Position numbers and translations under genes: made by a program | Source: Gemmatimonadaceae bacterium | GTDB taxonomy: Bacteria; Gemmatimonadota; Gemmatimonadetes; Gemmatimonadales; Gemmatimonadaceae | Direction: 5' to 3' | NCBI GenBank assembly: GCA_045803545.1 | Contig: JBJMOW010000005.1 | Span: forward strand, 288,001-352,000 | DNA: 64,000 nucleotides | In this document: piece by piece, positions 1 to 64,000 of the stretch | How positions within the stretch are numbered: the first letter of the stretch is position 1 | How the letters are laid out: every line of letters starts with the position of its first letter | The notes under the pieces: generated by a model | The model's input: only the letters and a program-made list of their open reading frames with translations | Databases searched by the model: none | What the model was told of the DNA's origin: nothing

Positions 1-607
1 CGGGTCCCAGCTTGTGAACGGACTTGAGCGGGGTCGCGTCGCCGGGGCACCACAGAAAACTGAGGTATCTGTGAAGTGCCTCGTGATCCAGTGTGCGCTC
101 GACCGTGTAAAGCTGAAGGAGCCCTTTCAATTCGCTGGCGAAGGCAAAACCGGGGGCCGCTTCCGTATAGTAGAGAGGCTTCACGCCGAAGGCATCCCGC
201 GCGACCAATAACGAGCGCGTTCTACCATCCCATAACGCCATGGCGAAAATTCCATTCAGCCGTGGAAGCATCTGCGCGCCGTATTCGACATACAGCTGCA
301 ACAAGACTTCGGTGTCGGAATGACCCCTGAAGCGATATCCCTTTTGGACCAACTCCTCACGCAATTCGCGGAAATTGTAAATCTCGCCGTTGAAGACGAG
401 AACAATTTCCTTTTGCTCACCTATCATGGGTTGGTTGCCGTTGACCGAGAGATCGATGATGGACAACCGCGTATGCGCGAGACCCACGCTTGCTCTGTGG
501 TCAAACCAGATGCCATCCGCATCGGGGCCTCGATGCGCCTGCGCGCAGTTCGCGTGAGTCAGCTGTTCAGCGCTGAAGGCCCCGACGTAACCAATTATTC
601 CGCACAT
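1..607 (-). CDS. asnB: Asparagine synthase (glutamine-hydrolysing)-type amidotransferase, N-terminal part, runs off window edge
   Basis: Not in the ORF track. Hand translation from ATG at 607 gives MCGIIG..HRGPD..LAHTRLSIIDLS..QPM..FNGEIYNF..SDTEV..LNGIFA..RDAFGVKPLYY..FASELK (Ntn GATase domain). Frame is open to base 1. Confidence 0.93.
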   Translation of the reverse strand, partial: MCGIIGYVGAFSAEQLTHANCAQAHRGPDADGIWFDHRASVGLAHTRLSIIDLSVNGNQPMIGEQKEIVLVFNGEIYNFRELREELVQKGYRFRGHSDTEVLLQLYVEYGAQMLPRLNGIFAMALWDGRTRSLLVARDAFGVKPLYYTEAAPGFAFASELKGLLQLYTVERTLDHEALHRYLSFLWCPGDATPLKSVHKLGP

Positions 608-608
608 A

Positions 609-1778
609 CTAAGCGACGGGCATCGAACGTCGACCTGAATTCACAGACCGCGCAACTTCCGCCAGAAACTCGAACGTTTCGTTGGCGCAACGCTCCCAGC
701 AGAATTCACGGACACGGGCGTGGGACGCGGTGCTCAAACCCGCGCGCAGCTCGGGCGACGCGATCAACTTTCTCAGTGTACGCTCAATGTCGCTCACATC
801 TTCAGGATCGAAATAAAGCCCGGTATCGCCAAGTACCTCCGGCATGGGACCGCGATTCGACGACGCAATCGGCAAACCAGAGCTCATGCCTTCGAGAAGA
901 ATATTCGGCATGTTCTCGCAACTCGACGCGAACAGACACAAATCGGCAGACCGATAAAAGTCTCGCAACGCCGCATAGGGTACCGGCCCATGATAAATAA
1001 CGAATTGATGATGAGGATCTACACGATTTAGAGTTCGCTGCAGTCTGTTCAGCGCGGGACGGTACGCCGGACCTACCAGGTCGAGCGCGACGGGAACGCC
1101 CGCTTGTCTAAGTCGACCGACAGCCTCCGCGACGTGCCACTGATGCTTGTACTGATCGATAATGGAAACGTACAGGATGCGCAAAGGGCGTTGATGCGAA
1201 TACTCCTCTATCCGCATCTGACTCCGCGGCTCCGCGGAAAAGCTGTGATCTACTCCATGCGGAATCGTCGCTACCAATCCGCGGAGCGGCCTTACCTGCG
1301 GAGATATTGTCGACTGCGCATACCTGGTGAGAAAAATCAGGCCGTCCGCTTCACGAAACGTACGCGCCTGGATGCTGCGCAAGAGACGCAGGCGGATCCC
1401 CACAGGCGACCAACCATATCGACGCAACTCCCCCGGGACGAATGGAAGCATGTTGCGACTCATCGTGACGACGGGGCGAAATTCGCCTGCGTACGACCCT
1501 CCTGGTACCCACACTACGTGACAAGCCTGAGCGCGGGCACGAACGGACAACCGGTAGCGTTGCCAGTATGACCGAAAAGGCAGCGATCGATCGAGAAGAG
1601 GCTGGGGGGACTTGAGGAGCCAAGGTCGGTCCTCGACAGCCTCCAACGTTTCACGGCTGCCCCAGAGTACAACGTCAGAGAAGTCCCACCTCGTCGGGTC
1701 GGCCACAGCCAGCACGTCGACGAGATGGCGGCGGCCGCCGCCCGCGCGGAGGTTCGATGCGTCAATTCCGAGCCGCAT
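609..1778 (-). CDS. GT4 (GT-B) glycosyltransferase
   Basis: IPHGV, FASSCENMPNILLEGMSSGLPI and PEVLGD motifs of Glycos_transf_1. Confidence 0.9.
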   Translation of the reverse strand: MRLGIDASNLRAGGGRRHLVDVLAVADPTRWDFSDVVLWGSRETLEAVEDRPWLLKSPQPLLDRSLPFRSYWQRYRLSVRARAQACHVVWVPGGSYAGEFRPVVTMSRNMLPFVPGELRRYGWSPVGIRLRLLRSIQARTFREADGLIFLTRYAQSTISPQVRPLRGLVATIPHGVDHSFSAEPRSQMRIEEYSHQRPLRILYVSIIDQYKHQWHVAEAVGRLRQAGVPVALDLVGPAYRPALNRLQRTLNRVDPHHQFVIYHGPVPYAALRDFYRSADLCLFASSCENMPNILLEGMSSGLPIASSNRGPMPEVLGDTGLYFDPEDVSDIERTLRKLIASPELRAGLSTASHARVREFCWERCANETFEFLAEVARSVNSGRRSMPVA

Positions 1779-2760
1779 CTGGCATCAGGCCTCGACCGAC
1801 CAAGTGACCTGCGCGCAGGACCTCGATTTGGGAAAGCCCGGCTTCCTCCAACCAATGAGTCACGGTTTCGGGCGTTTGCGGGTTGTCGAAGGTCGGGGAA
1901 AACCAATCAAAGGTGTCGAGCAGTGCCCACTCGCGGTGCTGATCTTCATTCAACGGCAAAATTCCGTAATAGTTCGCGACTGGAACGAGTCTCGACAAAG
2001 AATTACCGATCAGCGGCGCGTTTCCGACAAAGCGGCTCACGCGAAGAGCAGCCGGCACGATCGACGCGAGTGTGGAAAAAAGACGTGGTTTCGGTATCCG
2101 CTTTGTAAATGGACGGAGCCAATACTTCGGCAGGAGCGCGGATTTCCACGACTTTGCGTAGAAGTCAACAGCCAGACGCCCACCACTCTTTAACGTTGGA
2201 GGAAGCGCGGCAAACGCGGCTTCGACATTCGGCGTGTGCTGCAGCACTCCCAGCGAATAAACGAAATCGAAAGAATGATGAGACAATGGCAAAGAGTAGA
2301 TGTCCGCCTGCAGCACGTGCAAGGACTTGAAGGATCGCAAATTCGCGTAACAGGCGTCCACGGCCGCGGAATAATCAATCGCTACGACGTTGGCGCCCGC
2401 AGCAAGGGCAATTTCTGCGAAGCGGCCGGCTCCGCAGCCAGCGTCGAGAATCCAGGCGCCCTCTAGCCACTCAGGCTTCCATCCTGTAGCCTTCCAAAAC
2501 CGGTCTGCGGAGACCGGAACTCCGGAATAGCTGTCAAGCTGCGTTTTTCGAAAGCGATTCCATTGCAGGCCAAAACTGTCCGCGTAGTTCGAGGGCGCCA
2601 CGAAACGAGGTACGAAATTCGTAATCGGATACCGCTTCTCACCGCTCTTCGACACGAGCCAGCCACTTCGAATTTCCTCGCCCTCGAACTCGGCATCTTT
2701 GATACGAAGCTCCTCGAGGGAGCCTGGGCAACGAAGAAGAGCAAGCAATTCAGATCGCAT
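1762..2760 (-). CDS. Class I SAM-dependent methyltransferase with N-terminal Trm112-like module
   Basis: Start taken at MRSELL (2760). N-terminal LRCP...YPITNFVPRF; SAM motif ILDAGCGAGRF; GVLQHT. Confidence 0.85.
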   Translation of the reverse strand: MRSELLALLRCPGSLEELRIKDAEFEGEEIRSGWLVSKSGEKRYPITNFVPRFVAPSNYADSFGLQWNRFRKTQLDSYSGVPVSADRFWKATGWKPEWLEGAWILDAGCGAGRFAEIALAAGANVVAIDYSAAVDACYANLRSFKSLHVLQADIYSLPLSHHSFDFVYSLGVLQHTPNVEAAFAALPPTLKSGGRLAVDFYAKSWKSALLPKYWLRPFTKRIPKPRLFSTLASIVPAALRVSRFVGNAPLIGNSLSRLVPVANYYGILPLNEDQHREWALLDTFDWFSPTFDNPQTPETVTHWLEEAGLSQIEVLRAGHLVGRGLMPDAARN

Positions 2761-2847
2761 TGCTTTTGAATGTCTGCATGGTTTTGCGGAATTTGTTGCG
2801 CAGAACAACTGCGACAGAGAGGAACTAACCTAACAGCGAAGCCGCGT

Positions 2848-4701
2848 TCAAACCTGAACGGAGTACGCCCGCCTCCAAAGCTCCAGGATCGCGAGGTTGA
2901 AAATTCTTTGACCGTTGGCAAGCCCACGTTGCTGGTTTCCGAGAAGCTCTTTAATCACGCGCTTCGAGTAAAGTTCTTCTGGTGCGGTAAGCACCGTATC
3001 CGCCAGGTACGCTCCCCACTCACCCTTGAACCAGGAGTCGAGTGGAATCGAAAACCCTTGCTTGCGATCGATGTCCAGCTGCGAGGGCAGCAGCCGCTTC
3101 GCAAGCTGCTTCAGTAGAATCTTCCGTTCGGTTCTTGTGGCCCGCAAACGATCAGGAACCTTGCCGAACGCGAACTCAACAACCCGGTGATCGAGAAACG
3201 GCGCTCTGACCTCGAGTGATGCGAGCATGCTGGCGCGGTCGACTTTAACGAGTATGTCCTCGGGCAGGTAGGTGACAAAATCAGCAGCAGTCATTCGCTG
3301 CAGCACAGTCGACCGTCTGCCACCCGCCCTTATTCGATACTCCTCCGGCGGCGCACCATGGAGAACGCTGGTTGCCGGTGAGAGCCGTCGTCGCGTATCA
3401 AGGTCAAAGTGCAGGGATGCGGCGATCCATGCATCATCGTCTTTCATCGCCAGAGAGGTTAGATAGCCTCTCCCGCGAATTCCTGTCGGCAGAAATCCGG
3501 CGAGAGCGCCGACGCGACGCTTGAGAAACGGCGGAATGGGACGACGCCAGCGAAGATGGCTTTGCATGCGCCGATGGTAGGTGTAACCGCCAAACAGTTC
3601 GTCGCCGGCATCACCTCCAAGTGCGACAGTGCAATTCGCCCGCACCAGTCGCGACACGAGATAGGTGGGAACCATCGAAGAATCACCGACAGGCTCGTCA
3701 TACTGGCGGGCCAGCTCCGGCAACATGTCGATGGTCGCCGGCTCGGCTGGCAGCTCCGTGTGCCGAGTGCCGAAATGCGACGCGACAAGTTTGGCGTAAG
3801 GTCCTTCGTTGTATCCGCCATGGCCGGGGAACGTAATGGTGAAAGTCCGCACCGGCGCGGATGACGCACGCGCTGCCATGGCGGTAATGAGGCTGGAGTC
3901 GACTCCACCACTCAGGAGGACGCCCACTGGCACGTCGGCGACCAGTTGCATGCGTACGGCGTCGGCCAGTAACTGATCGAGCTGCTCGACCAACTCCTCG
4001 GAACTGGCGGCGGGTTCCGTGATTCCCTCGGGAAGCGACCAGTACCTCCAGGTCGATAGACGATCCTTCTCGACCTCATACAGCAAGGCGTGGGCAGGAG
4101 GCAGTTTTTTTGCGCCCTGGAGCATGCAGAGCTCGCCTGGCACATAACCGTAAGCGAGATAATGATCGAGCGCCTCCGGATCAATGCGACGCGGAAAGTC
4201 GGTGTCGACCATCAGCGCCTTGAGCTCGGAAGCGAACGATAGCCGGCCGGCGGCGTGAGCGTAAAAGAGAGGCTTTTCGCCCGCCCTGTCCCGGGCAAGG
4301 AGCACCGTCCGTCGTTCGGCGTCGTAAAGGGCGAAAGCGAACATGCCGTTCATTCGCTTCAGGCAATCCGTACCCCACTCCGTATATGCCTTGAGCAACA
4401 CCTCAGTATCACTCGCGGACCTGAACCGATGACCGTTCTGTTCAAGCGACCGCCGCAACTCACGATAGTTGTAGATCTCGCCGTTCAGAACGACCTGAAG
4501 ACTGCCGCCCCCGTCTGCCATCGGCTGGCTGGCTGCAGCCGATAGGTCAATGATGGAAAGTCGTCGATGCCCGAGAGAGATTCTTCGATCCGAAGAACGC
4601 CATTCTCCGGTCGCATCGGGGCCGCGATGCCGCAATGTCGTGCACTGCGCACCGAGTAGATCGTGACCCGTCGTTCCCGCACTGCCAACTATGCCGCACA
4701 T
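2848..4701 (-). CDS. asnB: Asparagine synthase (glutamine-hydrolysing)-type amidotransferase
   Basis: MCGIVG, HRGPD, LSGGVDSS, GDAGDELFGGY, KVDRASM, LEVRAPFLD, KQGF. Confidence 0.95.
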   Translation of the reverse strand: MCGIVGSAGTTGHDLLGAQCTTLRHRGPDATGEWRSSDRRISLGHRRLSIIDLSAAASQPMADGGGSLQVVLNGEIYNYRELRRSLEQNGHRFRSASDTEVLLKAYTEWGTDCLKRMNGMFAFALYDAERRTVLLARDRAGEKPLFYAHAAGRLSFASELKALMVDTDFPRRIDPEALDHYLAYGYVPGELCMLQGAKKLPPAHALLYEVEKDRLSTWRYWSLPEGITEPAASSEELVEQLDQLLADAVRMQLVADVPVGVLLSGGVDSSLITAMAARASSAPVRTFTITFPGHGGYNEGPYAKLVASHFGTRHTELPAEPATIDMLPELARQYDEPVGDSSMVPTYLVSRLVRANCTVALGGDAGDELFGGYTYHRRMQSHLRWRRPIPPFLKRRVGALAGFLPTGIRGRGYLTSLAMKDDDAWIAASLHFDLDTRRRLSPATSVLHGAPPEEYRIRAGGRRSTVLQRMTAADFVTYLPEDILVKVDRASMLASLEVRAPFLDHRVVEFAFGKVPDRLRATRTERKILLKQLAKRLLPSQLDIDRKQGFSIPLDSWFKGEWGAYLADTVLTAPEELYSKRVIKELLGNQQRGLANGQRIFNLAILELWRRAYSVQV

Positions 4702-4778
4702 GTTAATGCAGAGTCTATCGCGGGAAGCGTATGGGGTCGGCTGTGGCCGGCAAGTGTCGCAGAGGAAACAAGGTGCGG

Positions 4779-5936
4779 CTAGTACGTCGGCGTTTCGACA
4801 GACGGCTCGGAGCCGACATTCCGATATCTGGACCGAGTCACCATCCGTCTCATCGCTTTCATCGGATGTCTAATATCGCGAAGCGCCGACTGCTTCAGCT
4901 CGACGAAGTCACGTAGTTCATCCTGAGGGATGCCATCGTGTCGGGCGAAACGATCGCGCATCACCGCGATCAAACTGCTAAGGAACAGAGCGATGAGAAA
5001 AGTAAGTAACGCTTTAGTTACCAGATGCCTACTGTCTGGCTCCAGAGGGGTTTCCGGCGACTGAACGACGGTGATCACAGGAGTATCCCTAACTTCCTCG
5101 AGCTTGGCGCGCTCGTATGCCTGGGCAAGTGTCGAATAGACCTGCTGCTGAAGCGCAACCTCACGTGTCAACCGTTCTCGCTGGGCCTCGAGCTCCGCTG
5201 AGCCTAAGATGCGATTGCGCTGCAAAAAGAACTGCAGCTCGTCTTCCGCACGACGGAGGTCGCCGCGCACTTCGCCAAGGCGTCCTTCAGTGAATTTGCG
5301 TTCTGCGCTGGCCTGACTTTGACGCCGTTCGAGATTGAACGTGCTGACGGTCGCCAAAATCGTGTCGACCACCTGCCGCGAAAGATCCGCAACCGGGGTT
5401 TTTACTGAAACCGAGACCACTGACGTTCGATTGTCAAAGGTGACGACCATCGAGTGTGAAAGCTTGGTGATCGCAGCATCGCGCCGGTGTGCCCAATCAT
5501 CACCGGGCGAGCGGAAGAAATCTGCCAGAGTGCCGACGAAATCGCGGCCGTTTACTTTCGCGCGGTAATGCGCCCCAACAACACTGCCAAGAGCTTGGCG
5601 TGTTTGGGCCAGGTCAGCGTAGAAGGCGGGAGATACTCCCTGGTTTGCGCTGCCGACGTCAAGGCCTAGTTGAGCGGCCAGTCCATTCATGGCGGATGGA
5701 TTCTGCCCGCCCTGCGGAAGAAAAGATCCCGTAGCCGTGTATACTCGGGGGCTGGCCAGGCTGATCCCAATGGATACAAGAGCGGGGAGTAAGGCGAAGA
5801 TAAGCAGCGCCAGCCGATGTCGCAGCAAGATGTTGAGGAGCGCGATCAGGCTGAATTCGCCAACCGGCTCCGGAAAACTGCGCGGAGCAGCAGTCGGATG
5901 CTGGCGACGCGGCTGATTTGCGGGATTCGCAGTCAC
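4779..5936 (-). CDS. Wzz-type polysaccharide co-polymerase / chain-length determinant (no kinase domain)
   Basis: N- and C-terminal TM helices, PRVYTA motif, coiled-coil middle, Pro-rich VVQSPETPLEP before TM2. Confidence 0.8.
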   Translation of the reverse strand: MTANPANQPRRQHPTAAPRSFPEPVGEFSLIALLNILLRHRLALLIFALLPALVSIGISLASPRVYTATGSFLPQGGQNPSAMNGLAAQLGLDVGSANQGVSPAFYADLAQTRQALGSVVGAHYRAKVNGRDFVGTLADFFRSPGDDWAHRRDAAITKLSHSMVVTFDNRTSVVSVSVKTPVADLSRQVVDTILATVSTFNLERRQSQASAERKFTEGRLGEVRGDLRRAEDELQFFLQRNRILGSAELEAQRERLTREVALQQQVYSTLAQAYERAKLEEVRDTPVITVVQSPETPLEPDSRHLVTKALLTFLIALFLSSLIAVMRDRFARHDGIPQDELRDFVELKQSALRDIRHPMKAMRRMVTRSRYRNVGSEPSVETPTY

Positions 5937-6008
5937 GATAGCGCTACTTGAGATAATGTGCTGTGAAGTATCCAGTCATTGTCTAATCATCCTGGCCATA
6001 CCCAAAAG

Positions 6009-7490
6009 TTAGCTGAAGTTGAACGCTGCGCCACGCGGATCTACCGAAAGATCCGGCTCGGGCGCGTTAAGGGTTCCCTGTGGGTGGCTAAGTCTCCGAA
6101 GGATATCCGAGAGTGCCGCGATCTGGATTATCATAAAAACCGGCTTGGCCACCCCATGTTGTTGCGTAAGACTCATGATCGCCCAGACTGCGAGCGCCAC
6201 CCAGAGCAAGACGCCTGCTTCGTAGCCTCTCTTCGCCGCCGCAAACGAAGCGCTCAAGCTGCGCAAGCCGATAAGCATCACAGCGGCAAATGCAAGCAGT
6301 CCGTAATCGAGAACCAGGTACAGGTACCCGCTATCCACGGCACCTTGCTGAAGCCCGCCTCCGAGAAAAAGGGAGCGCATGAGAGTGGAATTCGCCAGAC
6401 GTATCGAAACGTCCGGGCCAAGGCCGAGATAAAGCGTGTGCGGTGAGTCAAGCAAGTACGCGAAGACGTTTCGCCAAACATACATCCTGGCTTCCAGGGA
6501 TCCGGTATCACTCGTCCTCCCCAGAAGCAAAGCCGTTTGGGCGGGCGGCAACACCGCTACAACGATTGCAATCAAAGCAAACACGGCGGCGAGCGTGCCG
6601 GCTGCGCCGACGAGATAGCGACGGCGCGCCGAGCGCATAAATGGGAGAAACACTACGAGCAGGCCGATGCCAAGGGCGGCGCCAGCCGCCGCGGTGGCGT
6701 TCGCCATCGCAACAAGTGCGGCAAGGTTCACGATCAGTGCCAACACCAGTACCCGTCTCGGCGGAGTTGGCCTCGCCTCGAACATTAACTTGGCGGCGCA
6801 GATTGCGATCGTGCTTGCCAGCGGGAAAATGAAACTCGTGACGAAAAAGGAAGCACGAAACAAAAGTGACTCGCTCGTCCGCATCGACGCCGCATGCGCA
6901 CGCGCCTCCGATGACGCTCCGAGAATGAGCACGTCTCCCTGAAGATAGGAAACTATCACCAGTACGCTGGAGAGCGTCGCCGCGGCCAGCCAGGCCTTCA
7001 CCACCGCGTCGACGTCAGCGGAATCGTGCACGGCGTATTGAGTCACCAGGTAGAGAAGAATGAATTCGGCGATCCCGACGACGGTTGGCAGCGCTGCAAT
7101 CATGTCGAGCGAGAAGAGCCAGCTGACGGCCACAAATACCATCAGCAGTCCGAGCAACCACGCGTCGCGTCCAAGCCGTACCGGGAAAAACCAACCCTCG
7201 CGGACCACGAACGAAAGGGCAAGAGCCGCGAGGTAGATGTCTCCCAAGTGAATGAGCAGCGAGCCGGGCAGGCTTATCGTCGCGATTGGACCGAGCAACG
7301 CGGTCGCCGGCAATAGACTTATTGCCGTTATCGGACGTCGAATTGAAATGCCCGCAAGGACTATAACTGCACTCAGCATCCAGGTTACCGCGCTGCCCTG
7401 GTGCAGAAGAAACGCTACAACGAGCAGCACGAGGGCCACCCAGGCTGCTGTTGCCGCCCTCTCACCGCGTGATGTGGGCACAGTCGTCAA
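6009..7490 (-). CDS. O-antigen ligase / Wzy-family polymerase
   Basis: Many TM segments; SLEARMYVW..GLG..VDSGYL..DYG Wzy_C-like loop. Confidence 0.75.
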   Translation of the reverse strand: MTTVPTSRGERAATAAWVALVLLVVAFLLHQGSAVTWMLSAVIVLAGISIRRPITAISLLPATALLGPIATISLPGSLLIHLGDIYLAALALSFVVREGWFFPVRLGRDAWLLGLLMVFVAVSWLFSLDMIAALPTVVGIAEFILLYLVTQYAVHDSADVDAVVKAWLAAATLSSVLVIVSYLQGDVLILGASSEARAHAASMRTSESLLFRASFFVTSFIFPLASTIAICAAKLMFEARPTPPRRVLVLALIVNLAALVAMANATAAAGAALGIGLLVVFLPFMRSARRRYLVGAAGTLAAVFALIAIVVAVLPPAQTALLLGRTSDTGSLEARMYVWRNVFAYLLDSPHTLYLGLGPDVSIRLANSTLMRSLFLGGGLQQGAVDSGYLYLVLDYGLLAFAAVMLIGLRSLSASFAAAKRGYEAGVLLWVALAVWAIMSLTQQHGVAKPVFMIIQIAALSDILRRLSHPQGTLNAPEPDLSVDPRGAAFNFS

Positions 7491-8677
7491 GAAGAGGACC
7501 GCTTAAGCAACTGCCTTGCCTGCCTGCGATAGCGAGCGTTGTCCAGCCATCCACTGGCTCTGCGTGCACCGCCCACGAGCAGCCTCGTCAGTCTTTGCAT
7601 CGGTCGGAGAATCGGAGCCACACTCGCGTGTGCGAGGCGGCGACGTCGTGTTTCGTGCTCGTGCACCCTAAGACTGGGGACGACATCAATGCGCCGTTTC
7701 GCCCCCATACCAAGCCTCTCGACTGCCGCTATCAACCGATTAAAAACCGCGACCTCGTTATACTCTTTCAACGCCCGCTTCCACCCCGCAAGTGCCCTTT
7801 CCCGCCGCTCAGCATCGTGGACGAGGTAGTAGCGACAGAGATCGATCGCCTCGTCAATCGTGTCATACCCAACTGCCTCGCTGCCAAGATCGTAGATCCC
7901 GGCCAGGTAGCGCTTGTTATCGCATATCTGCAGAACACCGTTAGCCGGCAAATAATACGTCCGAAAGTTTATGGGTCCAGTCGAGTTGTGGATATTGATC
8001 CCGATCTTCGTCCGTTGAAGCAGCGGAATACGCTTAGCTTCCGAAAGAAAGCCGTTGGGCCAGCCGCGCCCGTAGTATGCGCCCTGTGGAAAGGCGAGAG
8101 CAAACCTGTCGACTTTCGCTCGTCGGTAAGAGGTAATCCGCTCGCAAAGGAGCGCCACATCCACGTCCCTCTCTCGCCCGACGATGCCCTCATCGGTCAT
8201 CGTCGGATCGAAATCATCCGCGCGAAAACCGATCGGCCACCATTCGACGTGACGCACGCCCCAACTTTTGTAAGTCGCCACCTCGGCGATATTGCCAATC
8301 ATGCAGAGATCGTGGTGCGCGGCGACCGGTCGCGATGCGGCCGAGGCTTCGGGATCATCGTTGAAGCTTAGGACGGTTATAACCGGGAGTTGAGCCAGAA
8401 AATCCGGATGTAGGTTGAGAGCCCCGGCATTTATCAGTACATCGGCCGTTTCGACTGCTCTAGCGACGCGCTCATAGAGGGACATCAAAGCGGGGTCGCC
8501 CCGGCGCCATCGGCTGTCCAACTCCTTAAAGGGCAGGCGCCGTCCGGGCACTGGCAACCCAAGTTGGATCGAATTTACATCGATACCTGCCCGCCGCAGC
8601 CGTTCGAGCCATGACTCGATCCACGCTACTCCGAATTCAGATGCCGGCAAATAACAATGCCCATACAAAATTCGCAT
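7487..8677 (-). CDS. Glycosyltransferase (Glyco_trans_1_2 / CgeB-like)
   Basis: YGRGW, KIGINIH, NFRTY, ANGVLQICD and C-terminal helix pattern; overlaps next gene by 4 nt. Confidence 0.75.
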   Translation of the reverse strand: MRILYGHCYLPASEFGVAWIESWLERLRRAGIDVNSIQLGLPVPGRRLPFKELDSRWRRGDPALMSLYERVARAVETADVLINAGALNLHPDFLAQLPVITVLSFNDDPEASAASRPVAAHHDLCMIGNIAEVATYKSWGVRHVEWWPIGFRADDFDPTMTDEGIVGRERDVDVALLCERITSYRRAKVDRFALAFPQGAYYGRGWPNGFLSEAKRIPLLQRTKIGINIHNSTGPINFRTYYLPANGVLQICDNKRYLAGIYDLGSEAVGYDTIDEAIDLCRYYLVHDAERRERALAGWKRALKEYNEVAVFNRLIAAVERLGMGAKRRIDVVPSLRVHEHETRRRRLAHASVAPILRPMQRLTRLLVGGARRASGWLDNARYRRQARQLLKRSSS

Positions 8678-8679
8678 CG

Positions 8680-9936
8680 TTAGGCGATTGCCTTTTGGGG
8701 GCGACGTCCTCTCTTGCGCATCGTCTCTTCAAGCAGCGCGATATAGCGATCGGTCACCACGCTCCAGTCATGGTAGCGTCGCACGAATGCATGGCCGCGC
8801 TCTCCGAGCTCACGACGGCGTTCGGGTCCCATGTCCACCGCCTCGCGCAACCGCGCATGAATCTCTGGAACGGTGAACGCTTTCAGGATGGGCGGCTCCG
8901 CTCCGTCGTAGAACTCGCGGTCGAAGAAAACCGTTATCAGCGGCCGACGCGCGCAAAGCGCTTCGATTGAACCCGACCCGAAGCCTATGCGTGGATACCC
9001 TTCGTCGGCGGGATAACGACGATACCACTCATCGTGCCAGAACTGATCGACCACGACGCCGTTAGGCAGCGAGTAGTAGGCTCGCATCCCGTCCTTGTTC
9101 ATTTCCGGTATCCATTCCACGTAACGCTCGATGCCGAGTCGTGAGATCAACTGACGACTGGCTTCGACGTCGGGGCCTTTATCGATACAGATCAGTTTGA
9201 AATTGCCAGGGCGCTGGTGGACGAAAGCGGCAAACGCGCGAATGAATTTGTCGTTGCCTTTGAGATCGCTCCAGAGTGAGCGCCAGCTATGGCGCGTGAG
9301 CATAAAAAAGACGACGTCAAACGAGTCGTACTTTCGCACGAGCTCGGCCACCGGGTTCGCTTCGTAATCATCGACTCTCCAGGGAAGCCTCGTGCGCGCC
9401 ATTTTGCCAATCAGCCCGAGCGGTCGCACATAATTCTCGATTTGCCAGCCCATCATAATCGCGACGACGTCGGTGCTTTCTTGAAGAGCTTTACGCTGCC
9501 TCATTCCGAGAAGCGTTGGGCGAATGCCCGGCCGTTTGCCTCCAATGACTCTCCGTACGCCTTCTGTTAGCTCACGGCGCGTGTGCGCGGCCATGAGGTC
9601 GCCGCCATAACTGTAAAACACGTGCGGGATGCCCGCGGCGCTCGCGAGGATCGGACCCCACGCGGTAAGCAGCGCGATGTCCCCGCGCGCGAACTCCGAG
9701 CTCAGTTTGCGAAATGCCTGGCTCTTCAGCAGGTAATCACGCTCCGAAACACGGCGATAGTGAATCCATTCCGGAAGATTGTCGGGTGAAAGACTTGCGT
9801 GCTCCCACCACGGGTAGTTTTGGCCACCGGGACTGGAATCGTCGAGGAACATTTCCGCGTCGATTCCCTTCGCCCGGAGAAACCTCGTCATGTTATACGA
9901 AGTGTTGAGCACGTTGCCCGTCGTAAACACCTTCAC
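8680..9936 (-). CDS. GT-B glycosyltransferase
   Basis: KGNDKFI, VVVDQF, GFGSGSIEAL..RPLI, HDWSVV pattern; operon context. Confidence 0.75.
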   Translation of the reverse strand: MKVFTTGNVLNTSYNMTRFLRAKGIDAEMFLDDSSPGGQNYPWWEHASLSPDNLPEWIHYRRVSERDYLLKSQAFRKLSSEFARGDIALLTAWGPILASAAGIPHVFYSYGGDLMAAHTRRELTEGVRRVIGGKRPGIRPTLLGMRQRKALQESTDVVAIMMGWQIENYVRPLGLIGKMARTRLPWRVDDYEANPVAELVRKYDSFDVVFFMLTRHSWRSLWSDLKGNDKFIRAFAAFVHQRPGNFKLICIDKGPDVEASRQLISRLGIERYVEWIPEMNKDGMRAYYSLPNGVVVDQFWHDEWYRRYPADEGYPRIGFGSGSIEALCARRPLITVFFDREFYDGAEPPILKAFTVPEIHARLREAVDMGPERRRELGERGHAFVRRYHDWSVVTDRYIALLEETMRKRGRRPQKAIA

Positions 9937-11276
9937 CGTTGAAACTTCGGCGCGAAGTCAATAGAAGCTGGAAGCCTTAGTCCGAGCGAGCCGACGAGAG
10001 CAGCGGTGGAGATGAAGCCCACGACTCGCCCCACGAAGTAGGCGATGGCGGCGCCCAGCACGCCGAGAGACGGAATCATCACCATTGCGGCACCGAGAAT
10101 TGCCAGGTCTCTCGGCACATTGATCAGCAGAATGCTCCGCCAGATTTTTTGATGAGCGAGAATCACCTGGCTCGTCGCAATCGTTAAAGACTCGGGAATA
10201 CAGGCCGCCAACAACCATAGAAGCGCCGGATAACCGCTTGCGAACGAAGGTCCATACAGGCCTAACAGCAGATTCCCAAACAGCGCCACCAGGATGGCAC
10301 CGACGCTGACAACGGCCAGCGTAGCACCCATGTTGTGCCAATACATTTTGCGATATTGGTCGGCATCACGGGCGCCAAGTAAATTATTCATGAGCGTCAT
10401 TCCAACGTTATTAGCTACGCTCGGCAGGAATAGTACGACCGCCATGAGGTTGTACGCTGCGCCGTAAACGCCCACCGCCGGTAGCCCGGCAGGGCTGCGT
10501 GCGAGTAGCGCCTGCAATACCCACAGCGCCCCAATCGATGTAAACCCGCCCAGGAATCCCGGGATTACCCAGCGAGTTATGATCGACTTGTTCTCCGCAA
10601 CGCCAGACCGGCGCGGTGTTAGCTGGCTTCTCCGCAGCGCTCTCCGAAAGACGAGCATGAGGATTATCGTTTGCGCTGCGCCACTGGCAGCGAGGGCAAT
10701 GACCGCACCCTTTAGGCCGAAGAAATAGCCGCCGATAGCGGAGATAGCGACGTAAAGAAAACCGGCGAGGACATTTGCCCAACCCAGCGCATCGAACCGT
10801 TCGAGGCCTGCCAGCGCACCAATGAAATAGCCGTTGAGGACGAAAAAAAAGACCGCAACGCCGGCAATGCGAAAAGGAACGGCAAGCTCTGGCTTGTGGA
10901 AAATAAAGGCCGCAATCGCGTCCCCGCCGCCGCTGAGGAGAGCGCCGGTGAGGGCCGCGGAGAGAACCGCCACGCAGATTGTAAATCCAATAATGCGTTC
11001 GGCACGCGCCGGATTCGAAGCTCTGTACTCCGCCACATAGCGGGTCGCCGTGGAACCCATTCCCAGCGAGGCCAGCTGCGCGGCAGCCTGGACTGTGCCA
11101 AGCGCAACAGCGTAGCCACCGAACCCGCTGCGCCCGAGCAGGTTGGCGAGAAGCAGGTTTGCGACAAGGGTACTGCCTTGATTGAAGGCAACGGCAATTG
11201 TATTCCACAGGAGACCGCTGCCAAATCGCCGCATTAGTGTGCGAGGTTCAGCCTGAGGATTCGTAACCCACCTCAC
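9933..11276 (-). CDS. wzx: Wzx oligosaccharide flippase (start may be at MRRFG, 11234)
   Basis: Hydrophobic MOP-family protein: LLG..GFGGY, LGM..TATRYVA, VGVYGAA, LYGPSF, LGVLGAAIA. Confidence 0.85.
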   Translation of the reverse strand: MRWVTNPQAEPRTLMRRFGSGLLWNTIAVAFNQGSTLVANLLLANLLGRSGFGGYAVALGTVQAAAQLASLGMGSTATRYVAEYRASNPARAERIIGFTICVAVLSAALTGALLSGGGDAIAAFIFHKPELAVPFRIAGVAVFFFVLNGYFIGALAGLERFDALGWANVLAGFLYVAISAIGGYFFGLKGAVIALAASGAAQTIILMLVFRRALRRSQLTPRRSGVAENKSIITRWVIPGFLGGFTSIGALWVLQALLARSPAGLPAVGVYGAAYNLMAVVLFLPSVANNVGMTLMNNLLGARDADQYRKMYWHNMGATLAVVSVGAILVALFGNLLLGLYGPSFASGYPALLWLLAACIPESLTIATSQVILAHQKIWRSILLINVPRDLAILGAAMVMIPSLGVLGAAIAYFVGRVVGFISTAALVGSLGLRLPASIDFAPKFQR

Positions 11277-11312
11277 ACGCGGTCCTTCGAACTGGATGAT
11301 TGCCGATGTGGT

Positions 11313-12260
11313 CTAGCGCGTCACGTCGCGATTTTGTTCAGCGACGACTGTTATTCCCGCATCCTGGACATCCATTCGGACAATGTCCAAGCCGGCTTCC
11401 TCACACCAACGTCTGACGTCTGCCGGGGTTTGACGATGGCAGTTGAGTGGACGAAACCAATCGAAGTTGATGTGATTCATCTCGTCGAGCGAGAACTCCG
11501 ATCTATAATACATCTTGCAGATGTTCCAGTAAAAGAAACGCTGGAGATTCTGGCGCCCCGCCTTGATCCCCAAGAAGGGAATATCCTCCGGCACATCCAG
11601 CTCGACGTCGAGCTTACCCAGCTCGACTCCGAGCTTCGTGAGCGGCATCAACGCCTCCCAGGCTTCCTCATCGCTCAGTGGATGGAGCGCCTCGCGCACC
11701 ACGTCGTCCGTAAACTCGCGGATCACGGCCTTCTTCGCGTAAACATAGAAAAGGAAGAGCCCGCCTTTACGAAGCTTGGAACTCAAGGCCTTTAACGCGC
11801 CTTCCGTACTATCGGTGTGGTGTAGAACACCTTCGCTGAAGATTATGTCCACGATCCCGTCTTCGACCGGGATGTCGAGCAGGTCGCGCTTCATGAATGT
11901 CGCCGGATATCCCGCCTCTTCGAAGCGGCTGGCTGCCACGTCGACGGCGTCTGAGATGTCGACACCGATGTAATTGTGTGCCTTCAGTCGCTCGCCGAAG
12001 AAAAGCATTGCGCTGAAACCAGCCCCGCAGCCCGCGTCGAGGATGGTTTTCGGATCACCGGCCAACCAGTTGTCGAGCACGTGCTCGTCGCCGCCGCAAT
12101 ACCGTTCGAATAACCATGCGCGGGCTGCTGCCTGCATCGCCTCTGATTCGTACGTCTCGCGTCGCGCCCACTTGTACCCGAACGTCGATTCCGTTTGGCG
12201 CTGTGCAGGAGAAACTGTGCGCTCAGACGCCGCTGGTGAGCGCGGCAGCTCGCCATTCAT
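11313..12260 (-). CDS. Class I SAM-dependent methyltransferase
   Basis: Start taken at MNGELP (12260). TFGYKW, ILDAGCGAG, GVLHHT, FDWFRP. Confidence 0.85.
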   Translation of the reverse strand: MNGELPRSPAASERTVSPAQRQTESTFGYKWARRETYESEAMQAAARAWLFERYCGGDEHVLDNWLAGDPKTILDAGCGAGFSAMLFFGERLKAHNYIGVDISDAVDVAASRFEEAGYPATFMKRDLLDIPVEDGIVDIIFSEGVLHHTDSTEGALKALSSKLRKGGLFLFYVYAKKAVIREFTDDVVREALHPLSDEEAWEALMPLTKLGVELGKLDVELDVPEDIPFLGIKAGRQNLQRFFYWNICKMYYRSEFSLDEMNHINFDWFRPLNCHRQTPADVRRWCEEAGLDIVRMDVQDAGITVVAEQNRDVTR

Positions 12261-12271
12261 TTCTGGTAAAC

Positions 12272-12853
12272 TCACTCCGAAGATCCAGGTGCGTCGTAAA
12301 TGAGGTCGACGTGTCCGTCCTTCACCTCGACCCTGCCCACGACGCGACACGTAGAGCCGTAAGCAATTGAGTAGTCGTCGATGTTCTTATTCACGATCGA
12401 GTTGGCGCCAATCACGCAATGCCGTCCGATGCGAATGCCCTTGCCAACGATTGTCATTGGGCCGAGATACGTACTGTCGCCGATGGAAACTGGCGCCCGC
12501 TCATACTCGGCCTGACCGGAAGATACGGCCCACTTCACCGAATCGTGCGAGTAGATCTGGACGCCGGCCGAGATCGAACAAAAACTTCCGATAACAAGAC
12601 CGCCAGACCCGTCGAGCACGGTGAAAGGGCCGATCCAGGTTTGTCGGCCGACGGTCACGTCGCCGATGATTACGCAACTGTCGTAGATGCTTGTGCCGTC
12701 CCCAAAGCCGAGGAAGCGCGCCCTCTCCCACCGGTCGACGATTCCGTCACCGAACGGCAGCGATCGGTTCCAGTCCTCTCGAAGCTCTCGTTGACGCTGC
12801 CAATGGAATCGCTCCAACTCGGCCTTGAGCCCGGCGACCCCCCTTTCACTCAT
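12272..12853 (-). CDS. Hexapeptide-repeat (left-handed beta-helix) acyltransferase
   Basis: IGDVTVG, IGSFCSIS, IGDSTYLG, IGRHCVIGANS repeats. Confidence 0.88.
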   Translation of the reverse strand: MSERGVAGLKAELERFHWQRQRELREDWNRSLPFGDGIVDRWERARFLGFGDGTSIYDSCVIIGDVTVGRQTWIGPFTVLDGSGGLVIGSFCSISAGVQIYSHDSVKWAVSSGQAEYERAPVSIGDSTYLGPMTIVGKGIRIGRHCVIGANSIVNKNIDDYSIAYGSTCRVVGRVEVKDGHVDLIYDAPGSSE

Positions 12854-14064
12854 GACTGAAGGTTCGGCACGAAAACCCGAGCGGGTGAAGCCACATATCG
12901 GCGCGCAAACTGGGTGCGGAGTTCCTTCACGACCGTCTCCGCCTCGGCGTCGGTCATCCCCGCAAAAAGCGGCAGCGTGAGCGAAAGCCGTTCGGCGAGA
13001 AAGGCATTTGGAAAATCAGATGGCTTTATTGCGTACTTCTCCGCGTAATAGTGGAGATGGGGAGGCGCGTGAGTGCCCTGCCGTGTGATAATCCCCTTCT
13101 CTTCGAGATCCCCCATGATCTGATTGCGCGTGTCGAACAGCTGTTCGCAGTTCGTCAGATCGGGTTCCTCTGGCTGAAACAGGCATACGTAAGACTGATA
13201 GCCGTGGACATAATCAGCGTGGCTGAGTGGCAGTTGCAGCCACTCCACACCGTCGAGCAGGTCGTCGTAACGCGCGGCACCTTCTCGACGCGACTTCATG
13301 ATCGCTGCGGACTTGGCCATCTGCGACACGCCGAGCGCGCCCTGTATGTCCGTCATGCGGTAGTTGTAACCGAGATGGCGATACTCAGCCAGCAGGAACG
13401 AATACTTCTGAGTATGCCTTTCAAGGTCGGAACGGCTTGCGCCGTGGTCGCGTAGAGTCCGGCACAATGACGCGAGCCGGTCGTCGTCGGTGATGATCAT
13501 TCCTCCCTCTCCGGTCGTTATTGCCTTTCGCGGATGGAATGAAAAAGCGCCGAATTCACCGAACCTGCCGGTATGCTTGCCGCGATACCAGCTGTCAAAT
13601 GAGCACGCAGCGTCCTCGATGATCCGAAGATTATGTTTGCGCGCGATCTCGAGAATCGGTTCCATGGCGGCTGACAGACCGAACAGGTGCACCGGAATGA
13701 TCGCCCGGGTCCTTGACGTGATTCGCCGCTCGATCTGATCAACGTCGATGTTGAACGTACGCAGATCGACATCGACGAAGATTGGCGTCGCACCGATGAA
13801 CTCGACGCAATTCGCGGTCGCGACCCAGGTAAACGCTGGTACGATCACCTCGTCGCCCGGGCCGATCTCCAGCGCCGCGGTGGAGATCTGAAGTGCGGTG
13901 GTACACGAAGAAGTTGCGATGGCATGCTTTGCGCCCGTCATGTGAGCGAAGCGGTCCTCGAATTCCTTGACGTACTTTCCCTGCACCACCCAGCCGGACT
14001 TCAGAGGTTCCTGGATAATGGCGAGATCTGACTCGTCGAAGACGGCCTTGGTAATTGGGATCAT
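12850..14064 (-). CDS. DegT/DnrJ/EryC1/StrS PLP-dependent sugar aminotransferase
   Basis: SSCTTAL, PGDEVIVP.FT..AT, IEDAA, FSFHPRKAITTGEGG, GYNYRMTD. Confidence 0.95.
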   Translation of the reverse strand: MIPITKAVFDESDLAIIQEPLKSGWVVQGKYVKEFEDRFAHMTGAKHAIATSSCTTALQISTAALEIGPGDEVIVPAFTWVATANCVEFIGATPIFVDVDLRTFNIDVDQIERRITSRTRAIIPVHLFGLSAAMEPILEIARKHNLRIIEDAACSFDSWYRGKHTGRFGEFGAFSFHPRKAITTGEGGMIITDDDRLASLCRTLRDHGASRSDLERHTQKYSFLLAEYRHLGYNYRMTDIQGALGVSQMAKSAAIMKSRREGAARYDDLLDGVEWLQLPLSHADYVHGYQSYVCLFQPEEPDLTNCEQLFDTRNQIMGDLEEKGIITRQGTHAPPHLHYYAEKYAIKPSDFPNAFLAERLSLTLPLFAGMTDAEAETVVKELRTQFARRYVASPARVFVPNLQS

Positions 14065-14071
14065 TCGCTAG

Positions 14072-15964
14072 CTAAGTGGGCGTCTGTCCGTCGAGAAAAA
14101 TCTTGCACCACCACTCGAAGCACAGGAGAGACCAGATTAGGAGTCGCCTGTTTTGAGCACCGGAGAAGTGCTCCTGCATCAGACGCTTCGCTGTTTCCGG
14201 TTGAACGTAGTCGTAGATTCGCGCGCGTTTGTCGAAGAGCAGCTCTTTAATATAGTCGATGCTTTCACCCTTGAACCAACTCGCATCGGGGGCTGAGAAG
14301 CCCTGCTTCAGGCCGTTGGTGTAGTCTTCGGGGACGTAGTTACGCAAAACTTTGCGCAGCACGAGTTTTCCGTCGCCAGTCTCATTGTAATAGCGAAGAG
14401 TCTTCGGTCCAGGCTCGTTTTCATTCAGTCTCACCACTTCATTCAGGTGCCGGAGTTTGTACTTGACCGGAACGCGAAGGGCGAAATCGACGAGATCGTT
14501 GTCGAGAAACGGCACGCGCGTCTCGAGACTATGGGCCATGCTCAACTTGTCCTCGACGACGAGCAGACCGTGGAGAAAAGTCTTGATCTCGAAGTAAAGG
14601 GACTTGTTGACGTAGTCTTCGGGCGAGCTGGCGGCGGCAGTATGCCCGTTGATTACTGAGCGGAAGATGTCCTTGGTGTCGCGAGCGAAAATCTGCTCAT
14701 GCAGCGGCGCGTTGAAGAAACACGGCTTGAGCGCGTCGGGAATGAGGCGTTGCCAGTAATTGTAGTATTTGTCGAGATGATGTTCCGGCGTGTCGTTGAC
14801 GACTGCACGGTAATATCTCCACGGGTAACCGGCGAACAGCTCGTCGCCTCCGGCGCCGGAGAGCACGACTTTCACGAATCGCGACGCCAGCCGCGAAACG
14901 TAGTAATTCGGGTAACTTTGTCCGACGCGTAGATCTTCGAGATGCCAAATCAACTTTGGCATGACGCGCTCCATGTCGCCGGCTTTTAGAACGACCTCAT
15001 AATGCTCCGTCTTGTACTTGTTCGAGAGGAACTCTGCCTTTTGTCGTTCGTCGAATCCAGCCTCCAGGCCGGACGCCGAAGAAACGTCGAACCCACCGGT
15101 AAAGGTTTTCAGATTCGAAAAGTTTCTTCCGGCCACGCACGTCACCGCGCCGGAATCCATTCCTCCACTCAGATAGGAGCCGACCTCGACATCGCTCACC
15201 AGCTGTCGGTTCACGGCCTGATCGAAAAGGCGGTGTAGCTCTTCGACATACTCCGCCTCGGATTTCGTATCTGATTCTGAGAATTCAAAATCCCAGTACC
15301 GCTTTACTGCGAGCGAATTGCGGTCACCCAGCGCAATCGAGAGGGTATGCGCCGCCGGAAGCAGCTTGATCCCATCGAACAGCGTGCGATCTGTAAAAAT
15401 ATTCTGAAACGAGAAATACTCATTCAGCGCAGCGAGGTCGACGCGAGCTGATACGCTCGGGTGACACAAAAGGGATTTGACTTCCGACCCGAATACGAGC
15501 GTGTCGCCGGCGAAGTGGTAATAAAGCGGCTTAATACCGTAGCGGTCACGGGCTATGAACAGGCGATGCCGTTTGTGATCCCAGATCGCAAACGCGAACA
15601 TTCCGTTGAGGCGGCTGACACACTCATCGCCCCACGCGTGGTAAGCGTTGAGCAACACCTCGGTGTCGCCGGTCGATCTGAACTGGTAGCCCTTGGCCTC
15701 CAGCTCCAATCGCAAGTTCTGGAAGTTGTAGATCTCACCGTTGTAGGTGAGAATCACCGCTCCGTCGTTCGATTGCATCGGCTGATGGCCGAGCGGTGAA
15801 AGATCCAGAATGGCGAGGCGCCGATGCCCAAACCCCACAAACGAGGACGTCCATATTCCCTCGCCGTCGGGGCCCCGGTGCAGCACAGCATCCGTCATCC
15901 GCTTGAGAATGCTGACTGAGACGGGCGCGCCGTTGACGTTCAAGACGCCGGTGATGCCGCACAT
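14072..15964 (-). CDS. asnB: Asparagine synthase-type amidotransferase (WbpS-like sugar amidotransferase)
   Basis: Start set at MCGITG (15964) because the Ntn nucleophile Cys must be N-terminal. LSGGMDS, GAGGDELFAGY, LETRVPFLD. Confidence 0.93.
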   Translation of the reverse strand: MCGITGVLNVNGAPVSVSILKRMTDAVLHRGPDGEGIWTSSFVGFGHRRLAILDLSPLGHQPMQSNDGAVILTYNGEIYNFQNLRLELEAKGYQFRSTGDTEVLLNAYHAWGDECVSRLNGMFAFAIWDHKRHRLFIARDRYGIKPLYYHFAGDTLVFGSEVKSLLCHPSVSARVDLAALNEYFSFQNIFTDRTLFDGIKLLPAAHTLSIALGDRNSLAVKRYWDFEFSESDTKSEAEYVEELHRLFDQAVNRQLVSDVEVGSYLSGGMDSGAVTCVAGRNFSNLKTFTGGFDVSSASGLEAGFDERQKAEFLSNKYKTEHYEVVLKAGDMERVMPKLIWHLEDLRVGQSYPNYYVSRLASRFVKVVLSGAGGDELFAGYPWRYYRAVVNDTPEHHLDKYYNYWQRLIPDALKPCFFNAPLHEQIFARDTKDIFRSVINGHTAAASSPEDYVNKSLYFEIKTFLHGLLVVEDKLSMAHSLETRVPFLDNDLVDFALRVPVKYKLRHLNEVVRLNENEPGPKTLRYYNETGDGKLVLRKVLRNYVPEDYTNGLKQGFSAPDASWFKGESIDYIKELLFDKRARIYDYVQPETAKRLMQEHFSGAQNRRLLIWSLLCFEWWCKIFLDGQTPT

Positions 15965-15978
15965 TGCTGGACCTCGAT

Positions 15979-16977
15979 TTACCTGACTGCTACCGAGAGA
16001 GCTCGCTCGGCGACAAGCGCCTTGTGGGAATCTCGCCACTCAATGAGCCGCTCGAGCCCTTCGCGCAGGTCAATTGTCGACCGGAAGCCGATTTCCGTTT
16101 CGGCTTTCCTGGTGCTTCCGATCCGATTAGTGACAAAAGTCTTGCCAGCGGGTTCATACTGGATTGGCAGTCTCGATCCCGTCACCTCCAGAATCAGCTC
16201 GCACAGCTCCTTCAGTGAGGTCCTGGTGCCACTTCCCACGTTGTAGAAAGAGTCGGACGCATCACTCTTGAGCGCGCAGACATTAGCCCTCGCACAGTCG
16301 CTGACGTAGATGAAGTCGTAGGCCTGGGAACCATCGCCGTACAGAATCGGAGACAATCCCTGATCGAGCCGATCAAGAATTTTCATGATGACGGCTATGT
16401 ACGTGCCCTTGTAATCCTGGCGCGCGCCGTAAACGTTCATGTAGCGTAGACCGACGTAGGGTAGTGCGTACCGATCAAAGAAGGCGCGGCACATCGCCTC
16501 GCCCGCGATTTTCGTCGCGCCGTAGAACGTGCGATTGTTGAAGGGATGCTCTTCGGTCATCGGCAGCGCGACCGCGTCTCCATAAACTGACGCCGACGAC
16601 GAATAGACCAGGCGCTCGATCCCCTGCTGCTGACAGGCCTCGAGAACGTTGAACGTCCCTCGAATGTTCACATCGAACGCAACACGAGGAAACTCGTAGC
16701 ATTGCAGCAGCCACAACGCCGCCAGGTGGATTACGTAATCAACCTCGCCGACAGCGCTGCCGAGAATGTCGGTGTGAAGAATGTCGCCACCGACCTCGAA
16801 GACGCGGACGCGTGAATCAGTGAGGGCCTCGTCGAGATTGCCACGTGCGCCGCGGGCAAAATTGTCATAGACGATTACCTCTTTGACATCTTCTTTGAGA
16901 AGCTCGTCGACGACGTGCGATCCGATGAAGCCGGCTCCGCCGATGACGAGCACTTTCTTTCCACGAATATCGGGCAT
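15979..16977 (-). CDS. NAD-dependent nucleotide-sugar epimerase/dehydratase (extended SDR)
   Basis: GGAGFIGS, SSASVYG, YGATK (YxxxK), NVYG. Confidence 0.92.
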   Translation of the reverse strand: MPDIRGKKVLVIGGAGFIGSHVVDELLKEDVKEVIVYDNFARGARGNLDEALTDSRVRVFEVGGDILHTDILGSAVGEVDYVIHLAALWLLQCYEFPRVAFDVNIRGTFNVLEACQQQGIERLVYSSSASVYGDAVALPMTEEHPFNNRTFYGATKIAGEAMCRAFFDRYALPYVGLRYMNVYGARQDYKGTYIAVIMKILDRLDQGLSPILYGDGSQAYDFIYVSDCARANVCALKSDASDSFYNVGSGTRTSLKELCELILEVTGSRLPIQYEPAGKTFVTNRIGSTRKAETEIGFRSTIDLREGLERLIEWRDSHKALVAERALSVAVR

Positions 16978-17111
16978 CGATCTTGTTGGGTTGCTCTCTC
17001 ACAAGCGCAGAAACTGACGTCGTTCTGCGAGGAGCTTGGCAAACTACCGGCGCGCAGAACGAGAGTCAACGCAGCGCACGGTCGCGTGTTTTTTCGTGAG
17101 CTAACGCAAGC

Positions 17112-18659
17112 TCAGTTCGGGAAGGGCTGCGTCGTGGCGGGAATCGGGCGCATGGCTTCGGAGCCGAGCCCCATCTCGGTCAGGAAGCTACCCAGTGTAG
17201 CGAGTCCGCGAGGGCTCAATCCGTGCCGCGGTGCATCGTCGAGAAAGACCCGATATCGCTTGCCGACGTCAGACTGAGCGAGTCGTCGCAGGTATTTGAT
17301 CCACTCGTTGTCATTGGTGAACATGTAGCAGCAGACGTCGTTCTGACTGTAAAAAAAGAACGCCGCGCGCCGGCCAGCAGCTAGCATGATGTCGGTCGGC
17401 GTGACCTGATCGTAGAGAAAATTGTGGTTTTCATAATGCGGCGTTACGCGACTGAAGGCAGTGCTGTCGAGCAGGGTCGAAAATGGCGACCCGCCGGCAA
17501 TGTTCACCGAGATGTCTATGCGCGGGTCCATGGCCGCGTAAGTGTAAGCGCTCCAGCCGCCGCCGCTTCTGCCCATCAGCATTAAGGTCGGTCGGACGAC
17601 ACCGTCTCTCACCGCGTCCTTCTCGATCATGTCGGTCACTGAGACGAGCGGGATCAGAAAATCCCTCAACGCGCTGGAATCGCGCCGATCATACATGGCG
17701 AAGCTGTCGTGTTCGTAAAGCGGATACTGCCGATCGACCTCGTTGATGCCTTCGAGCGGCATATCCAGAGAGATCACCTGCCATCCGTGCTGAAGGAGCC
17801 AGTCGATGACGTCTGCTGCGACCGTGATTGCCGTTCCGCCATGGCCTTCGTGATAGATGGCGTAGCGGCCGCGAATGTGATCAGGTCGTGAGTACCACGA
17901 CACCCGGCTAAAAATCCCTGGGTCGATCTTGACGAGGTACGACTTAATGACCGCCTCGGTCTTCACATTGCCGCCATACGGAATGTTGACCTCACTCACG
18001 CGATTGAGGTCTTGACGTATGACCTGTCTCAAATCCTCACTCCCCCACACTGCTCGATTCAGAACACGGGTCACGGTCTCCGCACTTGGTCTGTAATCGT
18101 TGGCGGAAAAAACGCTTCCGTAGGACCTATTAAGCGAAAGCGCGATTCCCCCCGCGGTGTATCGACAATTCGGCAGCGGCGCGTCAAGGTTGACTGCTTC
18201 CCCTCCGCAGCGAAGGTCGCTGGTTAGTATGCCGTACTTTGGAAGCGCAGCCAGAAAGGCTCGTTCGGTGCAGATAAGGCCGACGCCGTAGCCGCAGTCG
18301 GTACGCACTCGCGGTTTCTCGATGACGGTGACGCTGGAGTAGTCACCGTTCTTCGTGTGCACCGTGAGCTGAAACTGATATGTAGCTCCGTTGTCCAGGG
18401 AGTCTACCGCCATGTAGTTGACAGACGTCGGCAACGCCACCGTCCATGTGCTGTCGCGCATCTTTCTCCAGCGGACGATATAGAGTGCGTCCCGCTGGAT
18501 GCTCCAGGTCAGGAACACCTCGCGATCCTGAGGAGCCGTGTTAAGAATGATGGCGGGCGCACCATCGGGCACGGACTGCGCGTCAACGGGCCTTTGCGTC
18601 GAGCAAAGCAGTAGGACGGTCCCCGCTGCTGCTAGCCCATAACGGACCCTTCGACTCAC
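17112..18659 (-). CDS. Secreted protein: FN3-like domain plus alpha/beta-hydrolase (putative esterase)
   Basis: Signal peptide ending VDA-Q; LTW..YIVRW..LDNGATYQFQL FN3 pattern; HEGHGG, GRSGGG nucleophile elbow, DPRI. Confidence 0.6.
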   Translation of the reverse strand: MSRRVRYGLAAAGTVLLLCSTQRPVDAQSVPDGAPAIILNTAPQDREVFLTWSIQRDALYIVRWRKMRDSTWTVALPTSVNYMAVDSLDNGATYQFQLTVHTKNGDYSSVTVIEKPRVRTDCGYGVGLICTERAFLAALPKYGILTSDLRCGGEAVNLDAPLPNCRYTAGGIALSLNRSYGSVFSANDYRPSAETVTRVLNRAVWGSEDLRQVIRQDLNRVSEVNIPYGGNVKTEAVIKSYLVKIDPGIFSRVSWYSRPDHIRGRYAIYHEGHGGTAITVAADVIDWLLQHGWQVISLDMPLEGINEVDRQYPLYEHDSFAMYDRRDSSALRDFLIPLVSVTDMIEKDAVRDGVVRPTLMLMGRSGGGWSAYTYAAMDPRIDISVNIAGGSPFSTLLDSTAFSRVTPHYENHNFLYDQVTPTDIMLAAGRRAAFFFYSQNDVCCYMFTNDNEWIKYLRRLAQSDVGKRYRVFLDDAPRHGLSPRGLATLGSFLTEMGLGSEAMRPIPATTQPFPN

Positions 18660-21145
18660 TTCCTTACGAGTGCGACGTAGGTGAGAGCCAGCGACGCGAG
18701 CGTGGCGATGATGTTGGACGTGGTGGCGATGTTTTGTGCGAAGTTGCCTGGCTTCGAGGGTGGTCGGTCGGGAACACGGATAATCGAACCGGCAAGAATC
18801 GGCGGCGGGCTATCCGGTAGCAGGAAGCGGTGGACAGTACCAATCGCTCGTCCCGATGGGTACGTCACCAGCGTACGAGAAACATCGCCGTCCAGCGTCA
18901 CTCCACCGGCAAGCTCAAGGTATTCGTTTAGGGAACGACCCTCCTTGTACAACACGAGAGACGGACGCGAAACTGCGCCAACAACATAGACTGTGTTGCT
19001 CTGGGGACCGAGAAAGAGTTGATCGTCGGCCTGTAGTCGCGGATTCTGATCCTTGTTTCCTTTCATCGCGGCCTCCAGATCGACCGCAACAAGTTGCCCG
19101 GCGCGGACCAACCGGAAGCTTGCCAGGTATGCATCGGGCAACGCACCGCCTGCTCGCTGAACGACCTCGAGCAATCGGTCGTCACCGGCGCTGATCGGAT
19201 ACGATCCCGGGAATCGAAACAATCCGGACACGTCGACAAATCGCTGCTGCCTGAAGCCCGGCGAGGCCCTCACGAGGACACGGTCGTCGCGTTCGAGCAC
19301 GAACTGTTTTGCCCGTGGATCGAGGACACCCGATCCGTCGATTGCGAAACGGGTGACGATGCTGGTCGTATCCGAGTAATCTCGCGCGCGACGGCGACGT
19401 GCGACTTCGACCGCGGCAGCGTCCTCTCCCAAGCCTCCAACAAGATCAATGACGTCTTGCAGCGTCTGTCGTTCCGCAAACGGCAGCTGGCCAGGCCGAT
19501 GGACCGCTCCGACAACCTGAATTTTTCCCTCGGGAAAGGCCTCACGACCGTCAAGAACCGAAACGCGGTCGTATTCCCTTAGCTGAAAGAGTTGTGCTGC
19601 GGGATCGCGCAGGTCCAGCGAAATTATCTCGGTTCGACCGGTTTCCGAAACAGGGCGGCTCACTTTGATTCGGTCAGTCATTGCCCAAGGCATAGCTCCC
19701 TGGGCCGACTCGATCAGATTGCCTAGTGTCATACCTGGCGTGAGTTGATACGTGCCAGGCTTGAAGACCTCTCCGCTCAGAGTGACGACATTGCGCCTCA
19801 TGTCGCCGATCGGGAACACCGTCACAACGTCGCCAGCCTGCAACGATATCGAGGATAGCGAGTCCACTCTGCCGTTGATACGTACGTCGAGCACGACCCG
19901 CTCCCTGCCCGGTGTACGCTGCTCCGCGGGCAGAATGCGATCGATCTGGACGCGCTCGACCGCGGCACTGGGGGTAAGGCCGCCGCTGAATCTAAGCAGA
20001 TCAGCGAATCCTTCTTCTTGCTTCAACTCGAAGATCCCCGGCCTTCTCACCGCACCACGCAAGCCGATAGAGCGCAAATTCAATGGTACGAAAACCACAT
20101 CGCCCTGTTCAGTTCGAACATCGGTGCTCGCATCGCCTCTCAACAGGTAATCGTATAGATCGAGGCGGTTGACGACCGTTCCTCCGCGCCTGACCTCGAT
20201 GATACGAAATGATCCGCGATCGGTTGGACCTCCGGCGCGGGCGACCGCGTGAAACACCGTTGAAAGAGCGTTCACCTGATATGCTCCGGGACGCTCGACT
20301 TCGCCCGTTACAAACACGACATTCGAACGGACACGAGCGACGCTCAGATCTAGGCTGCTTTCACCATTGCTCAAGCCACTGTATGATCGGGCTGCCCTTT
20401 GACGAACCAACGTTCTAGCCGCGTCGAGCGTCAGCCCCGCGATTGAAATCTGCCCGACTTGCGGGATTACGATTGAGCCGTCACGTCTGACTTCGAGCTG
20501 ATAAGCCATCTCGACACTCCCCGTCATCACCAGCTGCAGCTGATCGCCCGCGCCGATTCTATAGGAGGGGTCGACGGGTCCGGATGTTACCGGATCAAAT
20601 AGCGTTGATGTACGACCAAAGAGTGTCTTGCCAATAGTGCGTAGCTCGCCCGACGAGGGTCGCGAACTGGACGGTGCTGACGCGGCCAATGGCGCAGCGT
20701 CGATCGTTTCAACCGGATCAGGCTCGTCAGCATCGTCGCCTACCGAGAGTGGACGCAAAATACCTGCATTCCGCAGAGCGTCCACAAATGCGGATGGCGG
20801 GGATGACACCGAGGCGCTCGCCGCAGATCCCCCTCCTCCGAGATAGGAATCGGCCAAATGAGGGTCGTATCCCGCCGCGCTCAAACGGAGGCGAATTTCC
20901 TGTGCGGTAAGTCCCGACCGCAGTATCGCGTTCAGAATGTCCTGCTGAGACGGAGCCTTACCTGACTGTCCAGCGGGAGCCTGGCCCGTAACGCCACGAA
21001 TACTGTCGAGAACATCCGCGCGCGGATTGCTCGTACCCGCGGTCTGACCAGCAGCGCGATGTACAGCGAGGCAGCTGATTAGCGAATACACGACAACCCG
21101 GCGGTGACGAGGCCCGCCGATCAGATTGAATCGAATCCGACGCAT
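18656..21145 (-). CDS. Polysaccharide export protein with Poly_export and multiple SLBB domains (KpsD/Wza-like)
   Basis: YRIGAGDQL (Poly_export) and repeated V.GEV.RPG.Y...AGG SLBB units; C-terminal amphipathic helix. Confidence 0.88.
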   Translation of the reverse strand: MRRIRFNLIGGPRHRRVVVYSLISCLAVHRAAGQTAGTSNPRADVLDSIRGVTGQAPAGQSGKAPSQQDILNAILRSGLTAQEIRLRLSAAGYDPHLADSYLGGGGSAASASVSSPPSAFVDALRNAGILRPLSVGDDADEPDPVETIDAAPLAASAPSSSRPSSGELRTIGKTLFGRTSTLFDPVTSGPVDPSYRIGAGDQLQLVMTGSVEMAYQLEVRRDGSIVIPQVGQISIAGLTLDAARTLVRQRAARSYSGLSNGESSLDLSVARVRSNVVFVTGEVERPGAYQVNALSTVFHAVARAGGPTDRGSFRIIEVRRGGTVVNRLDLYDYLLRGDASTDVRTEQGDVVFVPLNLRSIGLRGAVRRPGIFELKQEEGFADLLRFSGGLTPSAAVERVQIDRILPAEQRTPGRERVVLDVRINGRVDSLSSISLQAGDVVTVFPIGDMRRNVVTLSGEVFKPGTYQLTPGMTLGNLIESAQGAMPWAMTDRIKVSRPVSETGRTEIISLDLRDPAAQLFQLREYDRVSVLDGREAFPEGKIQVVGAVHRPGQLPFAERQTLQDVIDLVGGLGEDAAAVEVARRRRARDYSDTTSIVTRFAIDGSGVLDPRAKQFVLERDDRVLVRASPGFRQQRFVDVSGLFRFPGSYPISAGDDRLLEVVQRAGGALPDAYLASFRLVRAGQLVAVDLEAAMKGNKDQNPRLQADDQLFLGPQSNTVYVVGAVSRPSLVLYKEGRSLNEYLELAGGVTLDGDVSRTLVTYPSGRAIGTVHRFLLPDSPPPILAGSIIRVPDRPPSKPGNFAQNIATTSNIIATLASLALTYVALVRK

Positions 21146-21599
21146 TCAGTAACTACTCCACGACAACCGCAGGTAAGCGGCGGGTAAACATACGATCGTG
21201 CACCACGTGACGCAATCCAGCAAGAAACGAAGGCGGGCGACCTTCATCGCTAACATCGCGCACAATCTTCCGCAATGAACCCTCTGCGTATGTTCGAACA
21301 ATGACGCACAGATTACGGAGGGGCGTCGAGCCCGTCACGACTTATCGGAGTCTCAGTAAATCCACGACTCCCATCTTTGCCGAATTGAGGTAGCGTGGTG
21401 AATTGGCGTCTTGTGGCCCAAGTGATGCTTAGCGCTTCTAGACAATCAGAGAAATGTGGACCGCACGATGCATGCAAGGTAGACTAGTCGCTAAGCGATA
21501 GCCGTGATACTTTAGTTTGCCGGTCGGCGCGTTCGGGATTTCCGCAGACGCAGTCAGCTCCACATCTTCTTTTCCGCTTCCTTCACAGCACGCTAGCAA

Positions 21600-23525
21600 G
21601 TGACAGAATTCAAAACGCTTCTCCCACGGCGGATGAGGAACCGGCACCTCTTCCTGTTCGACGCCGCAGCGCTGGTTTTATCACCGCTGATTGCGTTTCT
21701 GGTGCGTTTTGAAGATCTCGCGTGGATTGGGATCAACCTGCGGATGGTGCTGCCGTACGTCCTTCTGGCCGGCCCACTCCGCCTAACCGCGTTTTACAAT
21801 CTCGGCATGTACCGCCGTCTCTGGCGACACGCCAGCATCGGCGAACTAAAGCAGGTGCTCGTTGCCGGCGGCATGGCCGCGCTCATCGCAGGAATCATTG
21901 GTCTCTGGTTTATGCCTTCGGCGCAGATCACGGCTTCGCGTATTCCGTTTTCCGTGGTCTTTATCGATGCCTTCCTTACTACCGCCGCGATCGCTTTGCC
22001 AAGACTGTTGGCGAGAACGATGCGAGTCAGAAACCCGCGGCGCCGTCGTTCTGATCCGGGAAGACCTGCTCTTATTGTAGGCGCCGGGGACACCGCCAAG
22101 CTCGTAGCCAAAGAACTCCTCGCCAACCCGCGACTTGGGTTTGAACCGATCGGATTTGTCGACGACGATCCCACAAAACAGAATCACATGCTCCTCGAAC
22201 TGCCGATCATGGGGCCCCTCAGCGCCATCAAAGCAATTGTAGAGCAGCACGGCATTTCGGAGCTGGTCATCGCAATGCCATCTGCTCATGGCGACGTGGT
22301 AAGGAAAGTCGTGCGCGCCGGACTGGATTGCGGAATTCCTACGCTGACCGTTCCAAGCTTGCCTGAGTTGATTTCGGCCAAAACGAACGGCACCAGTCTA
22401 CGAGAGGTTGAGATTCAGGATCTGCTCAGGCGCGAGCCAGTCGAAACTGATCTCGCAGCAGTTGCCGAACTGGCGACGGGCGAAGCAGTTCTAATTACCG
22501 GTGCCGGCGGGTCGATTGGAAGCGAACTCTGTCGGCAGGTCGCTCGACTCGCCCCGACTAAAGTCGTGCTGCTGGGGCATGGAGAGAACTCGATTTTCGA
22601 TATTCTGCACGAGCTGAGGGCGGATTTCCCTGGCGTTCTCTTCCAACCCGTCATTGGCGACGTGAGAGACCGGCGCCGAGTGGCTTCGATTTTTGCGACC
22701 TACCGGCCCCACGCCGTATTTCATGCCGCGGCTCACAAACACGTTCCGCTGATGGAAGAGAACGTAATTGAGGCGATAACGAACAATGTGTTCGGCACGC
22801 TGAACGTCGTCGACGCTGCTTTGGAATCTCGATGCGAGCACTTCGTGTTCATTTCCACCGATAAAGCGGTGCGGCCCACCAGCGTAATGGGAGCGACCAA
22901 ACGCATTGCCGAACTGATCGTGCAACACGCCGCGGTCAAGTACGAGCGAAACTTTGTATCCGTGCGCTTTGGAAACGTGTTGGGCAGTCGTGGAAGCGTC
23001 GTGCCGACATTTCTTCGGCAGATCAGGGCGGGCGGCCCTGTCACGGTCACGCATCCAGAGATGCAACGCTATTTCATGACTATTCCGGAGGCGGTGCAGT
23101 TGGTGTTGCAGGCTGGGGCCCTGGGTCGCGGTGGAGAGGTGTTCCTTCTCGATATGGGCGAGCCCATCAGAATTGTCGACGTTGCGACGGACTTGATTCG
23201 CCTCTCGGGGCTTACCGTTGGACGCGATATTGAAATTAAGTTCACGGGGATGCGCCCCGGCGAGAAGCTTTATGAAGAAATGTTCTTCAGCGCTGAGAAC
23301 GTGCTGATGACTGACCATCCTAAAGTCCTGCGCGCTCGCAATGGGATTCTCCCAGAAGGAGTAATGCGCCGCATCGAGGCTATGGTTGCTGCTGCGGAAG
23401 CCGAACATCCCGACGAAGAGTTGCGCCAGATCCTGCGCAGTCTGGTACCCGACTTTCATCCACATCCGTCGCCTTCAGCGCCAGCTGAAGTGGACCCGAA
23501 GGAAATCTCCGTACTCAGGGCGTAA
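21600..23525 (+). CDS. Membrane-bound UDP-GlcNAc 4,6-dehydratase (CapD/WbpM/PglF family)
   Basis: 4 N-terminal TMs, IVGAG, ITGAGGSIGSEL, HAAAHKHVP, STDKAV.P..VMGATK, RFGNVLGSRGSV, RPGEKLYEE. Confidence 0.95.
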   Translation: MTEFKTLLPRRMRNRHLFLFDAAALVLSPLIAFLVRFEDLAWIGINLRMVLPYVLLAGPLRLTAFYNLGMYRRLWRHASIGELKQVLVAGGMAALIAGIIGLWFMPSAQITASRIPFSVVFIDAFLTTAAIALPRLLARTMRVRNPRRRRSDPGRPALIVGAGDTAKLVAKELLANPRLGFEPIGFVDDDPTKQNHMLLELPIMGPLSAIKAIVEQHGISELVIAMPSAHGDVVRKVVRAGLDCGIPTLTVPSLPELISAKTNGTSLREVEIQDLLRREPVETDLAAVAELATGEAVLITGAGGSIGSELCRQVARLAPTKVVLLGHGENSIFDILHELRADFPGVLFQPVIGDVRDRRRVASIFATYRPHAVFHAAAHKHVPLMEENVIEAITNNVFGTLNVVDAALESRCEHFVFISTDKAVRPTSVMGATKRIAELIVQHAAVKYERNFVSVRFGNVLGSRGSVVPTFLRQIRAGGPVTVTHPEMQRYFMTIPEAVQLVLQAGALGRGGEVFLLDMGEPIRIVDVATDLIRLSGLTVGRDIEIKFTGMRPGEKLYEEMFFSAENVLMTDHPKVLRARNGILPEGVMRRIEAMVAAAEAEHPDEELRQILRSLVPDFHPHPSPSAPAEVDPKEISVLRA

Positions 23526-23546
23526 CACCGCTCAAGGCGAACACCG

Positions 23547-24614
23547 TTGGCGCTAGGGAATTCGCGAGAAATTTACGGCGTTTGGACGCATGCCTCCCCA
23601 GAGAGCGCCAACCTTGAAGCGCGACTCGCAGCACGTGGCTTGAATGCGCTTGACCCCCCGTGGAGCGCCAGCGGGGATGGCCAGTCGGACGACCTGGCAA
23701 AATTAGATGCGCTGATTAACCAATCCACGCCGACTGGCGGAACTTGCACCATTCCCGGTGGCCGCACATACCTGATCGGAGGGACTCTTTCAGTCCGGCG
23801 GTCCGACATCACCATCGTTATGACCGGTGCGATCCTGAAGCACTCGGGCAGCGGCGCCGCGTTCGTGGCCGACGGGACCCAGATTCAGAACGGCTTGTCG
23901 AACGTTGAGATCGTGGGCGGTCTCGTAGACGGCAACGCGAAAACAACGATTGCCTGGCGTTTTCGAAAATGCGGTCGGTGCAGATTCGTTGGGCAACGTG
24001 CACGAAATTGCGCACTGAGAGCGTTTTCTCTGGAGCACTGCGTCGCCTGCGAGTTCTACAATCCGCGATGCACTCGGAACGATCCCGGAATGACACTGAC
24101 GCCCGAGGTGGGACTCTTCATGGATTCCATTGGTCTCAATCAGAATTCCACGGACTGCGTTGTAGTAAATCCAGCCTTCGAGGGACTGACGAACGGACGC
24201 GGATTCGAATTTCGTTACGCTACCGGCAACACCATCATCGGTGGCACAAGCGAAGCAAACGCGATCGGTATTAGGCAGCTCGATGGCGCTTCAGCAAACC
24301 GGTTCATCGGCACTTTCTTCGAAGCAAACTCCCAAGCCGATGTCGACGACGCTGGGTTTTTCAACATCTACGACAATTGCCACTGTAGCAGCCCGGGCGG
24401 CGCGCGATTTCGAGCATCGTCGTACCGCTGCACGATCCGTGATGGCTACTTTCCGACGGGTATCACAATCGAGCGAAATTGTCGTGGAGTGTTACTGGAC
24501 GGAATCGCATACGACGGTGTCATCTCGGATCATGGCATAGATACCAGGAGACGAAATGTCTGGCACATTCCGGCCGCTCGTTTCGAAGATGATGTGAATT
24601 CACCGCCAGCATAG
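23547..24614 (+). CDS. Right-handed beta-helix (pectate-lyase-like) protein; start uncertain
   Basis: GDGQSDD..L..LI...GG...IPGG.TY Pectate_lyase_3-type N-terminal motif, followed by Asn/Cys/Ile-stacked repeats. Confidence 0.65.
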   Translation: MALGNSREIYGVWTHASPESANLEARLAARGLNALDPPWSASGDGQSDDLAKLDALINQSTPTGGTCTIPGGRTYLIGGTLSVRRSDITIVMTGAILKHSGSGAAFVADGTQIQNGLSNVEIVGGLVDGNAKTTIAWRFRKCGRCRFVGQRARNCALRAFSLEHCVACEFYNPRCTRNDPGMTLTPEVGLFMDSIGLNQNSTDCVVVNPAFEGLTNGRGFEFRYATGNTIIGGTSEANAIGIRQLDGASANRFIGTFFEANSQADVDDAGFFNIYDNCHCSSPGGARFRASSYRCTIRDGYFPTGITIERNCRGVLLDGIAYDGVISDHGIDTRRRNVWHIPAARFEDDVNSPPA

Positions 24615-24622
24615 ATGGCGAG

Positions 24623-24877
24623 ATGAGTGCGAACGTCCACTCCCACGGCCACGTCTTCCATGATGGGCCATGGACAGACTTCCCCGTTCCCGCGGGACCC
24701 CGCGGTGCCTGGACACTGCAAACAAGGCTTTGGGCAGTCCGACTTCATGATGATCCGTTCGACTTCAAACCGGTTTTCGTTGACAGCATCGAGCCGCCTA
24801 GTCTGCGTGCTCCCGCTACCTCGCTCGGTTACTACGCGTTAACGACATCCGGGTGGCGATGGTCTCCGTGTGAATGA
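24623..24877 (+). CDS. Small hypothetical protein
   Basis: 84-aa ORF filling the gap between the beta-helix gene and the convergent methyltransferase; no recognisable motif. Confidence 0.3.
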   Translation: MSANVHSHGHVFHDGPWTDFPVPAGPRGAWTLQTRLWAVRLHDDPFDFKPVFVDSIEPPSLRAPATSLGYYALTTSGWRWSPCE

Positions 24878-24889
24878 GTCGAACAACGC

Positions 24890-25645
24890 TCACGTGCGCC
24901 CGATCATGTAGAGGTCGCTGCACAATGATGGTTTGACGCGGAGTAGCCTATCTGCGAACGGCGTCACAAACTGCGTGATATGATTGGGTGAAATTGAGCC
25001 GGCGAAATTACGGCCGATGATCTCTACATCCCTTAGGTTCAGATCATTGCCAATTCGTTCCAGGTCCGCGCGAACAGGTTCGCGGACATGCGACCGGAAT
25101 ATGGGTTTGTCATACCACTCGCTGAATTGGGACCAGTTGCTTTTACCGAGGAGTACAGCCACACGCTTTCTCAGGTTGACTGCGTTTGGCACACCGATAA
25201 CGAAAAGACCGCTCCGCCTAAGACTATCGCGCAGCGTATGGAGAACCGGCTTGGGTGAGCCGTGAAGGTGCTCCAACACGTCGAAAGAAGTGACGACGTC
25301 GAGTGAGTCGGGGTCGAGCGCAAGACAGCTCGACATGAAATCGGTTCGGCACAGCGTGACGCCCAATGACTCAAGTGTGCGCCACAGCTCGGAGTGATCG
25401 ACTGTGTTGTCCTTGTAGTCATCAACTACGGTGGCTTTCAGTCCAGCCTGAACGCATGCGGCCCCGAAGAACCCATTGCCACCGCCCAAGTCGAGCAGGC
25501 CTGCTCCTTTGCCTACACGAGCTGTTACAAGCTCGAGCTGGAACTGTATTCGCTCAAGAGACCCAATTATTTCAGGATGGTAGGCGGCGGGAAATTTGCG
25601 AGCGAGCGAATGTAGCGAGCCCGGAAGGCCTTTAGTCTCGTGCAT
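24890..25645 (-). CDS. Class I SAM-dependent methyltransferase
   Basis: Start taken at MHETK (25645). LLDLGGGNG, DVVTSFDVLEHL, IGVPN, HVRE. Confidence 0.85.
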   Translation of the reverse strand: MHETKGLPGSLHSLARKFPAAYHPEIIGSLERIQFQLELVTARVGKGAGLLDLGGGNGFFGAACVQAGLKATVVDDYKDNTVDHSELWRTLESLGVTLCRTDFMSSCLALDPDSLDVVTSFDVLEHLHGSPKPVLHTLRDSLRRSGLFVIGVPNAVNLRKRVAVLLGKSNWSQFSEWYDKPIFRSHVREPVRADLERIGNDLNLRDVEIIGRNFAGSISPNHITQFVTPFADRLLRVKPSLCSDLYMIGRT

Positions 25646-25791
25646 TGGACTTGAATAGCAGCATGCAACCAACGCGCCCATCGCTCCTCGAACGCTAGCT
25701 CGCGAAATCGACGAGAGTTTCCAGAGCTTGTTCCGACCTCCTCAACAAGTTCTGCAGCAACCGCGTACTCTGGGCTGAACGGGGCGGACCG

Positions 25792-27225
25792 ATGCAATGG
25801 TTGAAGACCCTGACACTGCTCTCGCTATCCGCTTTGTGCGCCTGTTCTGGCGATAGTGATTTGGTGTCTTTTGTAAAGACCCCACCGCCGGCGCGCATCA
25901 CCACCATTCAACCTCTCCCAAGCGAGTCACTCGGCGCGCTGGTTGTTCACGGAGTATCGTCGGGCGCTGAAGTTCGCGCTCTCTGTGTCGCAATCGACAG
26001 CTCAGAAACTTTGCGCACACCGTGGCAGGCGTCCGACTCGGCGATCGTGATTCTCGGTCTGAAACCAGGATCCAGTTACGTCATTCAAGTCGAACAACTC
26101 TACGATGGCCGCACCGTCCCTGGTCAGACTGTCGACTACGCTGTGCCTCCATTGCCCATTGGGCTCCAGCAAGTAAGCATCAGCATGACCGGCAATTTGA
26201 GTGGAGGTTACTCGATGGCCCCGATTGGCGGGATTGACGGCCATGGCTATCTGATCATCTTCGACTCGGTCGGTATCATTCGCTGGTTCCGCGACTTCGG
26301 CTCGCAGGTTGTTTTCGCCACCACGCAGCAGAAGAACGGACACATAACCGCGTTCGTCGGAAGCTCGACAGGTTTCAACGCGGCGTCAGGTACCTACGTC
26401 GAAGTTACTCGCAGCGGTGACTCAGTCCGCAGCATCAGCGCCCTCGGCAGCGATTACACAGATCCACACGAGTTACTCCAAAGCTTCGACCGCGACGGAA
26501 ACCGCCGCGCAGATTATTTGTTTGGATACAGTTTCCGCACTTTCGATCGCACGCAGATCGGCGGCGGGCCTTCCGACGCGATTGCGGTGCATCAACTCCT
26601 GAGGATCAATCTCACCGGCACGGTCGATACTCTTATTGCCGGCGATGAACAATGGGGCCCAGCTGATGATGTCGCCCCGCCCCTTATAGCCGATCTCGAT
26701 CATCCGAACTCGATTGATTTCGATTTCGACGGCGGCGTGATCGTCTCATATCGCAATCTCAGCGCTATCGTCAAAGTAAATAGCCGCACCTACCAGTTTG
26801 CGTGGCAGTTCGGCGGAACGCATAACCAATTCACACTGATTGGCGATCCGTTTGGCGGCTTCGATTCACAACACACCGCTCGGGTCTTACCGAGCGGTCA
26901 CTTATTGATCTTTGACAATGGCTGGAATCATTCGCCGCAGCAGTCGCGCGCGGTGGAGTACGCGATCGATACTGTTGCCAAAACCGCGACAATGGTGTGG
27001 CAGTACTCCGCTGACCCGCCAATCTTCAACGACTTTACCGGCTCGGCACAGCGACTGGAAAACGGTAACACTGTCGTCGCGTTCACGCGCCACGGCACCG
27101 TTGATGAAGTTGCCCCAGATGGCACTCTCCTCGGGCGCGCCACAATCGAGTCGGCGCGCGGACGGATTGCTACACCCTATCGCGTGACCCGGGTCAAGAG
27201 TCTTTATTCGTTCGAGCGACCGTAA
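25792..27225 (+). CDS. Aryl-sulfate sulfotransferase (ASST family) lipoprotein
   Basis: Lipobox LCA-C; DPHE, DHPNSID, SYRN, WQFGG, SQHTAR, LIFDNG, SRAVEY, GSAQRLENGNT. Confidence 0.85.
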   Translation: MQWLKTLTLLSLSALCACSGDSDLVSFVKTPPPARITTIQPLPSESLGALVVHGVSSGAEVRALCVAIDSSETLRTPWQASDSAIVILGLKPGSSYVIQVEQLYDGRTVPGQTVDYAVPPLPIGLQQVSISMTGNLSGGYSMAPIGGIDGHGYLIIFDSVGIIRWFRDFGSQVVFATTQQKNGHITAFVGSSTGFNAASGTYVEVTRSGDSVRSISALGSDYTDPHELLQSFDRDGNRRADYLFGYSFRTFDRTQIGGGPSDAIAVHQLLRINLTGTVDTLIAGDEQWGPADDVAPPLIADLDHPNSIDFDFDGGVIVSYRNLSAIVKVNSRTYQFAWQFGGTHNQFTLIGDPFGGFDSQHTARVLPSGHLLIFDNGWNHSPQQSRAVEYAIDTVAKTATMVWQYSADPPIFNDFTGSAQRLENGNTVVAFTRHGTVDEVAPDGTLLGRATIESARGRIATPYRVTRVKSLYSFERP

Positions 27226-27233
27226 TCTCGTCG

Positions 27234-28433
27234 CTAGTCGTCGTCGACCTGCTCCCCCACCCTCCTCACAATCTCATCCCCGATCGCCAACGACGCCGTC
27301 GCACCCGGGCTCGGCGCGTTGACCACATGCAGCGCCCGCGGCCGCTCGACGAAAGCAAAATCCTGGACCAACCGCCCGTCGCGCGACATTGCCTGCGCTC
27401 TCACCCCCGCCCCGCCTGGTTCCAAGTCCTCATCCCTCAGCTCGGGAACCAGCCGCCGCAATGAATCCCCGAACGACCGGGCTGAGAATGACCGACGCAC
27501 CTCGGCGATGCACATCCGCGAATGAGTGGCGAGAAATTTCCAGAGTCCACCATACGACAGAGCGTCCCACAGGTCGCCGACGTCGACGTCGCGCTTCCGA
27601 TAGCCTTCGCGCGCGAGGGCGAGCACGGCATTGGGTCCGGCTTCGATGCCCCCCGCGATCAGCCGCGTGAAATGGACGCCGAGGAATGGAAAAACGGCAT
27701 CAGGCACGGGGTAAATGAGATTCCGCACCAATGACCGCGCCTGTGATTTGAGCTTGTAGTACTCCCCCCGAAAGGGCACGATGCGCACGTCGCGCGGCGT
27801 CCCGGTGAGCTCCGCGATGCGGTCGCTGTGCAGGCCGGCGCACCCCACCACGAAATCTGCGGTGACTTCGGCCTTCCCGTTCGCCACCAGCCACTCCTTC
27901 CCGCGCTCGGCGATCGAGTTTACCTCGAATCCGGTGCGGATCTCGCCGCCGCGACCGCGAATCTCGTCGCCGAGTGCGCGACAGACCGCGGGATAGTCGA
28001 TGATCCCCTCCTCCGGCACGTGCAGCGCGGCGACGCCGGCGCAATGCGGCTCGAGGCGCCGAATCTCGTCACCCTCGAGCCAGCGGATTCCTTTCAGCCC
28101 GTTCTGTCTGCCTCGGTCTTCCAGTTTGCGCAGGCCGCCCACTTCCGAAGCGTCGGTCGCGACGACGAGCTTGCCGCAGATCTCGTGGGGGATGTCGTGA
28201 TCTCTGGCGAACGCAGTCATTTGCCTGATGCCGTCGACGGCCAGGCGCGCCTTCGCCGATCCTGGCGCGTAGTACAATCCCGCGTGCAAAACTCCGCTGT
28301 TGTGCCCGGATTGATGCTGGCCGAGGCCGGACTCCTTCTCCAGCAGCGTGATTTTCCACTGCGGATGTGCCAGCTGCAGCTTGTGCGCGGCCGCCAGGCC
28401 AATGATCCCGCCACCAACAACCGCTACGCGCAT
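27234..28433 (-). CDS. lhgO: L-2-hydroxyglutarate oxidase (FAD-dependent)
   Basis: GGGIIG, HQSGHNSGVLHAGLYY.PGS.KA, PFRGEY, FPFLGVHFT, GVRAQA, NAPSPGATASL. Confidence 0.92.
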   Translation of the reverse strand: MRVAVVGGGIIGLAAAHKLQLAHPQWKITLLEKESGLGQHQSGHNSGVLHAGLYYAPGSAKARLAVDGIRQMTAFARDHDIPHEICGKLVVATDASEVGGLRKLEDRGRQNGLKGIRWLEGDEIRRLEPHCAGVAALHVPEEGIIDYPAVCRALGDEIRGRGGEIRTGFEVNSIAERGKEWLVANGKAEVTADFVVGCAGLHSDRIAELTGTPRDVRIVPFRGEYYKLKSQARSLVRNLIYPVPDAVFPFLGVHFTRLIAGGIEAGPNAVLALAREGYRKRDVDVGDLWDALSYGGLWKFLATHSRMCIAEVRRSFSARSFGDSLRRLVPELRDEDLEPGGAGVRAQAMSRDGRLVQDFAFVERPRALHVVNAPSPGATASLAIGDEIVRRVGEQVDDD

Positions 28434-28451
28434 CGATCTATCCGCACCCCG

Positions 28452-28482
28452 CCCGCGCCCGCGCCCGCGCCCGCGCCCCGCG
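28452..28482 (-). repeat. (CCCGCG)n hexamer tandem repeat, G-rich on the minus (sense) strand
   Basis: Four exact CCCGCG copies at 28452-28475 plus one offset copy, in the fcl-lhgO spacer. Confidence 0.85.
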
Positions 28483-28521
28483 TCTCCATCCCCCGTCCCT
28501 CATCCACATCCCCGATCCCGC

Positions 28522-29469
28522 TCACGCCGCCACTGCCGCGCGGTTCGCGACAAACCACTCGTAGGTCCGCTTCAACCCCTCGGCGAGCTTGATCTTGGGC
28601 GTCCAGCCCAGCGCCCGCACCTTGCTCGAGTCGAGCAGCTTCCGCGGAGTGCCGTCGGGTTTGCTCCGGTCCCATTCGACCGGCCCATCGTAGCCAACCG
28701 CACCCGCCACCGCCTCGGCCAGCTGCTTGATCGACACTTCTTCGCCCGAGCCGACATTGTAAAGTCCGCTCGCCCCCTGCTCCATCAGATCCATTGAGGC
28801 GCGCGCCAGGTCGTCGACGTGCAGGAACTCGCGCAGAGCGGAACCTGTTCCCCATAGTTTCACCGGCTCGCCGAGTCCGCGAGACAATCGCTCCTTTGCC
28901 TCGTGAAATTTGCGGATCATCGCCGGCAATACGTGCGAGCTCTCCAGATCGAAGTTGTCGCCCGGACCATAGAGATTGGTCGGCATCAGCGACAGCCAGC
29001 GATAGCCGTACTCCTGATTCGCGGCTTCCACCAACTTCAGTCCGGCGATTTTCGCGATCGCGTATGGCTCGTTGGTCGGCTCCAGGGGACCGGTCAACAG
29101 ATAATCTTCGCGCAGCGGTTGATCGGCGAGCTTCGGATAGATGCACGAGCTGCCGAAGAACACGACCTTCTTCACGTCGTGCTCCATCGCGCCACCGAGA
29201 ATGTTGTTCTGGATCTGCAGATTCTCGAACAGGAATTCCCAGCGCTCGGTGTTGTTGGCGTGAATGCCGCCCACCTTCGCCGCCGCCAGAAAGATTATCT
29301 CCGGGCGCTCGGCGCGGAAAAACTCGGCGACCGCGGTCTGGTCGCGCAGGTCCAGCTGCGACCTCGTCCTCGTGATCAGCGAAGCGTAAGACCTTCGCTC
29401 CAGCTCGCGGACTAGCGCCGATCCAACCAACCCACGGTGACCGGCGACGTAAACCTTGCTGCCCTTCAC
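28522..29469 (-). CDS. fcl: GDP-L-fucose synthase
   Basis: GTG start overlapping the gmd stop (GTGA). [53 protein letters not shown]. Confidence 0.95.
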
Positions 29470-30563
29470 TGGCCGGCCAGCACCGGTCGCATGAACTCCA
29501 GCGACGGCTCGAGACTGAATGGCTCGTTGCGCTGCACCGCGGTCAGATCCGCGTCCGCCATCATGTGCACCAGGTCGATGAAGCTGCAACGCGGCTTCCA
29601 ACCAAAGGTGCGGCGCGCCTTGGTCGCGTCTCCCTGCAACAGGTCGACTTCGGTCGGACGATGATAGCGCGGGTCGATCGCCACCAGCTCGGTGCCGCTC
29701 TCCGTGTCGACTCCGATTTCGTCCGCACCTTCTCCGCGAAATTCGAGATTGAAGCCGAGTCGCGCGAAGGCCAGGGTGCAGAACTCGCGCACCGAGTGGG
29801 TCTCGCCGGTAGCGAGGACGAAGTCGTCGGGCGTTGCACACTGGACGATCTTCCACATGCCCTCGACGTAGTCGGCGGCAAAACCCCAGTCGCGCTTCGC
29901 CGCCAGATTGCCGAGGTAAAGCTTGTCCTGCAGTCCCTCACGAATGCGGGCCGCAGCCATGGTGATCTTTCTCGTCACGAAGGTCTCGCCGCGAATCGGC
30001 GACTCGTGATTGAATAGAATCCCGTTCGACGCGTGGATGCCGTAAGCCTCGCGATAGTTCACCGTGATCCAGTAGGCGTAAAGCTTGGCGACGCCATAAG
30101 GAGAGCGCGGATAGAACGGCGTGCGCTCGGTCTGCGGAATCTCCTGCGCCTTGCCATAGAGCTCGGATGTCGATGCCTGATAGAATTTCACCCGGCCCGT
30201 CATTCCAAGGATGCGCAGCGCCTCCAGCAATCTCAGCGTACCCATCCCGTCCGAGTTGGCAGTGTATTCCGGTGTATCAAACGAAACCTGGACGTGGCTC
30301 TGGGCGGCGAGATTGTAGATCTCGTCCGGCTGGGTTTCCTGGATGATGCGAATGAGGTTGGTCGCATCAGTGAGATCCCCGTAGTGCATGAAGAACCGCG
30401 CCTGAACTTCATGGGGATCCGCATAAATGCCGTCGACTCGCTGGGTGTTGAACATCGAGGAACGGCGCTTGATGCCATGCACGATGTATCCCTTCGCCAG
30501 CAGCAATCGCGCGAGATAGGCTCCGTCCTGCCCGGTAACACCTGTGATGAGTGCGGTCTTCAT
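29466..30563 (-). CDS. gmd: GDP-mannose 4,6-dehydratase
   Basis: [52 protein letters not shown]. Confidence 0.97.
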
Positions 30564-30591
30564 GATCGAGATAATGTACCTTTGATTACCT

Positions 30592-31383
30592 GTGCCTGAT
30601 CGCCTGGATTTCCATAATCACGTCATCCCCAACGTCGACGATGGGTCTCCCACTCTCGACGTCTCCCTCGGCGCCATCGAGACGATGCACGCGCAAGGCA
30701 TCGGAGACATCATCGCCAGTCCGCACCTGCGCGCCTCGCATCTTCGCGCCGGCAAAAAGTGGGACGAGTACGCTGCGCGCGTCGACAGCATGTGGGAGGT
30801 GCTGCGAACGACCGCGGCGCGCTCCCCGGTGCGCCTCCACCGCGGCTTCGAGATCCTGCTCGACGAGCCGACGATCGACCTTTCCAACCCGCTGCTCCGG
30901 CTCGCCGGCTCGAACTTCGTTCTCGTCGAATTTCCCTTCGAGTTCATTCCACCTCACAGCGCTGACGCGCTTTTCAATATCAGAGTACAGAATCGTTATC
31001 CGATCGTCGCGCATCCCGAACGGTACCTCGATGTTCAGCAAAGTCCGGGACGCGTGGTCGATTGGCTCAGGGTCGGGGCGCATCTGCAGTCGAACGCGGG
31101 CTCCTTTGTCGGGCACTACGGCCGGGCGCCCGAGAGAATCGCGTGGCATCTGCTGAAAGCAGGCGTCATCTCATACGTCTGCAGCGATTACCACGCGACG
31201 GGCCCGTGTCACACCGCCGCCGCGGCGCGCCGCATCGAGCGCAGGTACGGGAAAGAAATCGTCAATCTTCTATTCTCCGAAAATCCGCGGCGGATCCTGC
31301 GCAACGAGCCACCGCTTCCGGTGTCGCCAAAGCCGAGAGGCTTCTTCTCAGGACTTATTAAGAAACGGAACCGGAATGCGTAG
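30592..31383 (+). CDS. PHP-family protein-tyrosine phosphatase (CpsB/CapC type)
   Basis: [30 protein letters not shown]. Confidence 0.9.
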
Positions 31384-33867
31384 ACCGCCCTCGGCCTGGG
31401 GCTCGGCGTTCTGATAACGGTAGTTGTACTGGTAGTAGCCGTACTTCCCGTACATGCCGTAATAGCGGTTGCTCTCGAAGTCGACGTCGTTGAGCACTGC
31501 GCCAAGGAGCGGCGCGCGTACGTTGGCGAGCTGTTCGACGGCGTACATCAAACCGCTCTTCTCGGTGACCGCGGCGCGCGCGATCAGCACCACTCCGTCG
31601 GCAACGGTGCCGAGCACCGCGGCGTCGGTCACCACGTTGAGCGGTGGCGAGTCGATGATGATGACGTCGTACTTGGACTCGAGCTCGGCCAGGAGATTTT
31701 TCATCTTCTGAGAGCCGAGCAGCTCCGCGGGATTCGGCGGCAGCGTCCCGGTAGCGAGCACGTCGAGGGAGACATTCTCCCCCAGATCGATCGCGTGTAC
31801 CGTCGTCGCCAGATCGGCGCCGGCGAGCAGCACGTTGGTAAGACCGGGCTCGCGCGGTTTTCCGAAGACGGTATTGAGCATGCCGCGACGCAGATCGCTG
31901 TCGATCAACAGGGTCTTCACGCCCTGCTGCGCGATGGTGATGGCAAGGTTCGCGGCGCTGGTGGTCTTCCCATCGCCAGGCATCGGACTGGTGAATACGA
32001 GAGTCTTGGCGATCTCGTCCGGGCGCGCGAAGGTGATGTTGGTGCGCATGGTGCGATACGCTTCCGACACCGGACTGCGTGGATCGGCGCCGCTGATCAG
32101 GCGATCGTTGAGACCGGGACGCAGCGCAGTGGACTTCGACGTCGCAGTGATCGCGTTGGACTTTTTCCGCCACGGCAGTCTCTTTCGCTTCGCACCTTGC
32201 AGGCGTGCGCCGTCTTTCGGAATGCGTGGAATCAGTCCGAGGATCGGCACGCCAGTGACAAACTGCACGTCATCCTTGGTGTGAACTGTCTGGTCCATCG
32301 ACTCGCGCAGGAACGCGAGACCAACGCTGAACATGAGACCGAGCAGCGCCGCCATCGTCACGACGAGCGGCCGCTTTGGTCGCACCGGTTTGATGGGAAG
32401 AATCGCTTCGTCGACGACGCCGACAGATGGATCTTCAGCGGCTTCGGTGATCTCGGTTTCCTTGAGTCGTGTCTGAAGCAGTGTGTAGATGTCCTCGAGG
32501 ACTTTCGGCCGGCGCTCGAGGCGAGCGAACTCGACTTCCTTCGCCGGAATTTGTTGCAGCTGTGTCCCGAATTGGGCGAGCGATGCGTCCAGCGCCGCGA
32601 CCTGATTGGTCAGGCCCTGCAGGTACGTCTCACCAACTGCTCTGAGCTGTTGCTCGAGCTCCTTAATGCGGGCCGCCAAAGCTACGACGTCAGGATCCTG
32701 CGGCGTGCGGCGCACCAGCAATTGCGCGCGCTGGCTCTCGAGATCCGTCAGGGCGGCGAGAGTCTGATTGGTGACCGTGTTCTTGAACAGCGTCGGGAAC
32801 GAGAGCAGGCGGCGGTAAGGCGACGGATCATTGGGGTCCGATTTCGCTGCCGTTGCCTGAATTTCCGACAGCAGCTGCGACAGTGCGATACGCTCGGCGT
32901 CGAGCGCGCTCCGCTGACCCTGAAGGTCGACCAGCCTGGTGACCTGTGCCTGGCCTTCGGCGGGAAGGTTCACGACCTGCGCGCCCTCGCGGAAGTTCTT
33001 CAGAACGTTTTCTGATTGAGCGAGCTGCTGCGAGATCGTGTCGAGCTGTTCGCGTAGGAAGCGCGCGACGCTGCGGGACTCGGTCTTTTGAATCTCGCGC
33101 CGACGCGCCATGAAGCGAGTCGCCAGTACGTTTGGGACCTGGCCAACGACTTCGGGATCGGTGCCCTCATAACGCGCGACGATCAGGTTTGCGGTTCGCG
33201 ACGGGCGGCTGATTATCAGCGCCCTACTCAAGTTTCGCACCGCGTCCTGTTCCTGAACCACATCAAAGTTGATCGAGGAATACTCGAGTGCCGCGATGTG
33301 CAATGCGAAGGTTACTCCGTCCACGGTGATCGGTTCACCTGGTGCGACTGGTCCCACCGATGCTTGGGTTCTCTGGGTGGCGACGCGGAACCTGCCGCCC
33401 TGGATGCGCACTATGTCGAAGTGTCCGGTCGGCGCCGTGCGATCGACTCGAAGGGTCGAGAAGATGCTGGAGCGCGGAACGCGACTCGGCTCCCTAATGA
33501 CGGCACGAAGGCCCAATGAATCGATCACGTTTTCCGCGAGATTCCGGCTCTTGAGCACTTCCATCTCCGTGACGAGGTCACTGCTCCCGCTGCCGAGGGC
33601 CTGTAGTTCGTCGAGCGCGGGAATCCGCGACTTCTCTTCATCGACCCGAATCGACGTCGAGGCCTCATAGACCGGAGTACTGCGCACGGCCCACGTTGCT
33701 GCGGCGGCGATGAAAAGGAGCGTGCAGATGATGATGAGCCAGCGGTTTCTCATCAGCAGGTGCCATGTATCCTGGAAAGTTCGCTCCTGCCCGGGATATT
33801 GCGGCGGGATCTGCGAGCCGTTGTCAGGGCTGGAAAAGCCACGGTGCAGGTCGATGGCGGTGGTCAT
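31348..33867 (-). CDS. wzc: Polysaccharide co-polymerase / tyrosine autokinase
   Basis: Two TMs around a coiled coil; EAYRTMRTN, Walker A PGDGKTT, IDSDLR, IIDSPP; C-terminal Tyr cluster YYGMYGKYGYYQYNYRY. Confidence 0.93.
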   Translation of the reverse strand: MTTAIDLHRGFSSPDNGSQIPPQYPGQERTFQDTWHLLMRNRWLIIICTLLFIAAAATWAVRSTPVYEASTSIRVDEEKSRIPALDELQALGSGSSDLVTEMEVLKSRNLAENVIDSLGLRAVIREPSRVPRSSIFSTLRVDRTAPTGHFDIVRIQGGRFRVATQRTQASVGPVAPGEPITVDGVTFALHIAALEYSSINFDVVQEQDAVRNLSRALIISRPSRTANLIVARYEGTDPEVVGQVPNVLATRFMARRREIQKTESRSVARFLREQLDTISQQLAQSENVLKNFREGAQVVNLPAEGQAQVTRLVDLQGQRSALDAERIALSQLLSEIQATAAKSDPNDPSPYRRLLSFPTLFKNTVTNQTLAALTDLESQRAQLLVRRTPQDPDVVALAARIKELEQQLRAVGETYLQGLTNQVAALDASLAQFGTQLQQIPAKEVEFARLERRPKVLEDIYTLLQTRLKETEITEAAEDPSVGVVDEAILPIKPVRPKRPLVVTMAALLGLMFSVGLAFLRESMDQTVHTKDDVQFVTGVPILGLIPRIPKDGARLQGAKRKRLPWRKKSNAITATSKSTALRPGLNDRLISGADPRSPVSEAYRTMRTNITFARPDEIAKTLVFTSPMPGDGKTTSAANLAITIAQQGVKTLLIDSDLRRGMLNTVFGKPREPGLTNVLLAGADLATTVHAIDLGENVSLDVLATGTLPPNPAELLGSQKMKNLLAELESKYDVIIIDSPPLNVVTDAAVLGTVADGVVLIARAAVTEKSGLMYAVEQLANVRAPLLGAVLNDVDFESNRYYGMYGKYGYYQYNYRYQNAEPQAEGGLRIPVPFLNKS

Positions 33868-33876
33868 TGTGTGACT

Positions 33877-34524
33877 TTAGTGTCTGAGGAAAAGGGCGAT
33901 GATGAGGCTGGCCGTAACCGACAATCCGGCAGCGACCAGTCCTGAGTTGCGGACGACAAAATTACGTTCGGGCACAAAGAGCTGATCGCCGGATCTAAGT
34001 GGCGTCTCTGCAATGTTGGTTTCCGCTGAAAGAGATTCCGTCACGCGGGTACCATTCCTTACGAGCACGACATGATGCGGATCACCGGCAGGCGTGGCAC
34101 CGCCCGCGAGAGCGAGCGCATCCGCGATCGTCATGGTGGGATCAACAGGATAGAGGCCAGGGCTTTTTACCGCGCCGAGGACATTGATGCGGCGCAGCAT
34201 GGTGACCTCCACTGACGGATTTCGCAGATACTGGGCGTAGCTCTCGAGGAGCTTGGCTTTGAGCGTGGACGCGTTGTAGTCAGAAACTTGGAAGGGTCCG
34301 AGCTTCGGAAACGTGACTGTGCCTGATTCATCGACCGGAAAGTCGCCGGAGAGGTCGGGCTCGCGCCAAATGCGGAGCCGGACAATATCACCGGGCCGAA
34401 GCAGCGCGTGCGCGGAATCCGTTGCAGCAGGTCCTGTTGACAGCGTTTGCGCGATTCCGACGCGGGACGAGATGATGCCCATTAGGAGCCCGAGCATTAA
34501 ACGAGATTTTGCAAAACCGACCAT
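33877..34524 (-). CDS. wza: Short polysaccharide export protein (Poly_export + one SLBB)
   Basis: Start taken at MVGFAK. LRPGDIVRL..W.EPDLSG, VLGAVKSPGLY, LRSGD.L.VP. Confidence 0.85.
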   Translation of the reverse strand: MVGFAKSRLMLGLLMGIISSRVGIAQTLSTGPAATDSAHALLRPGDIVRLRIWREPDLSGDFPVDESGTVTFPKLGPFQVSDYNASTLKAKLLESYAQYLRNPSVEVTMLRRINVLGAVKSPGLYPVDPTMTIADALALAGGATPAGDPHHVVLVRNGTRVTESLSAETNIAETPLRSGDQLFVPERNFVVRNSGLVAAGLSVTASLIIALFLRH

Positions 34525-34859
34525 TGCACCTAGACCGTCGAGACTCGTCCATAACGCTGGAAGACCTTCCGGATGAGCTGCATCCGACTGCTTTGGCATT
34601 TAATAACTTAGAGCCTGGCGGCTTCAGTCACAAATGTGCGTGGTGTGACGAATGTGGATAAACGCGAGCCATAATAGGGCGATACCGCCAACAATACAAG
34701 CAGACGTTTTCTGTTTACTGGTGAGACCGGCCTATGGGCGGTTAATACTTGCTTTGATACGTCCGTAACGCTATCGAGAGGTCCCAGCTCAGCAACTCTC
34801 AAAGTTTTTTTGGCCAAGACAGGCATCCGCGCCTGACCGATGTCCTTTTATTTCGCCGT

Positions 34860-36113
34860 ATGTTCGCCGAAAACTCTGTTCGCGTAGCGGTAATCACATC
34901 TAACTATTGGCCCGAGCGTACCGGAATCGGTCAAGTGACGACCGAGTTCGCCGAGTATCTAGCTAGTCGAGGCGTTGATGTCAGGGTCGCGACGGCGAAG
35001 CCGTACTATCCAGAATGGTCCATCTACCCGGGTTACAGGAGAAACCTCTGGACAACGGAAGTACGTAACGGAGTAACCATTCACCGGGCAGCGCACTACG
35101 CTGCGCCAAACCCAACTACCTTCAGCAGGATCTGGCACGAAATAACGCTATGCTTTTTGACCGTTCCGAACGTTATCCGTGCTCTGCGGAATGTGAAGGC
35201 GGCGTTCGTTGTTTCGCCTGACCTTTCACATGCATTCGTGGGCTGTGTGCTGGCCAGATTGTTGGGTGTTCCCGTCACACTCATAGTACAGGATGTCATG
35301 CCCGACGCTGCAATCGATATGGGCATGCTGACCAACAAGCTGGTGATTGGAGTGTCGCGCCTTCTCGCACACGCGAACTATGCGTTGGCCAACACAATAA
35401 ACACACTCAGCCACGGTATGAAGGAACGAATAGCGCGCGCTATCCCTAATACGGACAAAATCAAAATTGTTCCGAACACGATCGAATCCGGTGAGCTCGC
35501 TCTTGGACCCGATCAGGGCAAAATTTTTCGTGACCGATTTGTGCCGAGCGGCGTTTTCGCCGTCATCCATACGGGGAACATGGGGGAAAAGCAGGATCTC
35601 CCTCTCCTACTGCGCACCGCCAGGCGGTTAATCACTCGCCCCGACATTCATTTCTTTGTGTTCGGCGATGGAGCGGTCAAAGAGGAATTTCTACGCGTTA
35701 AAGAAGCATGGCGTCTTACCAATGTTTCGCACTATCCCCTGCAGGAAAGGTCGCTACTTCCCCATATGCTTTTCGGTGCTGACGCATGCTTAGTGAGCCA
35801 GAGACCCGAAGTAGTAGACGTTGTAGTTCCATCGAAACTGATAACTGCAATGGGCGCTGGTGCGATGATAATCGCGGCGTGTTCACCGAACAGTGAATCA
35901 GCGAAGATCATCGAGGACAGCGGCGGTGGGGTTCACATCGCCGCGAGCGATGACGCGGCGCTGGCATCGGCACTCATTAGACTCGTAAACGGAAACATTG
36001 ACACGGCAGCTACCCGCGGTTTCGCCCGCGCGTATGCGGCACGCCACTTTGACCGTGCAAAGACGTATGGCGCTATAACAGAATTGCTAGTCAAGCGGTC
36101 CGGGCCAAAATGA
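34860..36113 (+). CDS. GT4 glycosyltransferase, WcaI-like
   Basis: NYWPE.TGIG..T.E, PYYPEW, VQD..PD, GNMGEKQ, PSKL. Confidence 0.85.
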   Translation: MFAENSVRVAVITSNYWPERTGIGQVTTEFAEYLASRGVDVRVATAKPYYPEWSIYPGYRRNLWTTEVRNGVTIHRAAHYAAPNPTTFSRIWHEITLCFLTVPNVIRALRNVKAAFVVSPDLSHAFVGCVLARLLGVPVTLIVQDVMPDAAIDMGMLTNKLVIGVSRLLAHANYALANTINTLSHGMKERIARAIPNTDKIKIVPNTIESGELALGPDQGKIFRDRFVPSGVFAVIHTGNMGEKQDLPLLLRTARRLITRPDIHFFVFGDGAVKEEFLRVKEAWRLTNVSHYPLQERSLLPHMLFGADACLVSQRPEVVDVVVPSKLITAMGAGAMIIAACSPNSESAKIIEDSGGGVHIAASDDAALASALIRLVNGNIDTAATRGFARAYAARHFDRAKTYGAITELLVKRSGPK

Positions 36114-36134
36114 CTGTTCTGATGGCTTCCGAGA

Positions 36135-37571
36135 TCAGCGGAGGGAAATCCTATTATGTACCGGTGGGTCACGACTTTCCCTCGCGTGGAACAAGGTCCC
36201 TGGAGCAGCCGGTCTATTTGCTGTCGGCGCCCAACGACGTTCGAGTATCAGTCCCGCGATTAAGGGTACCCAAAACATCGGAGATTCGAGAGGACTTTGG
36301 AAAATTCCAAATAGACCGAGATACAGATAGAGAATGATTAGATAGAGCCGTGAGTCGCGACCATTCGTAACAAATCTCGCATAAGCTCCATTCACCACGA
36401 AGCCAAAAAAGAAGCTGAGGACAGCAACACCGATCCACCGAAAATCCTGAAAAACGGAATACAGGACGGTGTAATATGCGTTGCTGAATATCGGGACGTT
36501 GAGTTTGTCGGAGTACCCGATTTTCACAAAGTCGTTGTGAAGAATTCCGTTGTCGCGCGCGACCGAAGGGAGTTCAACGCCGAGGACATGGAATGCATAC
36601 ACGCAGTAATTGTAGACCCCTCCGATCGAGGCTAACCCGTATGTTACCGCAGAATTGAGATGGGAGGCGCGGTCGATGAGTTCGCTGTCAAGGAGTGCGA
36701 ACCCGGCCGTGTGATACCATACGGCAAAATACCCCAGGGTCTCTGACAGAGTGATATCATGTCGACCCAGACGATAGTAGCTCAGAATTGCGAGTAAGGC
36801 GACCAGAGCACCCAGTGCACCAAAAGAAAGCAGCCGCCTGGTTTTCTTGCTGCGATTAGCTTTGGTGGGATCGCTACCACTGCGATTCGCGCGAAACCGT
36901 GCTGCAAAGATGGACGCGAGAAGAAAGAAATAAAGAGTAGTGCGGCCAAATTTCGCGAACGAGTCGAGCATGACCAATAAAGCAACTAGACCGAATAAGA
37001 CGCGCTCCTTGGTCGGCCGCCGCCAGCCTCGTGCGATCACCCACAGAAGTGCGCCGAAAAGGAGTGGGCTTACAATCGATCCATAGAATATTTCGAAAGC
37101 GGCTGACTGGCCGTAGAGCGTGCTCTTCCCCTGCAGGCCCCCGAGCGCGTCCGCCCGGTAACTAGAAAGGTCTCCAACAACTGCGACCTGAGACGCGCCC
37201 ACCGAAAAGACTTTCAATACAGGAACGGCGATGAGCAGGCAAACGACTAGCCAAAATTTCACGACGCGTTCGGAGGCGACTTGTTCGTCCGAGGGGCTGC
37301 GATCTCGGACATAACCCGGCCGGAAAGAGCCGGAAAAAGCGCCGCCGAGGAAGAAAACTAAAGCAGTGAGAACAAGAGTAACCAAGGTCAAACTGGGTGC
37401 TGGTATTCCAATAAAATCCTCCAACGCGACGACAAGCCAGCCAGACCACCACAAGAAAATTATGACCACTGGACTCGTCCAGACGTTGTAGCGGCGTCGG
37501 CAGGCAGCTGCCGCAGCGAACATTAGGGCAACTATCAACAGCTGAACTAACGACGTAACTGACAGGTACAT
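36135..37571 (-). CDS. wzy: O-antigen/polysaccharide polymerase
   Basis: Many TMs; late periplasmic loop NAYYT......QDF...G typical of Wzy. Confidence 0.7.
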   Translation of the reverse strand: MYLSVTSLVQLLIVALMFAAAAACRRRYNVWTSPVVIIFLWWSGWLVVALEDFIGIPAPSLTLVTLVLTALVFFLGGAFSGSFRPGYVRDRSPSDEQVASERVVKFWLVVCLLIAVPVLKVFSVGASQVAVVGDLSSYRADALGGLQGKSTLYGQSAAFEIFYGSIVSPLLFGALLWVIARGWRRPTKERVLFGLVALLVMLDSFAKFGRTTLYFFLLASIFAARFRANRSGSDPTKANRSKKTRRLLSFGALGALVALLAILSYYRLGRHDITLSETLGYFAVWYHTAGFALLDSELIDRASHLNSAVTYGLASIGGVYNYCVYAFHVLGVELPSVARDNGILHNDFVKIGYSDKLNVPIFSNAYYTVLYSVFQDFRWIGVAVLSFFFGFVVNGAYARFVTNGRDSRLYLIILYLYLGLFGIFQSPLESPMFWVPLIAGLILERRWAPTANRPAAPGTLFHARESRDPPVHNRISLR

Positions 37572-37824
37572 GGAATTGGGATAGCCGCCGGAACTGACAC
37601 TGTGAAGGGACTGGTAACCCGCTCGATTTGACAGACTTACGTTCAGTCAGCGATTACTATCCACGCTTTATATGTGCGCGCCGATTCAGCTGCGAGCCGG
37701 TCAGTAGCCAATCTGGAGCAATGCCCGCACAAAGTCACGATAAGATGCTGAGGAATCGAGTGCCCGTTACCGCCGGAAATTTTCCCTTCAATGATACACT
37801 AACGTCGAGAATTCGACGTTGGAA

Positions 37825-39180
37825 ATGAACGACCAGTGGGTTCGTTGGCTGCCATCGACGCTTGGCCGGCGCTTGAGTGGACGCCGCGGTCTACAAGCAA
37901 TTGTCGCAAATACCGGCTGGCTCTTTTTCGATACTTTCGTTCGGCTAGGTATCGGCTTCCTCGTCGGAGTGAAGGTGGCGCGTTATCTCGGTCCTGGCCG
38001 ATACGGCACACTTAATTTCGCGTCAGCCTTGGTGGCGCTCTTCGCGTCGGTTGCGTCACTTGGCTTGAACTCCATCCTAGTAAGGGATCTAGTGCGGTAT
38101 CCTGAAAAACGCGATGACCTTATAGGATCCGCATTCAGGTTAAAGCTTATCGGTGGTGTTTCTGCGTTCGTTCTGGGTCAAGTATGTGTATTCGTACTCC
38201 GACCAACGGACACCGTAAGCCAGCTCCTCGTTGCGATAATCGCTTCGAGTTTGATTTTCCAAGCAATGGACGTTGTGGATTCATGGCTCCAGTCGAAGGT
38301 GGAGTCGCGATTTGCAGTTTACGCACGCAACGTCGCTGTTCTCGTCGCCGCCGCTGTCAAAGTTGCGCTCATCATTGGGCGGGCGAGCTTGGTGGCTTTC
38401 GCGTGGGCGACCATGGTAGAGGCTGTTGTGGCGGCCATAGGCTTCGGCGTAGTTGCAAAATTACGCCTTCCTAGTCGCTGGTATCGCAGTGGCACATGGC
38501 CTCTCATGAGAGGGCTTCTGAAAGAAAGCTGGCCTCTTATGTTCTCCGGAATCGCGATAATGCTGTACATGCGGATCGATCAAATCATGTTGGCACAGAT
38601 GATAGGCGCAAGCGAAGTGGGGATTTATTCCGCAGCTCTAAGGATTTCCGAAATCTGGTATGTCATTCCGACAGCGATTGTGATTTCGGTTGCTCCATCG
38701 CTTACCGAGGCGCGTGAGAGATCGCAGCAGTTATATCAAGAGCGTTTTGAACAAGTCGTGCGTAACCTCGCAATCGTCGCCTATGGCGTCGCTCTCCTCG
38801 TGTTTGCAAGTGGCCAAAAAATCGTGGTGCTCTTATATGGCCAGTCATTCGCATCCGCCGGACCAATTCTCACCGTCCACGTCTGGGCTGCCGTTTTCGT
38901 ATTCGTGGGAGTCGCCGGCACCCCGTGGGTATTGAACGAAGGCCTGACAAGAATCGCTTTATATCGAACGGCCCTTGGTGCGCTCATCAACATTCTGCTC
39001 AATGTCGTTCTAATTCCTAAGTACGGAGGATTGGGTGCGGCTACAGCAACTATTATCTCGCAAGCTATTTCAGCCTGGATTTCCAACTTGTTTTTTGGAC
39101 CGGCGAGCCGCCACCTGTTCTATGTACAGACTAGAGCGCTATCGTTGGGCATTCTGAAACCCTCGCGGTGGCAGCGCTGA
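37825..39180 (+). CDS. wzx: Wzx flippase
   Basis: NTGWLF, VARYLGP..YG, LLKESWPL, YMRIDQIML, VGIYSAA.RISE, LIPKYG..GAA.AT. Confidence 0.92.
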   Translation: MNDQWVRWLPSTLGRRLSGRRGLQAIVANTGWLFFDTFVRLGIGFLVGVKVARYLGPGRYGTLNFASALVALFASVASLGLNSILVRDLVRYPEKRDDLIGSAFRLKLIGGVSAFVLGQVCVFVLRPTDTVSQLLVAIIASSLIFQAMDVVDSWLQSKVESRFAVYARNVAVLVAAAVKVALIIGRASLVAFAWATMVEAVVAAIGFGVVAKLRLPSRWYRSGTWPLMRGLLKESWPLMFSGIAIMLYMRIDQIMLAQMIGASEVGIYSAALRISEIWYVIPTAIVISVAPSLTEARERSQQLYQERFEQVVRNLAIVAYGVALLVFASGQKIVVLLYGQSFASAGPILTVHVWAAVFVFVGVAGTPWVLNEGLTRIALYRTALGALINILLNVVLIPKYGGLGAATATIISQAISAWISNLFFGPASRHLFYVQTRALSLGILKPSRWQR

Positions 39181-39199
39181 CTTCGCGTTTCGTCTTGTT

Positions 39200-40003
39200 A
39201 TGATGCCGTTGTCTGAAATGGTCCCTATCACAGTCCTAATAGCTAATAGAAATAACGCACGATTCCTCCGACGTTGTCTCGACAGTGTTAGACGACAGAC
39301 ATTCCCCGCTGGAGAGATCCTGGTTGTCGACGACGCCTCGACAGACGAGTCGCGGGAGCTTTTGCGCACTTATGCTGATGCCGGCACGATCACCTTAATC
39401 GAAAACGAACGGCAACTGGGGGTAGCTGCGAGTCGCGCAATAGGCGCGGCATCCGCTCGGGGACGATTTCTCACAACTCTTGATGCAGATGACTTTTACT
39501 TCACGAGCGAGAAGCTCGCAGCTGAGGCCGCTCTCGTCGACGTGCGTTCGCAGGGTACAATTGCATTCTCCGATGTAATGCGCGTCGATGAGCGCGGGAC
39601 CGAAATTGGCTTGGTATCGAACTCACGGAAAATCCGCGAAGGAAATCTATTCTTCGACATCCGTCACCTAAGAGGGTTTATTCCACGCGACTACCTAGTC
39701 TCTCGAGAGGATTATTTGCGAGCTGGTGGCTATAATAGGGAGTTCAAGATCTACGAAGATTGGGATCTCAAAATTCGGCTCGCGCGCTTTTGCGTTTGGC
39801 GTTTCTCTGGTGTGGTAGGAACGGCCTACACGCTGAATTCAAAAGGGCTCTCGAAGGCCCCGCGACGACAACACATCGAAGCAATGCGACGGGTATTCTG
39901 GGCCAACTGTCCTGCTGAATCTCCCTATGCTCGCCGCCTCGCATTCGCTCGATTTTTTGTCTTTCAGAGTCTGTACATGCGCAGACCAGCTGCCTCCCTA
40001 TGA
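39200..40003 (+). CDS. GT2 (GT-A) glycosyltransferase
   Basis: ILVVDDASTD, LDADD (DxD), GGY, EDWDL. Confidence 0.9.
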   Translation: MMPLSEMVPITVLIANRNNARFLRRCLDSVRRQTFPAGEILVVDDASTDESRELLRTYADAGTITLIENERQLGVAASRAIGAASARGRFLTTLDADDFYFTSEKLAAEAALVDVRSQGTIAFSDVMRVDERGTEIGLVSNSRKIREGNLFFDIRHLRGFIPRDYLVSREDYLRAGGYNREFKIYEDWDLKIRLARFCVWRFSGVVGTAYTLNSKGLSKAPRRQHIEAMRRVFWANCPAESPYARRLAFARFFVFQSLYMRRPAASL

Positions 40004-41286
40004 GCTATGCTGAGGAGGTCAGGGAATGGGATCAGTGGATCGCCGAAACGATTGGCTCGGGTGAGCTCGTCAGTGTAAGTGTACATAGTTCTGATTGCCG
40101 AATTTACCGAAAGGCGTCGAACGTCATTAAGGCTAGGCGCTTAACACCCGCATCTCTCCGCGCTCGGGTCAATTCGCTCGAGGATGAATTCCTCATTCTT
40201 CTTGCGCTCGCTCCGATCCCTGAGGCGCCGAAGCCAGTCAAATATGGGCGGGGCTCAGGCTGGGAGTATTTCGAGATGACAGGCCTTCCGCCGCTTCGAG
40301 TGAGTGATCCGACGTTCGGTTACCCAAAGGAGTCTTTAAAAGACTTTATCGCGGTCGCACTTCTCGTCTTTAGAATGAACTGCCTCGGTTGTTCTCATGG
40401 GGACTTGCACCGGCTGAACGTTGGACGCAACTCCAATGGTACGCTCAGCGTTTTCGATTTTGATCAAGCAGTTACGGGGATTCCTTTGCGGTGTTGGCTC
40501 AGGGATTTTTTTGGCATTGGCGCGTATTCGCGCATGGGCGACATCTCATTGTTTCGACGCGCGGCGGAGGTCGCGTGGATTTCAGTCTTCGTTAAGGGCT
40601 TGCGTGCCATACCCGTTGCACTTACGCGTCCCTTCCGTCGCCCGAGATCAATTGCGGATTCCACCTTGTTACTCGCGAGAGTCAACTTGATGAATTCGCC
40701 GCAATTGGATTCTCTAGCGAATGCTTGGATCCAAGCAGGTGAATCGAAAGCATCATCGCCGGGCACGCTCTCGGCTTACTACTCGCTCGACGTATCCGGA
40801 GTCAACTTTCCGGGTGAGCGGCCGTGGGTGCTCCGCTGGACACATATTCGGCGCTCAGTCGACTTTCGTGGTAAACGGTTTCTCGAGCTCGGTTGTAACC
40901 TCGGTTTGTTGGCCGCACATGCGAAACTCAGTGGCGCAAGCTTTTGCCTCGCCGTAGACATTGATGCCGATATTCTGAGCGCGGCGCGAATTGCAGCGAA
41001 AGCATTGGGAGCCGACGTTCAGTTTAGTCAACAAAACCTTGACTCGTCGAATCAGTGGGAAATGGATTTGAACGGATACGATATCGTCTCAGCTTTGTCG
41101 GTAATGCACTGGCTCAAAGACAAAGAACGCGCCTGGCGCTTTCTGGCAGACCAGAAAGAGGTCCTTTATGAGGGTCACGAATCGGGCGACGAAGCCGTAA
41201 AGCGGTTCCGCACGCTCGGCTTTGCTCACGTGTCGGTCCTTTCGGTGTCTGAACGCGGTCGTTCTCTCATCTATGCAGCGAAATGA
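40000..41286 (+). CDS. Bifunctional kinase-like / class I methyltransferase protein
   Basis: HGDLHRLNV and FDFDQA kinase motifs in the N-half; FLELGCNLG and LSVMHW methyltransferase motifs in the C-half. Confidence 0.7.
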   Translation: MSYAEEVREWDQWIAETIGSGELVSVSVHSSDCRIYRKASNVIKARRLTPASLRARVNSLEDEFLILLALAPIPEAPKPVKYGRGSGWEYFEMTGLPPLRVSDPTFGYPKESLKDFIAVALLVFRMNCLGCSHGDLHRLNVGRNSNGTLSVFDFDQAVTGIPLRCWLRDFFGIGAYSRMGDISLFRRAAEVAWISVFVKGLRAIPVALTRPFRRPRSIADSTLLLARVNLMNSPQLDSLANAWIQAGESKASSPGTLSAYYSLDVSGVNFPGERPWVLRWTHIRRSVDFRGKRFLELGCNLGLLAAHAKLSGASFCLAVDIDADILSAARIAAKALGADVQFSQQNLDSSNQWEMDLNGYDIVSALSVMHWLKDKERAWRFLADQKEVLYEGHESGDEAVKRFRTLGFAHVSVLSVSERGRSLIYAAK

Positions 41287-41385
41287 CATATTGTTGAATG
41301 ATGGGTTTTTTTGCCGACCCGAGTGCTTCACTCTGCAAGTCTTCCTAGCATGCGCAAAGCCAGGCGAGGTTGCGGAGCCAGCGAA

Positions 41386-42561
41386 TTAAGAGCCTGAGTC
41401 CAACGAAGGTATGAGGTCATTTAGCGTATCGCTCACCCCGTTTTCGCTAAAACGCTCTCGAATCCAATCGGCTGTTCGTTCGATGAGAAGCCTCTGGTGA
41501 AAGTAGAAGTCACGTGCTTCACAAAGCCGCCGCTTCAAATCCTTTGCTGAGCCGTCGAACCACATCACAGCGCCGAGATTCACACCCGACTGGGGGAGCG
41601 GAGTGGAGATGAGGACTCTCGCGGCCGCAAGGGCCTCGAACACTTTGAAAGGGAAGATCCCGTTCTTCATTGCGGCGATTGGTTTATGCGGGTTCGCGAT
41701 CACATCGCACTTGGTCATTAATCCGATGACTTGCTCCTGCGGCAGTGCATGAAAGAACGACAGACGAGAATTCGATCGTGCGATCCGCGCACATGCATTC
41801 GCGAGCGGGCCAACGCCAGTAATTACCATTCGCCAGTCGTTCGGCAACTCTTCACAAAGCTTTAGTAGTACTTCAACCCCTTTTTCGCTATAAAGCCCTC
41901 CGAAATACCCTAGCGTGTAGGGTGGCTTAGAGAATGGCGGCGTATTCTCTGGCGTGTCCGATAGTTCGGGGGCTAGAATGCCTGGGAGTAGGACGGTTGG
42001 AAGACCTGAAGATCGAATCAACTTGCAAACTTCCTCGTTCACACACGCGGCAAGCGAGGTGATAGGCAGGACTCTTCGCCGAAGGTACCAATCATCAATT
42101 AGAGGCTTAGGATTTAGGCCGCGGCTACGTGCAGTGTGTAAGTCCTCAATCTCCAACACGACCTTACAGCCTGTGCGCTCGTGCAGCTCTGAGGCTAGCA
42201 GCGCGTCAAAGGCGTACCCGTTATAAAGCCATACGAGAAAAGGATTTTCACGAGCCAGCCGCTTTGCAAGTTCCCGTACAGAGAACAGGTTTAGAAACTT
42301 CCCAACTGGGCGAAGGCGAACCGTGAACGGTTCAACGTGAATGATTGGACGACGCGCCCCCAGCGAAAGCCTGCCAACGCGACCACGTCGGAACTCTTGC
42401 CTGTTATGGGCTGAGTTAACAAGCCATATCTGACGCCCGGAGCGGGCAAGCACCCGCACTAAAGCGCTGATCTTATTGGCTCCGCCGAGAAACGGCACAT
42501 CAGAGCTGCCAATCGGACTGAAAGGAGCCAGAAAAAAGATGGGACGTTTGGCTTCTATCAC
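41386..42561 (-). CDS. GT4 glycosyltransferase
   Basis: GYFGGL..EKG, TGVGP, FPFKVFEALAA..VLIST. Confidence 0.82.
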   Translation of the reverse strand: MIEAKRPIFFLAPFSPIGSSDVPFLGGANKISALVRVLARSGRQIWLVNSAHNRQEFRRGRVGRLSLGARRPIIHVEPFTVRLRPVGKFLNLFSVRELAKRLARENPFLVWLYNGYAFDALLASELHERTGCKVVLEIEDLHTARSRGLNPKPLIDDWYLRRRVLPITSLAACVNEEVCKLIRSSGLPTVLLPGILAPELSDTPENTPPFSKPPYTLGYFGGLYSEKGVEVLLKLCEELPNDWRMVITGVGPLANACARIARSNSRLSFFHALPQEQVIGLMTKCDVIANPHKPIAAMKNGIFPFKVFEALAAARVLISTPLPQSGVNLGAVMWFDGSAKDLKRRLCEARDFYFHQRLLIERTADWIRERFSENGVSDTLNDLIPSLDSGS

Positions 42562-42658
42562 TTCCCGAGTTTCCCTAGGAGCGAGACGGATCGCATGCTA
42601 TACCTTGGTGAATCCCACCAGCAGAACCTGCTGCAGGATGGTTCGCGGCGGGCAGCTC

Positions 42659-43804
42659 TTAAATGGTGTGTTCGCGAGCGACGCTATGATAGAGATCCAG
42701 CCACTGTTCCCCTGCAACCGACCAAGAATATTTCTTAGCTATCAACTCTCTACTTTTTGCGCCGCGCAGTTCCCTCTCGCTGCCACTCATCCCGCACACT
42801 CTTTCCAACGCCTCCGTCAGCGCCGCTACGTCGTTCCCTACCAGAATTCCTCCACCCTCCTCCCAATCGCTCAGGCCGGTTTCTGGAGTCGTGAGGGTGA
42901 ACGTTCCGCAGGCGGCTGCCTCTAAGTTCACCATCCCCATTACCTCTGAGCGTGACGGTACCGCCACGCACCAAGCTGACCGAAAAAACTTCCAGAGATC
43001 TTCGCCGCGCAGGGTGCCAATTCTCTGAATGTAGCGGTCTTTCGGCGCGTTTCGGATACGACTGTCAAGGGCAGATTGATACTTGCTAGACGTTTCTGGA
43101 CCGGCAAGAACGAGTCTCCATCCTTGCGCATTCTTTGCCCGATAGAACGCGTCGATAAGAGCGTCGATTCCTTTTATAGGGTGCATGCGCCCCACGAAAC
43201 CTAGAACCCGTTCACGTGAGACCTCGCCCGCCGCACTTAGTTGTGCGTCAATAAAGTCAAGGTCTACGGCGTTGGGAACGATTTTGATCGTGCACCCCGG
43301 AAAAAAGCGGGCAAGCGTCCTTCCCTCAAGCGGTGTGATGGCATGAATTACGTTTGCCTTAGAAAAAGCTCTCGCTCCGAGGGCGCGCCAGTAAAGCTTT
43401 TTTCTTAGTTCCTTCAACAGGCCGCGATCGGTCCAGTGGTACGGGTCGAGCATACCGTGAAACGTGGCTACGAATGGTATGCGCCATCTCGCCGCAACCT
43501 GCGCCCCGACTAGTTGCGGAGCAAGCCAAGCCCCATGCAGATGTAAAACGTCCGGTCTCCAGCGCTCGCACACCTCTTCAACGGTTCGAACAAGATCCGG
43601 ACTCCAGGCCCAACGCCTCGCTAACGAAGAAGACGTGAGATTTATTTGCATTGCACCACGCTCAGGCAATGCCTCCGATTCCCCCGTGGTAAGCAGGGCA
43701 TTCTCAACTCTGTGAGCCGTCAGCCATTGGATAAGATTATGGACGACGGTAGTTACTCCCCCAGCGGCGCGAGAGTGCGTCTCCGTGATGTGAAGGATCC
43801 TCAA
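42659..43804 (-). CDS. GT4 glycosyltransferase (start uncertain; TTG at LRILH chosen)
   Basis: DVLHLHG, HGML, VPNAV, VGRMHPIKG, PSRSE.MGMV.LEAAACG. Confidence 0.88.
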   Translation of the reverse strand: MRILHITETHSRAAGGVTTVVHNLIQWLTAHRVENALLTTGESEALPERGAMQINLTSSSLARRWAWSPDLVRTVEEVCERWRPDVLHLHGAWLAPQLVGAQVAARWRIPFVATFHGMLDPYHWTDRGLLKELRKKLYWRALGARAFSKANVIHAITPLEGRTLARFFPGCTIKIVPNAVDLDFIDAQLSAAGEVSRERVLGFVGRMHPIKGIDALIDAFYRAKNAQGWRLVLAGPETSSKYQSALDSRIRNAPKDRYIQRIGTLRGEDLWKFFRSAWCVAVPSRSEVMGMVNLEAAACGTFTLTTPETGLSDWEEGGGILVGNDVAALTEALERVCGMSGSERELRGAKSRELIAKKYSWSVAGEQWLDLYHSVAREHTI

Positions 43805-43854
43805 GTTGTTGCCTTGGGCACTCGCAGCATTAACGTGCCGAGTCGCGAGGGCAC

Positions 43855-44433
43855 CTACGGCGTTAAGCCAGGCTGCGTCCGCGGGGTCACCGCTTTGGCC
43901 GGGTTCCCATAGCAAATCATCGCCCCAGCCAGGTCTGCGAACACACTACTCCTTGCTCCCACGACGGCACCCCGCCCGATTCGGCAGCCAGGTCCCACGA
44001 AAACGTCGTTCGCGAGCCAAACCTCGTCCTCCACAACGATCGATCTCGCCACAATTGGAAACGAAAGGTCTCGGTAATCGTGTGAGCCCGCGCATAAGTA
44101 GACCCGATGTGCAATCGCCACATTAGCCCCGATATGAATATCACCGAGGTTATAAATCACCGTTTCGTCGCCCACCCACGAGTGGTCACCAATTCGTAAT
44201 TTCCATGGGTAAGTGATTCGCGCAGACGAGCGGATCAATGCGCCGCGTCCGACTTCGGCGCCGAAGAGACGAAGTAACCATCGCCGCCATCCATAAAGGA
44301 TTTGCGGAGACCAGCGGAATAAGGTGGCGTCTACGAGCCACCACATTTGGACAAGAAGCGCAGATTTCCCACGGAAGCCGGGTGGCACTCGAAAGCGTGA
44401 GAGATCTTGATGAATAGCCGCGGAACGCATCAC
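43855..44433 (-). CDS. wcaF: Colanic-acid-type hexapeptide acetyltransferase
   Basis: WW.V..TLFRWSP, LLRLFGA, ITYPWKL.IGD.SWVG, LCAGSHDY, GNPA. Confidence 0.85.
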   Translation of the reverse strand: MMRSAAIHQDLSRFRVPPGFRGKSALLVQMWWLVDATLFRWSPQILYGWRRWLLRLFGAEVGRGALIRSSARITYPWKLRIGDHSWVGDETVIYNLGDIHIGANVAIAHRVYLCAGSHDYRDLSFPIVARSIVVEDEVWLANDVFVGPGCRIGRGAVVGARSSVFADLAGAMICYGNPAKAVTPRTQPGLTP

Positions 44434-45443
44434 CGGGTTTCGCGCTCAGTGGCGGAGCTTCTAAAATGAACTGCTGAGGAGCTCTGCGAGCGTAGCCACG
44501 TCACGGTTCGGCGCACCCCCTCCTCCATGGAATAGGGCAAACGACCGACAATGGCTTCAACTGGCGACAGATCATACACCATGTCGGTGAGGAGATTAGA
44601 AACTCGAAATGTAGTGACGGGGGGTTCCCAAATCCCGTTGGGCGGGATTAGGTCGCCAACGCGCCCCGCAAACTGAAGGACCCAACGTGGTGCTAATCTG
44701 ATTCGAGGTGCGCGAAAACATTCTTGGATCTTGTTAGCAAAGTCTCGTAACCCGAGGGGCGGATAGTCGGCGATGTAGAATGTCTTCGTCGCGGTTTCGT
44801 GTGACGGCGCCGAAAGAAGCTTCGCTAGCTGGTAAACAGAGTTGCCGACGTAGCCAAAAGACTTCCGAATGTCTGGGCCGCTCGGGTGGAAGTATTTACC
44901 AGCTCGGATAGTCAAGAAAAAGTCTTTGTAGGGTACGCCGAACCACTCGCCCCAAATGGAAGTTGGCCGAACGATTGTCCAGTGAAGCGCCGAACCCGAC
45001 TGGCGAACCAGTTCTTCGCCATCTGCCTTGCTCTGACCGTAGGCTGTGGTCGGTAGGTAATCCCTGTCGTGTTTAGGTTGGTAGCCAATCCGACAAACAA
45101 GCCGACTCGAAGCGAAAAAGATCCGCTCCACTTCCTTGTAGCGCGAAAAGACGTCTATAACGTTCGCAACACCCTCTGTATTCGCGCGATAATCTCCGAC
45201 CGTTTTCCCGTCCAGGTCAGTCCGTGCTGCGAAATGATATACGTGAGTAGGCTGGAACTCTTGAACATGACGATGCAAGTCGTTCACGTCGAGAATATCT
45301 CCGCGGCGCCAAACGCTTTCATGGAGCACGCAGCTCGGATGAGCGACATCCAAGCTAAGGACCTTATCGCCCTGATCGATGTGGTACTGAACGAGGTTCG
45401 TACCGAGGAATCCCGACCCTCCGGTAATCAAAATCCTTTTCAA
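44430..45443 (-). CDS. NAD-dependent epimerase/dehydratase
   Basis: ITGGSGFLG, AARTD, YGQSK, RPTSIWG. Confidence 0.88.
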   Translation of the reverse strand: MKRILITGGSGFLGTNLVQYHIDQGDKVLSLDVAHPSCVLHESVWRRGDILDVNDLHRHVQEFQPTHVYHFAARTDLDGKTVGDYRANTEGVANVIDVFSRYKEVERIFFASSRLVCRIGYQPKHDRDYLPTTAYGQSKADGEELVRQSGSALHWTIVRPTSIWGEWFGVPYKDFFLTIRAGKYFHPSGPDIRKSFGYVGNSVYQLAKLLSAPSHETATKTFYIADYPPLGLRDFANKIQECFRAPRIRLAPRWVLQFAGRVGDLIPPNGIWEPPVTTFRVSNLLTDMVYDLSPVEAIVGRLPYSMEEGVRRTVTWLRSQSSSAVHFRSSATERETR

Positions 45444-45725
45444 GGAGCGCCTGGCACTGGAGACACGTGATCGAATATCATGGAGCCGCCCGAAAGGTAC
45501 GCAAACTCCCAGGTTGATCCTGGCGAGTCCGCCGAGTCAAATACCGCATAACTGGTCACTCGCCGCGCCGGTGATAGACAACGAATGACCAAATTCCGAA
45601 GTTCGTCAAAGTTCTAATCGACGGCCCTGAGAAAACAATCTCTGCTCGATTCCAAGACCACACCAAATAATGATCTCAGCACGGCGCGCCGGTCATCGCT
45701 GAGCAACGCTCCCGACGCGAGCGGC

Positions 45726-46931
45726 GTGGCAATTTCGGCAGGCGATAGCGGACTTGCCGGATCTCCGGCGCGCTGGTACCGACTGCTCGCGTTCCAGCGT
45801 GTAACATCTTCGGGTCGTTTTATGCCCGAGATAGATGGCCTGAGATTTGTCGCAATCCTAAGCGTCTACCTCTACCATCTGAGCGCATTTGTACTCGTCA
45901 AAGAAGTGGCACTTCGCAGCGCGAGCTCACGATCGATCGTCGCTCAGTTGCTGGGACAGGGTAATGTTGGCGTGGAACTTTTTTTCGTGATCAGCGGGTT
46001 CATACTCGCACTTCCGTTCGCGTCGCATTACTTGCGGGGTACCAAGCGAGTATTACTGAGGGCGTACTTTCTCAGGCGGCTAACGCGTCTCGAGCCGCCG
46101 TACATTTTGAGTATGTTGATTTTTTTCCTCCTCCTAGTCGCCTATGTGGGAAAATCAGCTGCGGCACTCCTTCCGAACCTATTGGCAAGTCTCAGTTACA
46201 CCCACAATCTGATCTACGGAACCCACAGTACAATCAACACTGTCGCGTGGTCACTCGAAATAGAGGTCCAGTTCTACGCCTTAGTTCCGATCCTCGCGCG
46301 GGTCTTTAGCATCCGTAATGACGCGAAACGTCGCGCGAGCATCGCCGTTGCGATTGCGCTATCGATGTTTGTTCAGACGGTATTTAACGCGCCCGCAGAG
46401 TCGCGCTTTAATCTTTGCATTTTGAATTTTCTGCAATACTTCCTTTGCGGGTTTCTGTTGGCCGACTTCTACATTGTTGATTGGCAATCGGCCCCGACTG
46501 TCGCGCCGAGGTGGGACGTAGTTTCGCTCTTGGGCTGGCCCCTCGTTCCGATGATCTGGATGCACGCACAAACTTCACGTTGGCTACTCGGTCCAGTCAC
46601 ACTTGTGTTGTATTGCGCGGCATTCAAGGGGCGGTTTAGCCGAAAATTCTTCTCGGCGACTTGGATTACCTCAATTGGGGGTATGTGTTATACGATCTAT
46701 CTGCTCCACTTCCAGCTGATTTCGTTTGTTGGTCGACATACGATTGGTCTCACAACTTCAAATAGTTTTGCTGCTACGTTCGCGTGGCAGTTCATCATGA
46801 TCACGCCGTTTGTTCTGGGCGCTTGTTCAGTCTACTTTCTCGCTATTGAAAGACCGTGTATGCGGCCGGACTGGCCGGCGCGGCTAATGCGAAAAATCGC
46901 GGGCGGTGAGCCAGGAGCCAGAGTGGTTTAA
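45726..46931 (+). CDS. Acyltransferase family 3 (OafA-like membrane O-acyltransferase)
   Basis: IDGLR..AI..V..YH, GVELFFVISGF, RRLTRL.PPY, WSLEIEVQFY, YTIYLLH, IERP. Confidence 0.9.
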   Translation: MAISAGDSGLAGSPARWYRLLAFQRVTSSGRFMPEIDGLRFVAILSVYLYHLSAFVLVKEVALRSASSRSIVAQLLGQGNVGVELFFVISGFILALPFASHYLRGTKRVLLRAYFLRRLTRLEPPYILSMLIFFLLLVAYVGKSAAALLPNLLASLSYTHNLIYGTHSTINTVAWSLEIEVQFYALVPILARVFSIRNDAKRRASIAVAIALSMFVQTVFNAPAESRFNLCILNFLQYFLCGFLLADFYIVDWQSAPTVAPRWDVVSLLGWPLVPMIWMHAQTSRWLLGPVTLVLYCAAFKGRFSRKFFSATWITSIGGMCYTIYLLHFQLISFVGRHTIGLTTSNSFAATFAWQFIMITPFVLGACSVYFLAIERPCMRPDWPARLMRKIAGGEPGARVV

Positions 46932-47042
46932 CGTGACGCCAGAGCTTACACGCCCGAGAACTGAGAAAATCGTTGCGCCCCGAACGCGTTCAGCTACATT
47001 GTCTGCCTTCCCTACAGATGGTCCCGTGGCGCGCAGTCTTAT

Positions 47043-47891
47043 ATGAAGTTTCCCTTCCGTTCGAAGCGTTCGGCCTTTCTTGCGATCCCGTTTCTTTTTG
47101 GCCCGCTCGCCCGCGCCCAGCGTGTCGACAGCATTCGCGACAGCTACATCATAGCGCTGCCATCGGATGCTCAGCGTACTCTTCCGTACATTCCGATCTC
47201 CCCTGGATCTAGCACCGGAACTCCAACCGCGTACGGCGCGGACTGGGGCGATGTATTCGTCGGCGCCGGCTTCCAGGCACGCATGCGCTACGTCAGCGAT
47301 ACTCTTCCCCTCCGCAGGAAAGCGGACGGCGCGGCAGATATTGGGTTCGGCCTCGGTAACTCGGAGAGTGCGATCGGCATCGAGGTGAACTTCACCTCGT
47401 TCTCCACCGTGCGTTCGGGATTCTTTCACCACTCGACTCTCAGCTTCAAAGTCCACCGCGACTTGCCGTGGAATATGGCGATCGCGTATGGATGGGAAGA
47501 CGCGATTCGTACAAAAGGTACCGACGGCTGGACGAGCATGTACGGCGTACTGACGGGTGCAATACCGTTGCGCAGCGACCCTTACGCAGCGTTTAGCACG
47601 CTGACCGTATCGGCCGGCGCTGGCAACGGAAGGTTCCAGCGAGAGAAAGCTTTCTACGCTCGGGAAAACCATCTCAACCCGTTTGGCAGCGTGGGTTTAT
47701 ACGTCGTTCCAGAGATCTCGCTCATCGCGGATTGGACCGGGCAGGATTTGATGCTCGGAGCGTCGCTGGTTCCCTTCCCTCGCATCCCGTTTTTCATCAC
47801 CCCCTCCTTTGCCGATGTCACCGGATCCGCCGGCGATGGCGCGCGGTTCGTGATCGGAGTGGGTCTTGACTTTAATTTCGCTAAGCACTAA
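47043..47891 (+). CDS. Exported protein, putative outer-membrane beta-barrel (copy 1)
   Basis: Signal peptide ARA-Q; Gly/aromatic alternating strands; C-terminal strand FVIGVGLDFNF; paralog of 50410-51231. Confidence 0.6.
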   Translation: MKFPFRSKRSAFLAIPFLFGPLARAQRVDSIRDSYIIALPSDAQRTLPYIPISPGSSTGTPTAYGADWGDVFVGAGFQARMRYVSDTLPLRRKADGAADIGFGLGNSESAIGIEVNFTSFSTVRSGFFHHSTLSFKVHRDLPWNMAIAYGWEDAIRTKGTDGWTSMYGVLTGAIPLRSDPYAAFSTLTVSAGAGNGRFQREKAFYARENHLNPFGSVGLYVVPEISLIADWTGQDLMLGASLVPFPRIPFFITPSFADVTGSAGDGARFVIGVGLDFNFAKH

Positions 47892-47919
47892 GAATGTTTT
47901 CCCTTCGGAGGATCTCCAG

Positions 47920-48510
47920 ATGAAAATGAAGTTGTCAGTCGCGGTGTGCACAGCCTCGCTGTTCATCGCCTTGCCACTGTTCGCACAAGGCCAAAGCGGG
48001 CAGCCGCATGGCAACAACTCGGACCACTCGGGTCACGACAATGACGGCAAGAGTGCCGCACACCGCCAGGATGCTCCGCACGGATTCGGTGGCAACGTCG
48101 TGCTGTCCACGCCGGCGCAGGCCGCCGCAGTCGGTGGCGTGTTGACCACCGTCAGATCACAGCTCGCATCAGCATCATTCCGCGCATCGGCAGGACCTGC
48201 GATTCCAGCCGCGGCCCAATCGAATCTCAACTCGGTCATCGAGTCCGATGACGCGAAGTCGCCCGCAGCAACCGCATTGGCCGCGAAGCTTTTCACTGCC
48301 GGGCCGAAAGCCAGCCGAATCGTTCCCGATCTGTTGAAGGGATTCTCTGCGCTTCGTACAGATCCAGCGGTTCTGCCCTCGGTGGTCTCCCGCTTTAATG
48401 ACTTCACCAACGTCGCTTCTCCGGGCTTCATCACCAGCCCGCCGTCAGAATTCCTTGCTATGCGTGCTGTGCTCGCACAGCTAACCGCGGCGGCCGCCAG
48501 CGCGAAGTAG
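47920..48510 (+). CDS. Secreted hypothetical protein, His/Asp-rich N-terminus, helical C-terminus (copy 1)
   Basis: GGAGG RBS before ATG at 47920; signal peptide LFA-Q; paralog of 51244-51897. Confidence 0.7.
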   Translation: MKMKLSVAVCTASLFIALPLFAQGQSGQPHGNNSDHSGHDNDGKSAAHRQDAPHGFGGNVVLSTPAQAAAVGGVLTTVRSQLASASFRASAGPAIPAAAQSNLNSVIESDDAKSPAATALAAKLFTAGPKASRIVPDLLKGFSALRTDPAVLPSVVSRFNDFTNVASPGFITSPPSEFLAMRAVLAQLTAAAASAK

Positions 48511-48533
48511 CTTCCGCCACGGTCTAAAAATCC

Positions 48534-48565
48534 AAAAGCCTCGCGAGAAATCGCGAGGCTTTTTT
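48534..48565 (+). terminator. Rho-independent terminator (possibly bidirectional)
   Basis: AAAAGCCTCGCGA-GAAA-TCGCGAGGCTTTTTT hairpin with U-tract, ~25 nt after the stop at 48510. Confidence 0.88.
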
Positions 48566-48777
48566 GCATCCGCATCGAAGTTCTGTACGAAAGCAGACCG
48601 AACTGGATCGCTTCCACGCGTAAAGAATTTTTCGTCTTGCGGCGATTCAAAACACACGTATTATGACCGACCGCTGCCGCATCTACGCACTGTGAGGGCA
48701 GTTCAACTACCCGTTGCGAGTCTGCAACACTTTCCATCGGTTCGAGTGCGTAAGTAGCGTCAAAGAGAGAGTTTAGC

Positions 48778-50376
48778 GTGGGCAGCGTATTGCGTGGCGA
48801 CGACGGCGTGACAATGCCACAGCCGGTCGTCAAAAATCGGAGACTAAGGTTCTCCACCCCGGTGAACGGGCCCGTCAAGTTCGGGCACGAGGCGCCGGCC
48901 ATCGGCACGACGAGCCCCTGGGCCCGGCCCACACCCCTCATCATCCAGGGTCGCGCACGCGCCGTCGAACGCGCGCGGATCGCCGAGACCGCTACCCGCA
49001 TCGCGGTGCTCCTAGTCGTCGATCTGCTCATTCTCTTCCTCGCGCACGCTGTCGTCGATGCCGCGCGCGCGTCGACCGCATTCGGCGGGGGTCTGGCGGT
49101 GTTTCTACTGGACCTTATCCCTCGCGGCAGTTTCCCGCGCGTCGAGGTCCTAACCGCGGTCGTCATCGGCCTCACGATTTTCGGCAACTATCGCGGCAAG
49201 TCCGCCTGGCATAACGCAATCAATCTCCTCGCCGGAGTCAGTCTCGGACTGTCTCTGGTGTTCTGGAGTCGCATCTGGACCGACATAACCCTCGCGAGAG
49301 TGCTCGGCTATCTGGTGGTTCTCGCCGCCGTCGCCGTCGCTCTTTCGAGCGGTCGGTACATTTTGTTCAAGCTGGTCGAGCGAGTCCGTCCAACACCGCT
49401 CAAAGTCTCGCGCGCGGTCATTCTTGGATCCCGCCGGCGCGCCGAGGGGCTCCAGCGCTCCGAAGGTGTTCGCCTCAATCCGCACCTCGAGGTTGCCGGC
49501 TACGTCACGCTCGACGGCAACGTCAGCGACGGGTCGCTCGGCTCGCTGTCTGACCTCGTGTGGATTCTCGAGCGTCACGATGTAGACAGCATCATCCTCG
49601 CCGATCATCTCGACGACGATGCGCTGTTCGATGTCCTCGCGGTTGGTGAGCGTACCGGCTGCGAGGTCCTTCTCGACGCACCGATGTTCCCGCTCGGCGG
49701 CTTCGTGCCGCGTATCGTCACGCGCGGCAACATTCCCTACATCACCATCACCAGGCCGAGCCTTCGGTTGCGGCAGCTGGTCTCGAAGCGCGCTTTCGAC
49801 GTTGTCTGCGCATCACTGCTGCTCGTAACGCTGGCACCGGTATTCGCCGTCATTGCGCTGGTTGTACGGCTGACGTCGAAGGGACCGGCATTTTTCCGTC
49901 AGGCTCGCGTCGGCTACGGCGGCAAGCCGTTCCACATGTACAAGTTCCGCAGCATGGTCAACAACGCGGAATCCCTCAAGGCGACGCTACAGACCCAAAG
50001 CATTTACAGCGACGCGAGGCTGTTCAAGATTCCGAACGATCCACGCATCACTCCGGTCGGACGCTTCCTGCGCCGGTCCAGTCTCGACGAGCTTCCGCAG
50101 TTGTGGAACGTATTGATGGGCGACATGTCGCTCGTTGGTCCGCGGCCGCCACTCGCCAGCGAAGTCGATACCTACGAAGAGCACAACTACACCCGCTTCG
50201 ACATGAAGCCCGGCATCACCGGGCCATGGCAAGTGGCGGGACGCAATCGAATCACCAGCTTCGACGAAGTCGTCGCGCTGGAGACGAATTATTTGACCGA
50301 CTGGTCGCTGATCAAGGACTTCTCGATCCTGATGAAAACCGTTCCCACTGTGCTCAGCATGAGCGGCGCAGTCTAG
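48778..50376 (+). CDS. Priming polyprenyl-phosphate sugar-1-phosphate transferase (WcaJ/WbaP-like); start uncertain
   Basis: 4 TMs + CoA-binding-like domain + [60 protein letters not shown]. Confidence 0.93.
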
Positions 50377-50409
50377 AGACATTCTTTCCCGATTGAGATC
50401 GGAGGCAGC

Positions 50410-51231
50410 ATGGCAGTATCGGCTCGCAAATATTCGCTCGTCCTCGCCGGCGCTTTGATTGTCGCCGGCAACGCCGGCGCACAGAACCCGGACAGCCTGC
50501 GAAATCTCTACACGCTTCCGGTTCCCGTTCTGGCGCCGCAGCACTCACCAGTGCGGGCGTCGCCCGGTACGAGCGTGCAATCGCCGACGGCCTTCGGTGC
50601 CGACTGGGGCCAGGGGTACGTCGGGGCGGGCTATACATCGCGCATGCGTTATATCCACGGCGCAAATCAGATGGATGGCGCGGTGCTGGCGGCGTTCGGA
50701 TTCGGCAGTGCGACGAAGTATGTCGGTCTCGAGGCGACGGTGACTTCGTTCTCGACAGTGCGCTCCGGCTTCGGTAACCACAGCTCGGTGAGTTTCAAGG
50801 TTCATCGAGAGTTCCCCAGCAACTTCGCGCTCGCGGCAGGCTGGGAGGACGCGATCAGAACGGGCGGCACTGACGGCGGCACCAGCGGCTACGTCGTTGC
50901 GAGCAAGTGGTACAAGCGGCTCACTGCATCTGCAGGTATTGGCGGCGGACGCTTCAAGACCGAGACTGCGCTCGCCGAGGACAGAAAGACCTTGAACGCG
51001 TTCGGCAGCCTGGCCTTCCAGGTCGCCAGCCCGATCTCGCTCATCACCGATTGGTCGGGACAGGATCTCGGCATTGGTGCTTCGCTCGTTCCGCTAAAGA
51101 GTATTCCTCTCTACATCGAGCCTGCGTTCGTCGACCTCACCGGTTCTGCAGGTGATGGCGCGCGCTTCGTGCTCGGTGTCGGATTTGGTTTCAGGTACAG
51201 TCAGCTCGCGTCACTCTTCGGATCCCACTAA
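50410..51231 (+). CDS. Exported protein, putative outer-membrane beta-barrel (copy 2)
   Basis: GGAGG RBS; signal peptide AGA-Q; shares PTA(F/Y)GADWG, RMRY, TSFSTVRSGF, SFKVHR, GSAGDGARFV with 47043-47891. Confidence 0.62.
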   Translation: MAVSARKYSLVLAGALIVAGNAGAQNPDSLRNLYTLPVPVLAPQHSPVRASPGTSVQSPTAFGADWGQGYVGAGYTSRMRYIHGANQMDGAVLAAFGFGSATKYVGLEATVTSFSTVRSGFGNHSSVSFKVHREFPSNFALAAGWEDAIRTGGTDGGTSGYVVASKWYKRLTASAGIGGGRFKTETALAEDRKTLNAFGSLAFQVASPISLITDWSGQDLGIGASLVPLKSIPLYIEPAFVDLTGSAGDGARFVLGVGFGFRYSQLASLFGSH

Positions 51232-51243
51232 CCGGGTACGGCC

Positions 51244-51897
51244 ATGAAAATCAAAGCGTATGCACTGCTCTGCGCCCTCGGTCTGTTCGCCTCGGCTCCC
51301 GTCTACGCGCAAGGCAACGGGCATCACTACGGTAAAGGTCACGGCAAGGGGAATCCTCATTCCGACAAGCAGGGCCACGACAACAACGGCTCTGACAAGC
51401 ACGATCGCGACGGTGACGATGACGACGATCGTTCCGAGCGTCGCTTCGGCTTGCTGAAGACCCGCGTGAATGATGTTGTCGCGGCGCTGTCGATCGGCAC
51501 CTTCACGCTGGCTGACGGCGCGCCGGTTCCGCTCATCGCGCAGGGCAAGCTCTACGTGGTGATGACCAATGCAATGACCGCCGCGGAGATGCCGCCCGCC
51601 CTCGGCACGCTCGCATCGACTGGTGCAGCGGTGTCGTTGGACTCACCCGATGCGACAGCGGCGAGTGTAGCGCGCTTCGTGGCGTCGTTCGCCGACGCCG
51701 GGGCCCCGTCGCAGGTCAGCTTCAACTTGCTTACCCAGGATCTCGCCGGCCTTGCCTTCAATCCGCGGCAGGTGCCGAAAGTGGTCGCCGATTTCAATGA
51801 GTTCGTAAAGACGGCGTCACCAGCGTTCCTTGCCAATCCACCCGCCGAGTTTCTCGCGTTGCACGCGGTGCTTGGGAGGTTTGTTAAGGGGATGTAG
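51244..51897 (+). CDS. Secreted hypothetical protein, His/Asp-rich N-terminus (copy 2)
   Basis: Signal peptide VYA-Q; GHHYGKGHG..HDRDGDDDDD; C-terminal FNEF..ASPAFLANPPAEFLA shared with 47920-48510. Confidence 0.7.
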   Translation: MKIKAYALLCALGLFASAPVYAQGNGHHYGKGHGKGNPHSDKQGHDNNGSDKHDRDGDDDDDRSERRFGLLKTRVNDVVAALSIGTFTLADGAPVPLIAQGKLYVVMTNAMTAAEMPPALGTLASTGAAVSLDSPDATAASVARFVASFADAGAPSQVSFNLLTQDLAGLAFNPRQVPKVVADFNEFVKTASPAFLANPPAEFLALHAVLGRFVKGM

Positions 51898-51899
51898 GC

Positions 51900-51934
51900 G
51901 GGAGGCGGGAAGCGGGAAGCGGGAAGCGGGAAGC
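51900..51934 (+). repeat. GGGAAGC heptamer tandem array
   Basis: GGGAGGC followed by four exact GGGAAGC units, between two convergent stop codons. Confidence 0.9.
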
Positions 51935-51942
51935 GCGGGCGA

Positions 51943-53241
51943 TTAGTTTCGGCCGCGCTTTTCTATTTTGGCCCCGGAGCGGGTCAGGCGCGCGGCAAGG
52001 TTGTCGTCGAGGCGCGCGTTGACCACGAGTTGGCCGTCTTCGGTGCGTTGGCTGATTACCGAGGCATCGCGGTAGATCTCGGCTAGTAGCCTTCCATCGC
52101 TGGCAGGCAAACGGATCTCCGCGATCTCGGTTCCTTTCCGTGCTACGACCATCAGCGCGCGGCGCAGGGGCTCCAGGCCATCTTCGTCGACCGAGCTCAC
52201 GAACACTGCTGACGTCGGCAGCAGGTTGGCGATTCTCTGCTGCAGCGCGGTCAGTTCGGGCGTCGGCAGCGCATCGATCTTGGAGAACACGTAAAGCACC
52301 GGCTTCTCGGCCGCGCCGAGCTCCGCGAGTACCTGGTCCACCACCTGGCGCTGTTCCTCCCAATTCGCATGGCTGGCGTCGATCACGTGCAGCAGGAGAT
52401 CGGCTTCGTTCACTTCCTCGAGCGTGGCGCGGAAGCTCGCGACCAGATTGTGCGGCAGCTTGCGGATGAATCCGACCGTATCGGTCAGCAGGACTTTCAG
52501 GTTCTCGCCGAGGTCGATCTCGCGCGTCAAAGGATCCAGGGTGGCGAACAGGCGGTCCTCGACGAAGACGTTCGGATCGTTGCCGATCGCGCGCAGAATC
52601 GATGATTTGCCCGCGTTGGTGTAGCCAACCAGCGATGCCCGAAACGCGTCGCGCCGGCCGGAACGCTGCACCACGCGCGACTTCTGCACGTCCTCGAGTC
52701 GCTGCTTGAGGGTCTTGATGCGGTGATTGATCAGTCGTCGGTCGGTTTCGAGCTGCGTTTCACCCGGACCTCTCACTCCGATGCCGCCGCGGAATTTCTC
52801 GAGGTGCGCCCACATCCGCGTCAGTCGCGGCAGCATGTACTGAAGCTGCGCCAGCTCGACCTGCATCTTGGCTTCGCTCGACCGAGCGCGCGTCGCAAAG
52901 ATGTCGAGAATCAGCTCGGCGCGATCCATCACCCGCTGACCGGTGGCGTCTTCGATGTTCTTGCCCTGCGACGGCGACAGCTCGTCATCGAAGACGACGA
53001 GTGAAGCATTCTTCGCGACGATCTCGTCGCGCAGCTCGTCGACTTTGCCCTTGCCGAGGTAAGTCGCTGGATTGGGCTTGTCGATTTGCTGGGTGACTTC
53101 GCCGACGACGACAGCGCCTGCCGTATCGACCAGTCGCTCGAGCTCTTCCAGATGCTCCGCGACAGTGTGTCTCGCGTTGGACCGCTTGCGCGGCGCTCCC
53201 ACCAGAATCGCGCGCTCGATTGGCGCGCTTAACTCGATCAA
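51943..53241 (-). CDS. hflX: Ribosome-associated GTPase HflX
   Basis: ILDIFA.RA.S.EAK.QVELAQL.Y.LPRL, GPGETQLETDRR, GYTNAGKS, LFATLD, DTVGFI. Confidence 0.96.
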   Translation of the reverse strand: MIELSAPIERAILVGAPRKRSNARHTVAEHLEELERLVDTAGAVVVGEVTQQIDKPNPATYLGKGKVDELRDEIVAKNASLVVFDDELSPSQGKNIEDATGQRVMDRAELILDIFATRARSSEAKMQVELAQLQYMLPRLTRMWAHLEKFRGGIGVRGPGETQLETDRRLINHRIKTLKQRLEDVQKSRVVQRSGRRDAFRASLVGYTNAGKSSILRAIGNDPNVFVEDRLFATLDPLTREIDLGENLKVLLTDTVGFIRKLPHNLVASFRATLEEVNEADLLLHVIDASHANWEEQRQVVDQVLAELGAAEKPVLYVFSKIDALPTPELTALQQRIANLLPTSAVFVSSVDEDGLEPLRRALMVVARKGTEIAEIRLPASDGRLLAEIYRDASVISQRTEDGQLVVNARLDDNLAARLTRSGAKIEKRGRN

Positions 53242-53274
53242 TTCCCTCGGAATCTCTACCTCTCCGACGTCAGC

Positions 53275-54594
<1,320 letters not shown>

Positions 54595-54631
54595 TTAGTT
54601 GGGGCTGGGTTTCGGATTGCGGACTTTAAGG

Positions 54632-54817
54632 CGCACTGCCTCGCTGAGCGCTGTCAGCTACACGCCAACCGCTGAGCGCTGCGTGCAACGGGACATATCA
54701 CGGTAAGGCGTGGCAACAACTTAGATAATTTTTGCCGTTACGCCAGCCGAATCTGTCCCGTCGCCTGCAGCGCCAAGCTGTCAGCGTGAAGCTATCAGCG
54801 CTCAGCGAGGTAGTACG
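54632..54817 (-). other. Long imperfect inverted repeat (rod-like hairpin; ncRNA or MITE-like)
   Basis: Arms pair almost continuously, e.g. CCTCGCTGAGCGCTG/CAGCGCTCAGCGAGG and ACGGGACA/TGTCCCGT, around an AT-rich loop near 54717-54730. Confidence 0.75.
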
Positions 54818-54863
54818 GTTTTTAGCTCGTAGCCGGAGTCTATGTCGGCTTCGTAGCCGGAGT

Positions 54864-55364
54864 CTACCTCGGCGCGTTCTGCGCTCCCCCGAACGCCGAG
54901 AACCGGCCCGATCCCGTATACGGAACCGTAAAGTTTCCGATCGGCGTGCCGACGGTGACATCACCCGTCACCGTGTACGGAACCGACCCGCTCTGCATCA
55001 TCTGCCGTCCCGCAGCGCCGATACCCGCGTAGGTAAAGTCGATTGGGATTCGCACCGTCGTCGAATCGTTGTTCTGCACCGTGAAACGCGAATCCAAAGC
55101 GCCGGTGCCGAGCGGATTGTCGCCGACCTTCACGTTGTAGGTGAGACGCGTCGCGTCGAGCCTGAATCCGTTCGGGTTGTAGACGCTGAGGTACGCGTCG
55201 ATCGAGCCGCCGGTAAGGCCAAGTCCTCTCACGCGCAGATCCTTGAACGAGACGATTGGCTCCTTGAATCCGGCGCGGCCGAGTGTGGCGCATCCGGCGA
55301 TTGCGATTGCTGCGAGTGCGGCGACAGCGAGCTTCGTTCTCTGCTGCATCAATTTCCGCATCAT
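54864..55364 (-). CDS. LEA type 2 (WHy domain) lipoprotein
   Basis: Lipobox IAG-C; VYNPNGF motif; beta-rich. Confidence 0.88.
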   Translation of the reverse strand: MMRKLMQQRTKLAVAALAAIAIAGCATLGRAGFKEPIVSFKDLRVRGLGLTGGSIDAYLSVYNPNGFRLDATRLTYNVKVGDNPLGTGALDSRFTVQNNDSTTVRIPIDFTYAGIGAAGRQMMQSGSVPYTVTGDVTVGTPIGNFTVPYTGSGRFSAFGGAQNAPR

Positions 55365-56839
55365 TCGTCTTTCTCCTTTCCTGCCGGCGCGTCCTGCACC
55401 GGCTCTGTTGTATCGCCCGACGAGGCTTTCGCCGAGCTTACGTTGTCTGCTCCACGCTGGCTCTTGTCACCCTCCGGGGACGCCGGCGTGGACACTTTGG
55501 CCTTCAAGTCGGCCCACCATTGGAGGCGTTTGGCGACTTCCTTCTCGAATCCGAAGGGTCCAGGCTCGTAGAAGATCCGTCCGCGCAACTCCTCCGGCAG
55601 GTACTCTTGCGGGATGTATGCCTCTGGCACCGAGTGGGCGTATTGGTAGCCCTCGTGGTAGCCGAGCTCCTTCATCAGCCGCGTCGGGGCATTGCGGATG
55701 TGCATTGGAACCTGAGCGGCAGGGGTTTCGCGGGCTGCTTCCATCGCCGCGTTGAGTCCCTGGTAGGAGCGGTTTGATTTGGGCGCGGTGGCGAGATAGA
55801 TGACCATCTGCGCCAGCGGCAAGTATCCTTCCGGCGGACCAAGCTGGTGGTACGCGTCGCGCGCCGCCACCGCTAACTGAAGTGCCTGCGGATCGGCAAG
55901 CCCAATGTCTTCGGCCGCCATCGCAAGGCTGCGGCGGAAGATCGTCATCGGATCTTCGCCGCCTTCGATCATCCGCGCCATCCAGTACAGCGCGCCTTGC
56001 GGATCGCTGCCGCGCAGCGACTTGTGATACGCGGAGAGCATGTTGAAGTGGACTTCGCCACTCTTGTCGTGCACCGCAAACCGTTTCTGCATCGCATCGC
56101 GCGCGACCTGGACAGTGACGCGACCCGCTGGGCCAACGTGATCGGCTGACGCTTCGAGCACCGTAAGTGCGCGGCGCGCGTCGCCATCTGCTTCGACGGT
56201 GATGATCTCGCGCGCATCATCTTCAAGGGTGACCTTCATCGCGCCGAGTCCACGTTCCTCGTCGAGTAGCGCGCGATCGATCACGGCGCCGATGTCACCG
56301 GCGGTGAGCGGATTCAACACGAACACCCGCAGCCGCGAGAGCAGCGCGCCGTTGATCTCGAATGACGGATTCTCGGTCGTCGCGCCGACGAGAGTGATAG
56401 TCCCTGCTTCGACATGCGGCAGGAACGCATCCTGTTGCGCTTTGTTGAAGCGATGGATCTCGTCGACGAAGAGAATGGTCTGGCGGCCCATTTGGAGTCG
56501 CTGCTCCGCTTCGTCCACGACTTCGCGGACGCGGGCGATTCCTTCGGTGACCGCGGAGAACGGGACGAAATCGCGATCGGTGTACTGGGCGATCAATCGA
56601 CCGAGAGTGGTCTTGCCGGACCCCGGCGGTCCCCAGAATACCATCGACTTGATGTTGCCGGTCTCGATCGCCGACCTCAGTGCTTTACCCGGTGCAAGTA
56701 AATGCTCCTGGCCGACAAATTCCTCCAGAGTGCGCGGCCGCATCCGCGCGGCGAGTGGCTGCGCGGTTTCGCGAGCGCTGAAGAGCGAATCTTCGCGCCG
56801 GTGAATGTTGGAAGGAGCCTGGCGAAATTTCTTGGGCAT
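55361..56839 (-). CDS. rarA: Replication-associated recombination protein A (AAA+ ATPase)
   Basis: PLAARMRP, GPPGSGKTT, LFVDEIHRFNKAQQD, GATTENPSF, HKSLRGSD, EDIGLADP, APKSN. Confidence 0.96.
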   Translation of the reverse strand: MPKKFRQAPSNIHRREDSLFSARETAQPLAARMRPRTLEEFVGQEHLLAPGKALRSAIETGNIKSMVFWGPPGSGKTTLGRLIAQYTDRDFVPFSAVTEGIARVREVVDEAEQRLQMGRQTILFVDEIHRFNKAQQDAFLPHVEAGTITLVGATTENPSFEINGALLSRLRVFVLNPLTAGDIGAVIDRALLDEERGLGAMKVTLEDDAREIITVEADGDARRALTVLEASADHVGPAGRVTVQVARDAMQKRFAVHDKSGEVHFNMLSAYHKSLRGSDPQGALYWMARMIEGGEDPMTIFRRSLAMAAEDIGLADPQALQLAVAARDAYHQLGPPEGYLPLAQMVIYLATAPKSNRSYQGLNAAMEAARETPAAQVPMHIRNAPTRLMKELGYHEGYQYAHSVPEAYIPQEYLPEELRGRIFYEPGPFGFEKEVAKRLQWWADLKAKVSTPASPEGDKSQRGADNVSSAKASSGDTTEPVQDAPAGKEKDE

Positions 56840-56874
56840 TAGTTGCGAGCTGCGTGATGCGAGCTAACGGATCG

Positions 56875-56923
56875 GTCCGAGTTGCGAGCTAAGTCCGAGT
56901 TGCGAGCTAAGTCCGAGTTGCGA
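56875..56923. repeat. 18-bp tandem repeat GTCCGAGTTGCGAGCTAA (2 full + 1 partial copy)
   Basis: Exact copies at 56875-56892 and 56893-56910, partial at 56911-56923; further TGCGAG cores between 56843 and 56943. Confidence 0.88.
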
Positions 56924-57102
56924 ACCTACTGCGAGGTGCGAGCCATTTGATGGTGGAAAATGGCATCGCACGATAGAAAACATACATCGCGGGAGGTCCG
57001 ACATTCGGAGCAGCAAGCCTATCAGGACCTGAGCATAGCATTTTTCGCGTGGCTAGCACTCGTCCTGCAGTCAACAATGTTTAGCCTGGAATAGGAGTCC
57101 TC

Positions 57103-58446
57103 ATGAGTCGTACTTCGTTCGCTGCCGCGCTCGTGGTCCTTGCTGCTGCCGTCGGATGTAGCAGCGATGCAAGCGGTCCGACAACAAGCGACACACCGCC
57201 GACCCTATCAATTGTCGGCGGTGACGGACAATCTGCCGGCCCGTCGCATGCCGTTGACCAGCCGCTCATCGTTCAGGCGAAATCGGCAACTGGGAATCCG
57301 CTCGCAGATTACGTCGTCACGTGGACCGTAAGCGGAGGGGGCCAGGTCTCACCCAGCTCGCAGACCACTGACGCCTCCGGTCAGGCCCAGGCGCAGTGGA
57401 CTTTGGGGTCCAGCGGTGCGCAGGAAGTAGAGGCCCGCATCTATTACAGGGCATCCGAAGGGCTGTTGCCTATCTCCGCAAAATTCTCGGGGGCTATCAC
57501 TGCGTCGCCACCGACGCAACGAAAGCCGGCGATCCTCCACTACGATGGCGCTACCTGGGCGATCGTCTATCAGCCGGCGGTCGTCGCGGGTGTGGTATCC
57601 GTGCTTTCGATCTGGGGTAGCTCACCGTCTTCGATCTTTGCGGTTGGAGAGTATTGCGGAGTGGAGGCAGATCTTAGATACGACGGCACATCCTGGAGTC
57701 CGGCGGTGCCGGAAGGCCCTCCGGGATGCACCGGCCTGGGACCGATAGAAAACAACGTATCAGGCAGCTCGGCGTCGAACGTTTTCCGGATCCAATCCGG
57801 CGGTGTGCCGCCCTCTGGGCACGGCAGTGTGGTGCAACACTTTGACGGCACGAACTGGTCGAATCCCTACGCACACGGCTGCGACGTCGGTGCTTCGAGC
57901 TGCAATGCGGCCCTGAACGCGGTCTGGACAGATTCTCCTAACAACGTTGTCGTGGTCGGCAATCAGGGATTCATTGTGCAGTACAACGGAACTTCATGGA
58001 CGGCAGCTACCAGCGGAACGACCGCGAATCTGCAGGCGGTTTGGGGAGTAGCGTCAGCTCCCACGCCGCGCGTGTTCGCGGTTGGCGATGGGGGCACCAT
58101 TCTGGTGTACGACGGAACCTCGTGGCAGCCCCAGTCAAGCGGCACTGCGCAGACCCTGCGGGGAGTATGGGGCACGTCTGCGACGAACGTCTTCGCCGTA
58201 GGCGATGGCGGCGTGATTCTGCATTACGATGGGACGACATGGTCGACGCAAACCAGCGGTGGACGCGCGTTATACGGAATCTGGGGCAGCAGTCCAACGT
58301 CGGTATTCGCCGTTGGCGATGGTCCAACGGTTTTACGTTACGACGGGACGAGCTGGACATCGATGGCTATCTCTATCCCGATCGACCTCCGTGCGGTTTG
58401 GGGAAGTTCAGCCGACAACGTTTACGCAGTGGGTCACGGTCAATAG
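57103..58446 (+). CDS. Lipoprotein with Ig-like domain and beta-propeller-type repeats
   Basis: AGGAG RBS; lipobox AVG-C; GDGQ..TDASGQA..WTLG Ig-like segment; ~40-aa repeats WG.S...VFAVGDGG.IL.YDGT.W. Confidence 0.75.
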   Translation: MSRTSFAAALVVLAAAVGCSSDASGPTTSDTPPTLSIVGGDGQSAGPSHAVDQPLIVQAKSATGNPLADYVVTWTVSGGGQVSPSSQTTDASGQAQAQWTLGSSGAQEVEARIYYRASEGLLPISAKFSGAITASPPTQRKPAILHYDGATWAIVYQPAVVAGVVSVLSIWGSSPSSIFAVGEYCGVEADLRYDGTSWSPAVPEGPPGCTGLGPIENNVSGSSASNVFRIQSGGVPPSGHGSVVQHFDGTNWSNPYAHGCDVGASSCNAALNAVWTDSPNNVVVVGNQGFIVQYNGTSWTAATSGTTANLQAVWGVASAPTPRVFAVGDGGTILVYDGTSWQPQSSGTAQTLRGVWGTSATNVFAVGDGGVILHYDGTTWSTQTSGGRALYGIWGSSPTSVFAVGDGPTVLRYDGTSWTSMAISIPIDLRAVWGSSADNVYAVGHGQ

Positions 58447-58498
58447 CGCTGGCGATTCGCGGGGCAGATCGCCATAGTGTGGTGAATTCCGCCAGCAC

Positions 58499-59281
58499 TT
58501 GTTGACCAAACCCACACGAACATTGAAAGTCGCTCTTGGCGAGTACGACACGGGCTGGCACGACGTCTCCGCCTCGGTGTCTCGCGCGCGCGATCTCGCC
58601 AGACAAGCCAAAGCAGCGGGCGGAGACATCCTTCTTCTCCCGGAGATGTTCGCGACTGGGTTCACGATGGACGCTGGTTTTGCGGAACCGGAAGATGGAC
58701 CGACTGCGCAGGCAATGCGTGCGCTCGCCGCAACCGAGAAATTATGGATTCTCGCCGGGATTCCAGTGCGCAAGAGTGATGGGCGTTTCGCGAACACTGC
58801 GCGGCTTTTCTCGCCCGACGGCAGCTCCAACGAATCCTACGAAAAACAACGATTGTTCGTCTACGCCGACGAGAACACCATCTACAGCCCCGGGGAAGCT
58901 CCGTGCATCGTCGAGATGGACGGCCTGAAGGCAGGCGTCCTGATCTGTTTCGATCTCCGCTTCCCTGAGTTGTTTCGCGAAATTGGCTCTGACGTCGACG
59001 CTTTTTTCCTCATCGCGAACTGGCCGGAAAGCCGCCAGGAACACTGGGACGTTCTCACGCGCGCGCGCGCGATCGAGAACCAGTGCTACGTCGTCGCCGT
59101 CAATCGGATCGGCGAAGGCGGCGGACTTCGGTATGCAGGCGGATCTGTGGCTTACGATCCACTGGGGAATCGATGCGATGTCGCTGTGAGCGGCTCGTCA
59201 TTGCGCCTCGCACAGTTATCGGCCGCGAAAGTGCGAGAGGTGCGCACCGCCTTCCCACTCGGGCAGCCGGCTCCGCGCTGA
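58499..59281 (+). CDS. Carbon-nitrogen hydrolase (nitrilase family, omega-amidase-like)
   Basis: Glu-Lys-Cys triad motifs LPEMF, YEKQRLF, ICFDLRFPE; ARAIENQ. Confidence 0.9.
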   Translation: MLTKPTRTLKVALGEYDTGWHDVSASVSRARDLARQAKAAGGDILLLPEMFATGFTMDAGFAEPEDGPTAQAMRALAATEKLWILAGIPVRKSDGRFANTARLFSPDGSSNESYEKQRLFVYADENTIYSPGEAPCIVEMDGLKAGVLICFDLRFPELFREIGSDVDAFFLIANWPESRQEHWDVLTRARAIENQCYVVAVNRIGEGGGLRYAGGSVAYDPLGNRCDVAVSGSSLRLAQLSAAKVREVRTAFPLGQPAPR

Positions 59282-59322
59282 CTTGCGAAAACTCAAAGCT
59301 TCAGACAGAAGACGACCGTACC

Positions 59323-60042
59323 CTAGCGCGCTCCGAGCAGCTGGTGCGCGACGTAATACAACGCGCAGCCAACGAAGAAGCTGATCGGCAATCTCCACTC
59401 TCGCTTCCCCTGGATTTCCGGAACGAGATTGGACATTCCGACGTAGAGCGACACACCCGCCGCCAGCGGCAGACCGTACTGCCCGAGCACTGGAACAGTC
59501 TGAGTCAGCACCGCGCCGAGCAGAGTCGAGATCGCCAGTGCAGCGCTGGCGCCGAACGCAGCGCTCCTGCTCTCCCCCGACGCTAGAAAGAGGCTGGAGA
59601 TCGCGAGTCCTTCGGGAAGCTTGTGAAGAAGAATCGCAAAGAAAACCAGCAGGCCGAGCGCGGTACTGATCCCGAATCCGCTGGCGATGGCGACGCCGTC
59701 GACGAAGGTGTGCAATATCAATCCGGCGAGCGCCGAGAAGCTCACCACCTTGGTCACGTGATGATGCTCTTCGCCAAAATGGAAATGCGGCGCGAGCGTG
59801 TGCTGGGTGAGATGGACGAGCAGATACCCAAGCAGCATGATCAATGCAGCTGATTCACCGTGCACTCTGATCGAGTCGGGAACGAGGTCGAGTAGCGCCA
59901 CCGACACCATGAAGCCCGCCGAGAGCGCGACCATGTTCTCCAGCGCGCGCACGCTCCAGCGGTTGTGCGCAACGACGGCCGCAGCGCCAAGGAGGTTCGC
60001 CCCTGCCGCAATACTGGTATACAACAGCGCTGTACCGTTCAC
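59323..60042 (-). CDS. ZIP family metal transporter
   Basis: SAGFM, His-rich loop HFHFGEEHHH, HTFVDG, LHKLPEG. Confidence 0.9.
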   Translation of the reverse strand: MNGTALLYTSIAAGANLLGAAAVVAHNRWSVRALENMVALSAGFMVSVALLDLVPDSIRVHGESAALIMLLGYLLVHLTQHTLAPHFHFGEEHHHVTKVVSFSALAGLILHTFVDGVAIASGFGISTALGLLVFFAILLHKLPEGLAISSLFLASGESRSAAFGASAALAISTLLGAVLTQTVPVLGQYGLPLAAGVSLYVGMSNLVPEIQGKREWRLPISFFVGCALYYVAHQLLGAR

Positions 60043-60114
60043 GGGGATTGCCTTGTCATTGCTCGCGCTGTAATGATGAAGCTGTCCAGATCAGGAGCGT
60101 GAAATTTGACGGAC

Positions 60115-60489
60115 GTGGGGCTCTTTCGCATCAGCGTGGGCGTCGAAAACGCTCGGCGCCAGACCGATGTTATCCTCGTCCCTGACACGTTGGTTGACAC
60201 CGGCAGCGAAGCGACCTGGATCCCGCGGGTGGTTCTCGAGTCGTTGGAAATTGCTGTTGAGAAAAAGCGCACATTTATCTTTGCGGACGGGCGGCGAATC
60301 GAACGAGATATCGGCTATGCCATCGTTCACGCTGCTGGAACGAATACGATCGACGAAGTCGTTTTCGGCGAGGAAACTGATTTTCCGATCCTTGGCGCAC
60401 ATTCCCTGGAAGGCTTGAACCTTCGCGTGGACCCGGTCCAGAAAATTCTCGTCGACGCCGGGCCAATCCTTGCCGTCGCTGCCGCCTAA
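60115..60489 (+). CDS. Retropepsin-like (clan AA) aspartyl protease
   Basis: LVDTGS catalytic motif and ILGAHSLE; GTG start at MGLF chosen. Confidence 0.8.
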   Translation: MGLFRISVGVENARRQTDVILVPDTLVDTGSEATWIPRVVLESLEIAVEKKRTFIFADGRRIERDIGYAIVHAAGTNTIDEVVFGEETDFPILGAHSLEGLNLRVDPVQKILVDAGPILAVAAA

Positions 60490-61016
60490 GCCGACTTAAC
60501 CCCGAGTCTGTCCGCCGCCGCAGCGACAGCGTCGCTCAATGCCGGCGCCGGCGCGCGCTCCCATGATTGCACGCCCCACAATCTCTCCTCGAGCGATGCG
60601 CGCTCCTCGAGGTTCATGCTGTTGAGGAGATACATCCAGCGATCGGAGCGTGAAAAAATAAAAAGCTCGAGCTGCGGGCTGAGGGTGATCTGGTCTTCCG
60701 AGGTGAACAGAGTGATCTCGACGCCGCCATAAGTCGCGAGCGGCATCTTCAATCTCGCGACGGCGTCGCGCACATCGGGCAGCGCCAACATCTGACCGGT
60801 CCACTCGGTGCGAGTACGCGCGTCATTGACATAGACATCGACCGCCGGCGCCATCAGCTCACTCAGGGTGTAGAACAAGTCCACCACGCGCTCCGAATTC
60901 GCCACCACCTTCGCCTCGTAGATGTCGCCGTCGCGAGTGAAGGTGAATCCGTCCTGACCGGAGCGGAATCTTTTCCAAATGGTGGAGTCGGGCGTCTTGG
61001 TTCTGAAGAGCGTCAT
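60486..61016 (-). CDS. Hypothetical protein
   Basis: 176-aa ORF, translationally coupled to cca (ATGA overlap); no motif recognised. Confidence 0.7.
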   Translation of the reverse strand: MTLFRTKTPDSTIWKRFRSGQDGFTFTRDGDIYEAKVVANSERVVDLFYTLSELMAPAVDVYVNDARTRTEWTGQMLALPDVRDAVARLKMPLATYGGVEITLFTSEDQITLSPQLELFIFSRSDRWMYLLNSMNLEERASLEERLWGVQSWERAPAPALSDAVAAAADRLGVKSA

Positions 61017-62419
61017 ACAAAGCCTTTGGCCATGGTCAACAGCTGGTCGTGCGTATTCTTGCGCGGATCATTGATCACCGCTTCCAGCAACTTACGTAGA
61101 ACATTCCCAACCGCGGGACCCTTGGCACCCAGCTTCTCCAGATCAGTGCCATCGATCGCCAGGTCGGCGATCGTGAGCGGATCCTTCCAGGCGATCTTGA
61201 TCGCCCGCTTGTAAACCTGACCGATCGTCTGCTTGTACGGCGCCGGCTCTCCCGCCTGACGCCCGGCCCACCAGAAAGCGTCGGCCAGCCGCAGCAATTG
61301 GGCAAGACGCGTGCGCCCGGCGCTGGCCGCCCACATCCTCAGTATGGGACTCGGCGGATACTGCTCGCCCCACGGATCGTTGGCGTAAATCTCCTCCGCC
61401 TTGAGTAAGGCGGCCGTCATGCCGGGCCCGAGCTGTTGCCAGCGCTCCACAAGATTGGTGATCCAGTCGACATCGGTATTGGAGAAACGCAGATCCTTGA
61501 GCGTCTTTCGCACCGTCGCTGCCGGCACCGTCGCAAAAAGTCCGGCGATTCGCGTCGACCTTCTTGCCGGCCGCCGAGGCAGCAAAGGACGACGTAGATG
61601 ATCGAGCGGCGCCAGCTCCTGGTTGGTCACGCCGGCGAGAGACGGAATCAGCGTCTGGAACGCGCCGGTGTCACGCCACATCGCGAACGCCTTGCTCGGG
61701 AATTTGACCTGATCCATCATCTTCTCGATCTCCTGCTTTACACGCTCGGCAGAAAGGTTTCCCAGCTCGGGTGCGCTCTCGACGATTGCGTCCCACGTAT
61801 CGCGCTCGATGTCGAACCCGAAGCGCGAAGCAAATCGAATCGCGCGCAATGCGCGAAGACGATCCTCCCGCATCCGCTCGCGCGGATCACCGACAGCGCG
61901 AATGAGCTTCCCCTCGATGTCCTTCTGGCCACCGAACGGATCGCGGATCTCGTCCTTGCTCGCTGAATACGCGATGGCGTTGATGGTGTAGTCGCGACGC
62001 GCGAGATCGTCGTCGAGCGACGCGCCAAACTCGACGACAGCGTGGCGCCCGTCCGTCTGCACATCGCGACGGAAGGTGGTGACTTCGTGCATGACGTTGT
62101 CATCGTCGAGCACGCCGATGGTTCCGAACTCGACGCCGACCGGAACCGTCCGCTTGAACAATTTGCGCACCTGCTCTGGCTTCGCCGCCGTCGCGAGATC
62201 CCAATCGAGATGCGGATGCCCGAGCAGCGCGTCGCGTACCGCCCCACCTACGCACCACGTCTCAAACCCCGCGTCCTCGAGCCGCTTCGCAATCGCGCGC
62301 ACGTTCGGCGGCGGATTCAGGTTCGGCGCTGAGGCTACGCTTTTCGCGTCGCGCCTCCCGCCTCCCCCCTCCCCCCGTTCGCTTCCCGCTTCCCGCTTCC
62401 CGCTTCCCACTTCCCCCAT
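61013..62419 (-). CDS. cca: CCA tRNA nucleotidyltransferase / poly(A) polymerase family
   Basis: VGGAVRD.LLG...DWDLAT, EVTTFRRD, DL.RRDYTINA, ED.LR.LRA.RFA, SAERV..E; ATG at 62419 follows GAGG. Confidence 0.9.
   Translation of the reverse strand: MGEVGSGKREAGSERGEGGGGRRDAKSVASAPNLNPPPNVRAIAKRLEDAGFETWCVGGAVRDALLGHPHLDWDLATAAKPEQVRKLFKRTVPVGVEFGTIGVLDDDNVMHEVTTFRRDVQTDGRHAVVEFGASLDDDLARRDYTINAIAYSASKDEIRDPFGGQKDIEGKLIRAVGDPRERMREDRLRALRAIRFASRFGFDIERDTWDAIVESAPELGNLSAERVKQEIEKMMDQVKFPSKAFAMWRDTGAFQTLIPSLAGVTNQELAPLDHLRRPLLPRRPARRSTRIAGLFATVPAATVRKTLKDLRFSNTDVDWITNLVERWQQLGPGMTAALLKAEEIYANDPWGEQYPPSPILRMWAASAGRTRLAQLLRLADAFWWAGRQAGEPAPYKQTIGQVYKRAIKIAWKDPLTIADLAIDGTDLEKLGAKGPAVGNVLRKLLEAVINDPRKNTHDQLLTMAKGFV
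62353..62415 (-). repeat. GGGAAGC heptamer array within the 5' end of cca
   Basis: GCTTCCC x4 (62381-62408) + ACTTCCC, and GCCTCCC x2 (62353-62366) on the plus strand. Confidence 0.88.
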
Positions 62420-62423
62420 CCCG

Positions 62424-63389
62424 CTATTCCTCGAACATAGTTCTGAGTTCCGCGTCGCCCATTCCGCAGCCGAGCGCCAGAATGAGATCGATGCGCGCCT
62501 GCTGCGCGCGACGCGATCCGCCAAAGATTGCTCCCATTTCCTCGAGGCGGCGGCCGCCACCGGGATAGCCGTAGGTATGTCCCACTCTTCCGCCCTGCGT
62601 GCGCGAGGTGATCACGACCGGCTTCCGATCCGAGACCCAACGCTGAATGCCCGGCACCATCGCCGGCGGAACATTCCCGCGCCCCATCGCCGCCAGGACG
62701 ACTCCCTTCGCCGATTCCCGCGCCGCGTCGAGCAAGCGCGTATCCGATCCGGCAGCGACGAAAATGATGTCGACCGGCGTCGCAAGGCCATTAGGATTTA
62801 GGGTGGGGGGCGAAGGTGGCATCTCCCTTCGCAAAATCAACTCGCCCTCATCCAGGACACCCAACGGCCCCAGACCGGGGCTTTCGAACGCATCGAGCAG
62901 GTGGGTGTTGGTCTTGGTGGTGTCGAGCGCGGCGAAGATCTGGCCACCGATCACCACCATCACCCCAAATCCTTTCGTCTCCGGACTCGCCGCCACCTGC
63001 ACCGCCTCGAACAAATTTGCCGGTCCATCCCAACCAAGATCGTTCACCGTGCGCATCGCACCAGTAAACACGATCGGCTTGTCGGTCGTCGTCGATCGCG
63101 CTACGAGATATGCCGACTCCTCGAGAGTATCGGTGCCGTGGGTGATCACCACACCTTCCACCTCCGGCCGCGCCAGATGCTCGACGATGCGGTTGCGCAG
63201 CGCCCACATCCGCTCTACGGTCATGTGCGGCCCGGGAAATTGTCCCCACTCTTCAGTCTCGATGCCTGTTATCGCGCGAATACCCTTCGTCGCCTGCAGA
63301 ATCTCCGCCGGCGTCAGACTCGGCTGCGCTCCAGCCTGCGGATCGCTGCGCATCGCGATGGTGCCACCTGTGAAAAGAATGACGATCAT
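62424..63389 (-). CDS. L-asparaginase (cytoplasmic; no signal peptide)
   Basis: TGGTIAM, HGTDTLEE, TGAMR, DGPANL, G.GNV. Confidence 0.93.
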   Translation of the reverse strand: MIVILFTGGTIAMRSDPQAGAQPSLTPAEILQATKGIRAITGIETEEWGQFPGPHMTVERMWALRNRIVEHLARPEVEGVVITHGTDTLEESAYLVARSTTTDKPIVFTGAMRTVNDLGWDGPANLFEAVQVAASPETKGFGVMVVIGGQIFAALDTTKTNTHLLDAFESPGLGPLGVLDEGELILRREMPPSPPTLNPNGLATPVDIIFVAAGSDTRLLDAARESAKGVVLAAMGRGNVPPAMVPGIQRWVSDRKPVVITSRTQGGRVGHTYGYPGGGRRLEEMGAIFGGSRRAQQARIDLILALGCGMGDAELRTMFEE

Positions 63390-63751
63390 CTCGTCGCGAT
63401 TCTCTTCATCGCTTTTTCCGGAAATTCGCTCAGAGATTTCGGATCCTGAGCGGCGAGTTGCATTGCGCGAGTCACCAGTGCATCGACGGCAAGAAGATCG
63501 AGCGCCGACTCCCGCGATTCACAAGCGCCGTCGAGCACCTTATCCAGCAGTTTCTCCGCCGCCCGCAACGTCTCGTTGACGTCGGTTAGCGTCGCGTCAA
63601 GATCACCGATGGCCTGACGCATTGCTTGCGCGAGAGCCTCGGGCGTCGCCATCGCCTGGTCGGCCATGACTTGAGCGAAAGGCTTCGTCCGGCCTCTCGC
63701 TTCCCGCTTCCCGCCTCCCGCTTCCCGCCTGCCCCTTCCCGCTTCCCTCAT
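63386..63751 (-). CDS. Hypothetical helical protein (start 63751, or later at MADQ)
   Basis: ORF coupled to both neighbours by ATGA overlaps; the N-terminus is encoded by the heptamer array. Confidence 0.6.
   Translation of the reverse strand: MREAGRGRREAGGGKREARGRTKPFAQVMADQAMATPEALAQAMRQAIGDLDATLTDVNETLRAAEKLLDKVLDGACESRESALDLLAVDALVTRAMQLAAQDPKSLSEFPEKAMKRIATR
63692..63747 (-). repeat. GGGA(A/G)GC heptamer array, 8 partly degenerate units
   Basis: Plus strand GCCTCTC GCTTCCC GCTTCCC GCCTCCC GCTTCCC GCCTGCC CCTTCCC GCTTCCC. Confidence 0.88.
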
Positions 63752-64000
63752 CCCGCGAGGTGCTTCCTGATTCGCTCCGGAGCTTCCGCCACTACGCTCG
63801 CCATCCGCTCGGCGTCGGGAATTCCAGCCTGCGCCATGTGAGGTTTGCCACCGCCCTTGCCACCTGCCGCGGCCGCGAGCTCGCGCAGAATCGTGTCAGC
63901 CCGCACCCCACGATCGCGCAGGTCGTCGCTGACCACCGCGAGCATTGTGTTCTTGCCGTTCTCAAATGACGCCGCCAGAACCGCGATACCCGATTGGATT
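63748..64000 (-). CDS. alaS: Alanine--tRNA ligase, C-terminal DHHA1 domain (partial, enters from window edge)
   Basis: AVVSDDL..RGVRA..IL.E.A...GGKGGGKPHMAQAG C-terminal signature. Confidence 0.88.
   Translation of the reverse strand, partial: IQSGIAVLAASFENGKNTMLAVVSDDLRDRGVRADTILRELAAAAGGKGGGKPHMAQAGIPDAERMASVVAEAPERIRKHLAG

Follow-up and report, generated by a model that had tools for sequence, protein, structure and literature searches.

A predicted outer-membrane barrel and its secreted partner at a Gemmatimonadaceae capsule locus: a possible two-point docking module

The window, a stretch of 64,000 nucleotides from a Gemmatimonadaceae bacterium, contains two copies of a two-gene module, one on each side of a gene for a priming sugar transferase. 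Each copy encodes a predicted barrel (A) and a secreted partner (B). What do these pairs do at such a locus? According to the original prediction, they form an outer-membrane module dedicated to polysaccharide. The gene calls and the hairpin scan agree with the order A1-B1-terminator-wcaJ-like-A2-B2 on the + strand (Table 1), and all the motifs quoted for A and B are found in the translations. A1 comprises a signal peptide (residues 1-25), a putative docking arm (about 27-46), a putative lumen plug (about 46-68) and the barrel (70-278). B1 comprises a signal peptide (1-22), the peptide GNNSDHSG (31-38), a flexible linker and a helical domain (about 62-195), and its ATG at 47920 is preceded by GGAGG. 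The peptide copies of B2 are HSDKQG and NGSDKH. None of 200 shuffles of the hairpin region was equally stable; the scan placed the hairpin on the - strand, and T's are also present 3' of it on the + strand. The wcaJ-like protein scores below the WcaJ equivalog cut-off of NCBIfam, and its gene is context for the module, with no membership implied.

Table 1 Features of the locus (positions in the window)
Feature	Positions	Strand	Size	Remarks
A1	47043-47891	+	282 aa	predicted 12-stranded outer-membrane barrel
B1	47920-48510	+	196 aa	secreted partner, complex score with A1 0.73
Terminator-like hairpin 3' of B1	48534-48563	+		13-pair stem, region z = -3.5
wcaJ-like priming polyprenyl glycosylphosphotransferase (WcaJ/WbaP-like)	48778-50376	+		PF02397 E=5e-67; TIGR03025 above cut-off
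A2	50410-51231	+	273 aa	second barrel paralogue, 49% identical to A1
B2	51244-51897	+	217 aa	second partner, two degenerate peptide copies

Both copies are intact yet diverged, as had been stated. The identity between A1 and A2 extends across 274 aa (E=1e-78), B1 and B2 are 27% identical (E=1e-19), and the DNA likeness between the two copies is confined to one 190-nt piece (69%). A search of the genome revealed no further A-B copies. In a quick tree, built with no clade test, A1 and A2 fall into two sister subclades, each with other metagenome members, which fits the old duplication that had been proposed. The flanking of wcaJ by two pairs is not a conserved layout in relatives. A single pair is located 3' of wcaJ in four of them (L001, L103, L118 and L122), 5' of cpsB-wcaJ in L140 and 5' of hflX in L110, and both copies together were not found in the listed relative loci, most of which lie on short contigs. 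Contigs from six soil RNA runs match parts of every one of the five genes, with identities of 95-99% in many cases; as RNA libraries may hold DNA and depth cannot rank the genes, these matches are no proof of expression.

The AlphaFold2 model of A exhibits 12 strands (pLDDT 81), in agreement with the membrane barrel that had been expected. Its best structural match is FapF (PDB 5O65; Z 16.6, rmsd 2.9, 197 aligned residues, 9% identity), with autotransporter barrels ranking just after; KdgM (Z 16.4), GalP (15.5), COG4313 (15.5) and NanC (14.6) are further matches. From residue 46 onwards, A aligns with FapF from residue 88, which is the start of the FapF plug; a 12-stranded barrel with an N-terminal segment aligned to the plug is shared with the COG4313 channel as well. 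This segment of A is modelled with low confidence (pLDDT about 50) and may itself occupy the lumen. It is conserved, the lumen side shows many glycines, and the conserved charges of A are a mixture of acid and base. Conservation is observed at 18 of 64 positions in the outer loops versus 2 of 28 in the periplasmic turns, the sidedness being assigned from the rule that barrels generally have both termini in the periplasm. No PDB chain matches A in sequence up to E=5, and no family name for A or B was retrieved from Pfam and NCBIfam, so both are indeed without a matching characterised family in these libraries. The family is large (1,225 barrel clusters at 50% identity), and the extensions of its members are SLH, OmpA-C, low-complexity segments or B. 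No paper on the A-B pair was found in the openly accessible literature covered.

The pair is present in Gemmatimonadota, Cyanobacteria and Rhodothermota, in line with the coupling expected across phyla. Among 201 genomes of the order, B occurs in 13 of the 16 genomes with A and in none of the 185 without it; here and in all other counts, related sequences are not independent. The predicted A1-B1 complex scores 0.73 versus 0.02 for the best of three controls and so passes a mark reached by 116 of 157 solved pairs and 2 of 215 mismatched pairs, these counts being approximate (own alignments). The complex runs have at least 32% of contacts in common, with a partner pLDDT of at least 73. The confident part of the predicted interface comprises residues 27-46 of A with residues 59-67 and 152-193 of B. 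Natural B-A fusions are found in 2 of 147 representatives, and in one fusion (P0406) B is joined to a barrel from which the arm is absent. In addition, OmpA-C is fused to B in L191 and L193 and to A in L068, and SLH is fused to A in L005. B1 itself is confidently predicted as a helical domain. Foldseek gave no match for B at E ≤0.001, and the fold searches returned only generic helical matches (best Z 6.3), which does not establish a new fold. Pfam shows no recurring family among 75 B members, NCBIfam leaves the B domain unmatched, and an Atlas search with B yielded no usable match.

A new observation concerns the N-terminus of the partners: the gene 3' of the barrel encodes an N-terminal NxSDx[TS]G peptide, even where it codes for an unrelated protein, either with a CHAT domain or small and helical. 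The His/Asp-rich linker described earlier contains this peptide, which is the key conserved element. In B1, Ser34 and Asp35 are nearly invariant. A peptide matrix, trained on B-paired rows only (including B1, score 24.7, and B2, 13.2), recognised 11 of 24 non-B next genes versus 2 of 1,167 in the background. On held-out data it recognised 17 of 49 next genes (6 CHAT, 6 other non-B and 5 B) versus 1 of 551, the remaining 32 partners scoring below 10. Divergent barrels have partners with other Ser/Gly-rich N-termini, and some with none. A DNA search by the motif alone found a CHAT gene that was later seen directly behind an A gene. Of 75 B rows, 70 have a scored motif, and in these the linker is at least 16 residues long; some members repeat the motif, linkers are Gly/Ser/Thr-rich, and long Pro/Thr/Glu-rich linkers occur in some partners. 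The tag is clear in cis on the barrel only in L055 (score 17.2); four of 147 representatives score at least 10, and these appear to be chance hits or internal windows. As a genome-wide sorting signal, the tag is unsupported by exact DNA patterns in five cyanobacterial genomes. The strict pattern gave two matches, one of them real and adjoining A, and a looser one gave seven versus five control matches. As known degenerate copies escaped these patterns too, the genome-wide test is insensitive.

Since the barrel, in other bacteria, adjoins unrelated partners with the same short tag, a general docking device is likely, rather than a sugar-export pore. We consider the chances about even that A-B is a two-point docking module. 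A would offer a docking port to the protein encoded next to it and grip this protein at two points. At the first, predicted by the complex model and supported by the fusions, the folded domain of the partner would clamp the N-terminal arm of A. At the second, the free NxSDx[TS]G peptide would enter the lumen from the periplasm on its flexible linker, with Q78, R82, Q234, D235 and R268 retaining it near the outer mouth; we infer this lumen entry, as the complex model does not place the peptide of B1 with confidence. The folded domain is likely to stay in the periplasm, since relatives carry wall-binding OmpA-C or SLH domains fused to B or to A. In the window, the two pairs would be accessory outer-membrane anchor points of a capsule locus, and not a polymer channel.

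The arm and the mouth both vary with the partner. Barrels paired with B exhibit an LRxxYxLP arm, those paired with CHAT proteins an FxPxRxP-type arm, and those paired with small helical proteins a coiled arm. An arm profile, trained like the matrix on B-paired rows only, recognised 19 of 20 held-out B-paired barrels, none of 7 CHAT-paired and none of 8 small-helical-paired ones. Where the partner bears the motif (86 barrels), the five mouth residues are 98-100% conserved; where it does not (57 barrels), the figure is 54-67%. This contrast is confounded by phylogeny, and mis-called ORFs are among the negative group. In the RcsF-OmpA/OmpC complexes, a protein encoded by its own gene fills or threads the barrel lumen. 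The LptD-LptE complex, for which the accessible part of PMC8592465 mentions LptE as a plug, resembles the proposed A-B arrangement in the same way. Unlike RcsF and LptE, the partners of A lack a lipobox; they bear a portable peptide at the N-terminus and are interchangeable among the barrel subfamilies of A.

A similar peptide, QSDFGG, is present in cis in YjbH/GfcD. The suggested gfc/yjb analogy points in the right direction, as A resembles the N-terminal barrel of YjbH/GfcD; B is unrelated to GfcA/YjbE. Both A and the YjbH/GfcD N-barrel have 12 strands, the first of which is preceded by a PTA motif, and their profiles match weakly over strands 4-6. Both systems also include a QSDxxG peptide, which in the A system is on the separate partner, and have a link to capsule loci, YjbH/GfcD belonging to group 4 capsule operons. 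A fits a single-domain YjbH/DUF940 model with a TM of 0.69, and HHalign aligns it only weakly with the YjbH N-barrel profile (E=0.012, probability 3.5%). With PF06082 (cut-off 24 bits), A2 scores 17.7 bits (E=0.0017), below the cut-off, A1 is unmatched, and 5 of 80 A members give weak matches (best E=0.0014). The YjbH peptide PSQSDFGG scores 15.0 with the matrix (2.5e-5 per window) and lies 14 residues N-terminal to the PTA motif; a score of at least 8 is reached in this region by 13 of 27 YjbH-family rows versus none of 63 A rows. The peptide would be a plug element supplied in trans by the partner of A, with the equivalent in cis in YjbH/GfcD, but as the sequence homology is weak, this parallel could also be due to convergence or chance. 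YjbH/GfcD comprise about 700 aa with a middle domain and a 13-stranded C-barrel, whereas A is a stand-alone single barrel, and most A loci, unlike the group 4 operons, are not capsule loci. In the phylum, PF06082 turned up in two of 201 genomes, and a search for shorter YjbH proteins returned mostly fragments. The A and B profiles match none of eight K-12 gfc/yjb proteins, which rules out B as a GfcA/YjbE homologue, and a scan of 109 neighbouring proteins found no homologue of gfcA/B/C or yjbE/F/G.

A could also be read as a polysaccharide channel that complements the short Wza, in the style of composite OPX/barrel translocons; B would then be an adaptor in the periplasm. The enrichment near polysaccharide loci that had been expected is observed: wza/wzc/wcaJ lie near the pair in 36 of 98 loci of at least 10 kb versus 3.1% of random windows, wza is at most 2.1 kb from the barrel in 25 of 36 wza-holding loci, and Wza is present in 15 of 16 genomes with A versus 88 of 185 without. 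The sugar porin KdgM, also 12-stranded, ties for best fold match. However, Wza occurs in 103 of the 201 genomes and A in 16, with no A match in 88 of the 103, and capsule-export genes are found in only 7 of 48 held-out cyanobacterial loci (absent from 41). A role dedicated to polysaccharide is thus unsupported, and it is unlikely that A is a pore reserved for Wza. Both Wza proteins of the window, by sequence inspection, and most neighbouring ones terminate in their own hydrophobic helix-like segment, and the conserved charges of A are mixed. The myxobacterial WzpX/S/B translocons resemble A in that the barrel gene often adjoins the OPX gene, but the accessible part of bioRxiv 10.1101/2022.02.11.480155 describes their barrels as 18-stranded. 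We therefore regard this channel as very improbable. A small-solute or oligosaccharide porin with B as gating regulator, suggested by the near-tie of KdgM, GalP, COG4313 and NanC with FapF, has equally little to recommend it: no transporter or catabolic genes recur among the neighbours, the glycines and conserved plug segment fit poorly, and the CHAT partners with their matched arms are left unexplained. KdgM and NanC, which have an open lumen lined by basic tracks, share the fold of A, whereas A also possesses a plug and an arm at its N-terminus and is tightly coupled to a partner gene.

Export of the whole partner to the surface or matrix by a FapF-like A, with the peptide as secretion signal and the arm contact as a loading or surface-anchoring step, is a further reading, which we consider unlikely. 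In its favour, the best structural match is a polypeptide exporter with autotransporter barrels close to it, a single portable tag is present on unrelated partners, the outer mouth is conserved, and some linkers are long and Pro/Thr/Glu-rich. FapF operons, like A loci, encode secreted partners, often proteases; FapF acts together with a periplasmic protease (accessible part of PMC5557850), and A is often beside CHAT or trypsin-like proteins. On the other hand, peptidoglycan-binding OmpA-C is fused to B, B is a confidently predicted folded helical domain, and the tag was not found genome-wide in the five cyanobacterial genomes, which suggests one-to-one pairing and not a general route. The A-B pair also differs from the FapF system in that B is not an amyloid-repeat protein and the window proteins have no long coiled coil. 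The peptide could instead be a Ser/Thr glycan-attachment or modification site, A-B anchoring capsule chains in the membrane, for which we see only a slim chance. The nearly invariant Ser34 and Asp35, the repeated motif, the Gly/Ser/Thr-rich linkers and a Wzy_C-like gene in the window (E=1e-6, below cut-off) are in line with this, and the accessible part of PMC8592465 puts forward a similar idea for GfcA. However, the same peptide is found on CHAT proteins at loci with no sugar genes, and the way in which the mouth residues follow it speaks for recognition by a protein. Both readings may hold at once.

The family shows a readable pairing code, in which the arm type corresponds to the partner domain and the mouth residues follow the peptide of the partner; this code can be tested using small proteins. 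It is possible, if doubtful, that A represents an undescribed class of peptide-addressed outer-membrane ports, in which the lumen captures the peptide and a subfamily-specific arm selects the folded domain. A helical adaptor at capsule loci and caspase-like CHAT proteins would both make use of such a port, which may work as a surface-to-periplasm signalling switch and would be a split form of the YjbH/GfcD N-barrel with QSDFGG as built-in ligand. The family of A is sizeable, spans at least three phyla and has no name in the family libraries or literature covered. The accessible part of bioRxiv 10.1101/2021.02.17.431615 describes the role of the GfcD/YjbH N-barrel as speculative, with no close single-barrel homologues, and A-B provides a concrete hypothesis for it. 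Should the tag suffice to target proteins to the barrel, it would also serve as a compact tool for anchoring in cyanobacteria.

The two barrel genes (A1, A2), the genes of their secreted partners (B1, B2), the hairpin and the wcaJ-like gene are all present, in the order and on the strand of the original prediction. A1 and A2 share 49% identity over 274 aligned residues and B1 and B2 share 27%; the 3.7-Mb genome holds no further copies, and the close homologues bearing names are from Gemmatimonadaceae. The duplication is old, as had been proposed, because a quick tree of 108 rows, reduced from 145, puts A1 and A2 in sister subclades, each with further sequences from metagenomes. Relatives exhibit a single pair, which follows wcaJ in some and precedes cpsB-wcaJ or hflX in others, and the symmetrical flanking of wcaJ looks incidental. 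The surrounding large polysaccharide region comprises two Wza, Wzc, a CpsB-type phosphatase and a Wzz-like gene. Its arylsulfotransferase-like gene hints at a sulfated polymer, the glycosyltransferase block in the GC-poor segment may have been horizontally exchanged, and the summed depth of the repeat behind B2, very high in DNA runs, suggests that this repeat is common in soil Gemmatimonadaceae.

Table. Positions of the features in the window and, where a locus is named, in homologous loci of other genomes
Feature	Position	Strand	Remark
Long Wza (OPX)	18656-21145		multi-SLBB, 829 aa
Arylsulfotransferase-like gene	25792-27225		secreted
Short Wza (OPX)	33877-34599		240 aa
GC-poor segment	34000-48000		GC 0.53-0.56 (flanks 0.60-0.64); acyltransferase preceding A1, GC3 0.59
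A1	47043..47891	+	barrel
Loop 6 of A	~47814-47846		invariant DVTGSAGDG
B1	47920..48510	+	partner
A2	50410..51231	+	barrel
B2	51244..51897	+	partner
Repeat	51898-51937		short tandem GGGAAGC-type, between B2 and hflX; also part of a hairpin
Helical family	L029:11336-11749, L046:11096-11503, L252:10579-10992		unnamed, secreted, 135-146 aa, SDITGTNIWN

A is predicted to be a membrane barrel, in agreement with the original prediction: the AlphaFold2 model, built on an 80-row alignment, exhibits 12 strands spanning residues 70-278 (mean pLDDT 81), with a pLDDT near 50 for residues 36-60. In loop 6, DVTG resembles the partner peptide described below, and the whole motif resembles a Dx[DN]xDG-like calcium loop. 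The top structural matches tie, namely FapF (Z 16.6, rmsd 2.9, 197 aligned) and KdgM (Z 16.4, rmsd 2.2, 158 aligned), followed by GalP, COG4313 and NalP; no PDB chain matching A by sequence was found. The FapF alignment begins at A residue 46, equivalent to FapF residue 88, at the start of the FapF plug (PMC5557850). The sole family signal is YjbH (PF06082), at 17.7 bits, under the Pfam cut-off of 24, and weak in 5/80 A members; HHalign gives E=0.012 (probability 3.5%), and comparison with a single-domain YjbH/DUF940 model TM 0.69. As the Pfam scores are below cut-off and GfcD-N is a barrel of 12 strands likened to FapF (PMC11494523; bioRxiv 10.1101/2021.02.17.431615; 10.1101/2022.02.11.480155), the model makes A a fold relative of YjbH/GfcD and not a family member; the proposed gfc/yjb analogy is retained for the fold.

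The A family comprises 1,225 clusters (E 0.001 or better) and occurs in 16/201 genomes of the order, in 31/201 of the cyanobacterial phylum, and in Longimicrobium and Rhodothermota loci. The Longimicrobium barrels (L044, L056, L063, L065) have long Ser/Ala/Gly/Thr-rich N-terminal extensions and adjoin wza and an asparagine-synthase-like gene. B carries a signal peptide, is disordered to about residue 61 and then forms a helical domain in its model (pLDDT 92-98); no family or clear fold match was found for it, and named members are annotated 'hypothetical'. The proposed coupling of A and B across phyla is confirmed. B lies at most two genes downstream of the barrel in 132/186 barrel genes of fetched loci (duplicates counted, the re-fetched L080-L101 omitted) and upstream in 12, some of these being second barrels of a tandem. 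It was found in 13/16 genomes of the order with A and 0/185 without, the B profile having been built partly from those same genomes.

The original prediction described the genes and motifs correctly but overlooked an NxSDx[TS]G peptide directly after the signal peptide of B proteins, repeated in some. Other barrel neighbours are often CHAT-domain or small helical proteins, and this peptide stands at their start too. Scored with a matrix derived from B proteins only, 11/24 non-B neighbours reached at least 10, two being probably divergent B, versus 2/1,167 other genes. In 50 further cyanobacterial loci held out, this score was reached by 17/49 next genes (6 CHAT, 6 other and 5 B, one near-identical to a training row) versus 1/551 others; the remaining 32 mostly follow divergent barrels, which pair with proteins beginning with other Ser/Gly-rich peptides. 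The DNA pattern of the peptide, searched alone, led to a CHAT gene directly downstream of an A gene. Partners in one divergent clade (L279-L296) start with repeated SPSxGTAGS-like peptides, and the SDITGTNIWN family is paired with a barrel subfamily of its own and in some cases follows an A-B pair in tandem. In E. coli YjbH and GfcD, QSDFGG precedes by 14 residues the PTA motif, which is aligned to that of A; 13/27 scored YjbH-family rows reach at least 8 (3 further rows lack the anchor motif), versus no A row in the corresponding region. L055, a Rhodothermota barrel with no adjacent B, carries QSDVSG in cis. A may be linked to the YjbH N-barrel. A stand-alone YjbH-like barrel of 253 aa from another genome of the phylum (L206) has the PTA motif and lacks the QSD peptide.

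Co-folding of A1 (26-282) with B1 (23-196), a check the original prediction had proposed, scored 0.73, a value reached by 116/157 solved complexes and 2/215 mismatches, against 0.02 for the best control; runs share at least 32% of contacts, with partner pLDDT of at least 73. The confident predicted interface places the N-terminal arm of A (27-46) in the B helical domain, centred on the motif singled out originally. The arm profile is positive in 19/20 held-out B-paired barrels, 0/7 CHAT-paired, 0/8 small-helical-paired and 10/17 unclassified. Independently of co-folding, B-A fusions with no internal signal peptide occur in 2/147 representatives: P0406, a single sequence, has lost the arm, and P0416/P0481 retains it. 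The predicted outer loops are highly conserved. Among 86 barrels whose partners bear the motif, Q78, R82, Q234, D235 and R268 hardly vary, but their conservation falls to 54-67% in 57 without, a contrast that omits 18 intermediate rows and is confounded by descent; structural glycines, D95, K136, H138 and D258 stay conserved in the latter. Gene order, paralogy, coupling across phyla, a portable peptide, arm-partner matching and natural fusions are thereby established.

In relatives, A can carry a fused SLH or OmpA-C domain and B an OmpA-C domain; since these domains bind the cell wall, a periplasmic location is most likely for both the arm and the B domain. The linker between peptide and domain (16-107 residues, median 33, in 70/75 rows) is long enough to span the barrel, so the peptide could enter the lumen from below, although the A1-B1 model gave no confident placement for it. 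We give even chances to a two-point docking, in which the B domain would clamp the arm and the lumen would capture the peptide. Export of the whole partner through A is unlikely, and a solute porin is improbable.

The polysaccharide linkage is real but partial: wza, wzc or wcaJ occur in 36/98 loci of at least 10 kb (duplicates included) versus 3.1% of windows drawn at random from this genome, with wza within 2.1 kb of the barrel in 25/36 wza-holding loci. Among the held-out loci, however, just 7/48 contain such genes. Other recurring contexts are CHAT and COP23 with a trypsin-like peptidase; in Oscillatoriales (L003, L015, L037, L070, L075), the pair follows repeated COP23 and trypsin-like/TPR peptidase genes, and in L017 and L040 it lies near genes whose sequence starts resemble those of phage-tail sheath genes. 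A had been proposed as the separate barrel for the short Wza. Against this speak Wza occurring in 103/201 genomes of the order versus 16 for A (G090, unpublished, counts as one row, and the claim is independent of it) and the hydrophobic helix-like segment that ends each window Wza, making a pore partnering Wza very doubtful; A-B as a glycan anchor has an equally small probability. Searches of the open literature turned up no paper on the pair. With docking as the favoured reading, A-B may play an accessory role in capsule attachment.
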